From IMG/VR virus record IMGVR_UViG_3300045988_179398, positions 32,001 through 96,000 of that record: a stretch of 64,000 bases of DNA. The stretch is one strand, 5' to 3'. How positions within the stretch are numbered: position 1 is the first letter of the stretch; each line of letters begins with the position of its first letter. The stretch comes from a virus. A program made the position numbers and the translations under genes. The notes beneath the pieces are model-generated. The model saw nothing but the letters and a program-made list of their open reading frames with translations, was not told where the DNA came from and made no database searches. Positions 1 through 64,000 of this stretch are shown here, piece by piece.

Positions 1-1
1 A

Positions 2-1297
2 CAAAAGGCTACTTATAAAAATAGAACCGAAGAGGAAAAGTCGGAGACGATTGAAAAACGCAAAAATACCTGTATGGATAGATTTGGTGCGAATAATCCC
101 TTGCGTTCAGAAGATATAAAAGAAAAAGCGTTTGCTACTAATATAGAAAGATATGGATATAAAACATCAATTCAAAATCCAGAAATTCGTAAAAAAGCGG
201 AAGATACTTTATTTGATCGGTTTGGAGTCAGGAACCCGTCTTTAGTTCCCGAGTTTAAACAAAAAAGAGAAAACACCATGCGAGAAAGATTTGGTGTTTG
301 TAATTACGGAGAGATTGTCTTATCGGAAGATATTAGGAATTTACTTAACGATAAAGATAAATTCAAAAAATATGTTTTAGATAATAAGTTATCGACGACG
401 TATGATATTGCGGAAAGTATAGGATGTTCAATTACAACTATTACAAACAGAATTCACGAATATAATTTAGAAGATTTGGTGAATAGGTCACAATCGCATT
501 TTGAGACGGAAGTCAATCGTATTCTGACCGATTGGAATGTTAGACATTATAAAACAAGACAAATTTTAAGCAGTAAGCAAGAAATAGATTTTTATTGTCC
601 GAATGAAGCGGTTGGTTTTGAATTTAATGGTAACTGGCCTCATTGTTCGATTAATAAAGATAAAAAATACCACATGGACAAATCATTGGAAGCGCAAGAA
701 AAGAATGTAAGATTTGTCCACATATATGAATACGAATGGTGTAATCCTCAAAAACAGCCAATAATATTATCTTTAATGCGTGGAGCGCTTGGTCTTTTTG
801 ATAAAAAAATATATGCAAGGAATTGTAAAATAAAAGAGGTTGGGACAAAAGAGTATTTCGACTTCTGTAATCAAAATCATACACAGGGTTATAGGCAAGC
901 AAGGATTATTTATGGGCTTTATTTCAATGATGAATTAGTTCAGATAATGAGTTTTTCTCATAATGATAAATATGAATGGGAGATAATTCGTGAATGTTCT
1001 AAAATTAATACTCAAGTAATTGGCGGTAACTCAAAGCTGTTTAAATATTTTATAAAAACGCAAAATCCAAACAGTATTTTTAGTTATTGCGATTTTAATA
1101 AATTTAATGGCAAAGGCTATGAGTTATTGGGTATGAAATTTATAGGATATACTGGTCCAGATATGAAATGGTATTTGAAAGGCAATATAGTTATAAATAG
1201 AAGTCCAAGTAAAAACAAAGAACTCAAAGAAAAAGCTATTGCCCAAATTTGGGGCGCTGGTTCTAAAAAGTATTTGTGGATAAAACCGCAAGAATAA
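2..1297 (+). CDS. Homing-endonuclease-like protein, 5' end outside window (tandem K-x3-T-x3-R-F/Y-G-x2-N-P repeats + Vsr/PD-(D/E)xK-like core + Hef-like C-terminal region)
   Basis: The frame is open from nt 2. Residues upstream of the ATG at 74 (KRKNTCMDRFGANNP) continue the ~22-aa repeat seen four more times downstream. The core SKQEIDFYCPNEAVGFEFNG resembles the nuclease core of ORF 43239-44861. Confidence 0.6.
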   Translation, partial: QKATYKNRTEEEKSETIEKRKNTCMDRFGANNPLRSEDIKEKAFATNIERYGYKTSIQNPEIRKKAEDTLFDRFGVRNPSLVPEFKQKRENTMRERFGVCNYGEIVLSEDIRNLLNDKDKFKKYVLDNKLSTTYDIAESIGCSITTITNRIHEYNLEDLVNRSQSHFETEVNRILTDWNVRHYKTRQILSSKQEIDFYCPNEAVGFEFNGNWPHCSINKDKKYHMDKSLEAQEKNVRFVHIYEYEWCNPQKQPIILSLMRGALGLFDKKIYARNCKIKEVGTKEYFDFCNQNHTQGYRQARIIYGLYFNDELVQIMSFSHNDKYEWEIIRECSKINTQVIGGNSKLFKYFIKTQNPNSIFSYCDFNKFNGKGYELLGMKFIGYTGPDMKWYLKGNIVINRSPSKNKELKEKAIAQIWGAGSKKYLWIKPQE

Positions 1298-1358
1298 GTT
1301 AAAACAAACGTTGCGTAAGCGGCGTTTTGTATGATAAAAGTAGTAAAAGGAGAAAATT

Positions 1359-2051
1359 ATGACAACAACAACCAAAAAAGAAGCCATTGAAGAAGTGGTA
1401 AAAGAAACAAAACCCGCGGAAACCAAGGTAACAAAGAACGATAGTCTTGACACAAAAATGGCAAACTTGACTGACCTTATGTCACAGTTTGTTCAGGCGA
1501 TGATGGCAAATCAAGCTGCTCGCACAGAGGTTAGAACGCCCGAAGACAAAATTGTAATTGTTCATTTGGCACAGACCGACCCCCAACTTGGAACCACAAT
1601 TCACCTTTCCAACACAGAAATTGGAATGACCGAATTCGGCGAAGAAAGACAGCTTACGATACAGCAGTTCGAAGAATTGCTTTCGAAATACAGAAGCTGG
1701 TTTGCTAAGGGACTTTTGTGTGTGGCGGACGGCTACGAAGAGGCGGCTAAAAAATATGGCGTAACAACTGCGGGTTCTTGTCCCATAGATAAAACGTTCA
1801 TAAAGGGTCTCGGAGATATACCGATGAGTAAAATCGAAGAGGTTTACGCTAGACTTCCAGAATACGGAAAAGAGAACCTTGTAAGTTACTGGATTAGGTG
1901 TGCTTATGACGGAAATCCGAAATTCACCGATATGCGTAAATTAAGACAGCTTAACGATATAACGGGCGGCAAGTTCGACAATGTAATTATCGAGTTTGAC
2001 GGAAGAAAAGATACGACCGAAATCAATAGACCAAACATTGTAAGATACTAA
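1359..2051 (+). CDS. Hypothetical late-operon protein
   Basis: 230-aa ORF with AAAGGAG upstream of the ATG. Lys/Glu-rich N-terminus. No motif recognised. Confidence 0.6.
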   Translation: MTTTTKKEAIEEVVKETKPAETKVTKNDSLDTKMANLTDLMSQFVQAMMANQAARTEVRTPEDKIVIVHLAQTDPQLGTTIHLSNTEIGMTEFGEERQLTIQQFEELLSKYRSWFAKGLLCVADGYEEAAKKYGVTTAGSCPIDKTFIKGLGDIPMSKIEEVYARLPEYGKENLVSYWIRCAYDGNPKFTDMRKLRQLNDITGGKFDNVIIEFDGRKDTTEINRPNIVRY

Positions 2052-2066
2052 TTTAATCAAACAAAT

Positions 2067-2106
2067 AAAAGCCCCATTTTATTGCATGATAATTTGGGGC
2101 TTTTTA
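2067..2106 (+). terminator. Rho-independent terminator-like hairpin
   Basis: AAAAGCCCCA (2067-2076) pairs with TGGGGCTTTT (2095-2104) and is followed by a T-run. Confidence 0.6.
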
Positions 2107-2134
2107 ATAAAAAAAATAACGGAGGGGAACACCA

Positions 2135-2845
2135 ATGATTCAGTTCTCAGATATTTACGAGCGGACGGTTAATCTTATTGATGACCCCGATATCAACAGA
2201 GCATATTTAACAAACACAATTGAATTTCAGAAAATAATGTACAATTTCCTCATCAACGGTTTAAGTTACTTTTCCAACCCGATAAAAGTATCCGACGCGC
2301 TTGCACAGTACGACAAACCGACTGGCGAGACAGAAGTCGGAAAGTGCGAAGCTGGGAAGCAGACTTACAATGTCACGATGGACATACCCAAAGACGCGGA
2401 AATTGTATTTTACATAGACACGCCGAATAAAAAAGGCGTGTTAATCAAACACCAAACGGAAGCGACTTATAACGCGGCCGCTAAAACCGTCGAGTTCGCG
2501 AACCCCGTGAACGATGGCGAACAATATGAAATCGAGTGGTATAAAGCAGGCGCATTTACGGCGGATTTTGTCGCCGCAGGGAAAGCAATCGGCGATTCTA
2601 TGACGAAACGTGTAACGGAAATACTCGCAAGAACAACGGTAATCGCGTGGGCAGAAAAAGAGCAAAATTTCTTGCTCGACATTCGCAACTTACTCAATGA
2701 TACCGACTTCAAGCTTCATTCCCCAGCGAACTCGTTAAAGACAAAAACCGACTGGGTAAAAGATTTGCAGTTCGAGATTTACTCGTTGCAAAACAAGCTT
2801 GATTGGGATTTACGGTGCAGGAGCGTGAGTTGGTATGGATACTAA
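2135..2845 (+). CDS. Hypothetical virion-module protein
   Basis: 236-aa ORF with GGAGGGG upstream. Overlaps the next ORF by 11 nt, which is operon-like coupling. Confidence 0.6.
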   Translation: MIQFSDIYERTVNLIDDPDINRAYLTNTIEFQKIMYNFLINGLSYFSNPIKVSDALAQYDKPTGETEVGKCEAGKQTYNVTMDIPKDAEIVFYIDTPNKKGVLIKHQTEATYNAAAKTVEFANPVNDGEQYEIEWYKAGAFTADFVAAGKAIGDSMTKRVTEILARTTVIAWAEKEQNFLLDIRNLLNDTDFKLHSPANSLKTKTDWVKDLQFEIYSLQNKLDWDLRCRSVSWYGY

Positions 2846-3185
2846 TACATTTGAGAACCGCATAATAATTTCCGACGCCGCAAAAAAGAAATTTCTCGAA
2901 AAACTTATCGGCAAGATGATAAAGATTTTGCACCTTGTTGAGGAGAGAGAAGAAACGGGAATTGACCCTCGTGATTTCATATACGGACAACTCGTCGAGT
3001 TAAACTCGGCTAACCAACTATTCGACAATGAACTGATTGAAATAATCGTAAAACTTAATGTGGTTTATCGCGATTTCAACCAAGTCGAATTTAAAGCAAT
3101 AAAAAAACAAATTTTCGAGATAAAGCGCAAAATCAATTATCTTATCGGTTTGATTGATGCTCGCGAGAAGGAGGCGGTGAAATGA
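2835..3185 (+). CDS. Hypothetical virion-module protein
   Basis: 116-aa ORF with overlapping stop/start at both ends (ATGA at 3182). Confidence 0.55.
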   Translation: MDTNTFENRIIISDAAKKKFLEKLIGKMIKILHLVEEREETGIDPRDFIYGQLVELNSANQLFDNELIEIIVKLNVVYRDFNQVEFKAIKKQIFEIKRKINYLIGLIDAREKEAVK

Positions 3186-4486
3186 GCAAAGTAATAAACA
3201 GCGCGTTTACCCCAACTTCTTACGTTTACGATCTTGAAAACAACGTCGGCGCTAATAACGGAGAACCTTATAAAACAATTTCCCAAACGCCGAAGAATTA
3301 TTCAAAATACAATTACTATTTGCACACGTTGCAGGACAAAATCGACGCCGATTGGAAATATCGTCCTAACAGAGTTGACGTCGAAGAACAAGAGATCGAA
3401 GATTGGGGTACTGATAAATACACCCCGATTGAGGTTGTTATTCAGACGCTCAAAAACGATAAGGGCGAGAAACTTGCGGATGATTATAAGAAGCTCGTGT
3501 TCCGTGATATTCAACACAACAAACTTCTCGGAATGAAATACCGTTTCTCGTTCAACTTCGATCTCGAAGAAGATGACGTGGATAAGTTCTGCTGGCTCAT
3601 TACAAACCTAAACGAAACTGACCCGATGAGCGCGGTTGCAATAACTCGTTGCAACGGCACGATTGCCTCGGTTTTCAAGAACGCAGACGGTTATAACGAT
3701 GTTCATATCGAAGAGGTTATCGCAGGAACTGATTTGTCTGGAACTGGTTTTCATTTCAATGAAACGATTTTGACACAAAAAGACAGCATTGTGATGATTG
3801 TTCAAGCGAACGATTACACGCGTGGTTATTACGTAAACCAACGTTTCATCGTCGGTTACGACACGGTTTATAAAGTAACTAACATTGAAAATTACAACAG
3901 CAGAAGCACTTATAAAGCGAAGGATAACGGGTTAATCGTGTTATACGCGACCGTTGACCAAAAGAGCGAGCAAGACATCTTCGACAAAGAGGTTTACGGG
4001 AAAGAACACGTTTATCTCGCGTACAACAAAGCGGAAGACCAAATCACGGTTACGCCTCCCGACGTTAGCGAGGGTTATACGTTCAGATTCTACGAACCCG
4101 TTCCGATGCCGACCGAATTATACAGCGAACCGATTACGTTCAGAGTCGGTTTATTCCAAGGCGACGCGTTGGTCGAAGCGCCCGTCAATATCAGCATAAC
4201 GCTTGGTACGCTTGTGCCGTTTGCGGCTTATGACCCGAACACTTACGCGGGTTATGCGTTCCTTATCACGAAAGACGGAGAAGACTTCTACGTTGTCGAT
4301 ATGGCCGACTACGAAAAATACGTCGAAGTCGTTGATGACGACGATAAAGGTACGTTTACTCTTCGCAGACTGAAAGTTTACGCTCGCAAAGAACTCATCG
4401 TTATGGCTTATATATCGGCAGAAAACAGTCCGACAGGCAAAGAGATGAAACAATCGTTCGTTTTGAGCCTTCGTGGGCTTGAGTAA
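3182..4486 (+). CDS. Hypothetical large virion-module protein
   Basis: 434-aa ORF, translationally coupled to the upstream ORF. No motif recognised. Confidence 0.6.
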   Translation: MSKVINSAFTPTSYVYDLENNVGANNGEPYKTISQTPKNYSKYNYYLHTLQDKIDADWKYRPNRVDVEEQEIEDWGTDKYTPIEVVIQTLKNDKGEKLADDYKKLVFRDIQHNKLLGMKYRFSFNFDLEEDDVDKFCWLITNLNETDPMSAVAITRCNGTIASVFKNADGYNDVHIEEVIAGTDLSGTGFHFNETILTQKDSIVMIVQANDYTRGYYVNQRFIVGYDTVYKVTNIENYNSRSTYKAKDNGLIVLYATVDQKSEQDIFDKEVYGKEHVYLAYNKAEDQITVTPPDVSEGYTFRFYEPVPMPTELYSEPITFRVGLFQGDALVEAPVNISITLGTLVPFAAYDPNTYAGYAFLITKDGEDFYVVDMADYEKYVEVVDDDDKGTFTLRRLKVYARKELIVMAYISAENSPTGKEMKQSFVLSLRGLE

Positions 4487-4510
4487 AAGTGAGAAAAGGA
4501 GGAAACGAAC

Positions 4511-5185
4511 ATGGGGCTTCCTATGTATTTTGACGACAACGGGTATAACCGTTATAACGACCTCGATGGGTTGGAGTGGCGAATTATACACGCGTTAGTA
4601 AACAGCGATTCGAAATATGGCAAGTATTTGTGGAAGTTGCTGAAATATAACACGCCTGATTGTCTTATGAACGATGAACTCAACAACAAAGAGAAGTATA
4701 AAATGGTTTATCGTGACAATGGCGACGCAGGCAATTATAACGTATTTTTACTTCCGTTCATCGACGACGGTTGGACAAAGCAGGCTTCGAGGCTTGACGT
4801 TTACGTGAGCCGAATTGAGCCTTTTGATCAAGTCCGCTCGAAAGTTGATGTAACGCTTGAAATTATAGTTCATAACAAAATCAACAATGTTTACGGCGAC
4901 GCGGATGACGAAGAAAACCCGCTGACCAACCCGACTGAAACCGATGAAGATGGGGACATCTTAATCCCGACGAAGAGCCGCGCGACCACTATTTTGAAGT
5001 GCGTTTTGGCTATTTTAAACGGCTTATACGTCGATGGCGTCGGTACGTTGCAGTGCAACCAACTGACAAGCCCGTATTGCGGGGTAAAGAGTTACGTCTG
5101 GAACGACCGCTCGTATTTTGGTTATTCGGTTACATTCTCGACGGTTATGGCGCAAGAAACGGTTAACCCTGATTGCGGCTGGTGA
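4511..5185 (+). CDS. Hypothetical virion-module protein
   Basis: 224-aa ORF with AAGGAGGAAA upstream of the ATG. Confidence 0.6.
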   Translation: MGLPMYFDDNGYNRYNDLDGLEWRIIHALVNSDSKYGKYLWKLLKYNTPDCLMNDELNNKEKYKMVYRDNGDAGNYNVFLLPFIDDGWTKQASRLDVYVSRIEPFDQVRSKVDVTLEIIVHNKINNVYGDADDEENPLTNPTETDEDGDILIPTKSRATTILKCVLAILNGLYVDGVGTLQCNQLTSPYCGVKSYVWNDRSYFGYSVTFSTVMAQETVNPDCGW

Positions 5186-5198
5186 GGCGGTGATTTGA

Positions 5199-6200
5199 GT
5201 GAAAATTTATAACCCGAATTTACCGCAAAGTCTCGTTGATGAGCTTAATCGGCTTAATGCGACGTATTTTCAATTCGATGAGCCCGTTCCATTTAAAGAC
5301 GGTTTGACGTTATACCCGATAAACGTTCGGTATCATGATGAATTTTTAGCTGCGTCGGAGTGTCTAACACTTAATAAAGACGACGTGGAAGGGAACGAGG
5401 AGAAAACTAACCTCGAATATCTTTTGCTGAAGATGAGTGGAAAAGCCGACTCGCAAGACAAAGATGGACCGCTGAAAGGCGCGTTAGAAAAAGCCGCCGA
5501 AGAGAAAAAGGCTAAGGAAGAGCAGGCTCGAATTTCGCAGTATTTTATACGCATTTGCGAGTTGGTTTTTCATGTGAAATATGGTATTCGTTGTGCGAAG
5601 TGCGGAAAAGTTTACGATTATCAAGAGTTTTTAATAAAAGCGCTTGATAAAGAGCATCCATTCCATTGCGAGTGTTATAAAGGCGAAGAAGGTAAGGAGG
5701 AAGACTTCGATATAAACATAAAATATCGAATGAATCCCGAAACTAAAAAATACGAAATTTTGATTAACGGAATTACGATAACGTCGGAAGACTTCGACCG
5801 TTTGAGACAAATTGTAATGTATCAAAATTTACCCGATTTTAAGGATGACACTTGGGTTGATCCCGATATGAGAGCCGATCAAGCGGAGAAACAAAGGCTT
5901 TTGGCGAAGAAAAACAATGCTGGAACTGCGACGCTTGAAAGAAAGATTGTTTGCGTTTCGGCGAAATCGTGTTATAAAATCGGAGATATTTACAAATTAA
6001 CGATGAGAAAATTCTTGATTTTGTTGTCTGCGATTGACGACGCGATGAATTATGAATGCACACGTATCGGTTTAATGACTGGTATGGTGAGTATGAAAGA
6101 ACCAGTTGAACACTGGATTTATAAGAAAGAATCTGATGATTTGTATGGCGGAGAGGCGGTAAGCCTTGATGAAATGAAACAAACTTTGGGTTCTGAATAA
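5199..6200 (+). CDS. Hypothetical protein with central Cys-rich (zinc-ribbon-like) segment
   Basis: 333-aa ORF with a GTG start after GAGGCGG. Contains CAKCGK...HCEC. Confidence 0.55.
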   Translation: MKIYNPNLPQSLVDELNRLNATYFQFDEPVPFKDGLTLYPINVRYHDEFLAASECLTLNKDDVEGNEEKTNLEYLLLKMSGKADSQDKDGPLKGALEKAAEEKKAKEEQARISQYFIRICELVFHVKYGIRCAKCGKVYDYQEFLIKALDKEHPFHCECYKGEEGKEEDFDINIKYRMNPETKKYEILINGITITSEDFDRLRQIVMYQNLPDFKDDTWVDPDMRADQAEKQRLLAKKNNAGTATLERKIVCVSAKSCYKIGDIYKLTMRKFLILLSAIDDAMNYECTRIGLMTGMVSMKEPVEHWIYKKESDDLYGGEAVSLDEMKQTLGSE

Positions 6201-6306
6201 TTTACAAAAATTATGGCTTTAAAAACGTGGTTAATCCGCTGCGTTTTTTTATTGCTTGATTTTAATATATATAAATTTATATAAATTAAAAAAGGAGAAA
6301 ATTAAT

Positions 6307-7170
6307 ATGGCTAATTATATTCTTGGCGATGTTATGAAGGCGCAGGCTTTTATATCTGTTAAAGATAAGACTGGTGACAGTTATCATCTTGAACCTTATT
6401 TCACTGCCAATACGATGACTGAAAGTACCATAAATATATCGACGACCGCTGAGGAAGTTCGTGGTGGCTGGGGCAACCAGTTGCTTGGTAAAATATTCCA
6501 TGATTCCAATTTTGCGGTAAACCTTACCGAAGCAGAGTGGTCTCTTGATTATCTTGCAGCGCAAATTGGTAAAACCATTGACAAAAAAGCCAATGGTATT
6601 AATATTAAAACTGGCAGGGGAACGATAGCTAAAACGACTGGAATACTTACTTTCAAAGAGGGTCAAGGACCCGCAACTGGTGAAACTATTGCCACCATAT
6701 TTGCCAATGCCAGCTCTTTCTGTGATGTCTCGAATACTGCTATAATGTGGGCGAAAGATTGCAAAGATAATGTATACACGATTACTGTCGGAGCTAACGA
6801 AGGAAAACCTGTATATACTGTTGTTGGTGATGCACCCACAGCAGATATCGACGTGTGTGTAACGTACCCGTTGCAGCAAGCTGATTGTGAATCTCTTATT
6901 GTTGAAGCAGCTTATGAACCTGCTGAGTTCAGTCTTTTCTTGTATGGTAAGATATTCAAAGGAAACGGCTGTCAGAAGTCTAAGACCAATAAGGTTGGAT
7001 ATTTTACGATTGAAATCCCGAGATTCCAGCTTGATGGTACAGTTGATCTTGCGATGAACCCGAGCTCTGCTGCTACTACTGGTCTTAATGGTTCTGCTCT
7101 TGCATATGGTTGTACTTGTGGCGGCGAACCCGAATATGCAAAAATTACTGTTGTTCTTGACAAAGAATAA
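6307..7170 (+). CDS. Candidate abundant structural protein (major tail/tube-like or capsid-like); function unresolved
   Basis: Start chosen at MANYILGD because of the strong AAAAGGAG site; the track's 6256 start lies in an AT-rich leader. It sits between a hairpin upstream and a strong terminator downstream, which is typical of highly expressed structural genes. Confidence 0.4.
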   Translation: MANYILGDVMKAQAFISVKDKTGDSYHLEPYFTANTMTESTINISTTAEEVRGGWGNQLLGKIFHDSNFAVNLTEAEWSLDYLAAQIGKTIDKKANGINIKTGRGTIAKTTGILTFKEGQGPATGETIATIFANASSFCDVSNTAIMWAKDCKDNVYTITVGANEGKPVYTVVGDAPTADIDVCVTYPLQQADCESLIVEAAYEPAEFSLFLYGKIFKGNGCQKSKTNKVGYFTIEIPRFQLDGTVDLAMNPSSAATTGLNGSALAYGCTCGGEPEYAKITVVLDKE

Positions 7171-7355
7171 TGGCTTGTAAATTTGCTATTGATAAAAATG
7201 GGCCAGTTCAAATAGCTTGTAGTAAATTACATAATATGAATTGTCCTTATCAATATTGGTGTACGACTTTTCATCGTTTTAATAGTACCGCCACTAAAGA
7301 TAAATGTAAATATTACGAAGAAGCCGAGAACTCGGAACAACTGAATAAAAAATAA
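7170..7355 (+). CDS. Small Cys-rich protein (61 aa)
   Basis: TAATG stop/start overlap with the upstream gene. Six Cys residues. The terminator follows immediately. Confidence 0.4.
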   Translation: MACKFAIDKNGPVQIACSKLHNMNCPYQYWCTTFHRFNSTATKDKCKYYEEAENSEQLNKK

Positions 7356-7362
7356 ATAAATT

Positions 7363-7409
7363 AGAACCCGTTGAATGTGTTATGCGATACGTTCGCGGGT
7401 TCTTTTTTA
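7363..7409 (+). terminator. Rho-independent terminator
   Basis: AGAACCCG (7363-7370) pairs with CGGGTTCT (7396-7403) and is followed by TTTTTT. Confidence 0.7.
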
Positions 7410-7524
7410 TCTATCGTGCAATAAAACAAAACTTTTATTCAACGAAAATAGTAAAAAAGAGAGATAAAAGATAAGAAAAGAGGAATAATAACATAAAAAA
7501 TCTAAAATTATAAGGAGGTTTATT

Positions 7525-8427
7525 ATGTATTACTTAGACTATGCTAAAAAAGTAGACGATAGATATATACTTAACTTTTTCGCGGATTCCGCCGAGGATC
7601 TTAAAGACGTCCCCACGGATAAACCGTATATAACCCGTAACGGCACGAATTACGGTATACCGCTTGAAACGTCCGTTGTTACGATAATCGAGAAAGGCAC
7701 GAAGGTGAATTACGTGTTACAGAACGGCGCGTATATCGCTGGTGGAGATGTTGCACCCGTTGTTGGCACGCTCGAAGCTACCGAAAACAAAACTTATCTT
7801 GCGAAAGATGCCAACCTTGACGGTTATAGCCAAGTTGTGGTCAACGTTCAACCCACACTTCAGGAAAAATCGGCAACCCCGACGAAGGTGCAACAGGTTG
7901 TTACCCCCGAAGAAGGGTTTTATGGTTTGTCCAAAGTAACGGTCGCGAAAATACCTGATAACTACGTAATTCCGACTGGCGCGGTAGAAATTACGACTAA
8001 CGGCACTCACGACGTATCGGGAAAAGCGAGCGCGACGGTAAATGTTCAACCTAAATTACAGGAGAAGACCGCGACTGCTAACGGCGAAGTAACTCCAGAT
8101 GCTGCGTATGAAGGTTTGAGTAAGGTTACGATAAATGTTCAACCGAAACTCCAAGAAAAGAGCGTTACGGCGAATGGTGCGGTTACGCCCGACAGCGGTT
8201 TCCAAGGTTTGAGCAAAGTGACGGTCAACGTTCCCGCAACCCCGACCGAAGAAAAGACGGTTGAGTTAGCTCTCGCGAGTGGCAACCAAGTGATAACCCC
8301 GACCGCTGGGAAAAACATATCGAAAGTTACGATTACAAAGCCCGCGGAATTGCTTCCTGAAAACATCAAAAAAGGTGTGACGATCGCTGGCGTTGTAGGA
8401 ACTTATGAGGCAGCGCCGCAGGCTTAA
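7525..8427 (+). CDS. Virion surface/fibre-like protein with 32-aa tandem repeats; N-terminal domain paralogous to ORF 29536
   Basis: AAGGAGG upstream. The N-terminus MYYLDYAKK..ILNFFADSAEDL..NGTNYGIP parallels MLYLNYAKP..ILNFFADSEKDL..NGTDYGVP of ORF 29536. Repeats are of the form VNVQPxLQEKxxTxxGxVTPDxxxxGLSKVT. Confidence 0.6.
   Translation: MYYLDYAKKVDDRYILNFFADSAEDLKDVPTDKPYITRNGTNYGIPLETSVVTIIEKGTKVNYVLQNGAYIAGGDVAPVVGTLEATENKTYLAKDANLDGYSQVVVNVQPTLQEKSATPTKVQQVVTPEEGFYGLSKVTVAKIPDNYVIPTGAVEITTNGTHDVSGKASATVNVQPKLQEKTATANGEVTPDAAYEGLSKVTINVQPKLQEKSVTANGAVTPDSGFQGLSKVTVNVPATPTEEKTVELALASGNQVITPTAGKNISKVTITKPAELLPENIKKGVTIAGVVGTYEAAPQA
7840..8226 (+). repeat. Three degenerate ~96-nt (32-aa) coding repeats
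   Basis: GTnAAyGTTCAACCnAAAyTnCAGGAnAAr... recurs at about 7840, 8038 and 8134, inside ORF 7525-8427. Confidence 0.7.
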
Positions 8428-8465
8428 AGGCGTCGCTTAATTTAGATAAATAATCGAGGTACAAT

Positions 8466-8792
8466 ATGATTTCAATCAAAACATTTTACGCTTATGGTAA
8501 AGAAAAGCCAATTACAGGCGAGAGTTCTGTTATTTTTAACAATTCTGCGGAAACCCTCACTATGCAAGTTGACGAACTAGCGGGTAGTGTTGAGTTATAT
8601 GGTACCGCAGATTTCGATTCAAATATTTTTTACAAACTCACGGGCAATAATTTGTCTTTTGAGTTAGTAAACAAAATCACAACCGACGGGATTTACCACT
8701 TTTCAATTGAAGGCATTGCAAAAATCAAATTCGAGGTCGAAAATACCAATAAAGATTTGATTGTATTTTGCCGAATGACAAAGGGGGTATAA
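8466..8792 (+). CDS. Hypothetical small virion-module protein
   Basis: 108-aa ORF with GAGG upstream, tightly packed before the fibre gene. Confidence 0.5.
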   Translation: MISIKTFYAYGKEKPITGESSVIFNNSAETLTMQVDELAGSVELYGTADFDSNIFYKLTGNNLSFELVNKITTDGIYHFSIEGIAKIKFEVENTNKDLIVFCRMTKGV

Positions 8793-8796
8793 TCTT

Positions 8797-11043
8797 ATGA
8801 CGGATAAATTAGCGAGAGATTTAGCATTAAGCGCTTTAGACAGAGTAAACAAAACAGTCGAAGGTGTTCCGAGAGATTATGTCGATGAGCATTTGTCGAG
8901 AAAAGTAGATAAGATAGAAAGTTCGTCCGCAAACCCACGGTTATACGGGGTTAGCGAGGCGGGGTCTCAAACTAGTTATTTCGCCACCCAAACTGCCAAC
9001 GCGCATACAATTCCGATAAGAGACGCGAGTGGCAGGTTCCAAGTAGAAAGCGGGTTGGCTCCGAAACAAGCCGTGAATAAAGAGCAGCTCGATGCTGCGA
9101 TAGAGGCGACTGCGAAGTTGTCGGAGCCCAATGCTTTTACGGAACAAAACACATTCACATCGGAAGTAAAGTTTTACGGAACCGTCGAACACACGTCCAA
9201 CGTGAACATAACAAATGGTTTTCTGAAAATATTAAATGGCAACGACAAAGATTACGTTACGACGTATAACGTCGACAATATTAAAGTTGAGGAAAACGGA
9301 AATGAATACACTTTGGCGTTTCCGACCCAATCTGGAACGTTGGCGTTGATGGGTGACATTACCACGAAGATAAATGAAAAAGTCGGGTTTAAGCATTCCG
9401 AGCTTAAAAACGAAGATGTGTTAAATAACGGCGTAATTCAAAAAGAGGATGTTTGGAAGACGGGGGATCCCGATGTGTCGTTAGTTGTTCAACACTCCGA
9501 TAGTACCAACCAATCAGGGTTGAATATCTCAAAGGCATTTGCGGAGATGGGCGTTCACGCTTTTGCGGGACAATCAACGGAAGCCGCGCAGATAATGATG
9601 ACGCCGAGCAGCATCAACATAACGAGTACAAAAAGCTCAGACACTTATACGACGGTTATCATAACCCCTGACGGAGCGACGCTGAATGGCGATCAGATTG
9701 CGACCGAAAAGACGGTTGACGCGAAAGTTGCGCGTATTCCCGAGGGTGTTGAATTAAGCGAACCCGAAAGCGCGATGCAGGGAAATTTGACGGAAGAGCA
9801 GCTCGGGAAACTCCAATTCAACAAAGCGAATTACATCCTTTTTGCGGGAAAGAAATACGACTTACGGAACGAGCGGGAGCAGAAAGACTCGCTGTCTTAC
9901 GTTTATAACGATTATTTGAACAACCGTTGCGTCCAAGATGTTATAACGATCACGGTTTCGAACCGTTCGTGGGTACGCAACTCATGCACGTTAGTAACAA
10001 ACAAAGATTATGGAGATGGGACAGCTGGCGCCGTGTCGATAAAGAAAGATTTTTCGGACGGGTTGGAAATAGCGACGACAGACGGGAATTTAAGCATATA
10101 CGGCGCAATTGACGCGGATATAGCGGGCAGGAACTCGAAACGACCGATTACAGCGACAAATCTCAATAAGGCGGTTTTAGCGGCGCTGACCGACGCGAGG
10201 AAAGTTGAACCGACCGAGCAGCAGAAGAGCGCTTTTAAGTCGGCATGGGGAATTATCGATGCGGCAAATCTGCTTGACGCTGAAATGTCTGATGAAAGCA
10301 CTAACGCGGTTCAAAACAAGGTTATCAAAGCGGAATTGGACAACCGCGTTAAGTGTTGTACGAACGTTCAAAGTGGGCAGGTAAAGGTTTACTGCGCGAC
10401 GCAGAATAATCCCAACGACGTTTGTTTGGTTTCGAGTTCGGGGACGCAAAGCTCGATTGCCCGATATACGTCGACGGGGCAGCTCGCCGTTGGAAGAGAG
10501 CCGAGTGGCGATATGGAAATTGCGAATAAGAAGTTCGTGGAGGGGATTGTCCCAAAGTACGGGGCGCAACTTCCCGATCCGACGAACGGCGCATATAAAG
10601 TTGGGTGTTCGTTCTTGAACACGACAACGGGTGGTTTGTACGTTTTGGTTACTTCTGGGAGCGCGAACAACCGCTCTTGGCAGTTACAAACTACGATTGA
10701 AAAGCCAAAATGGAGAAATACGTTACCGCACGTAAACGACACACAAATGGTGGACGAGGCGAAGGTTTTGTTCACGAAAGTCACGATAACGACGACCGAT
10801 AGCACGAACTTCCCTGGAATGAGTGGAAAGTCTGTAACGGTTCAAGGATTGAGTCTCGACGGGTTCGCGGCTGGCACGATTGTGTGTGATGAGACGACTG
10901 GCGACATAAAATATAGCCCTTGTTTTGTCGGTTCGATTACTTCGAGTAGGGCGTCTGGAATTCTGATAAAGGGTTCGAACGCGGTCGCAATCGTGAGCGC
11001 CGACAACCCGAGCGTGACGTTTACTTATGAATATTTGTGGTAA
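8797..11043 (+). CDS. Tail fibre protein
   Basis: 748 aa. The motif [TS][IV]P.R...G...V....(A)xNK...[LFV] occurs twice (HTIPIRDASGRFQVESGLAPKQAVNKEQL and SIARYTSTGQLAVGREPSGDMEIANKKFV) and again in ORF 11447. This motif is typical of fibre N-terminal/shaft modules. Confidence 0.6.
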   Translation: MTDKLARDLALSALDRVNKTVEGVPRDYVDEHLSRKVDKIESSSANPRLYGVSEAGSQTSYFATQTANAHTIPIRDASGRFQVESGLAPKQAVNKEQLDAAIEATAKLSEPNAFTEQNTFTSEVKFYGTVEHTSNVNITNGFLKILNGNDKDYVTTYNVDNIKVEENGNEYTLAFPTQSGTLALMGDITTKINEKVGFKHSELKNEDVLNNGVIQKEDVWKTGDPDVSLVVQHSDSTNQSGLNISKAFAEMGVHAFAGQSTEAAQIMMTPSSINITSTKSSDTYTTVIITPDGATLNGDQIATEKTVDAKVARIPEGVELSEPESAMQGNLTEEQLGKLQFNKANYILFAGKKYDLRNEREQKDSLSYVYNDYLNNRCVQDVITITVSNRSWVRNSCTLVTNKDYGDGTAGAVSIKKDFSDGLEIATTDGNLSIYGAIDADIAGRNSKRPITATNLNKAVLAALTDARKVEPTEQQKSAFKSAWGIIDAANLLDAEMSDESTNAVQNKVIKAELDNRVKCCTNVQSGQVKVYCATQNNPNDVCLVSSSGTQSSIARYTSTGQLAVGREPSGDMEIANKKFVEGIVPKYGAQLPDPTNGAYKVGCSFLNTTTGGLYVLVTSGSANNRSWQLQTTIEKPKWRNTLPHVNDTQMVDEAKVLFTKVTITTTDSTNFPGMSGKSVTVQGLSLDGFAAGTIVCDETTGDIKYSPCFVGSITSSRASGILIKGSNAVAIVSADNPSVTFTYEYLW

Positions 11044-11108
11044 TCAAAATATAAAAAAATGTTTCCCCTAGCCCCGAAAGGGGTTGGGGGAGAATAACGG
11101 AGGGAAAT

Positions 11109-11444
11109 ATGAATATAGATACGATTGTTTTATACGCGATAATTGGCATAATAGCCGTTTGCTTGCTTGTTTTTGTAATTACGTGGATTGTGAAATTCTG
11201 CAAAATGAGCAAAGAAGAAAAAATAAAAACGCTGAAAACTTATCTCAAAGGGCTTGTTTCGCTCGCGGAGCAGGAGATAGTCGGAAGCAAAATGGGCGAA
11301 GAAAAGCTCGCAATGGTCGAGGCATACTTTAACAAAAAAGCCCCGATAATATATAAAATCATACTTTCGTTGCTTGGGAAAGACAACCTGAAAGAATTCA
11401 TAGAGGAAGCTCTTAAAGAAATCAAAGAATCGTTCGGAGGTTAA
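11109..11444 (+). CDS. Holin-like membrane protein (LL-H-type architecture)
   Basis: One N-terminal transmembrane segment (IVLYAIIGIIAVCLLVFVITWIV) followed by an amphipathic helical part with LVSLAEQEIVGSKMGEEKL. GGAGGG upstream. Confidence 0.5.
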   Translation: MNIDTIVLYAIIGIIAVCLLVFVITWIVKFCKMSKEEKIKTLKTYLKGLVSLAEQEIVGSKMGEEKLAMVEAYFNKKAPIIYKIILSLLGKDNLKEFIEEALKEIKESFGG

Positions 11445-11446
11445 TC

Positions 11447-11935
11447 ATGGCTGAATATCTTTCTACCCACACTGGGTTACGTGTCGACGAGGCGATCGCA
11501 AAAATCCCCGCTGGTAATCCAGGTGATAAATCGGTTATAGTCGTTAACACGGACGGAAAGCCTGAATACGCCCCTGCGACAACGGGGGTTGCCCCAAACA
11601 CGGTTCCAATTAGAGATACGGCGGGGAGAATTCAGGTTGCTGATGGCGTGAGCGATAGTGACGCGGCAAATTATGGACAGATCAAGAAATACGCTGACGA
11701 TAATTTTGTAAAAGCAAGAACAAATGTCACTGGCGAAAGTTTTGTATTATATGGAGCAAGTGCTGGTAATCCTAGCGATGGCGTTGAAATGGCTTTAACG
11801 GCAATTCCGTATACCGTTCCTCGAAGAGTTGCAAATGGGCAGATTTTTGTCGGAACACCTACCGAAGATTTACACGCCGTAAACAAGCAATACTTTGACA
11901 CAAATGTAACCACTTTCTCCGTGGAGGTGTGGTAA
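11447..11935 (+). CDS. Tail fibre-associated protein (two copies of the fibre motif)
   Basis: NTVPIRDTAGRIQVADGVSDSDAANYGQI and YTVPRRVANGQIFVGTPTEDLHAVNKQYF. Confidence 0.55.
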   Translation: MAEYLSTHTGLRVDEAIAKIPAGNPGDKSVIVVNTDGKPEYAPATTGVAPNTVPIRDTAGRIQVADGVSDSDAANYGQIKKYADDNFVKARTNVTGESFVLYGASAGNPSDGVEMALTAIPYTVPRRVANGQIFVGTPTEDLHAVNKQYFDTNVTTFSVEVW

Positions 11936-13308
11936 TGAAATTAAAAGTTAGTAATGTTTGTCAGTTGTTGGATAAGAGTAAATATCCTGCAACGATTACA
12001 AACAGCGGAGTTACTTTTACAAACAATGGCGATGGTACAATCACCCTAAATGGTACTAATACGGGTGGTAGTGAGAATTTATATAGTTTTATGCTTGTTT
12101 CTGTTAAGGCAGGACATTATTACTATATTTATTCGGGTCAGGAAGGAAGGTGGGAAAATTGTATGTTCACCGTTAATTACAGTATAAGTGCAATCAACGT
12201 CGATGGAAATATCGGTTTTCAAAATAAGTCTTTTGATAATTGTGTGGTATATTTATACATTGGTGCGGGAGCAACATTTAATAATTATATTGTAAAACCA
12301 CAGTTTTTCGACCTAACCGAAATGTATGGAGCAGGACACGAGCCTACCACGGTTGAACAATTCCGTCAAGACTTCCCGAACGAGATGTATGATTACAGTC
12401 CTGAGTGTTGGAAAAGGTTAAAAGAGTTGAGATATAGGACTGAAACGAAGAACTTATTTGATATAAGTAAAGCGGATATTACTCAACATAATGGGTATTG
12501 GACATCAAATGCTAATTATACGGAGCATTTTTATACACAAATTGTTGAGCCTGGTAAAGCTTATAGAGTGAGTTATGAATGCTACAACCCTTTAGCAGGA
12601 CTTGATGCTTTGAGTTTAGGTGTACAGACGGGTAATGGGTTTGGTGATGGCACGGCTTTATATATAGGATTAATAGGTGATGCCCACTATAAATGGGTTA
12701 AACAATATAGAGATTTCACAATTCCAAACGGTATAACACAAATAACTTTTTCGGCTTTTACAGAGACGATGTTTCGTAATCTACAATTCGAAGAAGGCTC
12801 AACAGGAACTCCCTATCAACCTTACGGTTATCTCCCATTAAGACGGGGGAAGTTTAGAACTGAGACGAGGAATTTACTACAACTAAATGACTTTTCAAAT
12901 AGTTGGCTTACTATAAAGGGTAATGCTATAAGGATAAAGAAGACAAACGATGTCCAAGTATATGATGACCAAGTAGGCTTTTCTCCAATTTCAAGTCAAT
13001 TAAAAGCAGGGAAGTATTATCGAATAAGTGCAAAAGTCATTGGAGAGTTTACGGGTAGATTGTACCGAATGTTTGGCGATAGTTTATACAGTAATGAAAT
13101 TGTAGACAGTCATTGGCAGAAAACATTTACCACCGATACGGTTACAGATAAGTATGGTCTTTATATTGCTCAAAATAACACAACTTCAATTGGTATGACC
13201 TTGATTAGCGATGAAGTTGTTATTTACGATATAATGCTTGAAGAAAGCGATACCGCATTCACGGGTATTGCTCAATATCAACCCTATAAACACGTATCTT
13301 TCCATTAA
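11935..13308 (+). CDS. Receptor-binding-type protein with three tandem beta-sandwich-like modules
   Basis: Start taken at the ATG in GGAGGTGTGGTAATG. Module ends are marked by RTET[KR]NL linkers and by ..FEEGSTGTPYQPYGY / ..QYQPYKHVSF, a pattern common in phage receptor-binding domains. Confidence 0.5.
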   Translation: MKLKVSNVCQLLDKSKYPATITNSGVTFTNNGDGTITLNGTNTGGSENLYSFMLVSVKAGHYYYIYSGQEGRWENCMFTVNYSISAINVDGNIGFQNKSFDNCVVYLYIGAGATFNNYIVKPQFFDLTEMYGAGHEPTTVEQFRQDFPNEMYDYSPECWKRLKELRYRTETKNLFDISKADITQHNGYWTSNANYTEHFYTQIVEPGKAYRVSYECYNPLAGLDALSLGVQTGNGFGDGTALYIGLIGDAHYKWVKQYRDFTIPNGITQITFSAFTETMFRNLQFEEGSTGTPYQPYGYLPLRRGKFRTETRNLLQLNDFSNSWLTIKGNAIRIKKTNDVQVYDDQVGFSPISSQLKAGKYYRISAKVIGEFTGRLYRMFGDSLYSNEIVDSHWQKTFTTDTVTDKYGLYIAQNNTTSIGMTLISDEVVIYDIMLEESDTAFTGIAQYQPYKHVSFH

Positions 13309-13319
13309 GGAGGTAAAAG

Positions 13320-13619
13320 ATGGCAGAAACAAATATAAAAGATGTAAAATTAAAAATCGGCACGGAAGCTCAGTTTCAAGACAAACTGAAAGACTTACCG
13401 TTAAACACATTAGTCGGAGTTACCGACCCGATACAAGAGGGCGAGTTGGACACTTCGATTATAAACAAGTTGGACAAGGCGGAAAATGCGCTACCCAAAC
13501 CGACGAATGACAGTACGGGAACTGATGGGCAGGTTCTTACTAAAACCGCAGCGGGGAGCGTGTGGAAAACCCCAATCACCGCTACGCTCGACGGCACCGT
13601 TCTGACCTTGACGATATAA
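13320..13619 (+). CDS. Small fibre/adaptor-like protein
   Basis: 99 aa with AGGAGG upstream. The N-terminus VKLKIGTEAQFQDKL..LPLNTLVGVTD resembles the N-terminal module seen in HylP-like/fibre proteins. Confidence 0.45.
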   Translation: MAETNIKDVKLKIGTEAQFQDKLKDLPLNTLVGVTDPIQEGELDTSIINKLDKAENALPKPTNDSTGTDGQVLTKTAAGSVWKTPITATLDGTVLTLTI

Positions 13620-13629
13620 GGGGTGGGCT

Positions 13630-15183
13630 ATGAGCATAATGATAAATGGGACCGAGGTCACGGGCGTTATCGTGAATAAAGACGGTGTGCAAACCGACGT
13701 GACTGAAGTCCGTGTTAAAACGCAAGGAAGTACGTCCTACACGGTCGTTTTTACGAGCGCGTTACCCACTCCGACGAGTTATCGTGTTGATACACTCACA
13801 GAGATGATGGAGAACGAGGAATACGTCGATTACGGGGTTGTCCCGTTCCAAGACATCGATAGTTTAAAGGAAAGTCTTTTTAGAAACCAAAAAACGATTT
13901 TCTACTTACTCGATCCGTTGAACGCACACTACAATTACAATGGCGTGGCTTTCGCGAACGATTACCCACAGGTCGCAGACGTTTACAAGGATGCAACAGC
14001 TTCTACACCGCTGAACTTCGTCCCGACAGCTGCGGATGGTCAAGCGGTTTATACGACGTTCCAGATAGTCGACGCGCAGTTGAGCACGCCGAGTTTGGAG
14101 GCTTATAACAATTATACAAATTTGAGCTTTGGTTTTGCGTTGCGTTACGGGTTGACGCTTAGAGATAATCTTTTTGAAATTCCAGCAGATGATGTTTTGC
14201 AGGCTTTCCACCGAATAACCGATATGGTGACCGACAGAGGGGATGATATTATCGTTATTTATTTAAATGACAGAATGACGCCTGAACGTCTTCAATATAC
14301 GTTCTCGAAAGGGTTTGGTGCTTATGTCGATACTTACGGTTCGGCTGTTGATCAGCAAAAGCGCAAAATCGCCGTGTTATTAGTCGGAGACAAGACGATA
14401 ACCGAGTTCACGAATTATCAAGAAATCATCGGTAATGCTTTCGCGCAGTCAGGAATTGCGGAGAACGCGGGTATGGACGCTAATTTATTATCTGATTACG
14501 CTCAATGGAATGACACGCTTACCAACATACTAATTAACCCGTCTTCCCAGTTGTCTCACTCTCAGGTTTATACCATCCCTATTCCAGCCACAACAAGTTA
14601 TGTGAATGCGCAAGGTTGGGTTGGTTGGGATAGCGGCGAGGTAGATAAATATCTTTATGATACATTGGGACAAATTTGGAGTAACGGGGTAAGTGATTTT
14701 AATAAAGCGATTATCAGATTCGACGATAATATTTCGAGCAGCCTAGACGGGCAAGTTAATCAATCTTTCACTATGTCGACAGATCCGAATTATTACGTCC
14801 CGCCTTATATATATGACCTTATACATGTATCGACGCTCACTTTTGAATTGCCAGCAGCAACGTTATTCGTTGATGAATTAAATTATAATTATACCAACAT
14901 AGATAAATTAGTTGGAAATTTTTCCACTATTTGTTTCGGGCTTCGGCTGTGGCCGATTTTTTATTCAAGTTTAGGCGGAGGCGGAGACACGACAGGGAGC
15001 AATTGGAATTCGTTAATGCGGCACATTGTTCGCACCGAAAGAAAACGATTGAATATTCCATCGGATGTTACAAACGAAGAACTTTTAAGCTACTTTAGTT
15101 CGATGTATGGAAGCATCTCGGAAAAGATAACATCTAGCAACGTCAAGAATTGCGGTGACAATTATATAGTCGGGCTTAAATAA
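13630..15183 (+). CDS. Hypothetical large fibre-cluster protein
   Basis: 517-aa ORF, GGGGTGGG upstream, no motif recognised. Confidence 0.5.
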   Translation: MSIMINGTEVTGVIVNKDGVQTDVTEVRVKTQGSTSYTVVFTSALPTPTSYRVDTLTEMMENEEYVDYGVVPFQDIDSLKESLFRNQKTIFYLLDPLNAHYNYNGVAFANDYPQVADVYKDATASTPLNFVPTAADGQAVYTTFQIVDAQLSTPSLEAYNNYTNLSFGFALRYGLTLRDNLFEIPADDVLQAFHRITDMVTDRGDDIIVIYLNDRMTPERLQYTFSKGFGAYVDTYGSAVDQQKRKIAVLLVGDKTITEFTNYQEIIGNAFAQSGIAENAGMDANLLSDYAQWNDTLTNILINPSSQLSHSQVYTIPIPATTSYVNAQGWVGWDSGEVDKYLYDTLGQIWSNGVSDFNKAIIRFDDNISSSLDGQVNQSFTMSTDPNYYVPPYIYDLIHVSTLTFELPAATLFVDELNYNYTNIDKLVGNFSTICFGLRLWPIFYSSLGGGGDTTGSNWNSLMRHIVRTERKRLNIPSDVTNEELLSYFSSMYGSISEKITSSNVKNCGDNYIVGLK

Positions 15184-15200
15184 TTTCAAAGGAGAGAATT

Positions 15201-15551
15201 ATGGGTCTTTTTAAGGAAAATTACGAGAGTAAAAAATTGGGCATTACGCTGCCGAAAGCGTATGCGTATATAACCGATTTTAAGCTCAAAGAAACGGCTG
15301 GCAAAACTTACGGCAGAGCCATATTTGCAGTTCAGACTTCGAGGGAGGCGTGCGTGAACAAAGCACCCATTGAGGAAGTTATACTCGAAAGCATCGAACT
15401 CGATAGAAGCAAAAATGTGCTTAAACAGGTTTACGACAAAATGAAAGAGGGAGAAACCCACGAAATCATAAATCCCGAAACGGGTAAAAAAGAAACGGTT
15501 GAATTTGGAATGCCGTTTTACGGTTGGTCGGATGATATTACAGCCGAATAA
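15201..15551 (+). CDS. Hypothetical protein
   Basis: 116-aa ORF with AAGGAGAG upstream. Confidence 0.5.
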   Translation: MGLFKENYESKKLGITLPKAYAYITDFKLKETAGKTYGRAIFAVQTSREACVNKAPIEEVILESIELDRSKNVLKQVYDKMKEGETHEIINPETGKKETVEFGMPFYGWSDDITAE

Positions 15552-15595
15552 TAAACCACAATTTTTTAAAAATAATATCTAGGAGGATCTGCCTT

Positions 15596-16636
15596 ATGGC
15601 AAGAACGACGGTTTATAACGAAGATTTGTCAAAAGAATGGCAGGTCGTCAATCCAAAAAACCAAAAATTATTGCGGGAGTTTGTGCGTTATTGCGTCGCG
15701 AACGATAAAAGCCCGCACACTTGTAATCAATACGAATCGCAGCTCAAAATCTTTTTCTGCTGGAATTACAGAGAAAACGCCGACAAGTTTTTTATCGACG
15801 TTAAGAAGCGCGATTTGGTCAACTTTTTCGGCTGGGGGAGAGAAATCGGATGGAGCCCGTGTCGGCTCGCCTCTCTCCGCGCCGTGTTGAGCTCGTTCAG
15901 CAATTACATCGAACGAATACTCGACGAAGATTACCCCACGTTTAGGAATCTTGTAAAGGTTCTCGAGCCGATCCATCTCGAAGCCGTCCGCGAAAAGACG
16001 ATTATCGAGAAAGACGATATAATGGCGGGGATTGAGCGATTGGTCGCACTTGGCGAGTACCAATACGCGTGTTTTCTCTCGCTTCTCTTTTCATCTGGAA
16101 TGCGCAAGTCCGAAGCGGTGCAAATGAAGGTTTCGTTTTTCACGACCGAAAGACAAGATGCTCTCGGTGGGCTCGCTTATATGACCCCAAAAATCAGGAC
16201 GAAAGGACACGGAGCGCGGGGCAAACAAGTTCAAAGGTACGTTTTTAAGGAAACCTTTGACAAATACTTTGACTTATGGATGAAGGAGCGCGAAAAGCTT
16301 GGCGTGAAAACCGACGCGCTTTTTGTTATAAAAGGCGGGTATGAAGATTACCAACCCGCGAAATCGCAAAATTTCTCCCATTGGGCGCAGAAAATCGGCG
16401 AGCTGATAGGCGTTGAATCGTTATATTGCCACAGCCTGCGACACGCGTTCACCACGTACTTAAAGCGTAACGGAACGCCAACCGACGTGGTACAAAAACT
16501 CCAATCTTGGGGAAGTGCGGATATGGTTGCGAGATATGACGATCGAAGCGAAAGCGAAGAGTTGGACGAGTTCTTCTCGACGCTTTCTGGTGAAAAAACA
16601 ACGGTTAAGGAGGAATGTGATTTATGGCAGAAGTAA
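15596..16636 (+). CDS. Tyrosine recombinase / integrase
   Basis: N-terminal SAM-like core-binding region. Catalytic signature SGMRKSEA (Arg), HSLRHAFTTY (His-x-x-Arg) and a C-terminal ..SADMVARYDD (Tyr). AGGAGG upstream. Confidence 0.85.
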   Translation: MARTTVYNEDLSKEWQVVNPKNQKLLREFVRYCVANDKSPHTCNQYESQLKIFFCWNYRENADKFFIDVKKRDLVNFFGWGREIGWSPCRLASLRAVLSSFSNYIERILDEDYPTFRNLVKVLEPIHLEAVREKTIIEKDDIMAGIERLVALGEYQYACFLSLLFSSGMRKSEAVQMKVSFFTTERQDALGGLAYMTPKIRTKGHGARGKQVQRYVFKETFDKYFDLWMKEREKLGVKTDALFVIKGGYEDYQPAKSQNFSHWAQKIGELIGVESLYCHSLRHAFTTYLKRNGTPTDVVQKLQSWGSADMVARYDDRSESEELDEFFSTLSGEKTTVKEECDLWQK

Positions 16637-17724
16637 TAGGCGATAACACCATACCGAACGGGTTATCGGCAAACGTAATGCGCGAGTTGTTACAGAGCAA
16701 AAATATGCTCAAAAACAAAGGCGATATGTATATAGGTACTGGAATACAGGAAAACGGAGTATATAAAACGGGAATTTTATCTGGCCCGAGCAAAGGCGGT
16801 TTGGTTTTAGCGGGGACAAATGCGGGAAGTGGTGTCGATGTTCAATACAAATCAGCACTTGATATTTTAAATGAAGATTTAACCATTGGTGATTCCGATG
16901 GAATACACATAGGTAAAAGTGCCGAGACGTCTAATGGAGGCGTAGCGATTGGCGTGTTCGCAGAAGCTAAAAATGATGGGACCACCTCATATGGAAATTA
17001 TGCAAAAAGCCTTGGCAAATATTCGGCTGCCATTGGTAATTTGGCAAATGCAACTGCTGAATACGCATACCAATTAGGGCCTGGAGAGAACAGTGTTGCA
17101 AATTCATTAAAATTCATAAATACACAAATTGTGGACGGGACGGGGAACGTAAATGCCACAAAAATAAACGGAGTGTTGAGCACGGAGATTTTTGAAAGTG
17201 ATGGGAAGACGGCAAAAAATAGTACGTTGGCGCAAAGTGTTGTTAATGGCTCTATTATAAAAGATTCATTCAAAACTCCTAAGCAATTGGTTTCGCATTC
17301 AATTTGCATTAAAGCATCGAATTTCTCAATGGAAGTTGCGGTCCTCTGTGTTAATAATAGTGACCCTTATGGTAATAACTTTTTAAATTTTTGCAAAGAC
17401 TATGAGACCACTGCGGTCGTTCGTGCGGAGCATTTGATGGTTTGTGGATACATAAATAGGGAAAGCGATGGAAGCGGCTTATCTATAAATATTAAACCAG
17501 TGATGAAGATGTGGAGAATATCGGCGGGTCAGGTTTTTCAATATGAAATTAATTTTACTGGAGTAGAGTATAATTCGACCACAAATCGTACAGAACAAAC
17601 GTCCTTATCTTTATATATACGAAATGGAGACGATGGAACCAAGGCTTATAAATATATAGAACCGACTTCTGGCGAACCAGTTTATACCATGTATGACTTG
17701 GCTTATTCGGTAACTGGGGTATAA
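16624..17724 (+). CDS. Fibre-like/receptor-binding candidate
   Basis: 366 aa, overlaps the integrase stop by 13 nt. Gly/Asn/Ser-rich repetitive middle part. Last gene before a strong terminator. Confidence 0.45.
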   Translation: MAEVIGDNTIPNGLSANVMRELLQSKNMLKNKGDMYIGTGIQENGVYKTGILSGPSKGGLVLAGTNAGSGVDVQYKSALDILNEDLTIGDSDGIHIGKSAETSNGGVAIGVFAEAKNDGTTSYGNYAKSLGKYSAAIGNLANATAEYAYQLGPGENSVANSLKFINTQIVDGTGNVNATKINGVLSTEIFESDGKTAKNSTLAQSVVNGSIIKDSFKTPKQLVSHSICIKASNFSMEVAVLCVNNSDPYGNNFLNFCKDYETTAVVRAEHLMVCGYINRESDGSGLSINIKPVMKMWRISAGQVFQYEINFTGVEYNSTTNRTEQTSLSLYIRNGDDGTKAYKYIEPTSGEPVYTMYDLAYSVTGV

Positions 17725-17836
17725 TATCTTTTATGTCGATAATTTATGTAATAATATAAATAAAGATAGTTGCAATTAAATAAAACCCTCGTTTTATTAC
17801 AAGGAAAAAATTTAGGATATTTTTTTTGGTAAAATT

Positions 17837-17869
17837 AGAGACTTCGCTACGCGCGAGGTCTCTTTTTTA
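17837..17869 (+). terminator. Rho-independent terminator
   Basis: AGAGACTTCGC (17837-17847) pairs with GCGAGGTCTCT (17853-17863), 11 bp including one G-U, followed by TTTTTT. Confidence 0.75.
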
Positions 17870-17926
17870 CTATATTTTTTGGAATTTAGGAACTTTAAAT
17901 TAGAAAATAATCACAGGAGGAATGAT

Positions 17927-18370
17927 ATGTTTGAATTAAAAGAAAAAATGCTGGAGATTTATAACGAAGGCGACAAAAAAATACCGTTAGAACGTTATCG
18001 TTCCGAGGGTGTTAGATATATACAAGACAATATTCGGAGCGTTGCGTATGATTCAATCACGCGAACGTATTCGGAGAGCGGAAATAGACGACTAATTGAT
18101 TTACCTGATTTATTTAATTCGGTCAGGTTTAATCAACTCGACCAATGGAATTTTGATATGATGATTGACAAATCGTTAATTTACGAGAAGCAAAATCGAT
18201 TACGGCAAAACGAAGAGGTTTACGGAATGTCGAGTTTGATATATCGAGACGCGACGGAATTTAGCGAGAATGATTTAATCAGAATGCAAGTTCGATTGGA
18301 AAACGATGTAGAAAAATTTATAGATACGAATTTTACGGAATATTTAGGTAAATTGGTTAGGAGGAAATAA
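17927..18370 (+). CDS. Hypothetical protein upstream of tape measure (possible tail assembly chaperone by position only)
   Basis: Start set at MFELKEK after CAGGAGG; the track's 17879 start lies inside the AT-rich leader. Confidence 0.45.
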   Translation: MFELKEKMLEIYNEGDKKIPLERYRSEGVRYIQDNIRSVAYDSITRTYSESGNRRLIDLPDLFNSVRFNQLDQWNFDMMIDKSLIYEKQNRLRQNEEVYGMSSLIYRDATEFSENDLIRMQVRLENDVEKFIDTNFTEYLGKLVRRK

Positions 18371-18375
18371 AGTTT

Positions 18376-21300
18376 ATGATAATGAATCGTGCTGAATTAG
18401 ATAAATATTTGGCTAATAATATAGTTTATACTGGCGAATATCTCGAAGCTATGTCTGCGAAAGACTTTGCAACTTTAAACGAAGCCGCGAAAAAGAAGGT
18501 TCAAGAAATGGCTAAGCGCGGAAGAGAAGAGAGTGCGATGAAAGGGTCTTTGGCGGATATGGAAGCAAAGGCTAAAAGTCTTGGATATGATGTTGCGTAC
18601 AATGTAAACAAAAAAACTAATGAAATAGAAGTCATCTTGGTTGAAAAAGGGCAAGATGTAAAGAAAAATTATGAAAAAGTTGCGGCTGAAGCACCGACCT
18701 TCAAACTTTCTATCGGCGAAGGAACTCGTGGCGGAAAGGGAAGAATGGCTGCGCCAAAATCTTACGCACCACACGTTAGCAAAAGCGGCAAAGGGACTGT
18801 TTTACTCACACAGGTGGAAGAAACTATAAATAGTGTTACTGACGCTTTGTCAAAGCTCGACAGCAGAAAAACAAGACCCGACAAAGGATATGTTAAACAT
18901 GAAGTGAAGAAAGCACAGCGGTTGGCAGAACAATCTATCGTTACGACCGAGGGCTATTCGGTTGTTGATGAAGATAAATTCATGGAAGAAATGAAAAGAG
19001 AAACCTCGAATGCAAGAGGACAATTTGTTCGAACTAGTATGAGAGTAGGCGGCTTAATTGGCGAAGTTATTAAAAAAAGCAATTTTACCAAAAATATAAC
19101 AGCTGCTCAGAGATTAACACAGGACGAACTTAAAGCTCTTAATCAAAAGGCGGACGCGGTTGTAACGAAATACCTTGCGATTTATGCACAAGAAGGAGAA
19201 AAAGCAGCCGATAATTATTTTAAAGCCACCAAGGTCTTAAAAGACGATTTTAAATTGAGTGAAGATGATATTAAAGCTCAATTAGAAGCGGTTAAATCTG
19301 GATTTGGTGACTTTTTATATTTGCCGTCTTCCTTTGGTTTGAGCGGTGATAACGCTTTAAATACGAAAAAATTTTCCTATGTAGGCGATAGAGATTTAGC
19401 ATTCCGTCCATCCACGAGAACTGGTAGACATACGTCGCAAACAAGGAATTATCTCGAACGTAGCCAAAGAGCAAAATCAAGAGTCAAAAAAAGAGCCACG
19501 GAACGTTTTATTCCTGATGTTGATAAAGCAGATACTTCTTATTATAAAGAAATGGGGCATCAATTATATAAGCGTGGCTTGGTTTCTGGTGGGACTAAGG
19601 ATGGGATTGAATATACTCCGCAGATGTTGGTCACTAAAGCATATGAAGATGCTGCGGCTGCTTATATTGAAGAGAAGGTAAAAAAACTCAAAGAGAGCAA
19701 AAAATATAATAAAGCTTCCGACGCTCGTAAAGCAAAAATGGAAGAAGAATTGCGAGATAATATTCAAAAATCGCTTCCGACGATAGCTCAACTTGGCATT
19801 ATGGAAGATGCTGGTTTAATGAGTGAATCCGCCGCTCGTGAATTCGAATCGAGCAGAATGGTGACGACGACTATTTCTGAAAATGAATACGACAAATTGC
19901 AAAAAGAAGCCAAAGAAAAATACGAAAAACTTTCTGAAAAAGCTAAGAAGGCTGTAAATTTATCGGATTTTACCGATCGATTTATCGCTAAAAAAGCACT
20001 TAAACGCAGTAAACTTTCTGACGTAGATATTTTTCGTAATGGAGCGGAGGGTGCTTTTTCTATATCTGCAACGGAAACAGTTGGTGGAAATAGAGCTAAA
20101 TTGCTTTCGAGATATACTGGCGCTCGTGAAACAGACGTTGCCGTTCCTGATTTTATTTTCAATAGGATGGCAAAAGAGCTTAAGATTGAAGGCGCCGACA
20201 TAATTAGTGCGGCGAAAAAGTTTAAAGCGGAGGAAATTCCTGGGTATTTTCAAGGATTATTAGGTGCTTCTATATCGCAACGAACAGCAGGCAAAAACCA
20301 AGATGAAATAGAAAAAACACTTAAAGATACGGTTGCCGCTTTAAATTCAATCGGCTTTAAAGCTTCACTTGGTGAGAATGGAGAAATTTTTATAGATAAT
20401 TCTGACGAAGCAGTGTCACAGATTAAGTGGGATAAAGCATTGGGTTATCTTGAAAGTCTCAATATTCTTAAGCAAATCGATGGCGGTTTTGAATTTGTAA
20501 ATCCAGCAACAATTATAGAAGATGTTATTAATCAAGCGGATACATACGATCCGTCGAAAAAGGTTAAAACAAGCCCAAAAGAGTATTCAAGTGTAAAACG
20601 TGATATCGCCGAGGCGATGGCTGCCTCTGGAGATAAGAGCAAATTCAAATCTTTGGCGGCAGATGTCGATAGAATGTATGATCCAACCACTGGAGCGTTC
20701 GGCGCCGAAGCCAAAAAGGCATCGGTTGACATAGATGCCATATTGAATAAAAAAACGGGGTCTATAGTAAAAACTTATCAAACGACCATAAGTGGGAAAG
20801 ACAGAATAAAAGACGTCACTTCTCTTAAGAGAAAAAGTTATAAAGGGAAGATGAAAAATAAAAAGGGTGCTCACTATATAATATCCGTTGGGCGTGGTTC
20901 TGGGTACACCATTGACGCCTCTCAGTTAGAAATGGCAGCAATCAATTATCAAGAGGCTGGCGGTTTGCTTACTCGTGAAGATTATGAAAACACAGTTCTT
21001 GGTACAATTAATAAAGTCAAGTCGGAAATACTCACGAATGATACAACTGCCTCGGTAGATGTCATGATCGATCCTGGCACTGATTTTGGATTTGGTATGT
21101 CGTTCGATGGAGAAAACGCCTCGGAAGGAGCAACTGGAAGATTTTTGGTTTTGCCAAATGTTGAAATAGACACTGTGCAAAAGGATGGCGAAACATTATA
21201 TAGTTTGCCAAGTTACAACAAAGAGATTCATTCTCTCATTGGTTCGATTAAATCGGGGCAAGGGGATAGCGGTAAAATAGCACAAGAGTTAAATAAGAAA

Positions 21301-24300
21301 ATGTTTGATGCCGCACATTCAAGCAAAGGGACGTTGTGGCAAAAGGCGCATACTAAGCGACAGGGCGGATCAACGAGTGGTCACATTACTGGCATATCTC
21401 AAGATGCGATTGATAAAGCGTTAGCTGAAGGCGATATCGAAAAAGCAAAGAGATTGGCTTCCGATATCTGGGTAAGCGAAAAAGCAATGATGGAAATGCT
21501 TTCCAGCAAAACCCCTTATACAAGCGCAGATGGTGTTTATAATGTTTCCGAACATCAAAATTTTTTAACAGAAGCGGTGAAGCACTTATATAAAGACGAA
21601 GCTGGTGGTATACTCGATGGTTTAAGTGGTTCCGATGACGAAAAAAATAAAATATTATCCAGAGCAATTGCTCAAAGAATAGCAGATGATAAATTTACTG
21701 GCGCAAAAGAAGGGTTGGCGGGCATAATGAACCGTTTCCCGTCGATTGCACAATTATCAGCTGTTTTCAGTAGTTACCATGTTTCTTCCCAATTACAAGG
21801 GAAAGATATAATGGTTGGTGCCGCAATTGCAAAATTTGTAAACGGCGACTATGACGGAGATACTTTGCAACTTGTATTGGGGTTGATGAGCAGCGGAAAA
21901 TCGTTTGAAGAAGCCGATGAAATGGTCGAAAGGCAGCGAGAGAAAAACCTTAATCTTTATAAACAGATGTTCTCGAAAGGAAAAGGTGAGCCGCTCGATA
22001 AAACTGTCGCAACTCTAACAGATGCGCAAAAATTATCAGACCCGAAATATATGGGATTGTCTGCGTTGGCGGCTAAATTCAATAAACCTTATACGGGAAT
22101 GTTTTCTAATATTTCCACGCGTATAAGAGAAGGGTTGAAATTTACTGGTTTTGATGTTATCGATGAGCAAGGCAATCCAAGAGAATTATCTTCGGTTAAT
22201 GATTATATCGACGTAATAAGAGGTAAATTAGTTGCTGGCGTTGGGCAAATATTGGAACAAGATAGTATTTCTTCTAAAAAGGTCGAAAAGCGTTTAGATG
22301 AAGCAAGGAAAGCGAAAGGAAGAGATTTAACATCCGAAGAAGAAGAGGCAGAGCAACTTAAAGTTTTGCAAGAGTTTGAAGATTTGTATAATATGATGAG
22401 GGATCCGAAATCCTCATATTCCGATATTATAGGAAGAATGTCCGAAATGGGATTATTCGGTTCAGACGTCACTCAAATTTCAAGCACTTTAAGCTCAAAT
22501 ATTTTAGGATTGTTAAAAGGCGTATCTGGCGAAGATAGAAATATAATTCTTTCGAGACTCGGAATTTCTGAAGACGATTTAACGAAAGGTGCTTTATCAT
22601 CAGATGTTTATAAAAATGCTGGGAATGCTTTGGAAAACCAACTTGTTGATCCAACCACAGGAAAGCGGCTCAAAATATTCGCAGGCGAGTATGGAACTGG
22701 TTTAGCAACCTCGAGATCTTTCACCCCTTATATGAAGCAGGATACCTATGAGCTTCTTAGGTTTTTAAAATCATTGGAAGATGTTAATAGCGTATTAAAA
22801 AAGACTGGCGAAATAATTGATGAAAATGGTAACAAATTCAATCAGTATGGTGAGAGAATTAAAGAAGCGAAATCTTCGTTGGCGGCAGAAGCAGGGCAAG
22901 AATCTGCAAAAGTTGTTATTGCTGCTAAAGAAGGAAAGACGATAGAAAGGAATGTTGATATTTACCAGAAATTATCTGAAAAATTAAAGACGGCTGGTAA
23001 TAATTATAACGAGATTAACCGTTTATCGACTTCTGAGCTAAAAAGCAGATTACTTCCTTACGGCGGAGAACAAACGACTGGAATCGACGAGAAAACTTTA
23101 AATAGCGTTTATCGAAAAATCAAAGCTGGCAAAACGTTTACAAAAGCAGAACTCGCTACGCAATTTGGTGTCGAGGACGAAAAGGCGTTAAACTCATTAT
23201 TCCTTGGTAATTTAAGTACCGTTCGTGGTAATTATATCCATAACTTATCGCAGGGAGATGTTAAAGGCGCAAGGAAAGAAAAACTGAAACTTCAAAAAAT
23301 GTTTGGAGTTTTGGGGTATTCAGATGAGCAAATCGCAAGCACGTTTGATACATATAAGGCTGGCGCCAAAAACGTAAAGGCTATAACTAAACAATACGGC
23401 AGGTCTTTGGGCTCAGAAATTCCTTTTATCGGAATGACGAGTGATGGGCAATACGTTGTCAATGCTCGAGGAGACGAATTTTTCGTTGGCGAGCGTGCAA
23501 ATCCGTTTTATGATAAAGACTTTAAAGATCCAAATCAAAAGAAGATGCAAAGGGTCTTTACCGCTGTTGATTATAAAACACATACAAGTGGGAAACTCGA
23601 AGACTCTGATATTGTTCAAGGTGTAATATACAAAACATTTCTTGAAGATTTACAGACACGTTTAAAGAGTATAAAAGGCGACGTAGATATTGATTCTTTC
23701 CGTGCCGAAGTTAGTAAAGGTATGAAATATACCTCGAAAACAGAAGAAAGAGAAGCTTTGCTTGCTAAAATTACACCAGATCTTATTAAAAACCTGAAAG
23801 AATCAGATGTTGTTCAAACAGAAATTATTGTTGTAAATCCCTCAACTGGTTCTGCTCAAGCATATTCCGTTGGGGCTGATAAAGATAAATTCAAAGTAGC
23901 ACGTGATATAATTCTTAGTGGCGATACTTCTCCTTTAACATCGGAAGAGAAGACTTCGGTAAAAAGCGTAGCGAAGAAAAGGACTGACGCAAGATACTTT
24001 AAACCAGGCGAACAACAAGAAGGGATTGGAAGTATAGAGGATAAACTCAAACAAAGTGGTGGTGTTACCGCTGAGCAAAAGAACGAATCTCAAAAAGAGT
24101 ATAACACTCTCGTTTCAGAAGAGTTTAAACTCAAAAAAGAAATCGCTGCTCTCGATAAAGAACGCTGGAAGTTGACCAATATTGAAGGCAAAAAGAGCAC
24201 CGACTATACAGTTCAAAATCTCGATGCGGAAAAACAATGGCGCCAAGACGAGTTAAAACGTATGCAAGATCGCAAAGCCGAACTTGAGGGTTTGGGTGCG

Positions 24301-24974
24301 GTTGAAAGTAAAGCGACAACGGCTTCGAATGAAGAAAAAATGACCGCGTATTTGACGCGATTAGGCGTCGGCGCAGATGGGAAAATGGCTTTAACACCCG
24401 AAGAACAGGCAGATTACTGGTCTCAATACGAGCGTGCGCTTGACAAACAGGCTCGCGCGGAAGAAGAGATTTTCGGTATTCGAAATAAAGCGCAGACAAG
24501 TTACGGAACAGAGAAAAACTTACTTTATCAAATTGCAGACGAGAAAGAAAAAGCGCTGGTAACGGATAAAGCAAATGTCGCAATGCTCGAAAAGATTGTT
24601 GGCAAACTTGATCCGACCCGTCTTGCGAACATCAAAGAACAGGTTGCACTTAACCAACAGCTTTATAAACTGCAAGCACTCAAACAAACCCGTGGCGCGA
24701 CCTCTATTTGGGACGTTATGGCGAACGATATTCGTCGTGCGACCATGCGTATTGCAGACTTCGGAATTGCTGCGAAGGTTTTAAACAAGATTCCGCAGGA
24801 TATACAGAAGGTAATTCAGTATACGAAAGAGTTAGACGCGGCGATGACGAATATCAGAATCGTTAGCGGAAAATCGATGGAAGAAGCGCAGGAATTTATG
24901 CGCGGATTACAACAAATAGCACAAAAAACAGGTACAACTTTAAGCGAGTTGGCGAGTGCTGCCAACGAGTGGCT
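18376..24974 (+). CDS. Giant tail protein, exon 1: N-terminal two-barrel RNA-polymerase-like module + coiled-coil region + start of TP901-type tape-measure core
   Basis: AGGAGG upstream. Residues 1119-1162 (NRFPS...GK-x12-NGDYDGD) align with the RNAP beta-prime active-site barrel. KGKMKNKKG...VDVMIDPGTDFGFGMS is beta-like. The C-terminal ...SGKSMEEAQEFMRGLQQIAQKTGTTLSELASAANEWL is the canonical start of the tape-measure core. The apparent stop at 25008 lies inside the intron. Confidence 0.8.
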
Positions 24975-25281
24975 TGACGATTGTCTGGGTCACTATAAAC
25001 TCCTTTAATTGCTGGAACCCCCTTAGAACCATATAGCTACAACATAACGATGAAATATGCGCAAGTGTGATAGTTGAAAATATATGGATTGGGAAATCAG
25101 CAGCCAAGCCTCGAATAGAGGAAGGTTCAACGAATATGTTCCACGAGTGTGGATAATGGGGAGCTCTACATAGAGAAATCTATGCGAAAGATATATTCTG
25201 AACTTCTGGGGAAACTCAGAGAAAATTCTATTATAGAATCTTTTAAATGATAAACTAAATTTAAAAGTAACACAATTACAG
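24975..25281 (+). ncRNA. Group I intron (ORF-less) interrupting the tape-measure gene
   Basis: All four conserved elements occur in the correct order: P AATTGCTGGAA (25007-17), Q AATCAGCAGCC (25095-105), R GTTCAACGAATAT (25125-37) and S AAGATATATTC (25188-98). P4 TGCTG/CAGCA and P7 GAATAT/ATATTC pair perfectly. P1 pairs exon AGTGGCTT (24968-75) with GGGTCACT (24987-94), placing a U-G wobble at the splice site. G25281 serves as omega-G. P10 pairs ACAA (25282-85) with TTGT (24981-84). Boundaries are +/-1 nt. Confidence 0.85.
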
Positions 25282-28200
25282 ACAAGGTTATGAAAGCACT
25301 GAGGAGATAGAAGAACTTCTCGACGCTTCGACAAAATTAAGTAAGCTTGGTATGATACCCGCAAGCGAAAGCGTTAAACTCTTAACGTCGAGCTTAAAAG
25401 GTATGAAGTTATCCGCGAACGAAGCGATTTCCGTCGTTGATAAGTTGACAAAACTTGACATGAAGAGTGCTACGAGTGCGCAGGAACTCGCCCAAGCTTT
25501 AAGCAAGGTTGCAAACTCGGCGCGTCTCGCGAAAGTGTCTCAAGACGAAATTTTGGGTATTCTCAGTGTCGGTATTGAAACGACGCAACAGAGTGGTGAT
25601 GTTATCGGCACGGCTGTCAGAAGTCTTTTGGCAAGGTTCTCAAACGTTAAAGCTTCGAAATTTGGCGGAAGTGGAGAAGAAACCGAGGGAACGTTGAACG
25701 ATACGGAAGCCGTTCTTTCTAAGATTGGAATTCGTATAAGAAGTGCGTCGGGCGAAATGCGCTCGTTTATAGACGTTCTCGATGATGTCGCAGAAAAGTG
25801 GGATACTCTCGATGATGTTTCCCGTAATGCCATCAGTACCGCCATGGCAGGCACTAGACAAAAGGAGATCTTCGCATCAATCATTGAAAATTACGATCGC
25901 GTAAGAGAATTGATAAACGAATCTGCCAATGCCGCAGGAACCGCTGACGAGAAATACACCGCTTACATGGACTCTATGGAGGCGGCGACGAAGCGGCTCC
26001 AAAACGCGTGGGAAGGATTTACTCAATCGCTCGAAACGAGCACGGTAATGAAATCTATTACAAATACGGCTGCGTTTTTTGTCGAAAATGCTGATAAACT
26101 CAAGTATCTTGTGACTTATATAGCAGCCGCTGGTTCAGTAAAATTTTTTAACTTCTTGACCAACAAAGGCGAAACGGGCGGCTGGAAAGGTTTGGTTGCC
26201 AATATCCCGTTTGTAGGCAGAGGAACGAAGACTAACAATATCCTCGAAAGTATTGACAAAAAAGTCGGCAACATCGAGAGAGGTGTCGGAGCGGATTCGT
26301 TAGCAAATCAAACAAAGAATGGTGGTTTCTTTAAAAGGCTTGGCGGTTTCTTAAAAACTGGCTTTGGATTTGGGGATATTTATGATCCAGAAACTGGGAA
26401 GAGTATTTCTTATAGAGAAGCAAAGGCATATGGCAAACTTTTAAAATCGACTACTGGGGGGACCGCAGTAACCGATCCACAAATGAACCAATATGTAAAA
26501 CTCCTTAAACAGCGTAAAATCGGTAATGTCGCGATGGGTGCAACTTCTGCCGTTTTAACTAATCTGTTTACTACGAAACAAGTCGGCGGAAGCGGATTTG
26601 GGAAGCTGGTTAATACAACCAATCAAACCGTAGAAGAAACTACTGGCGATAAAATCGGGAGGACGGTTCTTTCTGGTGCCCTTGCTGGGCTCGGAGGATA
26701 CGTTTTAGGTCCTTTTGGAGCTATAATTGGGCAAACTCTAGGCGAAAATTTTGCAGGAATGTTCTCGACTTGGTTCCATCGTGACGAGCTTGCGATGAAG
26801 CAGCGCGTCGCTGAAGCCAAAGAGAATCTTGCAGCGCTGAAAAACTTGGATACGACCTTAGACAGTATAAATCTTGCAGAAGAAGGCAGCGCTGATGAGT
26901 TCGCGAATAAATTGAGAGATTATTTCACAGATAACCCCGATTTGTTCAAGCCCTTAATAGGATCATTAAACGATAGTAAAGCGATACAGGGAATAGATAG
27001 AATTTCTCAATTAGTGAACTTAGTTAAGAACAATAACACGGCCGACAACGAGAAGATTTTACAGGCGTTGAAAGTCGCTATTCCCAAAGGGAAAATCGGG
27101 GAGATATACGACTCTCAAGAAGAAGAACGCGCGAAAATTATAAAAGAAGAACAATCGGTTATTTATAGTGTTTCACAGTTACGTGATATTTTAGACCGTG
27201 TTAGTCAGGTCGATAAGAGTGTAGATTGGAGCCCCATAATAGGTGGAGATTGGGGCACCATAGAGGGAAGACTGGCCATTTTCGAAAAGCTCCGAGATAT
27301 AAATAGTGAAAATCTTAAGGATATTCTGCCTGATGAGTACATTGATTATTATATAAACAAAGTGAAACCCCTTGCTATAAAAATGCAAGCGCTGGATGAC
27401 GAGATTCTTACCCCGATTGCGCAATTCGGTTTTAATAAGTCTAATATTGCCAATCTTTCGGGGTATGAATTGACCGATCTCGGTGTTGAGGGGGCTGTCA
27501 AAAAGGTTGCAGATACACTGCAAGACGCGGGTTATAATGTCATGACTAACGGTCTGATACATAGGGATATATATGACCAGATTATGAATCAAATTAAAAA
27601 ATCTGATATATATAAGAGTTTGCAGTATGGTACAAAGACCATAGGGGAACTCGACCTAAACAAGGAACAAGATTTAAAGAGATTTGAACAGTTCGCTCAC
27701 GCGTTTGGTATTTCTATAGACAAAGCCGAAAAATTAAAAGAAGAATTCGGAGATTTATCTACTGCGATGGCTTATATGACGCCGCAAGAAGTGCTTGATT
27801 ATTATAATAATTTATCGTCCATATTCAACGATTTGGCTACTAACGCCGCAGTTTCGGCTGAAAACATCGAAAAAATATTAACCGACGAAAATTATAAGAG
27901 TCTTATTCCTTATTTAACCAAAGGGAACGAAGCACTTCAAGCCAACCTTTATAAAAGGTTGTTGGGCGGAGAGAAGGACTTTGTTTATGAGGCATCTTTA
28001 TTTTCTTCGTTAATGTCCAACAAGGATATTTTTGAGAGTTTCACAGATAAGCTCGAAGACGAAGGTTTGAAGAAGAGAATTAGCGAATTAGGCTACACGT
28101 CTTTCCAATCCATTATTTCTGCCGTTCAGGACGGGACCATTAAAGAGAGTGATGAAATTGTTCAAAAGGCAAAAGAAGAAATCGAAGCTTGGAACGTAGA

Positions 28201-29467
28201 ATACAAGAAAGACTTGGAGGGGACCAATAAACTTATTTCTTATCAAACGTCCCTTTTAGACAAACAAATCACTAACCTTAACGACCAAAAATCGGCGTTA
28301 AAAGATGTTAACAATGAGCGCGAAAAAGAGCTTAATCTCATAAAGGCGAGACAAGCACTTGAAGACGCACGGAAAGAAAAGAAGAGGGTTTATCGTGCGG
28401 GTGTCGGGTTTGTTATGGAAAGTAACGAAGAAGCAATAAATTCCGCTCAGAAAGCGCTCGACGATCTTGACGTTGAAAAGAGGCAGGAGGAAATCCAACT
28501 TCGAATAGACGCCCTACAGCAAGAAAAAGATATTCTAGAAAATTTGCCCAAAGAAGAAGAAATGGCGCAGCTTTCGAAGATATATGCTCAATGGGCTGGC
28601 GATGGCGAAGGCAGCATGAACTCTGTTTCCAAGGCAACCGCCGATTTGGTTGCAAAATACAAAGATTCAATCGGGGCGCTGGATGCTTATAAAAAGTTCG
28701 TCGATGAACTTAGGATTGAAAAGCCCAAAGATAATACCCCGCCGTCTTCCAACAACAACACTTTAGGTGCTCGACGTATCAATGTGGGTAGTATTGAGGG
28801 TGTAGATGACGATAAGTATAAGAAAAATTATAGGGGTTACGACGGGATGTCGATCACATTCGACGGAACAACGTATGAAGTGTTAACGTCGAATAAGAAA
28901 GATGATATTAGAGAGCAAGAATTTATCAAAGCCAAGTATAAAGAATTATATAAAAATCCCAAAACAGGAGAAGTTGACGATCCTAAAACAGGAGATGTCG
29001 TCTCCTATGGTGGGAACTATTATGTTTACCACGAAAGTAATACAACTTGGGAAAAAATTCTTAATGAAAGAGATGGCGAAGAGTTAATTAAAGCTTTCCG
29101 TGACAAGGGATATTCTTCTGGAACAACTTCCTTCCAAGGTGGCAGAGCTCTTGTCAATGAGCTCGGAACCGAGGCGGTCATTACTCCAGGCGGCACGCTT
29201 ACCGCGCTTCCTTCGAAGACGGGTATCGTCCCTGCGGACATAACCCGAAATGTTTGGGCACTCGGCGAAGTTGCTCCGACGCTGGTTGCGCAGCTTAGTT
29301 CGCTTAATCAAAAAGCGCTCACTGGCAACGCTGGAAACACGACTTATGAAGAAGGTCAATACATCGATAATCTTACCATGAACGTTTATCCGACAAAGGA
29401 TTACGATATGGATAAGTTGCTTTCCGAGGCGCGTGCCAAGGCGAAGCTCACAAGGCACAACAATTAA
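25282..29467 (+). CDS. Giant tail protein, exon 2: remainder of the tape-measure protein
   Basis: The frame is open upstream of the track's ATG (25352) back to 25271. Splicing gives ...AANEWL-QGYEATEEIEELLDASTKLSKLGMIPASE..., restoring the tape-measure core. The C-terminal ...LVNELGTEAVITPGGTLTALPSKTGIVPA motif is typical of tape measures. Confidence 0.85.
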
Positions 29468-29535
29468 ATAAAGGTGGGGATAAGGCGGGGTAAAACCCGC
29501 CGATATCCGCACTAAATAGAAATAAGGAGAGAATT

Positions 29536-30336
29536 ATGTTATATTTAAATTATGCAAAGCCCATACAGGGCGGAAACATCTTGAACTTCTTCGCAGACTC
29601 TGAAAAAGACCTCGAAGCGGTGAGCGGCGGCAAAAAGTTCATAGCGAATAACGGAACGGATTATGGCGTGCCCGCCGATAGTTCTACGGTGATAATCACG
29701 CTGCCCGATAAGACTAAAAAGACATATATGTTGAGTGGCGGCGAGTGGATTGAAAACCCTGGAATAGAGAGTTTTATTAATACAGAGTTAAATCCGACAA
29801 AGATGAGTTTGCCATTGATTGATGCAATTGGAACTTTAGCAAAAAAACCTGCTGATTATTGTCTCGCGCCACAATATGATGAAAAAACTGGGTTTGTATT
29901 TGGAAATGAGTTTATAGAACTACAAACTAATACTCATTTTAATGGAGATGAAACTGGCGCATCAAAACCTATGCCTGGGGAGTTATATATAGTGTTTCTT
30001 CCCGACATAAATGACTTTGGGAGTATAATGACCTCGACAGACCGTGATATTCAATGTGAAACTCCCACCACATATATCTGCAAGGTTGTGGAAACAACAA
30101 ATCAAGATTATTTTTTAATAAATTATGATTGTACTTTGGAAACCCCTGAAGATTATTCTAATTTTTACCAGTATTTGATGAGTGAATTTAACGGTGTTTA
30201 TGACGAGAGATACTCTTCGGTAAAATTTGCCTGTCCATATAATTCATCTGGAGAAATAAGTTTTGCTCTCGGCGGTTTCATAACAAGAGAAAAACGTCTT
30301 AAGTCGATGACTTTTTCGATGATAAGAATTAAATAA
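29536..30336 (+). CDS. Tail-associated protein; N-terminal domain paralogous to ORF 7525
   Basis: AAGGAGAG upstream. Shares a ~70-aa N-terminal domain with ORF 7525-8427 and lies immediately after the tape measure. Confidence 0.55.
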   Translation: MLYLNYAKPIQGGNILNFFADSEKDLEAVSGGKKFIANNGTDYGVPADSSTVIITLPDKTKKTYMLSGGEWIENPGIESFINTELNPTKMSLPLIDAIGTLAKKPADYCLAPQYDEKTGFVFGNEFIELQTNTHFNGDETGASKPMPGELYIVFLPDINDFGSIMTSTDRDIQCETPTTYICKVVETTNQDYFLINYDCTLETPEDYSNFYQYLMSEFNGVYDERYSSVKFACPYNSSGEISFALGGFITREKRLKSMTFSMIRIK

Positions 30337-30453
30337 AATAATGGTTTTATCGCGTTTCCATTAAAAAACGCGTTACCATTAGTTTGGGTGTGGCGGTTGA
30401 GAAAACCTCCCGCCCGCCACGACTCAATAAAAAAATAAAGAGGAGGAAAAATC

Positions 30454-33400
30454 ATGGCGGTTTATAAACCAAGTAATTGCGTCCCGTTTTTATCTTGTTG
30501 GGATTTGACGCAGCCCCAATACATTAGCGGAGAATTGAACACTTCGAATGAAACCGTGACGGGGTATAAAGTTAGAGTTTTAGATAGTGAAAATAACACA
30601 ATTTTTGAAGGGAGCGAGTTTAACCCAATAAACTTTTCAGACAAAGTAATAAACAGCGGTCTCAACGGCTCAATTTTAACTCTTCCCTTAATTGTTTCGG
30701 TTGATAACTTGGAGACTGCGGATGCGCAGTATAATTTTATATATTATCAGAAAGGGCAAAATAAGTGGTATGGTTTTGCCAAAAACTCTTTTTACGAAAT
30801 CTCCAATTTTTCGAACAATTATCCCGACCAGCCATACAAATGGCAGATAACGCTCGCACAGGGTCAGCAAAACATAGATGGTGTTCTTGAACAGCAACCC
30901 TCCGACGAATACTTCGATATGGTAATCGACGAAGCAAAAATTCTCGGCTCGACTGGAAACCGTATTCAGAGTTGGTTGTCGGAAAATATATACAAAGATT
31001 ATTACATTCAATTATACGACGCAAGTAACAACGAACTCGGCGTGAGAACGCGCATCTCGAGTTACGATCATTCTTATGGTTTCATATACCCGCAAGAAAA
31101 TACGATTTCGCAAGAATTGGTCGATAGTGCGAGTTACTTTAAAATCTTCAAAGACACGAATGACCCGCAATACGTTTCAACGGCGAGGTTGATTAATTAC
31201 AGGTTAAAGACCGATATAGACAAGGTTGTGCTTGATGGTAAATTCCCGATAAATACTGAAAGTTTCGATGGTAGATTTAAACCTTCGGGAGATCCTTCTG
31301 TAGTTTCAAACCCTTATTTTACGCAGGTTTATGACGGGGATGTAACGAGTAATGTTACTTACGGAGCTTATACAAGGACAGAGAATACCACACCCCTCGC
31401 GGAAGGTACGACGTTTTTACTTATGTATCAAGGCGATACAAATACCGAACCAAACCCTACTTATAATAAATATAATGGTGTGTTTGCTTTCCAGTCGGCA
31501 GAGTTTAAAGATGGGAAAACCACGATTAAATGGTTACGCCCCGCTAACTTCAACAAATACTCCGATTTTCTTAATCGGTTGATTTGCGTTCAAAGCGAAA
31601 ACACAAATTACAGCACGAGCGCGACGGCAGAAAATCTCGGTACGATTAACCAAACCGAATTGATGTTCTACGACGAAACCGCGATAGGGTTATACCCCGT
31701 TTACGAAGACGGAACCAAGACTCTGAAAGTCGCGGAGGTAACGCTCGCCAATTCCGCGATAGGGAAGCCGCAAAATTTTGAGGGCGGCATCATTTCGTCG
31801 GTAAAGGTCAAAGCTCAACTAACGGGGGTAACCTTAACTGCGATTTGTCTTGGCGGTAATAAGTATGTTGTTAAAGCGCCAGATACATATACAGGAACGG
31901 CAACCGTAAATATCACCTATATGGAAGATAAAGGTGAAGTTTTCAAAAATACGGCGGGAAAGGCGTATATACGCCCGTTTATTGGAATTCATGCGGGCGA
32001 TAAACTTTTTTATGGGAAGGACTTTGCTTCAAGCGTTACAATCGATTATATCGATGACGTCGGTAATTCGAAGAACAAATTTAGCCCGACGTGGTATATC
32101 GAATACAACTCCGCCGAGAAGAAGTTGGACCTCGACGATAAATATTCGATTCGTTCGTTCTTCAAAACAAGCGACGAAAACCCGTTTTACGCAAAAGCTT
32201 CGCCCGTTTTAACCATCGATTGCGATCAATGGGAGAAAGATAGCGAAGATAAATATTACAAAAACGAGTACGGTTATTGCGTATGCAAAAGAAGATATGT
32301 AACATTTAAAGGCACAATTACCAATCGCAACTGGGTTAATTATCAATGGGTATTAACAGACCTTACGACCAACAACACCCAGATTTCCGAGAAAATTTAT
32401 CGCGGTAGTACGGAATGCACTTTTTACGGATTACAAAACGACCATTATTACGAAATATCTTGGATAGTTGAAGACGAGTTTGGCGGCATTTTTACCTGCG
32501 AGCAAGTCTTTTTCTTAGACGTATCCATCAACGACAGCCCGTTCCCGTTCGAAGCGAAATATGAGTGCGAAACGCAATCGGTGCTCATCAACTTCGCCAG
32601 AGATGGCGTAATTATCCCCGATCCTGCATTATATAGTTACGATACGTTTATGGTGAGGGTGGAAGAAGGTTCTAATATTTATCAGCCTTACATTGTGAAA
32701 GGGGAGAAAAATCTCAAGTATACTTATAGGGTTTTGGCTGAAAATAACTTTGACCCCGATAAGGCCGATTACACGATAGAATACGTTGACACCGATACGG
32801 ACAATGGTTATCTTCAATTAGGCGACATACAACCCGAAACTCCGTCCCCCGACCTTACTTATCTTATGAGTTATACGATGACGCAGATAGGAGACTCTGA
32901 ATCGGCAACGGGTGAAATCCCCGCGCCAACATCGGATGATTTTGCGCTCAATTCACAGCACGTTCTTAACGCGAATTTTGTCGGCGATGTGATAACTTAC
33001 GAAATTGACATCGAAGATTTTAACGATTTGCCTGCGCACATAGGGTTAGCGGTAGAATTATTGCCTCCGTCTAAAACTAATGCGGAAGGAGAGGTTGAGG
33101 CAGAAGAAAACCGCAACAAGATAAAGTTGAATTGTTATAAAAAAATCAACAACGGGGCGCCTTTGAATAAATATGAAATCTTTTTCAACATTTTCAAAAA
33201 AGATGGCGGCGGCAAATGGGTAAAAGATGAGAGCGGAAAATGGCAAGAAGAAAATCCCGTTGTCTCAGCATGGATACCCGACAAGGGTTATACGGCAAAA
33301 GACAACCGCGATTATATTCCCACAACACACCCATACGTTTGGGACGGTACGAAACAAGCTCCCGACAATAATTACTTAAACATCACGGGCGAGGGCGCGC

Positions 33401-33795
33401 TAAACAGCAGTTCTTCCGTAATTGTTAATCCGCTCGGCATCACCGATTCGACTGCGAAAAAAGACCGCAGGAGAGTTTGGTATGATAGAAAGACGGAACT
33501 CGTTCAACAAACCGCAGAAGGCGATCAAATCAACGCTTTCAAAGCGGGCGAAGACGGTTATTGGAAATGGCCGAGTGAAAACGAGGGAGATTTTACCTGG
33601 GAAGACGAAGAAGGTACGGAACCCAGCACCATATACTCGCAGACAGAGCTCGTTGGACACACTGGTCGCCAAAACGTCGTTAATTACAAAATGACGTTCA
33701 ACATCGTTGTTAAAAATTACAAAACGTTAAGCGCGAATAAAGATATCGTTTGGCAAGAAAGCATTATCGCTAACGCGTTTATCGAAAAAATATAA
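30454..33795 (+). CDS. Large distal-tail/baseplate-region protein (function unresolved)
   Basis: 1113-aa ORF with GAGGAGG upstream. Its position after the tape measure is where tail-tip/hub proteins usually lie. Confidence 0.5.
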   Translation: MAVYKPSNCVPFLSCWDLTQPQYISGELNTSNETVTGYKVRVLDSENNTIFEGSEFNPINFSDKVINSGLNGSILTLPLIVSVDNLETADAQYNFIYYQKGQNKWYGFAKNSFYEISNFSNNYPDQPYKWQITLAQGQQNIDGVLEQQPSDEYFDMVIDEAKILGSTGNRIQSWLSENIYKDYYIQLYDASNNELGVRTRISSYDHSYGFIYPQENTISQELVDSASYFKIFKDTNDPQYVSTARLINYRLKTDIDKVVLDGKFPINTESFDGRFKPSGDPSVVSNPYFTQVYDGDVTSNVTYGAYTRTENTTPLAEGTTFLLMYQGDTNTEPNPTYNKYNGVFAFQSAEFKDGKTTIKWLRPANFNKYSDFLNRLICVQSENTNYSTSATAENLGTINQTELMFYDETAIGLYPVYEDGTKTLKVAEVTLANSAIGKPQNFEGGIISSVKVKAQLTGVTLTAICLGGNKYVVKAPDTYTGTATVNITYMEDKGEVFKNTAGKAYIRPFIGIHAGDKLFYGKDFASSVTIDYIDDVGNSKNKFSPTWYIEYNSAEKKLDLDDKYSIRSFFKTSDENPFYAKASPVLTIDCDQWEKDSEDKYYKNEYGYCVCKRRYVTFKGTITNRNWVNYQWVLTDLTTNNTQISEKIYRGSTECTFYGLQNDHYYEISWIVEDEFGGIFTCEQVFFLDVSINDSPFPFEAKYECETQSVLINFARDGVIIPDPALYSYDTFMVRVEEGSNIYQPYIVKGEKNLKYTYRVLAENNFDPDKADYTIEYVDTDTDNGYLQLGDIQPETPSPDLTYLMSYTMTQIGDSESATGEIPAPTSDDFALNSQHVLNANFVGDVITYEIDIEDFNDLPAHIGLAVELLPPSKTNAEGEVEAEENRNKIKLNCYKKINNGAPLNKYEIFFNIFKKDGGGKWVKDESGKWQEENPVVSAWIPDKGYTAKDNRDYIPTTHPYVWDGTKQAPDNNYLNITGEGALNSSSSVIVNPLGITDSTAKKDRRRVWYDRKTELVQQTAEGDQINAFKAGEDGYWKWPSENEGDFTWEDEEGTEPSTIYSQTELVGHTGRQNVVNYKMTFNIVVKNYKTLSANKDIVWQESIIANAFIEKI

Positions 33796-33810
33796 AGGAG
33801 GTCGGAAGCA

Positions 33811-34884
33811 ATGGCTAATTCGATGAGAGTATATTTGTCGAAGTACGACAAAGATAAACAAGTAAAAACCATAGGGCAAAAAGTTTATTTCATTAACGTC
33901 TTAAACGGCACGGCTGCCGATCTTGACGCGTCGCAACAAGAGGTAGTGGCTCCGCCGCAAAAGAAGTCTTACCCGTCTAACCCTGCGCAAGCACCCGAAA
34001 TAGTGTGTTTGATAAATTACCAAAAATATTACGACGAGCAAACGGGCAGGCGGTATCTCGAAGAACAAGGTTTCAGCCCGATTACCAAGAGTAATGACGA
34101 TTCTTATTCGGCGATATTTAAACAAGAGATACGCGACACGGGAAGAGTTGACGAAAAGGGCGTCCCTGTATACGAAGAGCTTACGCCGTTAATTCCCGTT
34201 GACACGCAAATAACAAATTTCAAATTCCGAGATTTCAACGTCTCGAATAACAGGACTTATAGGTATATTTTGTACCCGTATGAACAGGCGCCGAAACAGT
34301 CCATTTATAATCTGCAAAAATCGGTTAAAGAACCGATCGGCGTGAATTGGCAAGGGTGGAGTATAACAGAGCTCCACCCCGTCGACGGCTCCAACAAGAA
34401 ATTTACTGCAAGCCCCGACGACGTTTGGGTGTTCAATCTTAACGTTGACACGGGCGAACAGACGCAGAATATTTCGAGACAGGAGCAACAGACGCTCGGA
34501 CAATTCAACCGTTATTCGCAAGGAAGACTCAATTACGTTAGCGGGTCTGTCAACTGCTTACTTGGAAGCGACGTTTTGCCCGCGAGTTACGTTATCAAAA
34601 ATGGCAAAACGGTTAACGAGGGCGGTTATCAAGAAATCAGAAAAACCAACAAAGCCCCGACGTCGAACGAACGCGTCGATATGTTGTTGGCGTGGAGAAG
34701 GCTTGTTATGTCCTCTAACCCGAAACTGCTCAAAGACCGCGCGGGGCAATCATTCCTTGTCACGATAAACAGCTCGACGAATAAACCGATGGACGCAGTG
34801 TATAGACAGCCGAATACGATTAGCTTTACTTGGACGCAAATCGGCACAACTGACGGGCTTCAAATTGTCGGTGTATACGAATAA
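33811..34884 (+). CDS. Hypothetical tail/baseplate-region protein
   Basis: 357-aa ORF with AAGGAGG upstream. Confidence 0.5.
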   Translation: MANSMRVYLSKYDKDKQVKTIGQKVYFINVLNGTAADLDASQQEVVAPPQKKSYPSNPAQAPEIVCLINYQKYYDEQTGRRYLEEQGFSPITKSNDDSYSAIFKQEIRDTGRVDEKGVPVYEELTPLIPVDTQITNFKFRDFNVSNNRTYRYILYPYEQAPKQSIYNLQKSVKEPIGVNWQGWSITELHPVDGSNKKFTASPDDVWVFNLNVDTGEQTQNISRQEQQTLGQFNRYSQGRLNYVSGSVNCLLGSDVLPASYVIKNGKTVNEGGYQEIRKTNKAPTSNERVDMLLAWRRLVMSSNPKLLKDRAGQSFLVTINSSTNKPMDAVYRQPNTISFTWTQIGTTDGLQIVGVYE

Positions 34885-34895
34885 GGGGTGATAAT

Positions 34896-36131
34896 ATGTA
34901 TAGAGTAAAAAATACGGCGAGCGGAGACATCTTGTCATATTATTCCGCTTCCTCTTCGGAAGTGTCAATCCCTCAAATCAAACAAGAGATAGACACTTCC
35001 CCAGTTATAAAGCCGCGTTATAGAATACACATTCTCAATCCAGACGAAACGGTGCGGGAAGATATTCCCGAAGAAGACATTGTTGTAGGTGGTTCGTATA
35101 GCGAGAATTACCAAAATGGGCAGCGTAGAAGTTTGTCTTTTTCGTTGTATAATTTTCACAGAAAATACACACCTTCAATCAATGGGTTGTGGGCGGGCGT
35201 TAAATTGAGCTTGGAACTCGGCATCGAAATCAACGGCGTGGTTGTATGGTTCCCGAAAGGGGTTTACGTTATAAATAATATTTCAGCCACCCGCCAACAA
35301 GGACAGAACGCAGTGTCCGTGGAAGCCAGCGACAAATTCTCAATTCTTGAAGGAGCGGACGGAACGCTTGAAACTTCTTATTCAGTCCCAGTCGGGATGG
35401 AGATTTCCGAGATTATACGCGATTTATTGCGCACTCCAAAGGGGAACGGCGATCCAATAGACCCTCTCGGCATTATATACCACAGTTCGTTCAAAGGCAA
35501 GACCACACAAGCCACGATAACGAAAGAAGTTGGAGACAACATTGGTTCGATAATACTTGATCTTGCGACACAGCTTAACGCCGAAGTGTTTTATGACATC
35601 GAAGGTAGACTAAACGTTGTTCCGATAAATTCGGTTACAGACGACCAAGACAAAGCGATTATTTATCATTTTTACGAAGAGATCGGCGGAGTGGCTGGGC
35701 TCGATTTGTCATTCGATTTGAACAGTATAGTTAATCGGGTTATAGTTATCGGTTCGACGAATAATGGCGAGACATATCGTGCAGTCGTAGTAAACGATAA
35801 CCCTGCTTCGCCGTTGTGTTATCAGAGAATTGGGTATCGCACGGCAAGCCCGATTAGTGACAGCAATATAACGTCGGATATTTTGGCGCGAGAAAGAGCC
35901 GAATACGAGTTACGGCAAAAGCTAATCTTAAAGTCGTCTTCTTCGATTACGGTTCGATATAACCCGCTGCTTCTCGTAAACAACCTTATAACGATTACCG
36001 ATGATTTTTACGGGCTTAATCAGGTGCGGTTTTTAGTTCAGGGAATTTCGTGTTCGTTGGATTATAGCGGTACAATGAGTTTAACGATTTCGAACATACA
36101 GAACTTCACGTTCTTAACAACGGGCAGGTGA
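34896..36131 (+). CDS. Hypothetical tail/baseplate-region protein
   Basis: 411-aa ORF with GGGGTG upstream, coupled to the following small ORF. Confidence 0.5.
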   Translation: MYRVKNTASGDILSYYSASSSEVSIPQIKQEIDTSPVIKPRYRIHILNPDETVREDIPEEDIVVGGSYSENYQNGQRRSLSFSLYNFHRKYTPSINGLWAGVKLSLELGIEINGVVVWFPKGVYVINNISATRQQGQNAVSVEASDKFSILEGADGTLETSYSVPVGMEISEIIRDLLRTPKGNGDPIDPLGIIYHSSFKGKTTQATITKEVGDNIGSIILDLATQLNAEVFYDIEGRLNVVPINSVTDDQDKAIIYHFYEEIGGVAGLDLSFDLNSIVNRVIVIGSTNNGETYRAVVVNDNPASPLCYQRIGYRTASPISDSNITSDILARERAEYELRQKLILKSSSSITVRYNPLLLVNNLITITDDFYGLNQVRFLVQGISCSLDYSGTMSLTISNIQNFTFLTTGR

Positions 36132-36136
36132 TTATT

Positions 36137-36418
36137 ATGACAACAAATGCAGAGCAATTAGTGGATTTGATCCGAGAGATTGTAAAAGAAGAAGTAAAGA
36201 AACAAGACAATACGGTTCCGTGCATAGTTGATTCGATCAATGACGATGGAACGGTAAATTTGTGCATTTTACCCGATTTGGATACAATAGTTAGTCGAAT
36301 ACTTAATCCCAATCATGTCGATTGTCGAGAGGGCGATACGGTTTTATTATATAAAGTTAAAAATCAAATAAATAACTCTTTTATAATTATAAATTATTCT
36401 AGGAGAAGTAATAACTAA
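36137..36418 (+). CDS. Small tail/baseplate-region protein
   Basis: About 93 aa. An alternative GTG start at 36128 overlaps the upstream stop. Last gene of the late operon. Confidence 0.45.
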   Translation: MTTNAEQLVDLIREIVKEEVKKQDNTVPCIVDSINDDGTVNLCILPDLDTIVSRILNPNHVDCREGDTVLLYKVKNQINNSFIIINYSRRSNN

Positions 36419-36485
36419 GTGTTAAGAGTAAAGAATTGTTAGAATTATATAGAAAAGTAAAGAAAGAATGATTTATAATTTTCCC

Positions 36486-36531
36486 AAAAAGGAATATTGG
36501 ATTTCAATAGATTTCCAGTATTCCTTTTTTT
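36486..36531. terminator. Long hairpin terminator closing the late operon (A-run/T-run on both sides, potentially bidirectional)
   Basis: AAAAAGGAATATTGGATTTC...GATTTCCAGTATTCCTTTTTTT. Confidence 0.65.
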
Positions 36532-36561
36532 ATCCGAAAATTTTTTACAGAAACATCGCCT

Positions 36562-36596
36562 AAACGCTTGACAAATCGTTTTCGGTGTGTTATAAT
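36562..36596 (+). promoter_or_regulatory. Consensus phage promoter copy 1 (AAACGC-TTGACA-17-TGnTATAAT)
   Basis: -35 TTGACA at 36568-73, 17-nt spacer, TGTTATAAT with -10 at 36591-96. Confidence 0.8.
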
Positions 36597-36628
36597 GACG
36601 CAGAAGAATGAATTTGGGAGGTAATATT

Positions 36629-36946
36629 ATGGCAAAACAAAGACTTAATACGATGGCTGTAAAAGTAGAAGAGATTTTGAGAGACAGGGTTAAAGCGCGT
36701 GACGACGATAATGTTTTATACGCGTATTTTCTCAATTCGCTCGGTATTTCGGTTCACAAAGCCTCGTTTTGGGAAATCACGCGCCGTGTTGTGAACGGCG
36801 ATTTGCCGTCGATGGAAAGCGTGGGGCGCGTTCGCCGCAAAGTGCAAGAACTCAACCCCGAACTCGTCGGCACGGCAGAGAAAAGAAAAATAAGATATAA
36901 GGCGATAGACGATTATAAGGAATTCGCTCGCCAAAAGGAGATTTGA
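36629..36946 (+). CDS. Hypothetical early protein
   Basis: Start at MAKQRLN after GGGAGG. First gene after promoter 1. Confidence 0.55.
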   Translation: MAKQRLNTMAVKVEEILRDRVKARDDDNVLYAYFLNSLGISVHKASFWEITRRVVNGDLPSMESVGRVRRKVQELNPELVGTAEKRKIRYKAIDDYKEFARQKEI

Positions 36947-36947
36947 T

Positions 36948-37313
36948 ATGGAAGAAAAAGAGGTTTTCAAAGTTCCCCCGAAGGAAGTTCAGCAGGCGGT
37001 TATCGACCGCGTTTTAATGCGGATAGAGGCGCGCCGTTCGAGTTTTACTCGCGAAGACGTAATCGGTTTTGCGAAAGAGGCGAAAATCCCGACCGTATAT
37101 GCGGAGGCGGTTAGCCCCGCCGTTATCGAGGATTTGAGCGGGAGGATCTTCTCTCGGTTACTTGTTAACGGGATGATAATCCCCGTGAAAGGAACGAACT
37201 ATTACAGAAAAATCACCGAGGAAGAGATGGAGGCGGCAAAGAAAGCGTATTTGGCGGCGCAAGAAGAGGCAGAGCAGGAGGCACAAAATGGCGAAAAAAC
37301 CGTACTTAACTAA
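36948..37313 (+). CDS. Hypothetical early protein
   Basis: 121-aa ORF with AAGGAG upstream. Confidence 0.55.
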   Translation: MEEKEVFKVPPKEVQQAVIDRVLMRIEARRSSFTREDVIGFAKEAKIPTVYAEAVSPAVIEDLSGRIFSRLLVNGMIIPVKGTNYYRKITEEEMEAAKKAYLAAQEEAEQEAQNGEKTVLN

Positions 37314-37644
37314 AGAGCAGTTCGTAGAATACATCGGGCGGATAAAGGCGACGTGCGACAAAGACGATATGTTATCAGAAGCGGTAGAGAAAGCGTGTAA
37401 CGACGATTGCCGAGTAATCGGCTTATACGGCGCTGAATGCTCGACGATGGTCGATTTGCTCTCGCTCGCAATGGGTTCGGAAGTTGGGACTTGCGACGGG
37501 AATGAGATTGAGTATTTCATATACGACCTGAACTTCGGGAAAGATTACAATGAAGGATGTTTCACCGAAATGGACGGAACGCCGATAGATATTTCAACGG
37601 CAGAAAAGTTATACGATTATATTGCGTCGGAGGTAGAGGAATGA
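37288..37644 (+). CDS. Hypothetical early protein
   Basis: 118-aa ORF that overlaps the upstream gene by 26 nt. Confidence 0.5.
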   Translation: MAKKPYLTKEQFVEYIGRIKATCDKDDMLSEAVEKACNDDCRVIGLYGAECSTMVDLLSLAMGSEVGTCDGNEIEYFIYDLNFGKDYNEGCFTEMDGTPIDISTAEKLYDYIASEVEE

Positions 37645-38006
37645 TTACGATGTATGACGCGCCTAAAAAAGTCAAGCTCGCCGAGTTGTTCCCCGATTCT
37701 AATCGCAAGTATTATATCAAAACGTTTGAATATGGAACTTACGACAATTTCGTAGTGGCTCTCATATATGCAACGTGCCTCGTTATAGACGATTATTCGC
37801 TCAATTCAAAATTGGTAAAAGACGGAAAATATTCCGCGTGTTTGGCAACGACTTTTATTCCTATCGACGAAGCCGAAAAAATGGGCGGGAATTTTATAAA
37901 CAGTAACCGCAAGTTTGTCGGTTATGGAAACGACCTGAAAATAAGTAAACTCGAAGATTTGACCGATTTCGAGGTTACGGTAAATGGAGAATGGACGAGA
38001 GGCTGA
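37641..38006 (+). CDS. Hypothetical early protein
   Basis: Start taken at the ATGA overlap after GGAGGTAGAGG. Confidence 0.5.
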   Translation: MITMYDAPKKVKLAELFPDSNRKYYIKTFEYGTYDNFVVALIYATCLVIDDYSLNSKLVKDGKYSACLATTFIPIDEAEKMGGNFINSNRKFVGYGNDLKISKLEDLTDFEVTVNGEWTRG

Positions 38007-38007
38007 A

Positions 38008-39057
38008 ATGCTCAAAGACATAAAGGAAAAACTCATAACCAACGCGGACGCGCTCATCGAATTACTCGAAGAATTCGGATTTGAAAAAATTACCCCGCGA
38101 GTAAGCGAAATTCGGTGCGCTCGTGACGCTGATGGCGGTGGGAATAGCATTCAAATTCGTCTTAATAATAACGACGGCGCGTATGTTACCGATTACGCAC
38201 GCGGGACGAAAGGCGAAGATATAATTGCTTATATAATGCGCGAGAAAGGCGTTGATTTCCGCACAGTTGTTGGGAAAATTCAGAAGATTCTCGGTTTGTC
38301 GGACGATTGGGCGAAGCAGAAACAATTGCCGTTATTTGGCGGGTTTTACAATCAAATCGGGCGAAAGAACGCGGAAATCGAGGTAAAGACCTACCCTGAA
38401 AGTGTACTCGACCAATACGATATGACGCCGAATGAACGCTGGATTAAAGACGGAATTACGATCGAGGCACAGCGGTTTTATGGCGTCGGGTATGACGTCG
38501 AAAGCCAAAGGATAATTTTCCCGATTAGAAGCGCGGAAACAGGCGAGATACAGGGAGTAAAGGGACGTGCCAACTTCGACGATTACGATGAATACACGCC
38601 GAAATATATTTACGTTTTACCGACCCCGATGTCGACGACGCTTTTTAATTACTCGGAAAGTTACGGCGATTTATACGGGAACGAAGTTTGGGTTGTAGAG
38701 AGCGAAAAGACATGTATGATTGGTTACGGGTTTGGCGTAAAAAACATTGTCGCGCTCGGTTCGCACTCGTTGTCTGAAAAACAGGCGCAACTGATTTTAC
38801 AGCTTAACCCAAAACGCGTGATTATGGCACTCGACGAAGGGCTGGATTTTGAAGCGACCGAAACGAATCTGAAATTATTGAAGTCGTTTTCGGCGTTACG
38901 CGATCTTGAATTATGGTACTGGGACACGACGCTCGACCCGACGATCAAAGGGGCGAAGTGCGGTCCGTGTGACAACGGCGCGGAGTATTTCGAAAAGGTA
39001 AAAACCGAACAGTTGAAAAGGTGGAATTATGGCAAAGAGAAAGACGAAAAAGTTTAA
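38008..39057 (+). CDS. DNA primase (DnaG-like TOPRIM catalytic core)
   Basis: RIIFPIRSAETGEIQGVKGR...PKYIYV...VWVVESEKTCMIGYGFG..NIVALGSHSLSEKQ...VIMALDEGLD matches the DnaG RNA-polymerase/TOPRIM pattern. Confidence 0.8.
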   Translation: MLKDIKEKLITNADALIELLEEFGFEKITPRVSEIRCARDADGGGNSIQIRLNNNDGAYVTDYARGTKGEDIIAYIMREKGVDFRTVVGKIQKILGLSDDWAKQKQLPLFGGFYNQIGRKNAEIEVKTYPESVLDQYDMTPNERWIKDGITIEAQRFYGVGYDVESQRIIFPIRSAETGEIQGVKGRANFDDYDEYTPKYIYVLPTPMSTTLFNYSESYGDLYGNEVWVVESEKTCMIGYGFGVKNIVALGSHSLSEKQAQLILQLNPKRVIMALDEGLDFEATETNLKLLKSFSALRDLELWYWDTTLDPTIKGAKCGPCDNGAEYFEKVKTEQLKRWNYGKEKDEKV

Positions 39058-39337
39058 AGGGTTTCACAATTTATCGGTGGGGCTTTTTGGTTATCGCGGT
39101 TGGCATTGGTATAAAAATATCGGCGATTTCTGGATTTTGATTAAACGTGTGTTTTTTACCTTAAATCATGGTTACGCGCCGCAGGCATTATGGGAAACCG
39201 ATAGTTGGTTTATCGGGGTTATGCGAGAAATTCTAACGGATTATCGTAATAATCGAAATTTTGTCGGTATCAAGTTTGGCATGGTGGCGGCGAATATGAT
39301 GGGCAAGAAGTATGTTCGAAACATTATACCCAATTAA
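39029..39337 (+). CDS. Hypothetical protein
   Basis: 102-aa ORF that overlaps the primase end. Trp-rich, no motif recognised. Confidence 0.4.
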   Translation: MAKRKTKKFKGFHNLSVGLFGYRGWHWYKNIGDFWILIKRVFFTLNHGYAPQALWETDSWFIGVMREILTDYRNNRNFVGIKFGMVAANMMGKKYVRNIIPN

Positions 39338-39354
39338 GAAACAAGGGTAAAATT

Positions 39355-40053
39355 TTGGATTCAGCTCCTGCACCACATATTAATGTAGAAGATAGAGTTT
39401 GTGATGTTTGCGGTTCAACACATCATGTGATTTATCATAACGGAAGATACTATTGTTTAAGGCACTATTCGCAAATTAAAAACCTCGGTGGTTTACGCCC
39501 GATAACAGTTTTCGATAGAAATGAATATGATACAGACGGCGATATAACTTATATTTATATTAGAAATGGTAAGAATGAACGCGTCGCCACTTGTAAAATA
39601 GATACAGAAGATCTTGATGGGATAATTAAGCATAAGTGGAGTTTAGGAACATGGGGCTATGCTTCGACTATGCTTGACGGCAACAGTATAATGATGCAAC
39701 GTTATGTACTTGGTGTGTATGACAAAAAAGATATTGTAGATCATATAAATAGGGACCCGCTTGATAATAGAAAGAGTAATTTGAGGATAGTAAATAAATC
39801 TTTAAACTCAATAAATGCAGGGTTGCGAGCGAATAATGTAAGCGGTGTGACTGGTGTTAGTTGGAGTAATTCATTATCCCATTGGCGTGCTTATATAAAT
39901 TATGACGGAAAAAGAATAGAACTAGGATACTTTAATTCATTCGAAGATGCGGTTACCGCTCGTTTAATGGCCGAAAATAAATATTATGCTGGGTTGCAAC
40001 CCCAAATAGAATTATTTGAGAAATACGGAGTTAAAATAGAAAATGGGCAATAA
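39355..40053 (+). CDS. HNH homing endonuclease with AP2 DNA-binding domain
   Basis: DHINRDPLDNRKSNLRIV (HNH) followed by GVTGVSWSNSLSHWRAYINYDGKRIELGYFNSFEDAVTARL (AP2). TTG start. Wedged between the primase and the polymerase. Confidence 0.8.
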   Translation: MDSAPAPHINVEDRVCDVCGSTHHVIYHNGRYYCLRHYSQIKNLGGLRPITVFDRNEYDTDGDITYIYIRNGKNERVATCKIDTEDLDGIIKHKWSLGTWGYASTMLDGNSIMMQRYVLGVYDKKDIVDHINRDPLDNRKSNLRIVNKSLNSINAGLRANNVSGVTGVSWSNSLSHWRAYINYDGKRIELGYFNSFEDAVTARLMAENKYYAGLQPQIELFEKYGVKIENGQ

Positions 40054-43000
40054 AAATTATGTTTGTTATCACCTCCATACCGAAGATAGTCTTCTCGATA
40101 GTTGTACAAACCATAAACTCTATTCTGACAAAGCAAAAGAGTTGGGGCAAACCGCCATTGGTTTCTCAGAGCACGGAAATTGTTATAACTGGATTGAAAA
40201 GAAGGAATATTGTGAATCTCTCGGGCTAAAATATATTCACGGCATAGAAATATACCTCACAGAAAATCTCGAACCAAAGGTGCGTGACAACTATCACACC
40301 ATACTTATTGCGAAAGACTATGAGGGGGTAAAAACAATCAACTCTCTTTTTAGTTTATCAACCGATGATGCTCATTTTTATTATAAGCCGCGTTTATCGT
40401 TTGACGAATTCAAAAATATATCGTCAGAACATGTGATTAGGATAAGCGCTTGCCTTGCATCGCCACTCAACAAATTGCGTGATGAGAGTCTTATTCAGTA
40501 TTACGATTATTTAGAGGTTCAACCTCACATAAATAGCGAAGTACAGAAAGAGTATAATTTGTGGCTGTGTGATATGGCGCAAAAATATCACAAACCGCTT
40601 ATCGCTGGAACTGATACTCATAGTATCAATCAATATAAAGCCGAGTGCCGTTCGGTTTTGCAGACCGCTAAAAAAATCGAATTTACAAACGAAGATGAAT
40701 TTGATTTAACATATAAAAGTTATGAAGAGCTTTGCAATATGTTCAAAACTCAGGGTGTATTATCCGAACAAACATATCTTGAAGCGATTGAAAACACCAA
40801 CGTGATGGCGGCGTCCATAGAAGAATTTAAACTTGATAAGACATTCAAATACGCAAAATGTTATGAAGACGACGAACTTGAACTTAAACGTAGGTGCAAT
40901 GAACGATATAAAGATAAAATTGCTCGTGGGGTTATCAAGCCCAATAAACAATATATCGAAAATGTGAGAGAAGAATTCCGTGTTTTCAAAAAAATTGGTA
41001 TGCTCGGGTTTATGTTGTTTATGTCAGACCTTGTAAGTTGGTGTTGGCAAAATGGCATTCCGATTGGCTTTTGTCGTGGGAGTTGTGGGGGATCCACGAT
41101 TGCATATCTTATAGATATTATTGACGTAGATCCCGTAGTCTGGCATACGGTATTCTCACGTTTTGCCAATGAAAACCGTACAGAATTGGGCGATATCGAT
41201 ATCGATATAAGCCCCACGCAGCGAGAACTTGTTTATAAGCATATAATTGATACTTACGGCGTCGATTATACTGGTTATATACTTGCTATCGGTACAATCT
41301 CTGATAAAGGAACTATCGATGAAATTGGAAGGGCGTTGCAAACTCGTTGGGAACGTTCTGATAAGGGATATTTGAAACTTGTATCTTATTATGAAAATAA
41401 AGGACAAAAACCCGTAATTGATAATGAGTTTATTCCTTATTACGACGAAAAAAGAAAGGCTGAATTATTACGTAAATATATCGACGATAAGTCGCCGTTC
41501 TGCTTAAATCGTATTGCCCAAATTAAAGACGAATATGACCAAAATCCCGAGGGCACAAAGAAAAAATATCCCGACTTATTTTATTATTTTGACGGATTAT
41601 TAAATACGGCAATATCACAATCCATGCATCCCGCTGGAATTATTGTAAGCCCTATAACGTTACAAGATAATTACGGAATGTTCTGGTCTGATGGTAAAAG
41701 AATTCTTCAAATTAATATGGAAGAATGTCATGAGGTATCACTTAATAAGTACGACTTATTAGGTTTGAAGAACGTTGAAATCATTAAAGATACTTGTATG
41801 TTTGCTGGCATACCGTATCCAAAATCTTATCAAATCAACTGGGAAGACCAAGCGGTATGGAAAGATATGCTTACTTCTCCCGCAGGAATATTTCAGTTCG
41901 AAGGAAAATACGCCTTCGATATGTTAAAACAGTTTGTTCCGTCTAAAATAAACCACTTGAGTTTGGTAAACGCCGCCCTTCGCCCGTCGGGCGCTTCGTA
42001 TCGAGATCGTCTTATGGCACACGAAATCAATAAAAACCCATCGCCAATTATCGACGATTTGCTTAAAGATAACAATGGTTTTCTTGTTTTCCAAGAAGAT
42101 ACAATTGCTTTTCTTCAAAAGATTTGTGGATTAAGCGGTGGCGACGCAGATAATGTTCGCCGAGCGATCGGTCGTAAACAAAAAGATAGACTTGATGCAG
42201 CTCTTCCTCAAATACTCGAAGGCTATTGCTCGAAGTCTGATAAACCTCGCGCAGAAGCAGAAAAAGAGGCAAAAGCATTTTTGCAAATTATTGAGGACTC
42301 TGCGAATTATCAATTTGGATTTAATCATTCCACAGGTTACAGTATGATTGGTTATACTTGTGCATTCTTGCGTTATTATTACCCAACTGAATTTATTGCG
42401 GCGTACTTGAATAATGCGAACAATGATGACGATATTCAAATGGGGACACAATTGGCAGAATTTAAACATATCCCGATTTTGCCACCTAAATTCAGACATT
42501 CAAAAGATGTTTATGTACCCGATGCAAAAGAGAAAAAGATATACAAAGGGTTGAGTTCGATTAAGTTTTTATCGTCTGATATTGCTTCTCAACTTTACGA
42601 AATGCGAGATATGGAATTTGATTCGTTTGTTGATTTTCTTAAGGTTAGTCCTTTGAATTCTAAACAATTGTATATTCTTACGGTTTTAGATTTCTTTTCG
42701 GAGTTTGGTGATGTTGGCAAACTTCTTACGATCATCGATATTTACAATACTTATTCAGGCAAAAAACTTCTCAAAAAAGAGACCTGCACCATTCCTCGCG
42801 AGACGGTTCTCCAATTCGCAACCGAGACCGAAAAGCAGTATCGCGTAACCGATTCCGCTGCGCTCGTTTCTTACCTCTGCGAGAACGCCAAACCAAAGGA
42901 ATTCACACTTTCCGAGCGGTTGGCTTCCGAATTGGAATATTTGGGATATATCAGTTTTAAAGATTCTTCGAAGCGTTTTTGGGGTTATGTCATTGATGTC

Positions 43001-43246
43001 CCATCTACGAAATTTAGCCCTCGTGTAAGTGTTTATGATATATCGACTGGGCAACAAAAAATCATAAAGTGTTATAAAAACGCATTTGCAGAACAGCCAT
43101 TGAGTAAAGGAATGGTTATAATATATGCAACTGAATCAAAACAAAAAAGTAGAATGAATCCAGAAACGAAGAAATTCGAAAAAATAAACGGAGAATATGA
43201 AGATTGGTTTCGTTTTTGGACTATAAAAGAGAATCCTTATGCCTAA
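40043..43246 (+). CDS. dnaE: DNA polymerase III alpha subunit (DnaE-type, PHP domain)
   Basis: N-terminal PHP motif YHLHTEDSLLDS..FSEHGN. Palm motif CRGSCGGSTIAYLIDIIDVDP...FSRFANENRTELGDIDIDIS. Confidence 0.9.
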   Translation: MGNKNYVCYHLHTEDSLLDSCTNHKLYSDKAKELGQTAIGFSEHGNCYNWIEKKEYCESLGLKYIHGIEIYLTENLEPKVRDNYHTILIAKDYEGVKTINSLFSLSTDDAHFYYKPRLSFDEFKNISSEHVIRISACLASPLNKLRDESLIQYYDYLEVQPHINSEVQKEYNLWLCDMAQKYHKPLIAGTDTHSINQYKAECRSVLQTAKKIEFTNEDEFDLTYKSYEELCNMFKTQGVLSEQTYLEAIENTNVMAASIEEFKLDKTFKYAKCYEDDELELKRRCNERYKDKIARGVIKPNKQYIENVREEFRVFKKIGMLGFMLFMSDLVSWCWQNGIPIGFCRGSCGGSTIAYLIDIIDVDPVVWHTVFSRFANENRTELGDIDIDISPTQRELVYKHIIDTYGVDYTGYILAIGTISDKGTIDEIGRALQTRWERSDKGYLKLVSYYENKGQKPVIDNEFIPYYDEKRKAELLRKYIDDKSPFCLNRIAQIKDEYDQNPEGTKKKYPDLFYYFDGLLNTAISQSMHPAGIIVSPITLQDNYGMFWSDGKRILQINMEECHEVSLNKYDLLGLKNVEIIKDTCMFAGIPYPKSYQINWEDQAVWKDMLTSPAGIFQFEGKYAFDMLKQFVPSKINHLSLVNAALRPSGASYRDRLMAHEINKNPSPIIDDLLKDNNGFLVFQEDTIAFLQKICGLSGGDADNVRRAIGRKQKDRLDAALPQILEGYCSKSDKPRAEAEKEAKAFLQIIEDSANYQFGFNHSTGYSMIGYTCAFLRYYYPTEFIAAYLNNANNDDDIQMGTQLAEFKHIPILPPKFRHSKDVYVPDAKEKKIYKGLSSIKFLSSDIASQLYEMRDMEFDSFVDFLKVSPLNSKQLYILTVLDFFSEFGDVGKLLTIIDIYNTYSGKKLLKKETCTIPRETVLQFATETEKQYRVTDSAALVSYLCENAKPKEFTLSERLASELEYLGYISFKDSSKRFWGYVIDVPSTKFSPRVSVYDISTGQQKIIKCYKNAFAEQPLSKGMVIIYATESKQKSRMNPETKKFEKINGEYEDWFRFWTIKENPYA

Positions 43247-44861
43247 AGCAAAAACAGAACAAGAATATAAAAATGAAATAGTGAAATTTAATGTAGAGCT
43301 TTTAGAGCCGTATAAAAATAACCATACGGCTCTAAGACATAGATGCTTGTCTTGTGGAAATGAATGGATGATTACACCGCACAACATTTTAAGTGGGCAC
43401 GGTTGCCCAAAATGTTCGCATAAAAAATCGAAAGAAGAAATGGAAATGCTCAAAAATAATTTCATAAATTCTCTTTCTGAACAGAAGAGACAGACTATAG
43501 AATTAATGGAAGAATTTAAAGGCGTTGAACATCCAATTCTTTTTAGATGTAAAATATGTGGGAACACATGGAAACGGCGCCCGCTTGAAATTAAAAGCAG
43601 AAAATATCCATGTATACATTGCGAATTAAATAGACGCAAACAATTAAGACAGAAAACAAAACAAGATAACAAAAAGATAAATGAAAAAAGATTAGAGGAA
43701 AAATTAAAGGAAAGGGCAATTGCTGCCGAACAAAAATTTATTAAAAGGATATCGACTTTAAATCCCAATGTAGAGTATATAAGTGATTTTCAATTGGGAG
43801 CCAAGAAAGCTAAATTTAAATGTAAAACGTGCGGATATATTTGGTGTGCTTTGAAGGGTAATATTTTAAAAGGAAGCGGATGCCCAAAATGTAAGAAAAG
43901 ATACAAATTGACTACTGAGGAATATGCCGAAAAAATTAAAAATTCGAACATAACACCCATAGAAGATTTTATTGGTCGTCATACGAAAATTAAATATCGT
44001 TGTGGTGTTTGTGGGTATGAATGGAGTGCTTATCCTGGTAATATTTTAAAAGGGAGTTGCTGTCCAGTGTGCAGGAAAGCTAATGCAAAGAACTCAAAAC
44101 TAAAATCGCACGAAAAATATGTTCAAGATGCGAGTCAAAAAAATAGTACAGTCGATGTGATCGGAACGTATGTTAACACCAAAACAAAAATTTTACATCG
44201 ATGCAAGATATGCGGTAAGGAATTTTATATAGCACCAAGCAGCGTTTTGCGTGGGTGTGGTTGTAAAGAGTGTGGATATAAGCGGGTTATTCAGAAAAAA
44301 ATAGATTTGAATTTACCTGGATGCCCGAAACCGAAAGAAAAGTATATTGAACAATTAGCGATTAAAAACCCAAGCGTGAAGCTGGTTGGAGATTATACAA
44401 AACAAAGTGCCTATGCAACCTTTCGATGTATTAAATGTGGACATATATGGAGCGCGTTGGCAGGGAATGTTTTAGGGGGTTGTGGATGCCCAAAATGTAA
44501 TGTCTCTAAAGGAGAAGAAAAGATCAAAGCATATTTATCTTTGAAAAATATTAGTTTTGAAGTACAAAAAACATTCAACGGTTGCCAAAAGAAACGATTA
44601 ATGAAGTTTGATTTTTATCTTCCAGATTATAATTTGTGTATAGAGTACGACGGGGAGCAACATTTTAAACCATTAAAGCATTTTGGTGGTGAAAAAGACT
44701 TGACAGAAAGGCAAGAAAATGATAAAATAAAAACAAACTATTGTTTAGAAAATAAAATTTCATTATTGCGCATTCGATATGATGAGGATATTGAACAGGC
44801 TCTAGATTTATTTTTTCTAAATTCTAATATTAAAGAACTTCCGCCGAAGGAGACAAAATAA
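43239..44861 (+). CDS. Homing-endonuclease-like protein: six zinc-ribbon repeats + Vsr/PD-(D/E)xK-like nuclease core
   Basis: Six repeats of C-x2-CG-x-x-W-x8-10-G-x-GCP-x-C, then SKGEEKIKAYL...KFDFYLPDYNLCIEYDGEQHF. Inserted between dnaE and the exonuclease gene. Confidence 0.55.
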   Translation: MPKAKTEQEYKNEIVKFNVELLEPYKNNHTALRHRCLSCGNEWMITPHNILSGHGCPKCSHKKSKEEMEMLKNNFINSLSEQKRQTIELMEEFKGVEHPILFRCKICGNTWKRRPLEIKSRKYPCIHCELNRRKQLRQKTKQDNKKINEKRLEEKLKERAIAAEQKFIKRISTLNPNVEYISDFQLGAKKAKFKCKTCGYIWCALKGNILKGSGCPKCKKRYKLTTEEYAEKIKNSNITPIEDFIGRHTKIKYRCGVCGYEWSAYPGNILKGSCCPVCRKANAKNSKLKSHEKYVQDASQKNSTVDVIGTYVNTKTKILHRCKICGKEFYIAPSSVLRGCGCKECGYKRVIQKKIDLNLPGCPKPKEKYIEQLAIKNPSVKLVGDYTKQSAYATFRCIKCGHIWSALAGNVLGGCGCPKCNVSKGEEKIKAYLSLKNISFEVQKTFNGCQKKRLMKFDFYLPDYNLCIEYDGEQHFKPLKHFGGEKDLTERQENDKIKTNYCLENKISLLRIRYDEDIEQALDLFFLNSNIKELPPKETK

Positions 44862-45871
44862 TGGCAGTTAAAAAACCAACAAGATTTTCATATAGCAGAT
44901 TAAACCAAATGGAGAATTGTCCGTTTGCTTATTACTTAAAATACGAGCAAAAACACTTCCCTAAAGACAGTGCTTTAACGATGGAATACGGCAATTTGTG
45001 CCATTATATTCTCGAAACAATTGGTAATTGTATAAAAGACGGCAAAGAAATTCCATACGAAAAACTTACCGAAGACTTTTGGAACATCGAATTACACACC
45101 CAAGAAAACGGGAAGAAAAAAGAAGATATCCTCGGGGCTAATCTTCTCGCCGAGAAATATCCAGAAGCGTGGGTAAAGCCCAGCCGCGCAGGGAAAACTT
45201 ACGCAGAAAAGGCGAAATACTTCGCGGCGATTGGAATGTATCGTTTGGAATGGTATATGCAAGACCACCCCGAACTTGAAATCGTTGGTTGCGAAGTTCC
45301 ATTCGAGTTTAAATATAACGATAATTACGCCTTTTTCGGATATATTGACCGTTTGCTTAAAGTTAAAGGGCAAAATAAATTCGTAATTCACGACATAAAA
45401 ACCAAAGACAAAGAATTCCGAAAAGAAGATTTGGCGACACCGTTACAGTTCGTGATTTACGTTTTATCGCAGCAAAAGGTTTATGGCGAGGACGCGGAGT
45501 TTGAATGTTGCTACGATTTGCCTTTCGCAGGGGAAGATGGCGTTTGGCAATCGGCATTGACAAAGGGCGGAATGAAGCGCGGGCTTGCAAAAATCGACAA
45601 ACTTTTTGCGAAAATCGAAAACAAAGAGTGGAAGCCGTCGCCGAGCATTTTGTGTGCTTGGTGCCCGTTTAGCGCAAACAACCCCGATCAGCCCGAAGAT
45701 TGTAAGGATTTGTGTTGTTATTATAACCTTTCCACGCAAGACGAGTTCGATACTTATCACGTTAAGATGGAATGGAAGGGAATGGACAAGCATTTCATCC
45801 AGATGAAGAAATTCACGGCGTTGCAAGCGATTGATGAAGCGGTTGACGATGATGATCTCGAGATTTTATGA
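44861..45871 (+). CDS. PD-(D/E)xK exonuclease, Cas4/RecB-like with Cys cluster
   Basis: N-terminal ..NCPFAYYLKY, core GYIDRLLKV...FVIHDIKT, and a C-terminal CAWCPF...C..LCC four-Cys pattern. Confidence 0.7.
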   Translation: MAVKKPTRFSYSRLNQMENCPFAYYLKYEQKHFPKDSALTMEYGNLCHYILETIGNCIKDGKEIPYEKLTEDFWNIELHTQENGKKKEDILGANLLAEKYPEAWVKPSRAGKTYAEKAKYFAAIGMYRLEWYMQDHPELEIVGCEVPFEFKYNDNYAFFGYIDRLLKVKGQNKFVIHDIKTKDKEFRKEDLATPLQFVIYVLSQQKVYGEDAEFECCYDLPFAGEDGVWQSALTKGGMKRGLAKIDKLFAKIENKEWKPSPSILCAWCPFSANNPDQPEDCKDLCCYYNLSTQDEFDTYHVKMEWKGMDKHFIQMKKFTALQAIDEAVDDDDLEIL

Positions 45872-46116
45872 CAAAAATTGATTATAAGAAAGTGAAGTGC
45901 CCGAAATCGTATTTTCGCGTAAAAGAAAACAAAGGTCTCGATATGTCTCTTGTTTTCATAACAAAACCCGACCCGATAAACGCGCCGCAGATTTTCGTAA
46001 AACTTACCGAATCAAAAGCGAAAGAGTTGGCAGAACTTTTCGAAAGGACGAACGAGAAGAATGACGGGCTGAGAATTACGATAGAAATTTTTAAAATGAG
46101 CGACGAAAACGCTTGA
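45868..46116 (+). CDS. Hypothetical protein
   Basis: 82-aa ORF with an ATGA overlap with the upstream gene. Confidence 0.5.
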   Translation: MTKIDYKKVKCPKSYFRVKENKGLDMSLVFITKPDPINAPQIFVKLTESKAKELAELFERTNEKNDGLRITIEIFKMSDENA

Positions 46117-46141
46117 CATTCGCCTTCGATTATGTTATAAT
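46107..46141 (+). promoter_or_regulatory. Consensus phage promoter copy 2
   Basis: AAACGC, TTGACA at 46113-18, 17-nt spacer, TGTTATAAT with -10 at 46136-41. Confidence 0.8.
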
Positions 46142-46164
46142 AAACGCGTAATCGGAGGTTTGTT

Positions 46165-46419
46165 ATGGAAAGAATAGAACCGACACATAAAGAAATAATG
46201 GCAGAATTGGATTGTTGTTATTACAGTCGCTGGCATAAAGGCATTTGCGAGTGTAAAAGCCCGAACCAATTCAAGAGTTGTTACGAGGCGGCGAAAAAGC
46301 GACTGACAAGAACAGTTTTAACCGAAGAAGAGATAAAGAAAGGGCAGGAAGCAAACGCTAAGGCAATGTTGGATATAGAAAGAGCGTTAGCAATATTGAG
46401 CGGGGATATAGAAAAATGA
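46165..46419 (+). CDS. Hypothetical protein (Cys-rich N-terminus)
   Basis: 84-aa ORF with GGAGG upstream. Confidence 0.5.
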   Translation: MERIEPTHKEIMAELDCCYYSRWHKGICECKSPNQFKSCYEAAKKRLTRTVLTEEEIKKGQEANAKAMLDIERALAILSGDIEK

Positions 46420-46835
46420 AACAACCGAGTAAATTCAAAAAATGGTTTTTAGGTCTTTTTGGCGGCGTGCCGAAGAGCGATTACGATATTATCGCTGAGC
46501 AATACGATTTCGTCGCTGAGCAAAGAGATAATTTTATCGGCATTTTGAAAATCAACGATTCACAGATTAAAAGTCTGGAACGAGAAAACGAACTCCTCAA
46601 AAAACAAATCGCCCACGACCCGATGGCGCCCGTTAGAATCGTGACGAAAAACGTTAAACTCAAAGAAATCAAAAAGGTCGAGTCAATCGGCTCGATGCCG
46701 TTAGAACAAACCGAGCTTTGTTTGCGCGACGCGGTTTTGATGGAAGCCGCGCCGTTTGTAAAAATCGAGTATCAACCGTATCAGATGACGATGACCGCGA
46801 CGTTGCTGCTTGCGGAGGTAGAAGAATGTGGGTGA
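46416..46835 (+). CDS. Hypothetical protein
   Basis: 139-aa ORF with an ATGA overlap. Confidence 0.5.
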   Translation: MKQPSKFKKWFLGLFGGVPKSDYDIIAEQYDFVAEQRDNFIGILKINDSQIKSLERENELLKKQIAHDPMAPVRIVTKNVKLKEIKKVESIGSMPLEQTELCLRDAVLMEAAPFVKIEYQPYQMTMTATLLLAEVEECG

Positions 46836-47005
46836 CAGATATATTGCATATATTGGAAACATACACCGAATCGTTGAAGAGTTATTTACGTGAGGCGGGA
46901 TACGAAGAGTGGTTGCAGGAAGGAACTTGTCGATTAGAGAATATCGAAGAGGCAATTGACATGATAGCCGAAGATTATTTTAAGGATGAGCTGAATCGTG
47001 ATTAA
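46826..47005 (+). CDS. Hypothetical small protein
   Basis: Start chosen at MWVTDIL after GGAGGTAGAAG. The longer track ORF (46718) would overlap the previous gene heavily. Confidence 0.4.
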   Translation: MWVTDILHILETYTESLKSYLREAGYEEWLQEGTCRLENIEEAIDMIAEDYFKDELNRD

Positions 47006-47660
47006 ATTTCAAAAACCGTTATCGGAAATCGATTATATAATTAGCTTCGACCTCGCGCTTTACAAAACAGGCGTCTCGATTTACGACATTTCTCAAAAGT
47101 CAATCGTCCGAACCGACAAAATCGAAGTCTCGCACACCGATGAAACGCCCGTCGCGACGCTTTATACAAAACTCAAAGAATACCTGACCTCGGCAGTCGA
47201 GAAATACGGCAATTTGCTGATGATCGTCAAAGAGGCGATGCCCGCGCAAGCAGGTCGATTCACGACCATCGCGACGCTCCAAACGCTCGCAAAGGCGCAC
47301 GCGGCGCTCGACATCGCGGTTGCGAAGGTGGACGGAGTAGATTTTTACGACGACGTGGGCGTTCACGCGGTCTCGGTCAAAGCGCTTTTCAAAACCGACG
47401 AAACGCCGAAGCCGACGAAGACCGACATCAAAAAAGCAGTTTGCGCCCATTATGGGCTGAAAGCGGGCGATTTGACGGACGATGAAAGCGATTCGGTCGC
47501 GGTGATTTACACGCTCATAAAGAAGAAGTGGAACGCGGATTTGAAGGACGAGATAAAGCGCGTTAAAAAAGAGATGAAAGGCTTAAAACAAGAACGAGCA
47601 ATCGCCGCTCACGAGAAGAGAATCGAGGAATTACAGGCGATGATTTTGGAGGTAGAATAA
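46998..47660 (+). CDS. RuvC-like Holliday junction resolvase
   Basis: IISFDLALYKTGVSIYD (first catalytic Asp), VKEAMP (Glu), DDESDSVAVIYT (C-terminal acidic pair). GTG start. Confidence 0.6.
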   Translation: MIKFQKPLSEIDYIISFDLALYKTGVSIYDISQKSIVRTDKIEVSHTDETPVATLYTKLKEYLTSAVEKYGNLLMIVKEAMPAQAGRFTTIATLQTLAKAHAALDIAVAKVDGVDFYDDVGVHAVSVKALFKTDETPKPTKTDIKKAVCAHYGLKAGDLTDDESDSVAVIYTLIKKKWNADLKDEIKRVKKEMKGLKQERAIAAHEKRIEELQAMILEVE

Positions 47661-48223
47661 TGGGAATGAATACGGGAGTTCTAACGAGCAACCGAACAAT
47701 CGAAGGTGACGAGCAATACACTCCTTTCTATGCATGCGAACCGATTGTGAAATACGTTCCAAAGAATTGGACGATTTGGTGCCCGTGTGACGAAGAATGG
47801 TCGGCTTATGTGCAGTTATTTAGAGAGCGCGGCTATAAAGTGATTTTGAGTTCTTTATCTGGTGGAAAAGATTTCTTGAAATATGAACCTGACGAACATT
47901 ATGACGTTATAATTACCAATTTACCGTTTTCATTAAAAACCAAAATGCTTAAAAGACTCGATGAGCTTGGAAAGCCATTCGCGGTTTTGTTGCCGTTAAA
48001 CAGCTTACAGGGGCAAGATAGGTTTGAGGTTTTCAGTCACGGGATTCAGTTACTCGCGTTCGATAAAAGAATCGGGTTCCACTCGCCGAAAAGTATGAAT
48101 AAGACAGTTGAAGGCTCACCGTTCGCAAGTGCGTATTTTTGTAGAGAAGTTTTACCGAGAGATTTGATTTTGGAAGAGTTGGTAAAATACGAAAGACCGC
48201 TAATAAAGGAGAAGACATTATGA
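47660..48223 (+). CDS. Putative DNA N6-adenine methyltransferase
   Basis: YDVIITNLPFS resembles the (D/N)PP(F/Y) catalytic motif. Small single-domain phage-type methyltransferase architecture. Confidence 0.45.
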   Translation: MGMNTGVLTSNRTIEGDEQYTPFYACEPIVKYVPKNWTIWCPCDEEWSAYVQLFRERGYKVILSSLSGGKDFLKYEPDEHYDVIITNLPFSLKTKMLKRLDELGKPFAVLLPLNSLQGQDRFEVFSHGIQLLAFDKRIGFHSPKSMNKTVEGSPFASAYFCREVLPRDLILEELVKYERPLIKEKTL

Positions 48224-48669
48224 AGTGTATAGACGAATATTACGCATCATACCATTTATCTGTTGAAGAACTTAACAATATTAACGTCCATCTCGCTAGT
48301 GGGCTCGTTAAAATCGATGGTTTAAAAAAGGGGAGCGGTCAAGCGAGGTTTTGGTGCAAAGATGGTTTTATAATTGTTATGTGCCATCATCAAGATTGTT
48401 GCGAAGGCGTATGGATTGAAGATGTTGACAGCGAAGAAAACAATAGCGATATATACACAGATTGCAAATGGTGTAAATTAGAAGAAGTAATCTCTGACAA
48501 TAATCCCCCATTAGACAAATGGGACGAAAGTTATACTTGGACTTTTTATAAGATAACCACAAATAAAGGGTATGATACCATTCGTTGGTATGGCACATCA
48601 AATGGTTATTATAGCGAGTCTGTTGATTTTGAACTCTGGCAGTATGAAGATTACGATCTCGTAGAATAA
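48220..48669 (+). CDS. Hypothetical protein
   Basis: 149-aa ORF with an ATGA overlap. Confidence 0.5.
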   Translation: MKCIDEYYASYHLSVEELNNINVHLASGLVKIDGLKKGSGQARFWCKDGFIIVMCHHQDCCEGVWIEDVDSEENNSDIYTDCKWCKLEEVISDNNPPLDKWDESYTWTFYKITTNKGYDTIRWYGTSNGYYSESVDFELWQYEDYDLVE

Positions 48670-48710
48670 AAGACCAGTTTTATTACACGATTTTTTTAAA
48701 AACTTCGTTC

Positions 48711-48745
48711 AAACGCTTGACAATGTGGGGGTGTTGTGGTATAAT
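48711..48745 (+). promoter_or_regulatory. Consensus phage promoter copy 3
   Basis: AAACGC, TTGACA at 48717-22, 17-nt spacer, TGGTATAAT with -10 at 48740-45. Confidence 0.8.
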
Positions 48746-48768
48746 AAAGCCACAATCGGAGGTGGATT

Positions 48769-48969
48769 ATGAAAAGACTTAACGCGAAAGGTATGGAAAA
48801 ACTCAACGAAATCTCGACCAAATATCGTTTTAAATCGACGTTCGAGATAGAGCAAGAAGAAGTTTACGATTTTTGCAACGACATTTTAAAAGCAGCTTAT
48901 CTCGGGCTCGATCTCGACCCCGAAGATTTAAACTGGATTACCGAAGTTAGAGACGCGATGTGCGAGTAA
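48769..48969 (+). CDS. Hypothetical protein
   Basis: 66-aa ORF with GGAGGTGG upstream. Confidence 0.5.
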   Translation: MKRLNAKGMEKLNEISTKYRFKSTFEIEQEEVYDFCNDILKAAYLGLDLDPEDLNWITEVRDAMCE

Positions 48970-48979
48970 GGAGCAGATT

Positions 48980-49378
48980 ATGAGAACAAAAAATAAAGAC
49001 ATTTTAATGATTTGTAAGTTGTGGTTTATAACAAAAGACAGTTGTTACGACCGAGAATCTGCATTGTGTGATTATCTTAAATCGCGTATAATGTGTCCTG
49101 AAATTACCGACGAAAGTATATTACATCACTTAACAGCGGCGGTTGGAGAATTTGTGGATAAACCTACATTGCTTATGACGATGAAGGATTTTGCGACAGA
49201 CGAATTCCATCAGATAGACAACCCCGTGAGGTTTTTGATAAGAACTTATATATCGATGTTGTGCGATGTCAGCATTGAAAACATCGATATAAGTGATTAC
49301 GACAAAATTCGCGAATATATAACCAAAAACAAAACAGACAGAACGGTTCCCCAATGGTGGAACGCAACAATATTGTAA
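48980..49378 (+). CDS. Hypothetical protein
   Basis: 132-aa ORF with AAGGAG upstream. Confidence 0.5.
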   Translation: MRTKNKDILMICKLWFITKDSCYDRESALCDYLKSRIMCPEITDESILHHLTAAVGEFVDKPTLLMTMKDFATDEFHQIDNPVRFLIRTYISMLCDVSIENIDISDYDKIREYITKNKTDRTVPQWWNATIL

Positions 49379-49379
49379 T

Positions 49380-49820
49380 ATGAGACTGTGGCATACTGAT
49401 TTAATTCCGTATCTTCCAAAATCGCAGTTACTTGCGCAATGGCGCGAACTCAACTCGATATACGCAAAACGAGACAAACACATTCTAATCAATTATATAT
49501 ACGATTACAACCGTCATTATCTCAAAGCGTATTCAGATAAGGTAATTGCTGAAATGCAGCGGCGTGAAATAAAGATTCACGATTTGTCGAAATACGACGC
49601 TTATTTTTCTGGAATGCAGAACGGGTTTGCGGGGAAAGAAATCGTCGGGTTAGAATCGGGTTTGCGGTTCAAAGAACACGACGACGAATATTTACTGATT
49701 TGTTATTATAATCTCAAAGAGAAATATATGCGCGGGCAGAAAGATTTTGATGACCCGACATGGCTGAAATTATACTATTTTTGTAAAAATATTTTAGAAA
49801 AGGAGAAAACCAATGGCTGA
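49380..49820 (+). CDS. Pyrimidine-dimer DNA glycosylase family (DenV/TIGR02328-like)
   Basis: The N-terminus MRLWHTDLIPYLPKSQLLAQWRELNSIY matches the family hallmark MRLWH..LI..LP..QLLGQ(H/W)RE. Confidence 0.65.
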   Translation: MRLWHTDLIPYLPKSQLLAQWRELNSIYAKRDKHILINYIYDYNRHYLKAYSDKVIAEMQRREIKIHDLSKYDAYFSGMQNGFAGKEIVGLESGLRFKEHDDEYLLICYYNLKEKYMRGQKDFDDPTWLKLYYFCKNILEKEKTNG

Positions 49821-50301
49821 ATTTCCAAAGGTGTTATGCAAGGATTTTGACCACAATCGACAAGTGATTTCGGATTACGACATTTTGCGTTATCGCGAAG
49901 GCGACATCAAAAAACTCAAAAAGAAGTGCGCGACGCGAGCCGAGTTCGCCGAAGAACTTCGCAAAGAATTTATGTGGTGGTTTTGGTCGAAAGCTGAACA
50001 TGAACTCATCATAAGCAGAACCGAAGACGGGAAAATTTTACTCACGCCGTGGTGCGGCTGCCGCGATGACGAAAAGGCGACAATCGACGTAACGAACGAT
50101 TACTCGCAGCTCGATTGGGGAAAGTTTGCCGATTACCATATCAACCATCAGATTTTTAAAACCGAGGCAAAAATCGACGTTTACGACCAAATTATGTTTG
50201 GCGACAGATTTGAAAAGTTGGTTGACACGTTATGGACAACGCGATTCAGATACGAGCGCGATAATCCCAAATTTCACGACCAAGACAAGGAGACAAAGTA
50301 A
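49813..50301 (+). CDS. Hypothetical protein
   Basis: 162-aa ORF with AAGGAG upstream. Confidence 0.5.
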   Translation: MAEFPKVLCKDFDHNRQVISDYDILRYREGDIKKLKKKCATRAEFAEELRKEFMWWFWSKAEHELIISRTEDGKILLTPWCGCRDDEKATIDVTNDYSQLDWGKFADYHINHQIFKTEAKIDVYDQIMFGDRFEKLVDTLWTTRFRYERDNPKFHDQDKETK

Positions 50302-50813
50302 TGAGTTGGAACAGGCAATCGGTTAGAGAATTCAACCGCAAACACAAAACAAATTATACAAAAGCGGAACTCGAAGCGCTCGACTTCGCGATAAAATTCC
50401 GCGCAGGAAACGCGAACGTTCAATCGATGAGTGATCTTGCGCTTAATCCGTTTATCAACATTGAACTCGAAGAGCCAATCCCCGAAGGAACGGAAGTAAA
50501 GCTTAATTACGAGATTATAAAAAGCCGCCCGACTTATCCGAGGTTGTCGCAGAAATATAAAGATTTCATCGAGGCGAACAAAGATATGATTTTACACACG
50601 ACGGACGAGAACGCGAAAAAGGGTTACGTTTGTCTCGCGGAAGACCCAGATAAGTTGTGGTTGTGGACGCCGCTTTTCGACCTTTTGTATCGGAACGAAG
50701 CGGGTGAGTTTGTGGAATACGGTGACTCGATTTTGGCGCCGAAAGACGAAGAGAAAGAGGGAGAGGAAGAAAATGTATCAGACAAAGCTGACGAAAGAAC
50801 AGCTGGCGTATAA
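50301..50813 (+). CDS. Hypothetical protein
   Basis: 170-aa ORF with a TAATG overlap. Confidence 0.5.
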   Translation: MSWNRQSVREFNRKHKTNYTKAELEALDFAIKFRAGNANVQSMSDLALNPFINIELEEPIPEGTEVKLNYEIIKSRPTYPRLSQKYKDFIEANKDMILHTTDENAKKGYVCLAEDPDKLWLWTPLFDLLYRNEAGEFVEYGDSILAPKDEEKEGEEENVSDKADERTAGV

Positions 50814-50931
50814 TATTGCGTATCATCTCGAAAAAGAAACTGACAAACCGATACACGAAGTTATTCTCGAAACATTGACAGCATACGAAGAAAATTTAAA
50901 AAAGGTATCAAAAACGCTTGACAAAGAATGA
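50773..50931 (+). CDS. Hypothetical small protein
   Basis: Start at MYQTKL after GAGGGAGAGGAAG. Confidence 0.4.
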   Translation: MYQTKLTKEQLAYNIAYHLEKETDKPIHEVILETLTAYEENLKKVSKTLDKE

Positions 50932-50946
50932 AGAGCGTGTTATAAT
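50912..50946 (+). promoter_or_regulatory. Consensus phage promoter copy 4
   Basis: AAACGC, TTGACA at 50918-23, 17-nt spacer, TGTTATAAT with -10 at 50941-46. Confidence 0.8.
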
Positions 50947-50978
50947 GAAGAAAAAGTGATTAAAAGGAGCAAAAATTA

Positions 50979-52205
50979 ATGGCAGTTTTTTTTGACGCGG
51001 TGGGAACAATTCATCCCATCAAGGAAACAGAAAAGTTTAAAGCGGTTGAATATCGCAGATTCGATTCAGGTTGGGCGAAAAAAGTTCTTCGTTTCAACTT
51101 CCGCACCGACACAGGTTCGATAACGAATATGGAGATTTCGGCGTTTTATAGGGCAAACGAAGACGGAACGCCCGCAGACGACAACAGAATGTTCGATAAA
51201 AAGGAAGGTTGGATCGAATATCCCGAAAGAAAAGAGCATTCGGGGAAAGGCAAATTTATGACGAGTTTTCTCGATAAATCGCCATATAAGGTTGCAAATA
51301 TTCTTAAAGCGTATGACGAGGGGAATCTCTCGACTTATGACGCGGACAAATACGACCTTCATTCCGACGAAGATTACGAAGAATTGAGTAAAAAATATAA
51401 CAGTTGCGTAAAGCGTTTCCTTTTCGAGATCGATTTTATCAATTACTTCGAAAGAATTTTGGCGAATTACGACAAGTTCCTCAAAGGCAAACTCATGAAG
51501 GTAAGCGGCGAATGGACGTTTGAATATTCGACGCAGAAAGACGCAATTTACAAGAAATTTGTGCCCAGCCGCATTGAATATTGCCACGATGAAGACTCCA
51601 TTCAGGTCATCGCGCTTAAAGTCCCGTTTATTTTCAAGGGCAAAAACCCGATTGCGGTCGGCAAAGGCAATAAAAAGGTGCTTAAAGGTTACACGAATTA
51701 CTATGTGAAAGAATTTAAGAACGAAGAATTCAAAGGTAAATACCTTGCCCCGATTGAAATCGTTATTCCCGAAAATCTCGAAAAGTCGATTTCTAACAGG
51801 TTCGATAAAGAAGACCCGACCGTAACATCGGATTACAAGTTATGGAATTTGAATTGTGCTTATATCAACGGCGCAGAAAAGAAAGATATCGAAGAAGACG
51901 ATTTGTCTCCCGACGAGAAGTTCGATATCGAGTGTGGTTTCAGAACGCTCGAAGAAATCAGAGCTGAACACGCGAAAGCCGATAAAGGCGAGGACGGAAA
52001 GGGCAAATACGACTCGACCAAAGTTTACGGCGATAGAATTACCGAAATCAGACTTATAAAGTGCGGCGAAAAAGGTAATCCCGAAAACGCCGAATATGAC
52101 GACAGGCAAACCGAAAGTCCGTCGCACGACATGCCCGAAGAAGTAAAACAGGCGGTCGGCGCGGCAAGCGATGATGACGATATTTTTGAGATTAATTGGA
52201 GGTAA
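50979..52205 (+). CDS. Hypothetical protein, possible non-canonical ssDNA-binding protein
   Basis: 408 aa, directly upstream of erf. Near-C-terminal acidic tail ..AASDDDDIFEINWR is reminiscent of SSB DDDIPF tails. The call rests on position and tail only. Confidence 0.3.
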   Translation: MAVFFDAVGTIHPIKETEKFKAVEYRRFDSGWAKKVLRFNFRTDTGSITNMEISAFYRANEDGTPADDNRMFDKKEGWIEYPERKEHSGKGKFMTSFLDKSPYKVANILKAYDEGNLSTYDADKYDLHSDEDYEELSKKYNSCVKRFLFEIDFINYFERILANYDKFLKGKLMKVSGEWTFEYSTQKDAIYKKFVPSRIEYCHDEDSIQVIALKVPFIFKGKNPIAVGKGNKKVLKGYTNYYVKEFKNEEFKGKYLAPIEIVIPENLEKSISNRFDKEDPTVTSDYKLWNLNCAYINGAEKKDIEEDDLSPDEKFDIECGFRTLEEIRAEHAKADKGEDGKGKYDSTKVYGDRITEIRLIKCGEKGNPENAEYDDRQTESPSHDMPEEVKQAVGAASDDDDIFEINWR

Positions 52206-52208
52206 GAT

Positions 52209-52907
52209 ATGAATATTTTTGAGAAAATTCAAGCGGTGAGAGTTGAACTCCGCCACACAAAACTTAAAATGAGCGGCAAAAACAAGTTCGCGAATTACGA
52301 ATATATGGAACTCGACGACTTTCTTCCCACACTCAACGAACTTATGTATAAGTATAAAATAACGGCGATCGCTTCGTTTACGAGAGAGAAAGCAACTCTC
52401 ACGGCAATCGACTGCGAAAAGCCCGAAGATAGATATACGATTGAATCACCGTTCGGAACAGCCGACCTTAAAGGCTGTCACGAAGTTCAGTGTATCGGCG
52501 CGGTCGAAACTTATCAGCGTCGTTACCTTTATCAGGCGATGTTCGACATCGCAGAAAGCGACGGTTTGAACAAGTCGCAGGGCGACCCGAGCAAACCCAC
52601 TCCGAAGAAGACGGCTGAATTCCCGAGCCATACGGAAGAAGAGCCGCTTCCTGGTGAAGAAAAGCCCTCTGCAAAACCTGTGAAACCCGTTGACGAAAAA
52701 GACCCGAATGGCGCGGAAAGATGCGCAAAAATAAAGGAAGTTTTCAACGCGAAGAGAAAGGCGAAAGAACTGACGACCGATACGCAGAAGGCGATTAAAA
52801 AGTTGTTAGTTGAAAATAGTGAAGACGGCGCGGGAATGTTGAACGAGAATTACTCGGTGAAGGTTTACGACCAACTCGAAGAATTACTCGGAATGGGTGA
52901 GGTATAG
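52209..52907 (+). CDS. erf: ERF-family single-strand annealing recombinase
   Basis: KFANYEYMELDDFLPTLNELMYKYKI...IGAVETYQRRYLYQAMFDIAESD matches the ERF core. Confidence 0.85.
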   Translation: MNIFEKIQAVRVELRHTKLKMSGKNKFANYEYMELDDFLPTLNELMYKYKITAIASFTREKATLTAIDCEKPEDRYTIESPFGTADLKGCHEVQCIGAVETYQRRYLYQAMFDIAESDGLNKSQGDPSKPTPKKTAEFPSHTEEEPLPGEEKPSAKPVKPVDEKDPNGAERCAKIKEVFNAKRKAKELTTDTQKAIKKLLVENSEDGAGMLNENYSVKVYDQLEELLGMGEV

Positions 52908-52990
52908 GTTTGCAACTTCATTAGTTAAAACTGATAGGTTAAGAGCTTCAGTGAAGAGAGAATATATAATCAGAAGGAGGTGATAAGTAA

Positions 52991-54103
52991 ATGTTAAAAG
53001 CGTATAAATACAGATTGTATCCAAACAAACAACAAGAAGAACAAATTCATAAAACTTTTGGCTGTTGCAGATTTGTGTATAATCAAATACTTGCTTATAG
53101 AAAAGAGAAATATAAGCAAGATAAACAACATATGAATAAAATTTCTTGTAATAATTACTGTAATCAAGTTCTTAAAAAAGAATATGAATGGCTGAAAGAG
53201 GTAGACAAATTTGCATTAACAAATTCAATTTATAATATGGATTCAGCATATCAAAAATTCTTCAAAGAACACGCGGGTTACCCTAAATTTAAGAGTAAGA
53301 AAAATCCTAAAAGAAGTTATACTACTAATCTTACGGGTAGAAATATAGAAGTTTCTTTTAACAATAATAAAATCAAACTTCCGAAACTTAAATGGGTAAA
53401 AGCAAAAGTCCACAGAGAGTTTCAAGGACAAATTAAGTCTGCAACTATATCGCAAATACCTTCTGGAAAATATTTTGTATCTGTATTGGTAGAAACAAGA
53501 CATATTCCAATGGATTCAACTGGAAATATGATTGGATTAGATCTAGGTATTAAAGATTTGCTTATTACTTCTGATGGTAAAAAGTATGGTAATATTCGTG
53601 CTACTAAGAAATATGAGAAGAAGTTAGTAAAAGAACAAAGAAAATTATCTCATAAAGTAAAAGGTAGCAACAACTGGAATAGGCAAAGAATTAAAGTGGC
53701 GCGTATCCATGAGAAAATTCATAACACAAGAATTGATAACTTACATAAAATTTCGCATAAACTTATTCAGGAAAACCAACTAATAGTTAGTGAAGATTTA
53801 TCTGTAAATAATATGATGAAGAATCATAATCTTGCAAAAGCAATTTCAGATTGTGGGTGGTATGAATTAACAACACAGTTGGGTTATAAGAGTGATTGGA
53901 ACAATCGACGGTATATTAAGATTGGAAGATTTACCAAGAGTAGTCAATCCTGTAATGTGTGCGGTTATATCAATACAGATACAAAAGACTTATCTGTTAG
54001 AGAATGGATATGTCCTCAATGTAATACAAAGCACAATAGAGATATAAACGCTGCGATTAATATACTCAACGAAGGGTTACGATTGCTTAATGAGGTAGCC
54101 TAA
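52991..54103 (+). CDS. tnpB: TnpB (IS200/IS605-family RNA-guided endonuclease), copy 1
   Basis: MLKAYKYRLYPNKQQEEQIHKTFGCCRFVYNQ. RuvC triad intact (GLDLGIKD, IVSEDLSVNNM, HNRDINAAINI). Zinc finger CNVCGY...CPQCN. No tnpA adjacent. Confidence 0.9.
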   Translation: MLKAYKYRLYPNKQQEEQIHKTFGCCRFVYNQILAYRKEKYKQDKQHMNKISCNNYCNQVLKKEYEWLKEVDKFALTNSIYNMDSAYQKFFKEHAGYPKFKSKKNPKRSYTTNLTGRNIEVSFNNNKIKLPKLKWVKAKVHREFQGQIKSATISQIPSGKYFVSVLVETRHIPMDSTGNMIGLDLGIKDLLITSDGKKYGNIRATKKYEKKLVKEQRKLSHKVKGSNNWNRQRIKVARIHEKIHNTRIDNLHKISHKLIQENQLIVSEDLSVNNMMKNHNLAKAISDCGWYELTTQLGYKSDWNNRRYIKIGRFTKSSQSCNVCGYINTDTKDLSVREWICPQCNTKHNRDINAAINILNEGLRLLNEVA

Positions 54104-54211
54104 AGATATTTAATAGGGTTGGAACAATCCAAATTTACGCTTGTGGAGTTAGTAGGTTACGAGGACGTTGAAACAAGAAACTCATCGAGTTTTAGTTCAT
54201 GGGTAGTTCAC
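54104..54211 (+). ncRNA. Omega-RNA (reRNA) 3' scaffold of TnpB-1 (approximate; the 5' part probably overlaps the end of the ORF)
   Basis: Hairpins TTGGA-ACAA-TCCAA and AAACTC-ATC-GAGTTT. Ends in GGGTAGTTCAC. Its position directly 3' of tnpB is as in characterised systems. Confidence 0.55.
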
Positions 54212-54242
54212 TAAGTTAAACTGCCATTTTTGTTTAGATATG

Positions 54243-54280
54243 GAAAAGCGTGGAAGGTGAAATTTCTGCGCTTTTCTCGC
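54243..54280 (+). terminator. Terminator-like hairpin
   Basis: GAAAAGCG (54243-50) pairs with CGCTTTTC (54269-76). Weak T-run. Confidence 0.4.
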
Positions 54281-54282
54281 TT

Positions 54283-54317
54283 AAACGCTTGACAAATGGG
54301 TTTTGGTGTGGTATAAT
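54283..54317 (+). promoter_or_regulatory. Consensus phage promoter copy 5
   Basis: AAACGC, TTGACA at 54289-94, 17-nt spacer, TGGTATAAT with -10 at 54312-17. Confidence 0.8.
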
Positions 54318-54342
54318 AAGTTCATAAAGTGGAGGTAAAGAT

Positions 54343-54546
54343 ATGACAAGCAAAGAAAAGTTTATAAAGTCTCTCAAAGCAGATATTCAAACACAAAAAG
54401 AGAAAAAGGAACTCGCGGAAAAACTCGCTGAAAGAATTAAGAACGAATTTTACATTCAATTCGACGAGATAATTCCGTCGATTATGGCGGATCAAATTGA
54501 CAAAATTGTGAAAGAAGTTCTCGATGAAGAGTTTTTTGGCAATTAA
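54343..54546 (+). CDS. Hypothetical small protein
   Basis: 67-aa ORF with GGAGG upstream. Confidence 0.5.
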   Translation: MTSKEKFIKSLKADIQTQKEKKELAEKLAERIKNEFYIQFDEIIPSIMADQIDKIVKEVLDEEFFGN

Positions 54547-54578
54547 AGGTCGTGAATTCGATGCCTTTGGAGGAATAA

Positions 54579-55115
54579 ATGCAAGTAAAATGTCAAATTT
54601 GCGGCAAATCAATCGACCGTTCAACTGCATATAAAGTCGTGGTCAGCGGCACGAACAAATATTTTTGCTCGGAAGAAGAATTCAACGCTGATAAAGCCCG
54701 CAAAGACCACGCGAAAGAAGTTCTCGAAACGATTGCGGAGTGTTATCAATATTGCTCTGGTTATGGGGAACCGCCTTATAACGTGGTTAAAAAAGAACTT
54801 AAAGAAAACCTCAAAACGGTCGATATCGAGACGATTTATCAATTCGTAAAAGAAAACCGCGAAAAACTCAAAAAGACGATTGAAAAGAAAATCGAACGAG
54901 ATGGACCGTTTTCGCAGGTTTATTTCTTGTTTAGGTATGTGAGTGGGATAATAAAACGGGAAATACTTGAACACGGTTGGAAGGCGGCACAAGTCGCGCC
55001 GACCATTCAAAAAACTGGGATTGATTTGAATTTTTATAATGTCAAACCGAACACAAATCAACTTAAAAAGAGACGCTCGTTAGATGAATTGGAGGATCAA
55101 CTACTCAGCCCTTAA
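54579..55115 (+). CDS. Hypothetical protein with N-terminal zinc-ribbon (CQICGK...YFCSEE)
   Basis: 178-aa ORF with GGAGGA upstream. Confidence 0.5.
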   Translation: MQVKCQICGKSIDRSTAYKVVVSGTNKYFCSEEEFNADKARKDHAKEVLETIAECYQYCSGYGEPPYNVVKKELKENLKTVDIETIYQFVKENREKLKKTIEKKIERDGPFSQVYFLFRYVSGIIKREILEHGWKAAQVAPTIQKTGIDLNFYNVKPNTNQLKKRRSLDELEDQLLSP

Positions 55116-55327
55116 AAAGGTGTGGGCTTGCCCACTAGTTGATCAGACTAAGTGTTAAGCTACGTTATCAAAGAATATATAGGCACCGTAGGATGTATTC
55201 TCCAGTCTTACGCTCTGCGGTATGTGATTAAACAGTTCTGATGAGTAGGAACAGTGTTGCATACGAAAACCTTTGAATAACATTGTCGTGGAGTAACCAC
55301 TCTAACATATAGGAGGCTATAAAAGCA
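55116..55327 (+). ncRNA. IscB-associated omega-RNA (HEARO-type) candidate
   Basis: 212-nt non-coding, comparatively GC-rich segment immediately 5' of iscB on the same strand, which is the known location of IscB omega-RNAs. Its 5' boundary and guide are undefined. Confidence 0.55.
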
Positions 55328-56608
55328 ATGGTATATGTATTAAATAAACAAGATGAACCAATAATGCCTTGCAAGGAAGCGAAAGCAAGAAAATTGCTTA
55401 AACAGAGTAAGGCAAAAATAGCAAAACACGAACCGTTTACAATTCAGTTATTGTTCGATTGTGAAAATCAGATACAAGAAGTAAATTTGGGAATTGATGC
55501 GGGAAGTAAACATATTGGTGTTTCGGCAACGACAGAAAAGCAGGTCTTATACGAGGCAGATGTTGAGCTGAGAAATGATATTGTTAATAAGTTATCTTCT
55601 CGTCGCGAGGCTCGTAGAACTCGTAGAAACAGATTAAGATACCGCCCCGTAAGGTTTAATAATCGAATTAAATCAAAATATAAAGAGTGGTTAGCTCCGA
55701 GTATTAAACAAAAGATAAACACGCATATTCAAGTTATAAAACACTTATACGAAATTTTGCCGATAACAAATCTCATTGTAGAAACCGCTCAATTTGATAT
55801 TCAAAAGATGAATAATTCCGAGATATCAGGTGAAGGATATCAACAAGGTGAACAATTGGGATTTTGGAATGTAAGAGAGTATGTGCTTTACCGCGACAAT
55901 CACGAATGTCAATATTGCCACGGTAAATCAAAAGACAATATATTAAATGTTCATCATATTGAAAGTCGGAAAACAGGCGGAAATGCACCAAATAATTTAA
56001 TTACTTTGTGTGAAACTTGTCATAAAGCTTATCATAAAGGCGAGATTAAATTAAATCTAAAGCGCGGTAAAAGCTATCGGGACGCGGCATTTATGGGTAT
56101 TATGCGTAAAACATTACTTAATCGATTACGCGTGTTATATCCAAATGTTTGCGAAACGTATGGCTATATAACCAAGAACGTTCGTATCGAAAATAACTTG
56201 CCAAAAGAACATTATATAGACGCTCGGTGTATAAGTGGTAATCCAAAAGCAAATCCATTAGATTATTACATTTATCAGAAATGTGTCAGAAGACAGAACA
56301 GACAAATTCATAAAAATAAAATTTTAAGCGGCAGCCGAAAGAGAAATAATCAAGCACCAAGATATGTTTTCGGGTTTAAACTCTTTGATCTTGTAAAATA
56401 TAATAAACAAAATTACTATGTTTTTAGCAGAAGAACAAGTGGCGCCTTTGATATAAGAAATCTTAATGGAGAAAAAATAAACAATGGTTCAATAAGTTAT
56501 AAGAAACTTAAAAAGATTAAACACAATTCAACAAAACTAATAGAAAGGAGGCGGCAATTCCTCTGCATCTCTAAAAGGGATGTGGTTTCTTTGCCGAAAA
56601 TTTTATGA
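55328..56608 (+). CDS. iscB: IscB (OMEGA RNA-guided nuclease; PLMP + split RuvC + HNH)
   Basis: PLMP domain VYVLNKQDEPIMPCKEAKARKLLKQSKAKI..PFTIQL. RuvC-I LGIDAGSKHIG. HNH CQYCHG...VHHIESRKTGG..NLITLCETCHKAYH. RuvC-III HYIDARC. Confidence 0.85.
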   Translation: MVYVLNKQDEPIMPCKEAKARKLLKQSKAKIAKHEPFTIQLLFDCENQIQEVNLGIDAGSKHIGVSATTEKQVLYEADVELRNDIVNKLSSRREARRTRRNRLRYRPVRFNNRIKSKYKEWLAPSIKQKINTHIQVIKHLYEILPITNLIVETAQFDIQKMNNSEISGEGYQQGEQLGFWNVREYVLYRDNHECQYCHGKSKDNILNVHHIESRKTGGNAPNNLITLCETCHKAYHKGEIKLNLKRGKSYRDAAFMGIMRKTLLNRLRVLYPNVCETYGYITKNVRIENNLPKEHYIDARCISGNPKANPLDYYIYQKCVRRQNRQIHKNKILSGSRKRNNQAPRYVFGFKLFDLVKYNKQNYYVFSRRTSGAFDIRNLNGEKINNGSISYKKLKKIKHNSTKLIERRRQFLCISKRDVVSLPKIL

Positions 56609-58185
56609 AGCAGATGGCTAACAAAGAGGCTTTTATTGCGGGAATATGTGACAAAATAGACGAAAGACTTCTTGAAGATCGCGTTACAATCGAAGGAAAT
56701 GCCGTCTCAATCTTTTTACAGGATTTGACGAATTACAACGATATCAACTATAAACCCGAAGATTTTCTAACGAAAGATGGTCGATTCCTTTTCTGCGTAG
56801 GGAAGTCGCTTCGTGATTTGGGGTATAATTACCTCGATGAAGTAACGATTATGTCAAAGTGTTCGCAGGAAATCAAAGACAGAATTTCCGCGCTTGGTGG
56901 GTATAAGACGATTCAACATCTTCTCGATGTCGTGAATGCCGAAAACGCTGACGCAATTCTCGATGATCTGACGAAGAGTAATATTCTGGTTAAACTTTAC
57001 AAAAGCGGGTTCAATCTTTTCGACGAAGTAACGCTCGATAACGGGAAACGTATTTCCCCATTTAAGTTGTTTAAGAATTTCACTTCGACGGAAGTTCTTG
57101 ATTGGTACGACGCGAAAATCAGCGGATTAAGCAAGGTCAATAATAACCAAATCATCTACGACGAATACGTCGATTTCGGCGAAAAATTCATCTCGGATTT
57201 GCAAAACAACGTCGATAGCGGTGTTTCGTTTGCGGACGCTGGCGAAGACATCAACGGCGAAAAAATCAGCGTCGCGCCCTTTTTGAGCAGTAATATACTC
57301 GGTCTCGCGCCTGGAACATTAAGCCTTTTCGGCGGGTTCAGCGGCGTTGGTAAGACGACTTATATGGTCGGCGTGATTATGGCGCTTATTTCGCAGGGTA
57401 AAAAGGTTCTTGTGCTCGAAAACGAGATTATGAAGAACAAACTTTATCTTATGATTTTCAGTTGGTTTATCTCCCGTTATATGGGTTATCAGAAACTGCC
57501 GAAGAAAAAACTCGAATCGGGTGTTTATACCGACGAAGAAAAGAAGGTAATCGCCGAGGCCGAAAAACAATGGAAAGAGAAGTTCGCAGACAAATTGCGT
57601 GTTGTCGGTTTATCGTCGGCAAACTCGAAGTTGAGTTCGCAAATCATCAAAAACGCAGTACTTCGTTCGGGGTTTGATGTGTTCATTGTGGATACATTCA
57701 AGCTCGACGATAGTGCAGACATAAACGGCGCGTTGTGGCAGGTTATGAAGAACAACATCAGCGAACTCGAAGGACTAACGAAGAAATACGGCGTTATCGG
57801 AATCGCGACCGTTCAGCTGACGAATAACGACTTAAAACGGTTATGGCTTGATTCAAGCTGTCTTGGAACATCGAAAGGCATTAAGGAAGTGTGTTCTAAC
57901 CTGATTTTGCTCAGAAAGCTTGGAGGAGATTTGGAGTTAATTAACGGCTCGGATATTTACTGTCGACCGTTCCGTTCAAAGAAAAACGAGCAGGGCGACT
58001 GGGTAGAAGAACCGTATGATGCCGACCCAAGCAAGGTTTGGAGAGTGCTTTTCATAGATAAATCTCGTTCTGGTCCCGACAGCGGCGATACGGGCGTAGC
58101 GTATTTGTTGAGATACGACGGCGATCACTGCTCATTTTATGAAACGGCGAAGTGTCGCCCTGTTAGAAAGATTATAAATGGTTGA
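56605..58185 (+). CDS. Replicative DNA helicase (DnaB-like)
   Basis: Walker A GGFSGVGKTTYM, Walker B FDVFIVDTFKLDD. ATGA overlap with the iscB stop and no Shine-Dalgarno site of its own. Confidence 0.7.
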   Translation: MKQMANKEAFIAGICDKIDERLLEDRVTIEGNAVSIFLQDLTNYNDINYKPEDFLTKDGRFLFCVGKSLRDLGYNYLDEVTIMSKCSQEIKDRISALGGYKTIQHLLDVVNAENADAILDDLTKSNILVKLYKSGFNLFDEVTLDNGKRISPFKLFKNFTSTEVLDWYDAKISGLSKVNNNQIIYDEYVDFGEKFISDLQNNVDSGVSFADAGEDINGEKISVAPFLSSNILGLAPGTLSLFGGFSGVGKTTYMVGVIMALISQGKKVLVLENEIMKNKLYLMIFSWFISRYMGYQKLPKKKLESGVYTDEEKKVIAEAEKQWKEKFADKLRVVGLSSANSKLSSQIIKNAVLRSGFDVFIVDTFKLDDSADINGALWQVMKNNISELEGLTKKYGVIGIATVQLTNNDLKRLWLDSSCLGTSKGIKEVCSNLILLRKLGGDLELINGSDIYCRPFRSKKNEQGDWVEEPYDADPSKVWRVLFIDKSRSGPDSGDTGVAYLLRYDGDHCSFYETAKCRPVRKIING

Positions 58186-58195
58186 GGAAGCGGAT

Positions 58196-59026
58196 ATGGA
58201 AACAAAAATTATGTACGGGCAGGAAGTTGCCCAAAATATGCTGAAAGATTTGACGTGGAACCCTCGGCACACCTTATATATTCTCTCGAATCAAGCCGAC
58301 CCCGCAAGCGCGGTGTATGTTCGAAATAAGAAAAAGAAGTGTGAAGAGGTCGGGGTTAGATGCGTCGTTTATGATATTTCAAGTTCTTGTATAGAGCAGA
58401 TTAACGATATTTTGTATAACGAAATCAGTCTCAGTTCGGAAAAATATTACGTCATCATTCAAAAGCCATTGCCCGTTCAACTTCGTGAATATGAAAAAGA
58501 GATTGACGCTTTTTTCAAAAAATTCCCCGATGCAGACATTGACGCATTTGGAGGCGATTTGTCAACTGAATTTAAGACGCCAGCAACCCCGCTCGGAGTT
58601 ATGAAAATGTTGGATTATTACGTCGGCACGAAAACACTCGATGGATTAAATACGGTTGTGCTCGGTCGTTCTGAAATCGTTGGAAAACCGATGGCGGGAT
58701 TGTTACTCAACGCAAACTGCACCGTGACTGTTTGCCATTCGCACACAAAAAATCTCAAAGATTACACGCGTAACGCCGACTTGATTGTTAGCGCGATTGG
58801 GAAACCGAAATTCATTACGAGCGATTATATAGGCGATAATCGTCCTATAATCGTGGATGTCGGGATTAACCGTGATGAAAACGGAAAATTGTGCGGCGAC
58901 GTCGACTTTGAAGACGTAAAAGAAAAATGCTCATTTATCAGCCCAGTACCAAAAGGCGTTGGCGTTTTGACTGTCGCGAGTTTGGTATATAAAATGGGTA
59001 AAAAAATTTTTAAAAAAATAACGTAA
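58196..59026 (+). CDS. folD: Bifunctional methylene-THF dehydrogenase/methenyl-THF cyclohydrolase
   Basis: GRSEIVGKPMAGLLLNANCTVTVCHSHTKNL...ADLIVSAIGKP...VDVGINR...GDVDF...SPVPKGVGVLTVASL. Start chosen after GAGGAAG. Confidence 0.9.
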   Translation: METKIMYGQEVAQNMLKDLTWNPRHTLYILSNQADPASAVYVRNKKKKCEEVGVRCVVYDISSSCIEQINDILYNEISLSSEKYYVIIQKPLPVQLREYEKEIDAFFKKFPDADIDAFGGDLSTEFKTPATPLGVMKMLDYYVGTKTLDGLNTVVLGRSEIVGKPMAGLLLNANCTVTVCHSHTKNLKDYTRNADLIVSAIGKPKFITSDYIGDNRPIIVDVGINRDENGKLCGDVDFEDVKEKCSFISPVPKGVGVLTVASLVYKMGKKIFKKIT

Positions 59027-59061
59027 AAACGCTTGACAAATAAATCTCGTTATGGTATAAT
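59027..59061 (+). promoter_or_regulatory. Consensus phage promoter copy 6
   Basis: AAACGC, TTGACA at 59033-38, 17-nt spacer, TGGTATAAT with -10 at 59056-61. Confidence 0.8.
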
Positions 59062-59086
59062 GTTCTCGTAAGTTGGAGGTAAGGTT

Positions 59087-59221
59087 GTGGTAAGTTTGTT
59101 TATAACAGATTTCTTTTTTACCGTCGGTGTCATTCTCGGAATAAAGATTCATATGAAAAGAACGGGCGACAGCTTCCAAGAAGTTTGTTTGAAAATAAAG
59201 GATGCAATTTTTCGCAAATAA
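59087..59221 (+). CDS. Possible 44-aa membrane peptide (not in ORF track)
   Basis: GTG start 8 nt after TGGAGG. Translation MVSLFITDFFFTVGVILGIKIHMKRTGDSFQEVCLKIKDAIFRK, with a hydrophobic N-terminus. Confidence 0.3.
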   Translation: MVSLFITDFFFTVGVILGIKIHMKRTGDSFQEVCLKIKDAIFRK

Positions 59222-59232
59222 GGAGGCATTAG

Positions 59233-59430
59233 ATGTTGACAGGTGATGTTAGAGAAAGAGTTGTTAAAGAGCAAAATGAACTGCGTGACAAAATAACGAA
59301 ACTCGCGTTGTTTATCTATTCCGAAAGAATTAACACGGTTTCCAAAAAGCACGCTGGTTTGCTCAAAGCACAACTTCATGCAATGGAAGAATACGACGAG
59401 ATTCTGACTGAAAGGTTGAAATCAGACTAA
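59233..59430 (+). CDS. Hypothetical small helical protein
   Basis: 65-aa ORF with AAGGAGG upstream. Confidence 0.55.
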   Translation: MLTGDVRERVVKEQNELRDKITKLALFIYSERINTVSKKHAGLLKAQLHAMEEYDEILTERLKSD

Positions 59431-59806
59431 AAACTCGGTGCCTAACGCCTTGAACGGTGGTGGTCCAAAGGTGGTTAAATTGGGAAGCGCCCAGCCGAGT
59501 AAACGTTCACTGCGGCGACTGCGGTATGTAAAAGTCGTAGGTATAGCGCCACCGTTAAACGCGCCAGTTATTGGGGTCAACTAAAGGCGGCGGATAGTTA
59601 ATCCGTGTAGCAACCCTTAGAGTTGGTGGTGTAAAAATCTCTTAAAACCACTTATGGGCGAAGTGAGTAGAATCAAATTGCCTCGCCGCTGACCAATATG
59701 CGGGATAAAAGTGGTTGGGTCGACAAGTATTAAAAACAGAGATAACTCGAACTGTTTTCCTATGGACGGTTTTCCCCAAAGTACACGGGGATAGGGTTAT
59801 TTATAT
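59431..59806 (+). ncRNA. Large structured non-coding RNA candidate (segment A, may extend to 60160)
   Basis: No ORF with an RBS. GC is higher than in neighbouring intergenic DNA. Long-range pairings ACTCGG (59433-38)/CCGAGT (59495-500) and AACGGTGG (59453-60)/CCACCGTT (59549-56). Local hairpin CGGAT-AGTTA-ATCCG (59591-605). Confidence 0.5.
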
Positions 59807-59877
59807 GCCCAAGTAGCTTTACGGCAAAGTAATAAGAAGCTTCTTATTAGCTATTGGTTCGACTCCAATCTTGGGAT
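59807..59877 (+). ncRNA. tRNA-like element 1 (aberrant anticodon arm, no encoded CCA)
   Basis: Acceptor stem 6/7 bp. D-arm GCTT-TACGGCA-AAGT. T-arm ATTGG-TTCGACT-CCAAT. The anticodon arm is the palindrome AATAAG-AAGCTT-CTTATT, so the loop is at most 6 nt. Confidence 0.45.
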
Positions 59878-60160
59878 CGGGTGAAGTTGAGGCAGTCATT
59901 CACTCCCTGAAAAAAAGAAGGCATGGTGTATTTGAGAAGGTCCTAATTATGACCTAAGTTATCCGAAGTCTTTTCTCAATAAAATGAGATTAAAGAATGT
60001 AGAGATAAGCTCATTAGGATGTTAACTAATGAGAGTGTAAACTAACTAGTCAGTTATCTATACTTTATTGACTTTAAAATAATGCCAAGGGGCTAGAGGC
60101 CGCACTAGTATAAAATTGTCGGATTTTCGCGAATGACGCCTCGGAAAGACGAGGATGCAT

Positions 60161-60232
60161 GCCCTCTGAAGACTGGGTGGACGGTTGCTTGATCACCAAT
60201 CGTGCGTAGTTCGAATCTGCGGGAGGGTGCCA
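60161..60232 (+). ncRNA. tRNA-like element 2 (encoded CCA, 9-nt anticodon-type loop, no clear D stem)
   Basis: Acceptor GCCCTCT/GGAGGGT (two G-U pairs). T-arm CGTAG-TTCGAAT-CTGCG. 3' tail GCCA. Central arm ACGGTTG-CTTGATCAC-CAATCGT. Confidence 0.45.
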
Positions 60233-60256
60233 ATAAAAAAAACGAAGGTGATTAAA

Positions 60257-60394
60257 ATGGGACTTTTAAGTTTTTTAGACAAAATATTCAGTCAGGGCTA
60301 TGAAAGCATAGAAGATTATTGTAATCAAAATGGGTTAAATTATACGGATTTGCCCGAACCCGATGATTACTATGATGATGACGATGATGATTAA
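60257..60394 (+). CDS. Small acidic protein (45 aa, poly-Asp C-terminus)
   Basis: ATG 7 nt after AAGGTG. Translation MGLLSFLDKIFSQGYESIEDYCNQNGLNYTDLPEPDDYYDDDDDD. Confidence 0.4.
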   Translation: MGLLSFLDKIFSQGYESIEDYCNQNGLNYTDLPEPDDYYDDDDDD

Positions 60395-60460
60395 AAAAAA
60401 CATAGGTTTGTAATTTTTCCTCCGAAGGCAGCAGGTTAATGTTAATTCGCGTCGCGTTCT

Positions 60461-60489
60461 TTGCGTTGTCCACAAAGTGTGCTATACTT
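60461..60489 (+). promoter_or_regulatory. Candidate extended -10 promoter for the second RNA unit
   Basis: TTGCGT (60461-66), 17-nt spacer, TGCTATACT with -10 at 60484-89. Confidence 0.4.
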
Positions 60490-60495
60490 AATTTA

Positions 60496-60807
60496 CCACA
60501 ATCAAGTATGGCGAAAGCCATCAAGTATTTGTTGGGTATGCTTTAAGGTTTCACCAACCAACCCAACTTTACGGAAGTTTACTCAATGTTGGCAAAGAGG
60601 ACGGTTTGCTAAACCGTTAGGTCTTCGTAAGAAGGCGAGCAGGATCGACACCTGCAACTTCCGCCAGTAACGTTGGGGAAGAAGAAGAGAAAGCGGGGTT
60701 TGAGAGCGCGCGCACGAGTCGTAACTCATCGAAGGCGATTACCTCGGTTAGACGTAAGATTGCTACGTTTTTTGCGAGTTTTTCGGTGAATAAAACTCGT
60801 ATTTTAT
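60496..60807 (+). ncRNA. Structured non-coding RNA candidate (segment B, leader of tRNA-Trp)
   Basis: No credible ORF. GNRA-capped hairpins ATGGC-GAAA-GCCAT (60508-21) and CTTC-GTAA-GAAG (60623-34). Hairpin ACGGTTT-GCT-AAACCGT (60601-17). Confidence 0.45.
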
Positions 60808-60882
60808 GCACCTTTAGTATAACGGTATTATCCTGGCCTCCAAAGCCATGGGAACTGAGTTCGAATCTTAGAGGGTGTGCCA
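60808..60882 (+). tRNA. tRNA-Trp (anticodon CCA), CCA end encoded
   Basis: 75-nt cloverleaf. Acceptor GCACCTT/AGGGTGT. D-loop AACGGTA. Anticodon loop CT-CCA-AA. T-arm CTGAG-TTCGAAT-CTTAG. One C-U mismatch at 27:43. Confidence 0.8.
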
Positions 60883-61010
60883 GAATCCTGCGGTAGGTAT
60901 ACATACGCGCAGTCCGAAGCTATTGGCGGATAGAGAATTGATGTATAGCTATCATCACACGCAGAGCTGGTCGTGCTCGACAGAAGAACCCAGCCCATTT
61001 ACTTGACAAA

Positions 61011-61046
61011 ATTGTCCACGCACGAATGTGCGTGGACAATTTTGAT
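61011..61046 (+). terminator. Rho-independent terminator
   Basis: ATTGTCCACGCAC-GAA-TGTGCGTGGACAAT followed by TTTT. Confidence 0.75.
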
Positions 61047-61073
61047 TGATATATATTTTAAAATATTAACAAT

Positions 61074-61108
61074 AAACGCTTGACAAAACTTGAAAAGTAT
61101 GTTATAAT
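61074..61108 (+). promoter_or_regulatory. Consensus phage promoter copy 7 (drives tnpB-2; probably a hybrid of phage -35 and element-borne -10)
   Basis: AAACGC, TTGACA at 61080-85, 17-nt spacer, TGTTATAAT with -10 at 61103-08. Confidence 0.8.
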
Positions 61109-61133
61109 GGCAATAGAAAAAGGAGTGACAAGT

Positions 61134-62234
61134 ATGGAAAAGTCTTATAAATTTAGGATATATCCAAATGAAAAACAGCGTGTGTTAATGGCGAAGACTT
61201 TTGGTTGCGCAAGGTTTGTGTATAATTATTACCTTGATAAAAAGATTAAAGTATATAAAGAAACGAAGCAATCGATAAGTTTTTATGCTTGCTGTTTAGA
61301 TTTAACGCTTCTTAAAAAAGAAGCCGAATGGCTTAAAGAGGTTGATAAGTTTTCATTGCAAAACTCATTACGAAATTTAGATGCCGCTTATCAGAAATTC
61401 TTTAAAGAACATTCTGGATATCCTAAATTTAAGTCTAAACACGATAATAGAAAATCATATAGGACAACGTTTACAAATAATAATATCGAATTTAAAGAAG
61501 GATATATAAAATTACCGAAACTTGGATTAGTGAAATTCCGAGACGAGCAAATTCCGCAAGGAAGAATATTAAATGCGACGATTTCTCAAGTTCCGAGTGG
61601 AAAATATTATTGTTCGATTTGTTGTACTGATGTTGTTATGGACGACTTACCCAAGACGGGTTGTGTTCTCGGAATAGATTTAGGGCTAAAAGACTTTTTA
61701 ATTACAAGTAATGGCGATAAAGTTTCTAATCCGAAGTATCTGTCTAAATCTTTAAACAAGCTTGCTAAATTACAAAGAGCGCTTTCGCGAAAACCAAACG
61801 GAAGCAATCGTAAAAATAAAGCAAGAATAAAGGTTACAAGACAGTATGAAAAGATTACAAACCAACGCCAAGACTTTTTGAAGAAATTATCGACTAAACT
61901 CATACAAGAAAACGATATTATCTGTTTAGAAGATTTGCAAGTCGAGAATATGGTTAAGAACCATAAACTTGCAAGATTGATAAACGATGTATCGTGGTTT
62001 GAATTTAGACGACAACTTGAATATAAAGCCAAATGGTACGATAAACGAGTTGTAGCCGTAGATAAGTTCTTCCCAAGTAGTCAAATTTGTAGCTGTTGTG
62101 GTTATGTCAATAAAGAAACAAAGGACTTAAAGGTTCGCAAGTGGGTGTGCTCTGAATGTGGAACAAAGCACGATAGAGATATAAATGCAGCGAAGAATAT
62201 CTTAAACGAGGGTTTAAGATTATTGAATTGTTAA
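61134..62234 (+). CDS. tnpB: TnpB, copy 2
   Basis: Start at [15 protein letters not shown] after AAAGGAG; the track's 61080 start runs through the promoter. RuvC triad intact ([30 protein letters not shown]). Zinc finger CSCCGY...CSECG. Confidence 0.9.
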
Positions 62235-62344
62235 TAATTTAAAATAGATAAGAACCGCAGGAACTGCGGGGATAGCTCGGTAAATATCCACACAGTAGTG
62301 TGGAGTTCCCGAGAAATGCGCGACTTTAGTCGTATGATGTTCAG
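62235..62344 (+). ncRNA. Omega-RNA 3' scaffold of TnpB-2 (approximate)
   Basis: Hairpins CCGCAG-GAA-CTGCGG, CCACAC-AGTA-GTGTGG and CGACT-TT-AGTCG, enclosed by CTCGG/CCGAG. Ends in GATGTTCAG. Confidence 0.55.
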
Positions 62345-62368
62345 ACGGTTTCTTTTTTGTGTTATAAT
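62345..62368 (+). promoter_or_regulatory. Orphaned spacer + extended -10 (TGTTATAAT) of a disrupted consensus promoter
   Basis: TATAAT at 62363-68 lies at normal distance from the kinase gene SD/ATG. The -35 position holds TTCAGA instead of AAACGCTTGACA. Confidence 0.6.
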
Positions 62369-62388
62369 AATTGTGCTTGGAGGTAATT

Positions 62389-63291
62389 ATGGGAAATTTC
62401 ATTTTAGTAATGGGTCTGTCTGGAAGCGGAAAATCACATTGGATAAGTGATATCGTCGAGGAAGGGAACACAATCATCTTATCGAGCGACGCGCTTCGGA
62501 AAGAATTTTACGGCGACGAAAGAATTCAGGACAACCCCGCCTTTATATTCGAGCAAATGCGTATAAGAACGTTACAGGCGTTAAAAGAAGGTAAAAGCGT
62601 TACTTACGACGCGACTAACCTCAGCTCGAAGCGTCGTAAGGCGTTGTTGAAGCAATTGCCCAAAGATGTTTATAAAATCTGTCATTGTATTATTACGCCC
62701 CTCGAAAAATGTATCGAGAACGATTCAAAAAGAGAAAGGCACGTTTCGGAGCGCGTAATTATGCGGCAGTTGGAGCAATTCGAGGTGCCGTGGTTTGATG
62801 AGGGTTGGGATACAATTTTCGTGATAAAACCATTTGGCGACGCCCCGTTAAAAGTCAATCTCAATGTAATGCACGATTGTTCGAAATATCACAAAAACGA
62901 CACGATCAATAATCATATCGCAAGGGTTATACAAGCGGTCGCATTGAAGCCGAATGTTGAAAAAGGCGATCGCGATGTTCTTCTCGAGGTAGCGTGGTTT
63001 CATGATATCGGGAAACCGTATACAAAAACCTTTTATGACAAAAAAGGAAAGCTCGGAGAAAACGCTCATTATTATAACCACGAAAACGTGGGTGCTTATT
63101 TATATATGGTTTCACATGTAGAAGGGGCGGCTTACGGAGATAGAGAAAATATGTATAACGACCTTTTTCTCGCGTGGCTTATCAATAACCATATGATTAT
63201 CTGGAATAATCAAAAAAGATATAATTCATTTAACGAACATATCAAACATTTACTTAAAATATTCAGTGAATGCGACAAGGAGGGTGCTTAA
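62389..63291 (+). CDS. P-loop polynucleotide-kinase-like domain fused to HD phosphohydrolase domain (RNA end-healing candidate)
   Basis: Start at MGNFILVMGLSGSGKSH (Walker A) after GGAGG. The C-terminal half carries H...WFHDIGKP...HENVGAY (HD domain). Confidence 0.6.
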   Translation: MGNFILVMGLSGSGKSHWISDIVEEGNTIILSSDALRKEFYGDERIQDNPAFIFEQMRIRTLQALKEGKSVTYDATNLSSKRRKALLKQLPKDVYKICHCIITPLEKCIENDSKRERHVSERVIMRQLEQFEVPWFDEGWDTIFVIKPFGDAPLKVNLNVMHDCSKYHKNDTINNHIARVIQAVALKPNVEKGDRDVLLEVAWFHDIGKPYTKTFYDKKGKLGENAHYYNHENVGAYLYMVSHVEGAAYGDRENMYNDLFLAWLINNHMIIWNNQKRYNSFNEHIKHLLKIFSECDKEGA

Positions 63292-63292
63292 A

Positions 63293-64000
63293 ATGTTAAA
63301 CAATCAAAATGAAAGAGAATTATGTTACGCCGTAAGAGTTACCGACGTTACGCCGATAGAAGGTGCGGATAAAGTCGAATTAGCGCATATAAACGGCTGG
63401 CATATAATGGTTAAAAAGGGTGATTATAAAGTTGGCGATTTGGCGATTTATTTCGAAATCGATTCATTATTGCCGATGACTGACCCCGCATTTGACTTTA
63501 TGGCGAGGTACAAATACAAAGTCAAAACACAACGTTTTATCAAGGGGACTGTTTTATCGCAGGGGCTTTTAATGCGCCCTGACGAACTCGGTTTAAAAGA
63601 CGTCAAAGAGGGAGATTTTTTGACAAAAAAGCTCGGCGTTACTTATTACGAAGCGGAGGATAACGCGCGTAAAGCAAGCAGCAAAGACCTGATTGAGACG
63701 AAGGTCGCAAAGAGAATGGGTGTTTGGAATAAAAGGCACAAATTCTTATCGCGCTTCAAATTCATTTGCGAACTTCGTAGAAAGTTGTTTGAGAAGCAAA
63801 TAAAAGGAGCCCAAAAGAAAAAGAAAACCAACTGGCCGTGTTGGGTAAAGAAGACCGACGAAGATAGATGTCAAAACTTACCCCAACTTTTCATGGAACC
63901 ACTTAACGAGACGCATTGGATTGCGACGGAAAAAATCGACGGGACGTCAACAACTTTCACAATGCTTCAGGCAAAGAAAAGGAAAAGACACGCGATTATA
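63293..64000 (+). CDS. RNA ligase (N-terminal OB-like module + nucleotidyltransferase, Rnl5/DRB0094-like), 3' end outside window
   Basis: The frame is open from ATG 63293 to the window end; it is absent from the track because no stop is reached. VTPIEGADKVELAHINGWHIMVKKGDYKVGDLAIYFEIDS, then the lysine nucleotidylation motif ATEKIDGTS. Confidence 0.65.
   Translation, partial: MLNNQNERELCYAVRVTDVTPIEGADKVELAHINGWHIMVKKGDYKVGDLAIYFEIDSLLPMTDPAFDFMARYKYKVKTQRFIKGTVLSQGLLMRPDELGLKDVKEGDFLTKKLGVTYYEAEDNARKASSKDLIETKVAKRMGVWNKRHKFLSRFKFICELRRKLFEKQIKGAQKKKKTNWPCWVKKTDEDRCQNLPQLFMEPLNETHWIATEKIDGTSTTFTMLQAKKRKRHAII

Follow-up and report, generated by a model that had tools for sequence, protein, structure and literature searches.

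The locus

The DNA analysed here (the window) is a stretch of 64,000 nt from a viral record of IMG/VR and belongs to a gut Bacillota phage of ~140 kb. All features described below are on the plus strand. A sigma-A-type promoter (59033..59061; a perfect TTGACA-17-TATAAT with TG, 12/12 matches), whose block is kept in relatives, serves an operon that includes the RNA considered in this report. It is followed by two small ORFs, one of which is the anti-defence gene Sequestin (PF21825, 59233..59430). The stop codon of this gene lies 2 nt before the RNA, and the gene was used as the anchor for fetching homologous loci. Downstream of the ORFs lie a structured RNA of ~375 nt and then two tRNA-like elements, the second of them aberrant, separated by a spacer specific to this lineage; tRNA-Ser (60573-60666), tRNA-Trp (60808-60882) and a 17-bp perfect hairpin (61007..61044), likely the operon terminator, follow. 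The RNA is placed between an anti-defence gene and a tRNA array, with both tRNAs and both tRNA-like elements on the same strand within 1.4 kb; in relatives, 2-7 tRNAs are found just downstream of the RNA. The array is followed by a gene for a Pnkp-like kinase/HD protein and, in relatives, an RNA ligase gene after the kinase. Distant homologues of the kinase/HD gene have no adjacent tRNA array, and none of the RNA modules was found there. The region is highly mosaic, with insertions of homing endonuclease, TnpB and IscB.

A conserved non-coding RNA

The initial annotation had proposed that 59431-60160 is an ORF-free, comparatively GC-rich and highly structured region of about 730 nt. The lack of coding potential was confirmed: the longest ORFs in this interval comprise 48-52 aa, and the homologous regions of relatives share no reading frame, stop-free stretches being at most 69 codons long and in differing frames. 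The region does not form one unit, however. The segment 59431-59806 is a conserved structured RNA, whereas 59877-60124 is lineage-specific and the claim is weaker there. An elevated GC content is seen only for 59300-59750 (0.47, compared to 0.33-0.37 just upstream) and not for 59750-60200 (0.38-0.39). Folding-energy z-scores (-2.3 for the plus and -3.1 for the minus strand) do not set the region apart.

The RNA is kept in 40 distinct variants of the phage clade, and three further phage contigs carry it as well. A covariation check on these homologous regions, which the initial annotation had suggested, gave clear signals in three parts of the RNA, namely the 5' U1 unit (both P1 and P2), a conserved hairpin and a 3' pseudoknot/three-way junction. 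An RNAalifold model of the whole short forms was unreliable in its long-range pairs because the 5' types align poorly, and was replaced by module-by-module tests. The modules are found separately, in varying number and order among phages, and the size of the RNA varies from ~375 nt in the window to 0.9-1.4 kb in relatives; in locus L112, a 233-kb phage contig, it extends up to ~1.4 kb between tRNAs. The comparative evidence identifies 59431-59806 as a conserved, structured, modular phage RNA that heads a tRNA cluster. It adds a structured RNA family without an Rfam entry to the few large RNAs of phage tRNA islands (ROOL, GOLLD).

Modules of the scaffold

The first module, the U1 unit (59433..59500), consists of a stem P1 (59433-38 with 59495-500), the motif GGTGCC (59437-42), GGTTAAAT (59473-80) and a stem P2 (GCC.. 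/ ..GGT) around a variable hairpin. P1 corresponds to a complementarity between ACTCGG and CCGAGT noted initially, which proves to be a real helix: across relatives it covaries as CAGG/CCTG, ATTAGG/CCTAAT, TTTAATAGG/CCTATTAAA and others. Among 16 distinct units, 92% of cells are paired, and none of 500 shuffles reaches the covariation score or the percentage paired; P2 has merely 3 bp in the window. Each RNA contains 1-4 copies of U1. A second long-range complementarity, AACGGTGG (59453-60) with CCACCGTT (59549-56), exists in the window but is not conserved, and was rejected as the alignment, as read, would give three mismatches in the closest sequence type. By eye, U1 also resembles twister, tracrRNA and Cas12a repeats, and the E-core of relatives resembles RNase P RNA; these likenesses were dropped, as the shared strings either vary among U1 types or find no support in Rfam.

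U1 is followed by two hairpins (59501..59572) whose sequence varies among three M1 sequence types and whose structure was assigned by inspection, and by a conserved hairpin (59573..59616) of the form GGGGTCAACTAAAGGCGGCGG-(CGGAT AGTTA ATCCG)-TGTAGCAACCC. The inner stem of the latter (59591-605), already pointed out in the initial annotation, is present and covaries (CGGCT/AGCCG, CGGTT/AACCG). Directly 3' of this hairpin, relatives carry 120-850 nt of additional modules. A candidate H-type pseudoknot with A-rich loops (59619..59652) was found by inspection and pairs AGAG (59619-22) with CTCT (59639-42) and GGTGG (59625-29) with CCACT (59648-52); its S2 occurs in just two variants, GGTGG/CCACT and GATGG/CCATC, which is weak support. 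The scaffold hairpin GGGCGAAGTGAGTAGAATCAAATTGCCTCGCC (59656..59687) is located directly 5' of a variable slot described below; it is kept in the clade of the window and in L112, and is divergent in locus L115.

The 3' pseudoknot/three-way junction (59732..59806) consists of S1 (59734-38 with 59753-57), S2 (59742-48 with 59794-800) and two hairpins, hp1 (59758-73) and hp2 (59774-90, loop AAAGTACAC), and its ..TTATAT end abuts the tRNA-like element. Among 24 distinct instances 95.5% of cells are paired and 9 of the 16 pairs show compensatory changes, with 0/500 shuffles. An exact scan of 185,579 genomes with a 21-mer of the conserved hairpin gave no match, and scans of IMG/VR with this hairpin, the M3 pseudoknot and the scaffold hairpin recovered only the same few contigs.

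tRNA-like elements, spacer and leader

The initial annotation had placed tRNA-like modules at 59807 and 60161. Acceptor and T arms are indeed present in both, but neither is called by ARAGORN or the Rfam tRNA model (RF00005), and neither forms a cloverleaf with a 7-nt anticodon loop. The first element (59807..59876) consists of acceptor, D-like and T arms, with a long hairpin with a 4-nt loop in place of the anticodon arm. In relatives, precisely this place is taken by a genuine tRNA-Ser or by other tRNA-like elements, and the element of the window is presumed to be an RNase P/Z processing signal that sets the 3' end of the RNA. In the second (60161..60232), a 7-bp acceptor stem, a T arm and an encoded GCCA end are combined with an 'anticodon' stem of 6-7 bp that closes a 9-nt loop.

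The AT-rich non-coding spacer between them (59877..60124) has no homologue among loci L001-L006 and is partly alignable with L089 only, with large indels. It is followed by a conserved pre-tRNA leader (60125..60160), which contains the hairpin CCTCG-GAAAGA-CGAGG (60139-54) reported initially. This leader is kept before different tRNAs in other phages: it is 100% identical in L005, where it precedes tRNA-His, and recurs in L089, again in front of tRNA-His, and in L112, in front of tRNA-Thr.

A CptI-like cassette

The slot between the scaffold hairpin and the 3' junction holds a cassette (59685..59731) with a core (59686-59723) that folds into S1 (59686-89 with 59700-03) and S2 (59693-97 with 59714-18), with an A-rich L2. 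A scan with the conserved core led to bacterial loci that consist of a promoter, a 45-nt unit in 1-3 tandem repeats, a terminator and a toxin gene, the latter identified as CptN (PDB 4RMO_A, E=3e-52). In a second scan, 20 genome contigs, from MAGs as well as isolates, proved to contain the unit; they are labelled Ruminococcus, Lachnospiraceae, Oscillospiraceae, Agathobacter, Gemella and others; in both scans combined, the CptN gene is located beside the repeats at 21 loci. Over 38/38 nt the core of the window copy has the same sequence as repeat 2 in the Gemella loci L082 and L106. When 18 units from bacteria and phages are compared, 99.4% of cells in S1 and S2 are paired, with compensatory changes, and the window copy pairs both stems. 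It also has the H-type pseudoknot with a long A-rich L2 that characterizes CptI (PDB 4RMO). Judged by identity and pairing, 59686-59723 is a near-exact copy of CptI, which serves the type III toxin-antitoxin system CptIN as its RNA antitoxin.

The bacterial arrangement of tandem array, terminator and cptN is not found in the window, which holds a single unit, and no CptN homologue was found in the window or in any phage locus. The ends of the unit differ as well. On the 3' side, an extra C (59724) is followed by AAGTATT (59725-31), the counterpart of the 5' tail of the next repeat; this C at the cleavage junction (GGGUCGA-C-AAGUAUU) occurs in all 14 of the distinct phage copies examined. The single-stranded 5' tail of bacterial units, AAGUWWW, is replaced in the phage by sequence that pairs into the upstream hairpin. 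Of the two CptN junctions (..G[A/U]|AAGU..), the 3' one is thus present with an inserted C (GGGTCGA-C-AAGTATT) and the 5' one is absent (TTGCCTCG). The replaced 5' tail and the extra C make processing of the cassette by CptN, and its assembly into a ring, uncertain. The window copy has an A where the CptI of E. rectale has the kink nucleotide U30, and bacterial repeats with A also exist; deletion of U30 in the E. rectale CptI abolishes activity (PMC4627078).

Across phage variants, the CptI core belongs to the most strongly conserved parts of the RNA, and the L2 variants of the phage copies mirror those in bacterial repeats. A CptI unit occupies the slot in 24 of the 40 variants and is missing from the other 16, hence it is dispensable. 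In the same scaffold the slot is empty in locus L069 and holds an unrelated plain hairpin in L112 and L115.

A proposed role as antitoxin decoy

The near-exact CptI module suggests that the phage probably keeps the CptN toxin switched off. We propose, with a probability of roughly 60%, that the locus produces a scaffold RNA, expressed early and processed by RNase P, in which an orphan CptI mimic serves as a decoy for CptN, comparable to the pseudo-ToxI of Pectobacterium phage PhiTE. The RNA would be transcribed early from the promoter at 59033, along with Sequestin and the phage tRNAs, and cleavage by RNase P at the start of the tRNA-like element (59807) would release its 3' end. The product would consist of a conserved scaffold (U1, conserved hairpin, scaffold hairpin and 3' pseudoknot/three-way junction) and a variable slot with one CptI unit. 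Upon infection, host transcription would be shut off and the labile host CptI would decay, by analogy to ToxIN and PhiTE; in a host that carries cptIN, the endoribonuclease CptN, once freed, would abort the infection. The abundant phage RNA may then act as a CptI mimic that binds CptN and holds the toxin inactive. The extra C may turn the cassette into a poorly cleavable pseudo-substrate within a stable scaffold, and the other modules might provide stability, folding or more decoys.

There is precedent, as PhiTE evades ToxIN by means of a pseudo-ToxI RNA (PMC3475682), and a single CptI repeat suffices for full antitoxic activity in E. coli (PMC4627078). Several observations count against a decoy: the repeat number of bacterial cptI in a published survey has a mean of 2.4 (range 1.9-3.4) and the phage has one, and CptIN gave no protection from phages in E. 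coli (PMC3401426). The replaced 5' tail, the extra C, the A at the position of U30 and the 16 variants that lack the unit point the same way.

A wider extension of this role is possible, but we regard it as doubtful. The scaffold might represent a new class of large modular phage RNA in tRNA arrays, an exchangeable display platform for RNA decoys, whose other modules (U1, the A-rich pseudoknot at 59619-59652 and, in relatives, the E-core) would serve as mimics or sponges aimed at further defence proteins that bind RNA. In that case it would also provide the first natural evidence for CptIN acting against phages.

Alternative explanations

The scaffold RNA might be functional as a stable RNA, a processing or folding aid of the tRNA operon or a nanocage-type RNA, and the CptI unit a recombination passenger without anti-toxin activity. 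The single copy, whose tails are changed and whose cleavage junction has gained a C, its absence from 16/40 variants, a slot that can be empty and the highly mosaic region with its homing endonuclease, TnpB and IscB insertions are all in line with a passenger. A neutral relic would be expected to decay, however, and the core is strongly conserved, has kept both stems and has L2 variants that mirror those of bacteria. We consider a passenger improbable, though worth keeping in mind.

It is very unlikely that the RNA is a divergent member of ROOL or GOLLD, as the initial annotation had considered. The annotation was right about the setting, a sizeable structured non-coding RNA, now backed by covariation, beside tRNAs and tRNA-like elements in a Bacillota phage. 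This setting, the large size in relatives (~1.4 kb in L112) and a variable 5' part with a better-conserved 3' pseudoknot, as GOLLD is described, speak for membership. Yet Rfam 15 gave no match to ROOL (RF03087) or GOLLD (RF01998) at E<=10 for 58900-61200 of the window, at E<=10 or E<=5 for the long forms (L006 and L112) or at E<=1 for eight further loci, and the modules are independent and reordered, unlike one integrated fold. Rfam searches of the window and 16 related loci, at gathering and permissive thresholds, returned only tRNA and HEARO, and no ROOL, GOLLD, RNase P, tmRNA, intron, riboswitch or ribozyme. When the region and the long forms were compared by BLAST with 50,697 phage records and 72,556 plasmids, the matches were only tRNA-Trp, promoter-like matches and one weak 36-nt match to a Pediococcus plasmid (E = 0.8).

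Equally hard to sustain is the idea that the U1 units are self-cleaving ribozymes, for example of a circularly permuted pistol-like type, that together with the tRNA-like elements cut the transcript into small RNAs. It takes the motifs G^UGC, GUUAAAU and AAG as a permuted pistol-like fold; GGUGCY and GUUAAAU resemble the pistol core of the env25 sequence. Firmicutes commonly carry pistol ribozymes close to phage genes, and U1 occurs 1-4 times per RNA. The pistol family (RF02679) is defined by P1-P3, a P1-loop pseudoknot and 10 conserved nucleotides. Inspection of U1 revealed no consistent pistol P2 pairing or loop pseudoknot, and there is no Rfam match to pistol, whose covariance model would miss a permuted form. 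The permuted reading was rejected because the fold backed by covariation (P1, U, P2, UAAAU) places GUU inside helix P2 and not in a pistol-like junction.

We give even less credence to a reading in which host CptN, instead of being inhibited, is drawn in by the CptI unit to process the phage transcript. The cassette does retain one inter-repeat junction, the site at which CptN cleaves, but the extra C alters this junction in every phage copy, the tRNA-like elements already supply processing sites, and reliance on a sporadically present host toxin is implausible.

Scarcely credible, finally, is filler from a decayed tRNA array, made up of pseudo-tRNAs and scars of recombination, or a hidden small protein gene, which would fit the two aberrant tRNA-like elements, the poorly conserved 59877-60124 and folding-energy z-scores that are unremarkable and alike on both strands, but not the strong compensatory covariation in three separate elements of 59431-59806, a segment without a conserved reading frame.

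Significance

To our knowledge, within the literature covered, the pseudo-ToxI of PhiTE is the one experimental example of mimicry of a type III antitoxin RNA. That example arose or improved under laboratory selection. Here, a near-perfect CptI unit, unaccompanied by its toxin, is found in a natural clade of gut phages that is widespread. Whether CptIN is a phage defence in Lachnospiraceae and Ruminococcaceae, where it is common, has been a question since 2012 and is now directly testable. The cassette slot suggests that carrying decoys may be one job of the large RNAs of tRNA islands, and the invariant extra C offers a concrete hypothesis for how an antitoxin could be made into an uncleavable nuclease inhibitor.

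Comparison with known systems

The 3' junction has a weak resemblance to DUF3800-IX (RF02968). Positions 59741-59805 align end to end, including the outer stem, CGAAC, two hairpins and UAG, but the score of 24.3 bits (E=0.038 in a 2.3-kb search) is below the gathering score of 36.8, no DUF3800 gene is nearby, and the match was not recovered in relatives.

Like the RNA described here, ROOL and GOLLD are structured RNAs that phages carry at tRNA islands, where co-transcription with the tRNAs is probable. The 5' part of GOLLD is likewise variable, and its linker at times contains inserted tRNAs. [quoted passage not shown] A further parallel, in cluster location and presumed processing, are the 'species 1 and 2' RNAs (rnaC, rnaD) of the T4 tRNA cluster, stable non-tRNA RNAs of about 120-140 nt that are released by the tRNA-processing machinery. 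rnaC and rnaD are not known to carry an antitoxin mimic.

With the CptI of Eubacterium rectale (PDB 4RMO; PMC4627078) the phage unit shares the 45-nt-type unit, the H-type pseudoknot of S1 and S2 and the A-rich L2; differences in the stems are compensatory changes that also occur in bacterial loci. Compared to bacterial CptI it lacks tandem repeats, a downstream terminator and cptN, its 5' tail is replaced, and an extra C precedes the tail of the next repeat.

The closest parallel to the proposed function is the pseudo-ToxI of PhiTE (PMC3475682), which is likewise a phage RNA without a toxin that resembles a host type III antitoxin repeat and is proposed to neutralise the cognate endoribonuclease. 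The family is ToxIN in PhiTE and CptIN here. PhiTE carries 1.5 diverged repeats that need expansion or recombination to work, whereas the phage RNA described here has a single unit with a core that is ~100% identical. This putative decoy is a cassette inside a larger conserved RNA in a tRNA operon, with a modified cleavage junction.

Genomic setting

All long ORFs of the window lie on the + strand, very large tail-type proteins among them. The replicative helicase shares no more than 25-30% identity with its counterparts in cultured Clostridioides, Lactococcus and Bacillus phages, and contigs of 124-146 kb from human-gut metagenomes contain sequence near-identical to the window. The window therefore belongs to an uncultured phage, about 140 kb in size, that infects a member of the gut Bacillota. 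A full HEARO / omega RNA (119.6 bits) is located directly 5' of an IscB-like ORF (RRXRR + HNH, 426 aa; window 55096-56608), so that an IscB element is part of this phage's genome; in relatives, copies of HEARO lie at other places in the tRNA region (phage relative L002, 13935-14135).

A perfect TTGACA-17-TATAAT promoter (59033-59061), the next such promoter at 61080 and a perfect 17-bp hairpin (61007-61044) at the downstream end delimit a unit that therefore consists of a 44-aa hydrophobic ORF, a 65-aa ORF, the ORF-free region, a 45-aa ORF, tRNA-Ser and tRNA-Trp, in this order. The conserved hydrophobic ORF (59087-59221) and the 65-aa ORF (59233-59430) share their promoter with the RNA. The latter ORF, just 5' of the RNA, encodes Sequestin / crAss001_48 (Pfam PF21825), a protein for which a role as phage sponge of immune signalling nucleotides was recently described. 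The 45-aa ORF (60257-60394) is equipped with a good Shine-Dalgarno sequence, its product ends in a strongly acidic tail (..PEPDDYYDDDDDD), and metagenome contigs of identical sequence have it annotated as a gene; a Pfam search gave no match. A FolD gene (methylene-THF dehydrogenase/cyclohydrolase, 58178-59026) is also present in some relatives, and is missing or placed elsewhere in others (relative L001, 20779-21249). The TnpB (OrfB_IS605) gene at 61136-62234 (span 61080-62344) is an insertion that relatives do not have. Downstream of this insertion and the tRNA array, a Pnkp-like protein with AAA_33 kinase and HD phosphatase domains is encoded (62371-63291), followed in relatives by an RNA ligase gene. 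Kinase and ligase are a tRNA-repair pair beside the tRNA array, as would fit pressure exerted by host tRNA or RNA nucleases. The neighbourhood of the RNA is one of anti-defence and tRNA repair.

Two stretches of the array that are not tRNA, one separating tRNA-Ser from tRNA-Trp (60667-60807) and one after tRNA-Trp (60883-61000; GGTAGGTATACATACGCG...GGCGGATAGAGAATT...), recur in conserved form in phage contigs that are unrelated (L113, 1135-1240; L115, reverse strand, 6640-6760), and might be additional structured modules.

The ORF-free region and known RNA families

The initial annotation had singled out 59431-60160 as devoid of credible coding potential. Indeed, between the stop codon at 59430 and position 60160 no ORF exceeds 52 aa, and in homologous regions the frame of none of them is kept. 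The supposed GC enrichment holds for 59300-59750 (0.47) but not for 59750-60200 (0.38-0.39). The folding energy is unremarkable, with z = -2.3 for the sense strand versus -3.1 for the other, and thermodynamics alone therefore could not justify the claim of a structured RNA. All complementarities and hairpins named in that annotation are present in the sequence: comparative data identify ACTCGG/CCGAGT and CGGAT/ATCCG as real helices, whereas AACGGTGG/CCACCGTT is not conserved by our reading of the homologue alignment.

A kinship with ROOL or GOLLD had also been suggested. The genomic setting is that described for these families, but Rfam 15 does not place the window or its homologues in either. 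At gathering thresholds only HEARO (55096-55300) and tRNA-Trp are found; for 58900-61200 at E<=10, ROOL and GOLLD are absent, and among the additional matches DUF3800-IX alone stands out, below threshold (59741-59805, 24.3 bits versus 36.8). Longer homologues in relative L006 and the phage contig L112 match tRNAs only, as do eight further loci. The scaffold RNA belongs to no Rfam family and has no match in cultured phages or plasmids.

The tRNA-like modules seen at 59807 and 60161 are recognised neither by ARAGORN nor by the Rfam tRNA model; an acceptor arm and a T arm are present in each, but the anticodon arm is abnormal. The first (59807-59876) is a tRNA-like, presumed processing element; the second (60161-60232), an aberrant tRNA-like gene, has an 'anticodon' loop of 9 nt and encodes its CCA end. 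Between them are a lineage-specific AT-rich stretch (59877-60124), alignable only in part and with one other contig, and a leader with the CCTCG/CGAGG hairpin (60125-60160) that lies 5' of various tRNAs across several phage lineages.

A modular, covarying RNA

Homologous loci were retrieved from IMG/VR, ENA and Logan assemblies using helicase and Sequestin as anchors, resulting in 65 loci with 40 distinct downstream regions. Judged from their alignment, the RNA (59431-59806) is an assembly of modules. M1 (59431-59616) exists in three sequence types, and in relatives 120-850 nt of additional modules are inserted precisely behind 59616. In one relative (L072) M1 is the only module and directly adjoins tRNA-Thr; in another group (L057-L061) tRNA-Leu replaces the RNA. 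The 3' domain invariably ends in ..GGGTTAT(N)TATAT, directly before a genuine tRNA-Ser (L003, L004, L053) or otherwise a tRNA-like element that lacks a normal anticodon arm. This is as expected if RNase P sets the 3' end of the RNA, which we infer to be the case.

The U1 unit (window 59433-59500) occurs in 1-4 copies per RNA and has the form P1 - U - P2(GCY../..RGU) - UAAAU - N - [A/C]A[A/G] - P1', P1 and P2 being its helices. Across 16 distinct units 92% of cells are paired. Both-side changes occur at 7 of 11 pairs, a count that shuffles often reach; the cells with such changes (49 versus a shuffled mean of 19.8), the covariation score (0.67 versus 0.19) and the percentage paired are reached by none of 500 shuffles. 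The window's own P2 has 3 bp only. In relative L001 a different TnpB is inserted within the first U1 unit (12060-13250). A three-way junction with a pseudoknot makes up the 3' domain (59732-59806); 95.5% of its cells are paired (14 distinct sequences from four phage lineages) and 9 of 16 pairs have compensatory changes, unmatched by any shuffle. The inner stem of a conserved hairpin (59573-59616) covaries as well; an A-rich H-type pseudoknot at 59619-59652, seen in two variants only, is conceivable.

A module of about 125 nt missing from the window, 'E-core' (AACTCTATAATTGCACAGCGG...GCAGTACRTAAGGGACTGA...GCTGTA; L113, 395-518; L115, reverse strand, 6440-6565; L006, 12365-12490), is found within the RNA's long forms and, in two other phages, stand-alone directly 5' of tRNA-Asn. 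It has no Rfam match.

A CptI unit in the 3' half

JGI metagenome contigs were scanned with the most conserved stretch of the RNA's 3' half (GCTGACCAAYATGCGGG..TGGGTC), which matched the phage clade and bacterial loci. The latter consist of a promoter, 1-3 tandem copies of the same 45-nt unit (period 45-46), then a terminator hairpin and, behind it, an ORF of some 155-163 aa. The ORF has no match in a Pfam search and matches the endoribonuclease toxin CptN of the Eubacterium rectale type III toxin-antitoxin complex CptIN (PDB 4RMO_A, E = 3e-52). Genomes were scanned as well, and 20 contigs contain the unit; their labels include Ruminococcus, Lachnospiraceae, Oscillospiraceae, Agathobacter, Gemella and Christensenellaceae. 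With metagenome and genome loci taken together, the CptN gene adjoins the repeats in 21.

The published sequence of the RNA antitoxin CptI, taken from a primer (PMC4627078), aligns unit for unit with the phage and bacterial family. Both pseudoknot stems differ by compensatory changes (CCAC/GUGG to CCGC/GCGG; CCGAU/GUCGG to CCAAU/GUUGG), and 99.4% of stem cells are paired across 18 bacterial and phage units. The window copy (59686-59723) equals the second repeat of two Gemella loci (L082, L106) at 38 of 38 core nt. No CptN gene exists in the window or in any phage locus examined. The window copy is an orphan antitoxin unit of type III. We note that CptN proteins of the bacterial loci (L078-L111) share only 48-66% identity although the adjoining cptI repeats are nearly identical; a single RNA of the CptI type may therefore be a fit for many CptN variants.

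The 14 distinct phage versions examined all depart from the bacterial unit at two places. The 5' tail AAGUWWW is replaced by a substitute that pairs into the upstream scaffold hairpin, and an extra C is present at the inter-repeat junction, the CptN cut site (bacterial GGGU[C/U]G[A/U]|AAGU versus phage GGGUCGA-C-AAGUAUU; cleavage boundaries from PMC4627078). In phage copies, variants of the A-rich L2 loop (GAUAAAAGU, GAUAUAAGU, GGUACAAGU and others) mirror those of bacterial repeats. The slot holding the unit is itself variable: it is empty in L069 of the window's clade, where the scaffold hairpin joins straight to the 3' pseudoknot, filled in L112 (233 kb) and L115, both unrelated contigs, by a simple hairpin (CTAACATAGYAATGTGTTAG), and occupied in the window clade by a 47-nt CptI cassette, which 24 of the 40 variants carry. 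The antitoxin unit has therefore been captured by a pre-existing scaffold RNA, and it comes and goes in the manner of an accessory element of counter-defence.

A putative decoy for host CptN

What is directly observed is that the RNA is conserved and structured, that it holds a pseudoknot identical to that of CptI, that no toxin gene accompanies it, that its promoter is of early type and that a tRNA-like element marks its 3' boundary. These observations can be read by analogy as a CptI mimic directed against host CptN (probability roughly 0.6). The RNA would be co-transcribed with the tRNAs and released by RNase P; once host cptI transcription stops, it would bind and silence host CptN, a step proposed because of the ToxIN/PhiTE precedent (PMC3475682). 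One CptI repeat alone is fully antitoxic in E. coli (PMC4627078). More speculatively, the extra C might turn the junction into a non-cleavable pseudo-substrate. Against the mimic stand its single copy and altered tails, and an A at the position of the kink nucleotide U30, an A that also occurs in natural repeats. A further point against it is that CptIN, here a presumed anti-phage system of a presumed host, gave no protection in E. coli (PMC3401426). The stronger reading, a scaffold that serves to display decoys, we consider less likely.

A 2012 survey placed cptIN on chromosomes only, and according to a 2025 survey no reports of type III systems in phages existed beyond one toxIN prophage and that survey's own new tenpN matches. 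The literature searched contains no account of a CptI mimic encoded by a phage; on pseudo-antitoxins and antitoxin mimics it yielded pseudo-ToxI and protein examples only. The finding joins two known things, RNA antitoxin mimicry and the large phage RNAs of tRNA islands.

Follow-up and report, generated by a model that had tools for sequence, protein, structure and literature searches.

In the current work, a TnpB/omega-RNA element without tnpA was analysed within a 64,000-nucleotide stretch of viral DNA (hereafter the window), where it is located inside the promoter of a kinase/HD gene of a gut phage, directly 3' of the -35 pentamer TTGAC. All features described below are on the + strand. The tnpB gene (tnpB-2, 61134-62234) specifies 366 amino acids plus a stop codon and is preceded by the Shine-Dalgarno sequence GGAG (61122-25), and the kinase gene (62389-63291, ATG at 62389; AAA_33 and HD domains according to Pfam) is intact, its product displaying 85-95% amino acid identity to those of relatives. 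The region covered by the element represents a low-GC island (30-35%, versus 42-46% for the phage). With respect to tnpA (Y1 HUH transposase), the ORF list of the window contains no ORF in 61008-61134 and none after tnpB.

Considering these features together with those of both ends, the segment 61008-62344 (1,337 bp) is probably a non-autonomous relic of the IS200/IS605 family, derived from the group A IStron (CdISt1/ISDra2-like) lineage. The presence of a tnpA-less element in the kinase promoter had been proposed in an earlier note on this DNA and is retained here; its size, then given as ~1.26 kb, becomes ~1.34 kb with a left end at 61008. An exact-protein look-up retrieved 17 and 20 contigs with identical proteins, all having the same structure as the window and none carrying an intermediate allele. 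The GenBank phage collection contained no near match to the window and distant TnpB hits only. A bacterial genome scan recovered relatives of at most 70% amino acid identity in Oscillospiraceae, Ruminococcus and Lachnospiraceae, including one useful left end (L199), and these taxa hint at the host range. Three OMEGA elements, all of them polymorphic, are present within this 10-kb stretch.

The TnpB-2 nuclease and the promoter of its gene

TnpB-2 contains the Pfam domains HTH_OrfB_IS605, OrfB_IS605 and Cas12f1-like_TNB (PF12323, PF01385 and PF07282, all above their cut-offs), and its architecture (HTH/WED-REC, RuvC and the TNB Zn-ribbon) is that of an IS200/IS605 TnpB (OrfB_IS605) nuclease, with a match to the ISDra2 TnpB structures 8bf8/8exa at E = 2e-104. 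As the earlier note had stated, the RuvC triad is intact, with D, E and D at the equivalents of ISDra2 D191, E278 and D361. This triad and the position of the guide 3' of the right end are shared with the TnpB of ISDra2, an IS200/IS605 element of Deinococcus radiodurans, from which the window element differs in being devoid of tnpA, truncated at its left end and resident in a phage. A TldR-like nuclease-dead repressor, with which the element shares a guide complementary to a promoter, was rejected because the triad is intact; moreover, unlike TldR, the element's own copy has no transposon-adjacent motif (TAM) in front of the guide (it reads TTCAG), and there is no sign of repression. The nearest relatives of TnpB-2 (84% amino acid identity) are encoded by two full group A IStrons, L085 and L086, relative to which dN/dS is ~0.1 and the synonymous divergence of tnpB ~0.9.

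The promoter in front of tnpB-2 (61050-61108) consists of an AT-rich block followed by AAACGC (61074-79), TTGACA (61080-85), a 17-nt spacer with TG, and TATAAT (61103-08), which corroborates the elements and spacing described previously. TTGACA-N17-TATAAT occurs seven times in the window, in each case on the + strand and after AAACGC, where 0.04 copies would be expected by chance. The complete block, in which 24 nt precede the AAACGC-TTGACA-N17-TATAAT promoter, is internal to L085 and L086, to which it aligns with only two substitutions (alignment read by eye); in both, it separates tnpB from the group I intron (in L085 a match to Rfam RF00028 of 69 bits). Both IStrons are inserted after TTTAT at other sites: L085 has kinase coding sequence on both flanks, and L086 lies in another gene, flanked by the sequences corresponding to 47330-47509 and 47511-47666 of the window. 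By this comparison, the tnpB promoter is shown to be the element's own, because the block is carried within IStrons at other sites, and not a hybrid with the -35 of the kinase gene; the left junction previously placed at 61084/85, and with it the hybrid promoter, is thus contradicted.

The comparison also shows that this promoter bears the signature of the phage clade (AT-rich block, AAACGC, TTGACA-N17-TATAAT): the sequence AAACGCTTGACA was found only in loci of this clade and in the two IStrons, and in 0 of ~155 other TnpB loci compared. Therefore, IStrons resident in the clade carry a phage-type promoter, of the type proper to their phage clade, which sets the window copy apart from group A IStrons in general. 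An origin by recombination between two GCTTGACA promoters was rejected, since the kinase gene would then be truncated, yet it is intact.

The right end, the omega-RNA and uninterrupted sites in relatives

The examined part of the omega-RNA scaffold, which represents the right end (RE) of the element (62236-62344), terminates in TTCAG. Family conservation places the RE exactly at 62344, where the earlier note had seen ...GATGTTCAG terminate: the scaffold is conserved up to ...GTTCAG or GTTCAA in ~40 distinct relatives and diverges thereafter. A 34-sequence alignment supports 26 base pairs, 17 of which show compensatory changes; an RE hairpin is present at 62314-34, and a weak but full-length match to the Rfam entry Ref70 covers 62249-62361. 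The true 5' start of the omega-RNA is probably inside the tnpB ORF. The window copy has a T at 62338 within an otherwise invariant GAGG and a C.A mismatch in the last stem (read by eye), given which this omega-RNA may be impaired.

Group A IStrons insert after TTGAT, ATTAT or TTTAT and end in TCAG, the terminal G of which serves as the omega-G (PMC4227781). The family TAM is TTGAT or TTTAT, TnpB-only copies are common and the omega-RNA overlaps the RE (PMC4227781; 10.1101/2023.11.20.567912). The window copy resembles group A IStrons such as CdISt1 of Clostridioides difficile (IS200/IS605 plus a group I IA2 intron) in that its TnpB kin are full IStrons and in its TCAG terminus, seen as ...GTTCAG ending at 62344. 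It differs from them in being without a ribozyme and without the TnpA hairpin of the left end, and in its position after TTGAC, in a promoter rather than in coding sequence. Since TTGAC ends in C, such a position cannot supply the U that a group I intron requires at its 5' splice site.

Upstream of the kinase gene, an uninterrupted site GC-TTGACA-CGGTTTCTTTTTTGTGT-TATAAT was found in 10 related phage contigs (L001-L004, L085, L184 and L186-L189, reading GC-TTGACA-CGG[TC]TT...TATAAT), which places the element 3' of TTGAC. The empty sites read TTGAC followed by ACGG, with no target duplication. Homology to relatives restarts exactly at 62345, and the flank ACGGTTTCTTTTTTGT... is, as had been claimed, the sequence that follows TTGAC in the uninterrupted promoters. 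Its first 16 nt, ACGGTTTCTTTTTTGT (62345-62360), are immediately 3' of the RE, correspond to the kinase promoter spacer and represent the predicted guide, which would be generated by a transcript running through the omega-RNA scaffold into the flank. After TTGAC, this guide sequence is matched at 16/16 positions in L001, L004, L085, L184, L186 and L187, at 15/16 in L002 and L189, and at 14/16 in L003 and L188.

What remains of the kinase promoter (62340-62368) consists of TTCAGA (62340-45, the RE end plus A) in the -35 position, 17 nt, and TGTTATAAT (62360-68), in agreement with the previous description. TTCAGA conforms to the consensus at 4/6 positions (10/12 for the promoter overall, plus TG), where relatives have TTGACA, and expression of the kinase may be sustained by read-through, by this weakened TTCAGA/extended -10 promoter, or by both. 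The proposed joining of the two flanks does regenerate a consensus promoter; this reconstruction is nearly uninformative, as only the A at 62345 is put to the test once the -10 is fixed. The right junction is accepted as real because of family conservation and the empty sites, which are evidence from outside the window, and not because of the promoter reconstruction. The empty site that had been predicted, AAACGCTTGACACGG..., is absent from relatives, which read TT[TC][TC]GC-TTGACACGG: the 35-nt prediction does not occur in the 10 contigs with an uninterrupted site, and in the kinase promoter, where that model would call for AAACGCTTGACACGGTTTC... directly upstream of the gene, relatives have TTTTGC, TTCCGC or TTTCGC, never AAACGC. 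The first 19 nt of the prediction gave two hits, in unrelated phages, that were judged to be chance matches. For the present lineage, the empty site is now predicted to be CCCAGCCCATTTACTTGACACGG.

The probable left end and alternative origins of the locus

The pentamer TTGAC recurs at 61003-07, being the same as that before ACGG in the empty sites of the 10 relatives, and this copy is the likely TAM, in which case it would be what survives, in the left flank, of the -35 of the kinase promoter (its first five bases). In the register of the family, it precedes a 16-mer, AAAATTGTCCACGCAC (61008-61023), resembling the 5' segment of a left end (LE) and carrying the GCAC 'guide' tetranucleotide of TTGAT-type left ends. 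This 16-mer agrees with genuine LE starts at 13/16 positions (L199 and L133) or 12/16 in the same register (L148), ranks 13 of 127,954 positions by PWM, and is the top nhmmer match in the window for an LE model without the inner hairpin. The LE models gave window-wide E-values of 1.9-4.3, which are not significant alone, and, the hairpin at 61008-61043 being palindromic, an alignment to the minus strand is nearly as good. It is the position, the register and the neighbouring TAM that led to acceptance of the LE assignment, rather than the nhmmer E-values; the chance of the left-end combination was roughly estimated at 3e-5. From these sequence features, 61008, which is 77 bases upstream of the junction in the earlier note, is most likely the true left end.

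TTGAC plus AAAATTGTCCACGCAC resembles TTGAT plus TAAATTGCGAACGCAC or T plus AAAAGCGACCACGCAC, a start that genuine elements continue with the TnpA hairpin. Here, the subterminal TnpA-binding inner hairpin of the LE (ACTCGTGACTTTAGTC...) is absent, and a perfect 16-bp fold-back hairpin with a GAAT loop (61008-61043; -28.2 kcal/mol, z = -9.4) stands instead where this hairpin and the ribozyme would be, 61028-43 being the exact reverse complement of 61008-23. Neither the 164 loci nor viral contigs contained a match to the fold-back hairpin, which could serve to terminate transcription downstream of the tRNA array. Intron_gpI gave no hit in the window at the gathering threshold, and none at E <= 1 in 59400-62500. 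The left flank does not cleanly match any relative: phage homology ends at 60996, an exact search of viral contigs for the left junction CCCAGCCCATTTACTTGAC returned nothing, and only ATTTAC-TTGAC (versus TTTTGC-TTGAC) could be promoter-derived. The left flank is rearranged, and the present reading requires a further deletion of ~330 nt upstream, comprising two tRNA-like genes and one arm of a terminator.

These features would be accounted for if the element had arrived by single-strand transposition at a near-cognate target, with TTGAC in place of TTGAT, and if a later internal fold-back and deletion had removed the group I ribozyme along with the TnpA-binding hairpin and spared 16 nt at the very start of the left end, as a consequence of which the element would no longer be mobilisable or spliceable. 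An IStron outside coding sequence, after a pentamer that blocks splicing, may thus lose its ribozyme and transposase-binding hairpin and keep tnpB and the omega-RNA.

Another way of reading the locus is to let the element start at 61085, with AAACGC-TTGAC (61074-84) as the left half of the kinase promoter and tnpB driven by a hybrid. Joining 61074-84 to 62345 onward indeed yields a consensus promoter with 17-nt spacing, and AAACGC precedes all other consensus promoters in the window; yet this reading, which is already contradicted and extremely improbable, is at odds with the presence of the whole 61050-61108 block in L085 and L086, with the hexamers preceding the kinase -35 in relatives and with the distribution of the predicted 35-nt empty site, and it leaves only 49 nt, devoid of LE features, between TTGAC and the ATG. 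A single deletion is unlikely rather than contradicted: a full IStron would have inserted after TTGAC, and a later deletion would have started in the tRNA region (after 60996) and reached into the ribozyme, so that the orphan segment 60997-61049 (53 nt) would be a lineage-specific IStron interior, the TTGAC at 61003 a coincidence and the TAM copy lost. It requires one deletion instead of two events, agrees with the abrupt stop of phage homology at 60996, and finds a parallel in L085 and L086, where a small hairpin likewise immediately precedes the promoter block. Against it, the orphan segment is unlike any IStron interior among the 164 loci and opens with TTGAC and a 16-mer agreeing at 12-13/16 positions with LE starts in the right register.

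The junction between RE and promoter might also have been produced by illegitimate recombination or an adjacent deletion instead of transposition at TTGAC, in keeping with the rearranged left flank and with the family data, in which TTGAC is unseen as a TAM and every LE junction read ends in AT. Such an origin is nevertheless very unlikely, as a deletion stopping exactly at the last RE base is improbable, a TAM-like pentamer is also restored on the left in the LE register, and the K76-type residues of TnpB-2 fit TTGAx; furthermore, for the two other OMEGA elements of the window, the predicted RE end is exactly where homology with relatives begins again.

TAM recognition and possible targeting of element-free promoters

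Transposition at TTGAC remains the preferred reading, and the 29 distinct LE junctions of the family comprise 24 with TTGAT, four with TTTAT and one with TCGAT; a few further junctions with another first base (read by eye) all end in AT, and none of those read has a TAM ending in C. The TTGAC of the window and of the empty sites is therefore one base off TTGAT, and lacks the T with which the 5' exon ends in group A. In the structure-guided residue table, based on the TAM contacts of ISDra2 (PMC10097598), TnpB-2 has F, C, K, F, Q, T and N, of which K, F, Q, T and N are identical to ISDra2 K76, F77, Q80, T123 and N124, while Y52 and S56, which contact TAM base -1, are replaced by F and C, respectively. 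At the position of K76, 27/27 xxGAT loci have K, and 6/7 TTTAT loci have A or S. No single TnpB column was found to split TTTAT from xxGAT perfectly, the exception being L126. In natural elements, the residue at the K76 position thus varies with the presence of G or T at TAM position -3, which is useful for TAM prediction, and TnpB-2 is predicted to have the TAM TTGAx, with the lysine reading G at position -3. These results leave the understanding of how the family works unchanged.

When relatives co-infect, their uninterrupted promoter may be cleaved or bound by TnpB-2 carrying this guide, an outcome that would promote the copying or retention of the element; targeting of element-free promoters would depend on whether a C is accepted at TAM position -1, and in a homolog TAM point mutations sharply reduce cleavage (PMC10055086). 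As in TnpB-mediated transposon retention or 'non-restorative homing' (Meers et al. 2023; plasmid gene drive cited in PMC13565253), the guide corresponds to the post-TAM sequence of element-free alleles, which are present in related phages; in contrast to that system, an empty donor site made by TnpA is impossible here and the target TAM is one base off the family consensus. Occupied and element-free alleles of a TnpB/omega-RNA element coexist in related gut phages, with a guide that matches the free allele perfectly, which puts the proposed 'non-restorative homing' of OMEGA nucleases among co-infecting phages within reach of a direct test. That the phage keeps TnpB-2 as an RNA-guided weapon or gene drive, which, expressed from a phage-type promoter captured by the IStron lineage, would read TTGAC plus the kinase promoter spacer and cut or block co-infecting relatives, leading to allele conversion or competitor exclusion, is quite unlikely; if so, the three polymorphic OMEGA elements would be the phage equivalent of islands of free-standing homing endonucleases.

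Right end and empty site of the tnpB-2 element

The tnpB-2 gene (61134-62234, + strand), the product of which displays the full OrfB_IS605 architecture in a domain search and is 54% identical to that of tnpB-1 (52991-54103), is preceded by AAACGC (61074-61079), TTGACA (61080-61085), a 17-nt spacer and TATAAT (61103-61108), and followed by a non-coding segment ending in ...GATGTTCAG, whose last base is 62344. The downstream kinase/HD gene (ATG at 62389) carries TGTTATAAT at 62360-62368 and TTCAGA at the -35 position. All of these features are on the + strand, and a sequence check found each of them in place as quoted in an earlier note, which proposed that an element had inserted between 61084/85 and 62344/45, after TTGAC of the kinase promoter. 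Joining the two flanks checks only one base (A at 62345), and outside evidence was therefore needed.

Relatives of TnpB-2 were collected from viral contigs (80) and from metagenomes (80), and related phages were found via the kinase protein and ERF (L001-L004, L184, L186-L189 and L190-L195, plus the metagenome contig L085). The TnpB-2 relatives share a 3' scaffold, AAGAACCGYAGGAACTRCGGGGATAGCTYGG...CCRAGAA-hairpin-GAGGTTCAG or -GGTTCAA, which folds into three helices with compensatory changes in 17 of 26 base pairs (34 sequences) and beyond which the sequences diverge completely; in the window this conservation ends at 62344. Homology of the related phages to the window restarts exactly at 62345, and the uninterrupted kinase promoter, ...GTTATTTTGC-TTGACA-CGGTTTCTTTTTTGTGT-TATAAT, is seen in 10 related contigs, including L085. 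The right junction at 62344 is thus confirmed, and the element lies 3' of TTGAC with the promoter spacer as its right-end flank. The core of the earlier proposal, namely that the element inserted precisely behind the -35 TTGAC and that its predicted guide equals the spacer, is upheld, but the wrong TTGAC had been taken as the junction. When the empty site predicted on that basis was searched for by its first 19 nt, the hits were limited to two unrelated phages and were judged to be chance matches.

The kinase promoter now matches the -35 consensus at 4/6 positions and retains an intact extended -10 (10/12 overall plus TG). Kinase expression would likely depend on read-through from the tnpB promoter, on the weakened kinase promoter, or on both. 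Within about 30 nt on each side of the kinase -35 in the element-free relatives L001 (e.g. 5930-5970), L004 and L189, the loop of a hairpin resembling a terminator (GAAACCGTG...CACGGTTTC, then a T-run) contains the -35; promoter and terminator thus overlap in these relatives, an arrangement that the insertion has broken apart in the window.

Two further observations concern the scaffold. Rfam gives a weak hit over the full length of the Ref70 model, 'Enterococcus sRNA 70' (62249-62361; RF02841, 28 bits, E = 0.04, model 1-122), which spans the omega-RNA scaffold and 17 nt of flank; the sRNAs annotated as Ref70 may themselves be omega-RNAs of TnpB. The scaffold motif GATAAGAACCG (62247-62258) is nearly complementary to CGGTTTCTTTTTT (62346-62358) in the guide/flank, such that a predicted fold of the isolated RNA would sequester the guide in a long-range helix; this complementarity is probably a coincidence of the insertion site.

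Promoter and left end of the element

The window holds seven copies of TTGACA-N17-TATAAT against 0.04 expected, in all cases on the + strand and after AAACGC. This promoter class (window 36562, 46107, 48711, 50912, 54283, 59027 and 61074), composed of an AT-rich ttttaaaa block, AAACGC, TTGACA, N17 with TG, and TATAAT, is also present in L001-L004, L184, L190-L195, L085 and L086. The sequence AAACGCTTGACA, a true signature of the phage clade, is shared by all loci of the clade and by the L085 and L086 IStrons and was found in none of about 155 other TnpB loci compared, which indicates a clade-resident IStron lineage carrying a clade-type promoter.

L085 and L086, complete group A IStrons, encode the closest TnpB-2 relatives among those collected (84% amino acid identity). 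Both start, after TTTAT, with a left end containing the TnpA hairpin CTCGCGACTTTAGTCGTGAG, followed by structured RNA over some 470 nt, which Rfam identifies in L085 as a group I intron (RF00028, 69 bits), then ...CTTATATATTTTAAAATATTAACAAT-AAACGC-TTGACA-AACCTTAAAAAGTATGT-TATAAT, tnpB, omega-RNA and ...GGTTCAG. The L085 IStron lies within the kinase coding sequence, after TTTAT, and leaves that relative's own kinase promoter intact; the L086 IStron interrupts sequence homologous to window 47330-47666. Over 61050-61140 the window is 90-92% identical to this interior block, with only two substitutions in 61050-61108 by our count in the alignment, at a tnpB synonymous divergence of about 0.9. The tnpB-2 promoter, including the AT-rich block and AAACGC, therefore travels with the element. 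A left junction at 61084/85 is incorrect, because this block is internal to elements inserted elsewhere, and the 'hybrid promoter' said to use the kinase -35 is an artefact, as the element brings its own consensus promoter; the bases before TTGACA in the relatives' kinase promoters are TTTTGC, TTCCGC or TTTCGC, never AAACGC.

Phage homology ends at 60996 and element homology begins at 61050, leaving 53 nt (60997-61049) with no match in the collected loci or viral contigs. The 29 distinct left-end junctions read in the family have TTGAT (24), TTTAT (4) or TCGAT (1) as TAM, followed by TAAAT[TC]G...ACGCAC and the TnpA hairpin ACTCGTGACTTTAGTC. The 53-nt segment contains TTGAC (61003-61007) and then AAAATTGTCCACGCAC (61008-61023), which matches L148-type left ends at 12/16 positions in the same register, and L199 and L133 at 13/16, where the matching 16-mer lies directly 5' of the TnpA hairpin. 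A TAM+19 weight matrix ranked the 61003-region position 13th of 127,954 in the window, and the best window match of a left-end model without the inner hairpin was the same segment, with a weak window-wide E (1.9-4.3); for a match within a pre-specified 53-nt segment, in the correct register and adjoining a TAM-like pentamer, our rough chance estimate is ~3e-5. Positions 61028-61043 are the exact reverse complement of 61008-61023 (16-bp hairpin, -28 kcal/mol).

These data argue for a left end at 61008, which we consider probable. In the sequence before TTGAC, resemblance to the relatives' TTTTGC is confined to ATTTAC, and the window lacks about 330 nt found in L189, the closest empty-site relative, which hold two tRNA-like genes together with the left arm of the terminator that normally overlaps the -35; this placement therefore requires an extra deletion or a left flank of recombinant origin. 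The alternative, in which a single deletion accounts for the left end, appears unlikely beside the left-end match in the 53-nt segment. With the left end at 61008, fold-back and deletion would have replaced the TnpA hairpin and the ribozyme, leaving a putative element of 1,337 bp that would no longer be mobilisable; Rfam detected no group I intron in the window.

The element is an IS200/IS605 TnpB family member derived from group A IStrons, which insert after TTGAT, ATTAT or TTTAT and have the terminus TCAG (PMC4227781; 10.1101/2023.11.20.567912). It departs from these in two features that define them, lacking a ribozyme and having a 5' flank ending in C, and from a mobilisable IS in lacking a left-end hairpin and tnpA, the absence of the latter agreeing with the earlier note. 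The catalytic triad of TnpB-2 is, as also noted there, intact, which rules out a TldR identity.

Beside the left flank, a block following tRNA-Trp (60883-60996) is 93-97% conserved in L001, L003 and L004 and gave no call by ARAGORN or Rfam; the tRNA array between it and the kinase gene is different in every relative.

Predicted TAM and homing

In the ISDra2 TnpB structure, G at TAM -3 is read by K76, A at -2 by Q80 and T at -5 by N124; T at -4 is contacted by F77 and T123, whereas Y52 and S56 make no more than van der Waals contacts with T at -1 (PMC10097598). Among 34 family loci with known TAM, xxGAT elements carry K (27/27) at the position corresponding to K76, and TTTAT elements carry A or S (6/7), L126 being the sole exception among TnpB loci L005-L164. 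TnpB-2 shares K, F, Q, T and N with ISDra2 and carries F and C at the positions equivalent to 52 and 56, so that the predicted TAM is TTGAx; this would fit TTGAC at 4/5 positions and differ from the TAM of the nearest relatives L085 and L086, whose residues equivalent to 76 and 77 are A and C. TnpB proteins 84% identical may belong to different TAM classes. By our reading of the left-end alignments, the tetranucleotide 5' of the left-end hairpin covaries with the K76 residue: the window 'guide' GCAC is that of the TTGAT class, as against GAAC or CAAC in TTTAT elements.

The predicted 16-nt guide matches L001, L004, L085, L184, L186 and L187 at 16/16 positions, L002 and L189 at 15/16, and L003 and L188 at 14/16. 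Homing of the element would be possible. Against it count the absence of a TAM ending in C among the family left-end junctions read, the strong reduction of GstTnpB2 cutting by TAM point mutations (PMC10055086), and two changes in the window omega-RNA, namely a T (62338) within a GAGG that is invariant elsewhere and, by our reading of the alignment, a C.A mismatch in the last stem.

The window also contains an intact target, TTTAT|ATTCGAGCAAATGCGT (62542-62562), matching the L085 guide at 15/16 positions, which would make this phage a candidate target of the L085 IStron. The site occupied by the L086 IStron (after TTTAT, guide ACGCTGATTAAG...) is uninterrupted at 47506-47526 and reads TTTAC|ACGCTCATAAAG; the substitution at TAM -1 leaves the Tyr codon synonymous (TAT to TAC) and may represent either a variant that escapes TAM recognition or a coincidence.

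Other OMEGA elements in the window

A second OMEGA element (52901-54211; GC 27-31%) comprises tnpB-1 (370 aa) and its ends, and is absent at the same site in 6/6 relatives examined; at its tentative left junction, relatives read GGTGA|ATAAGC. Homology restarts exactly at 54212, after the right end ...GGGTAGTTCAC, and the predicted guide would accordingly start TAAGTTAAACTGCC. An IscB element (55097-56606) lies between an upstream gene and the gene for a DnaB-like helicase, a position at which six relatives lack it; it includes a HEARO omega-RNA (55096-55300; Rfam RF02033, 119.6 bits) and iscB (55328-56608; RRXRR and HNH domains), of which an 84%-identical copy is found in L194/L001 at a different place, in the tRNA region.
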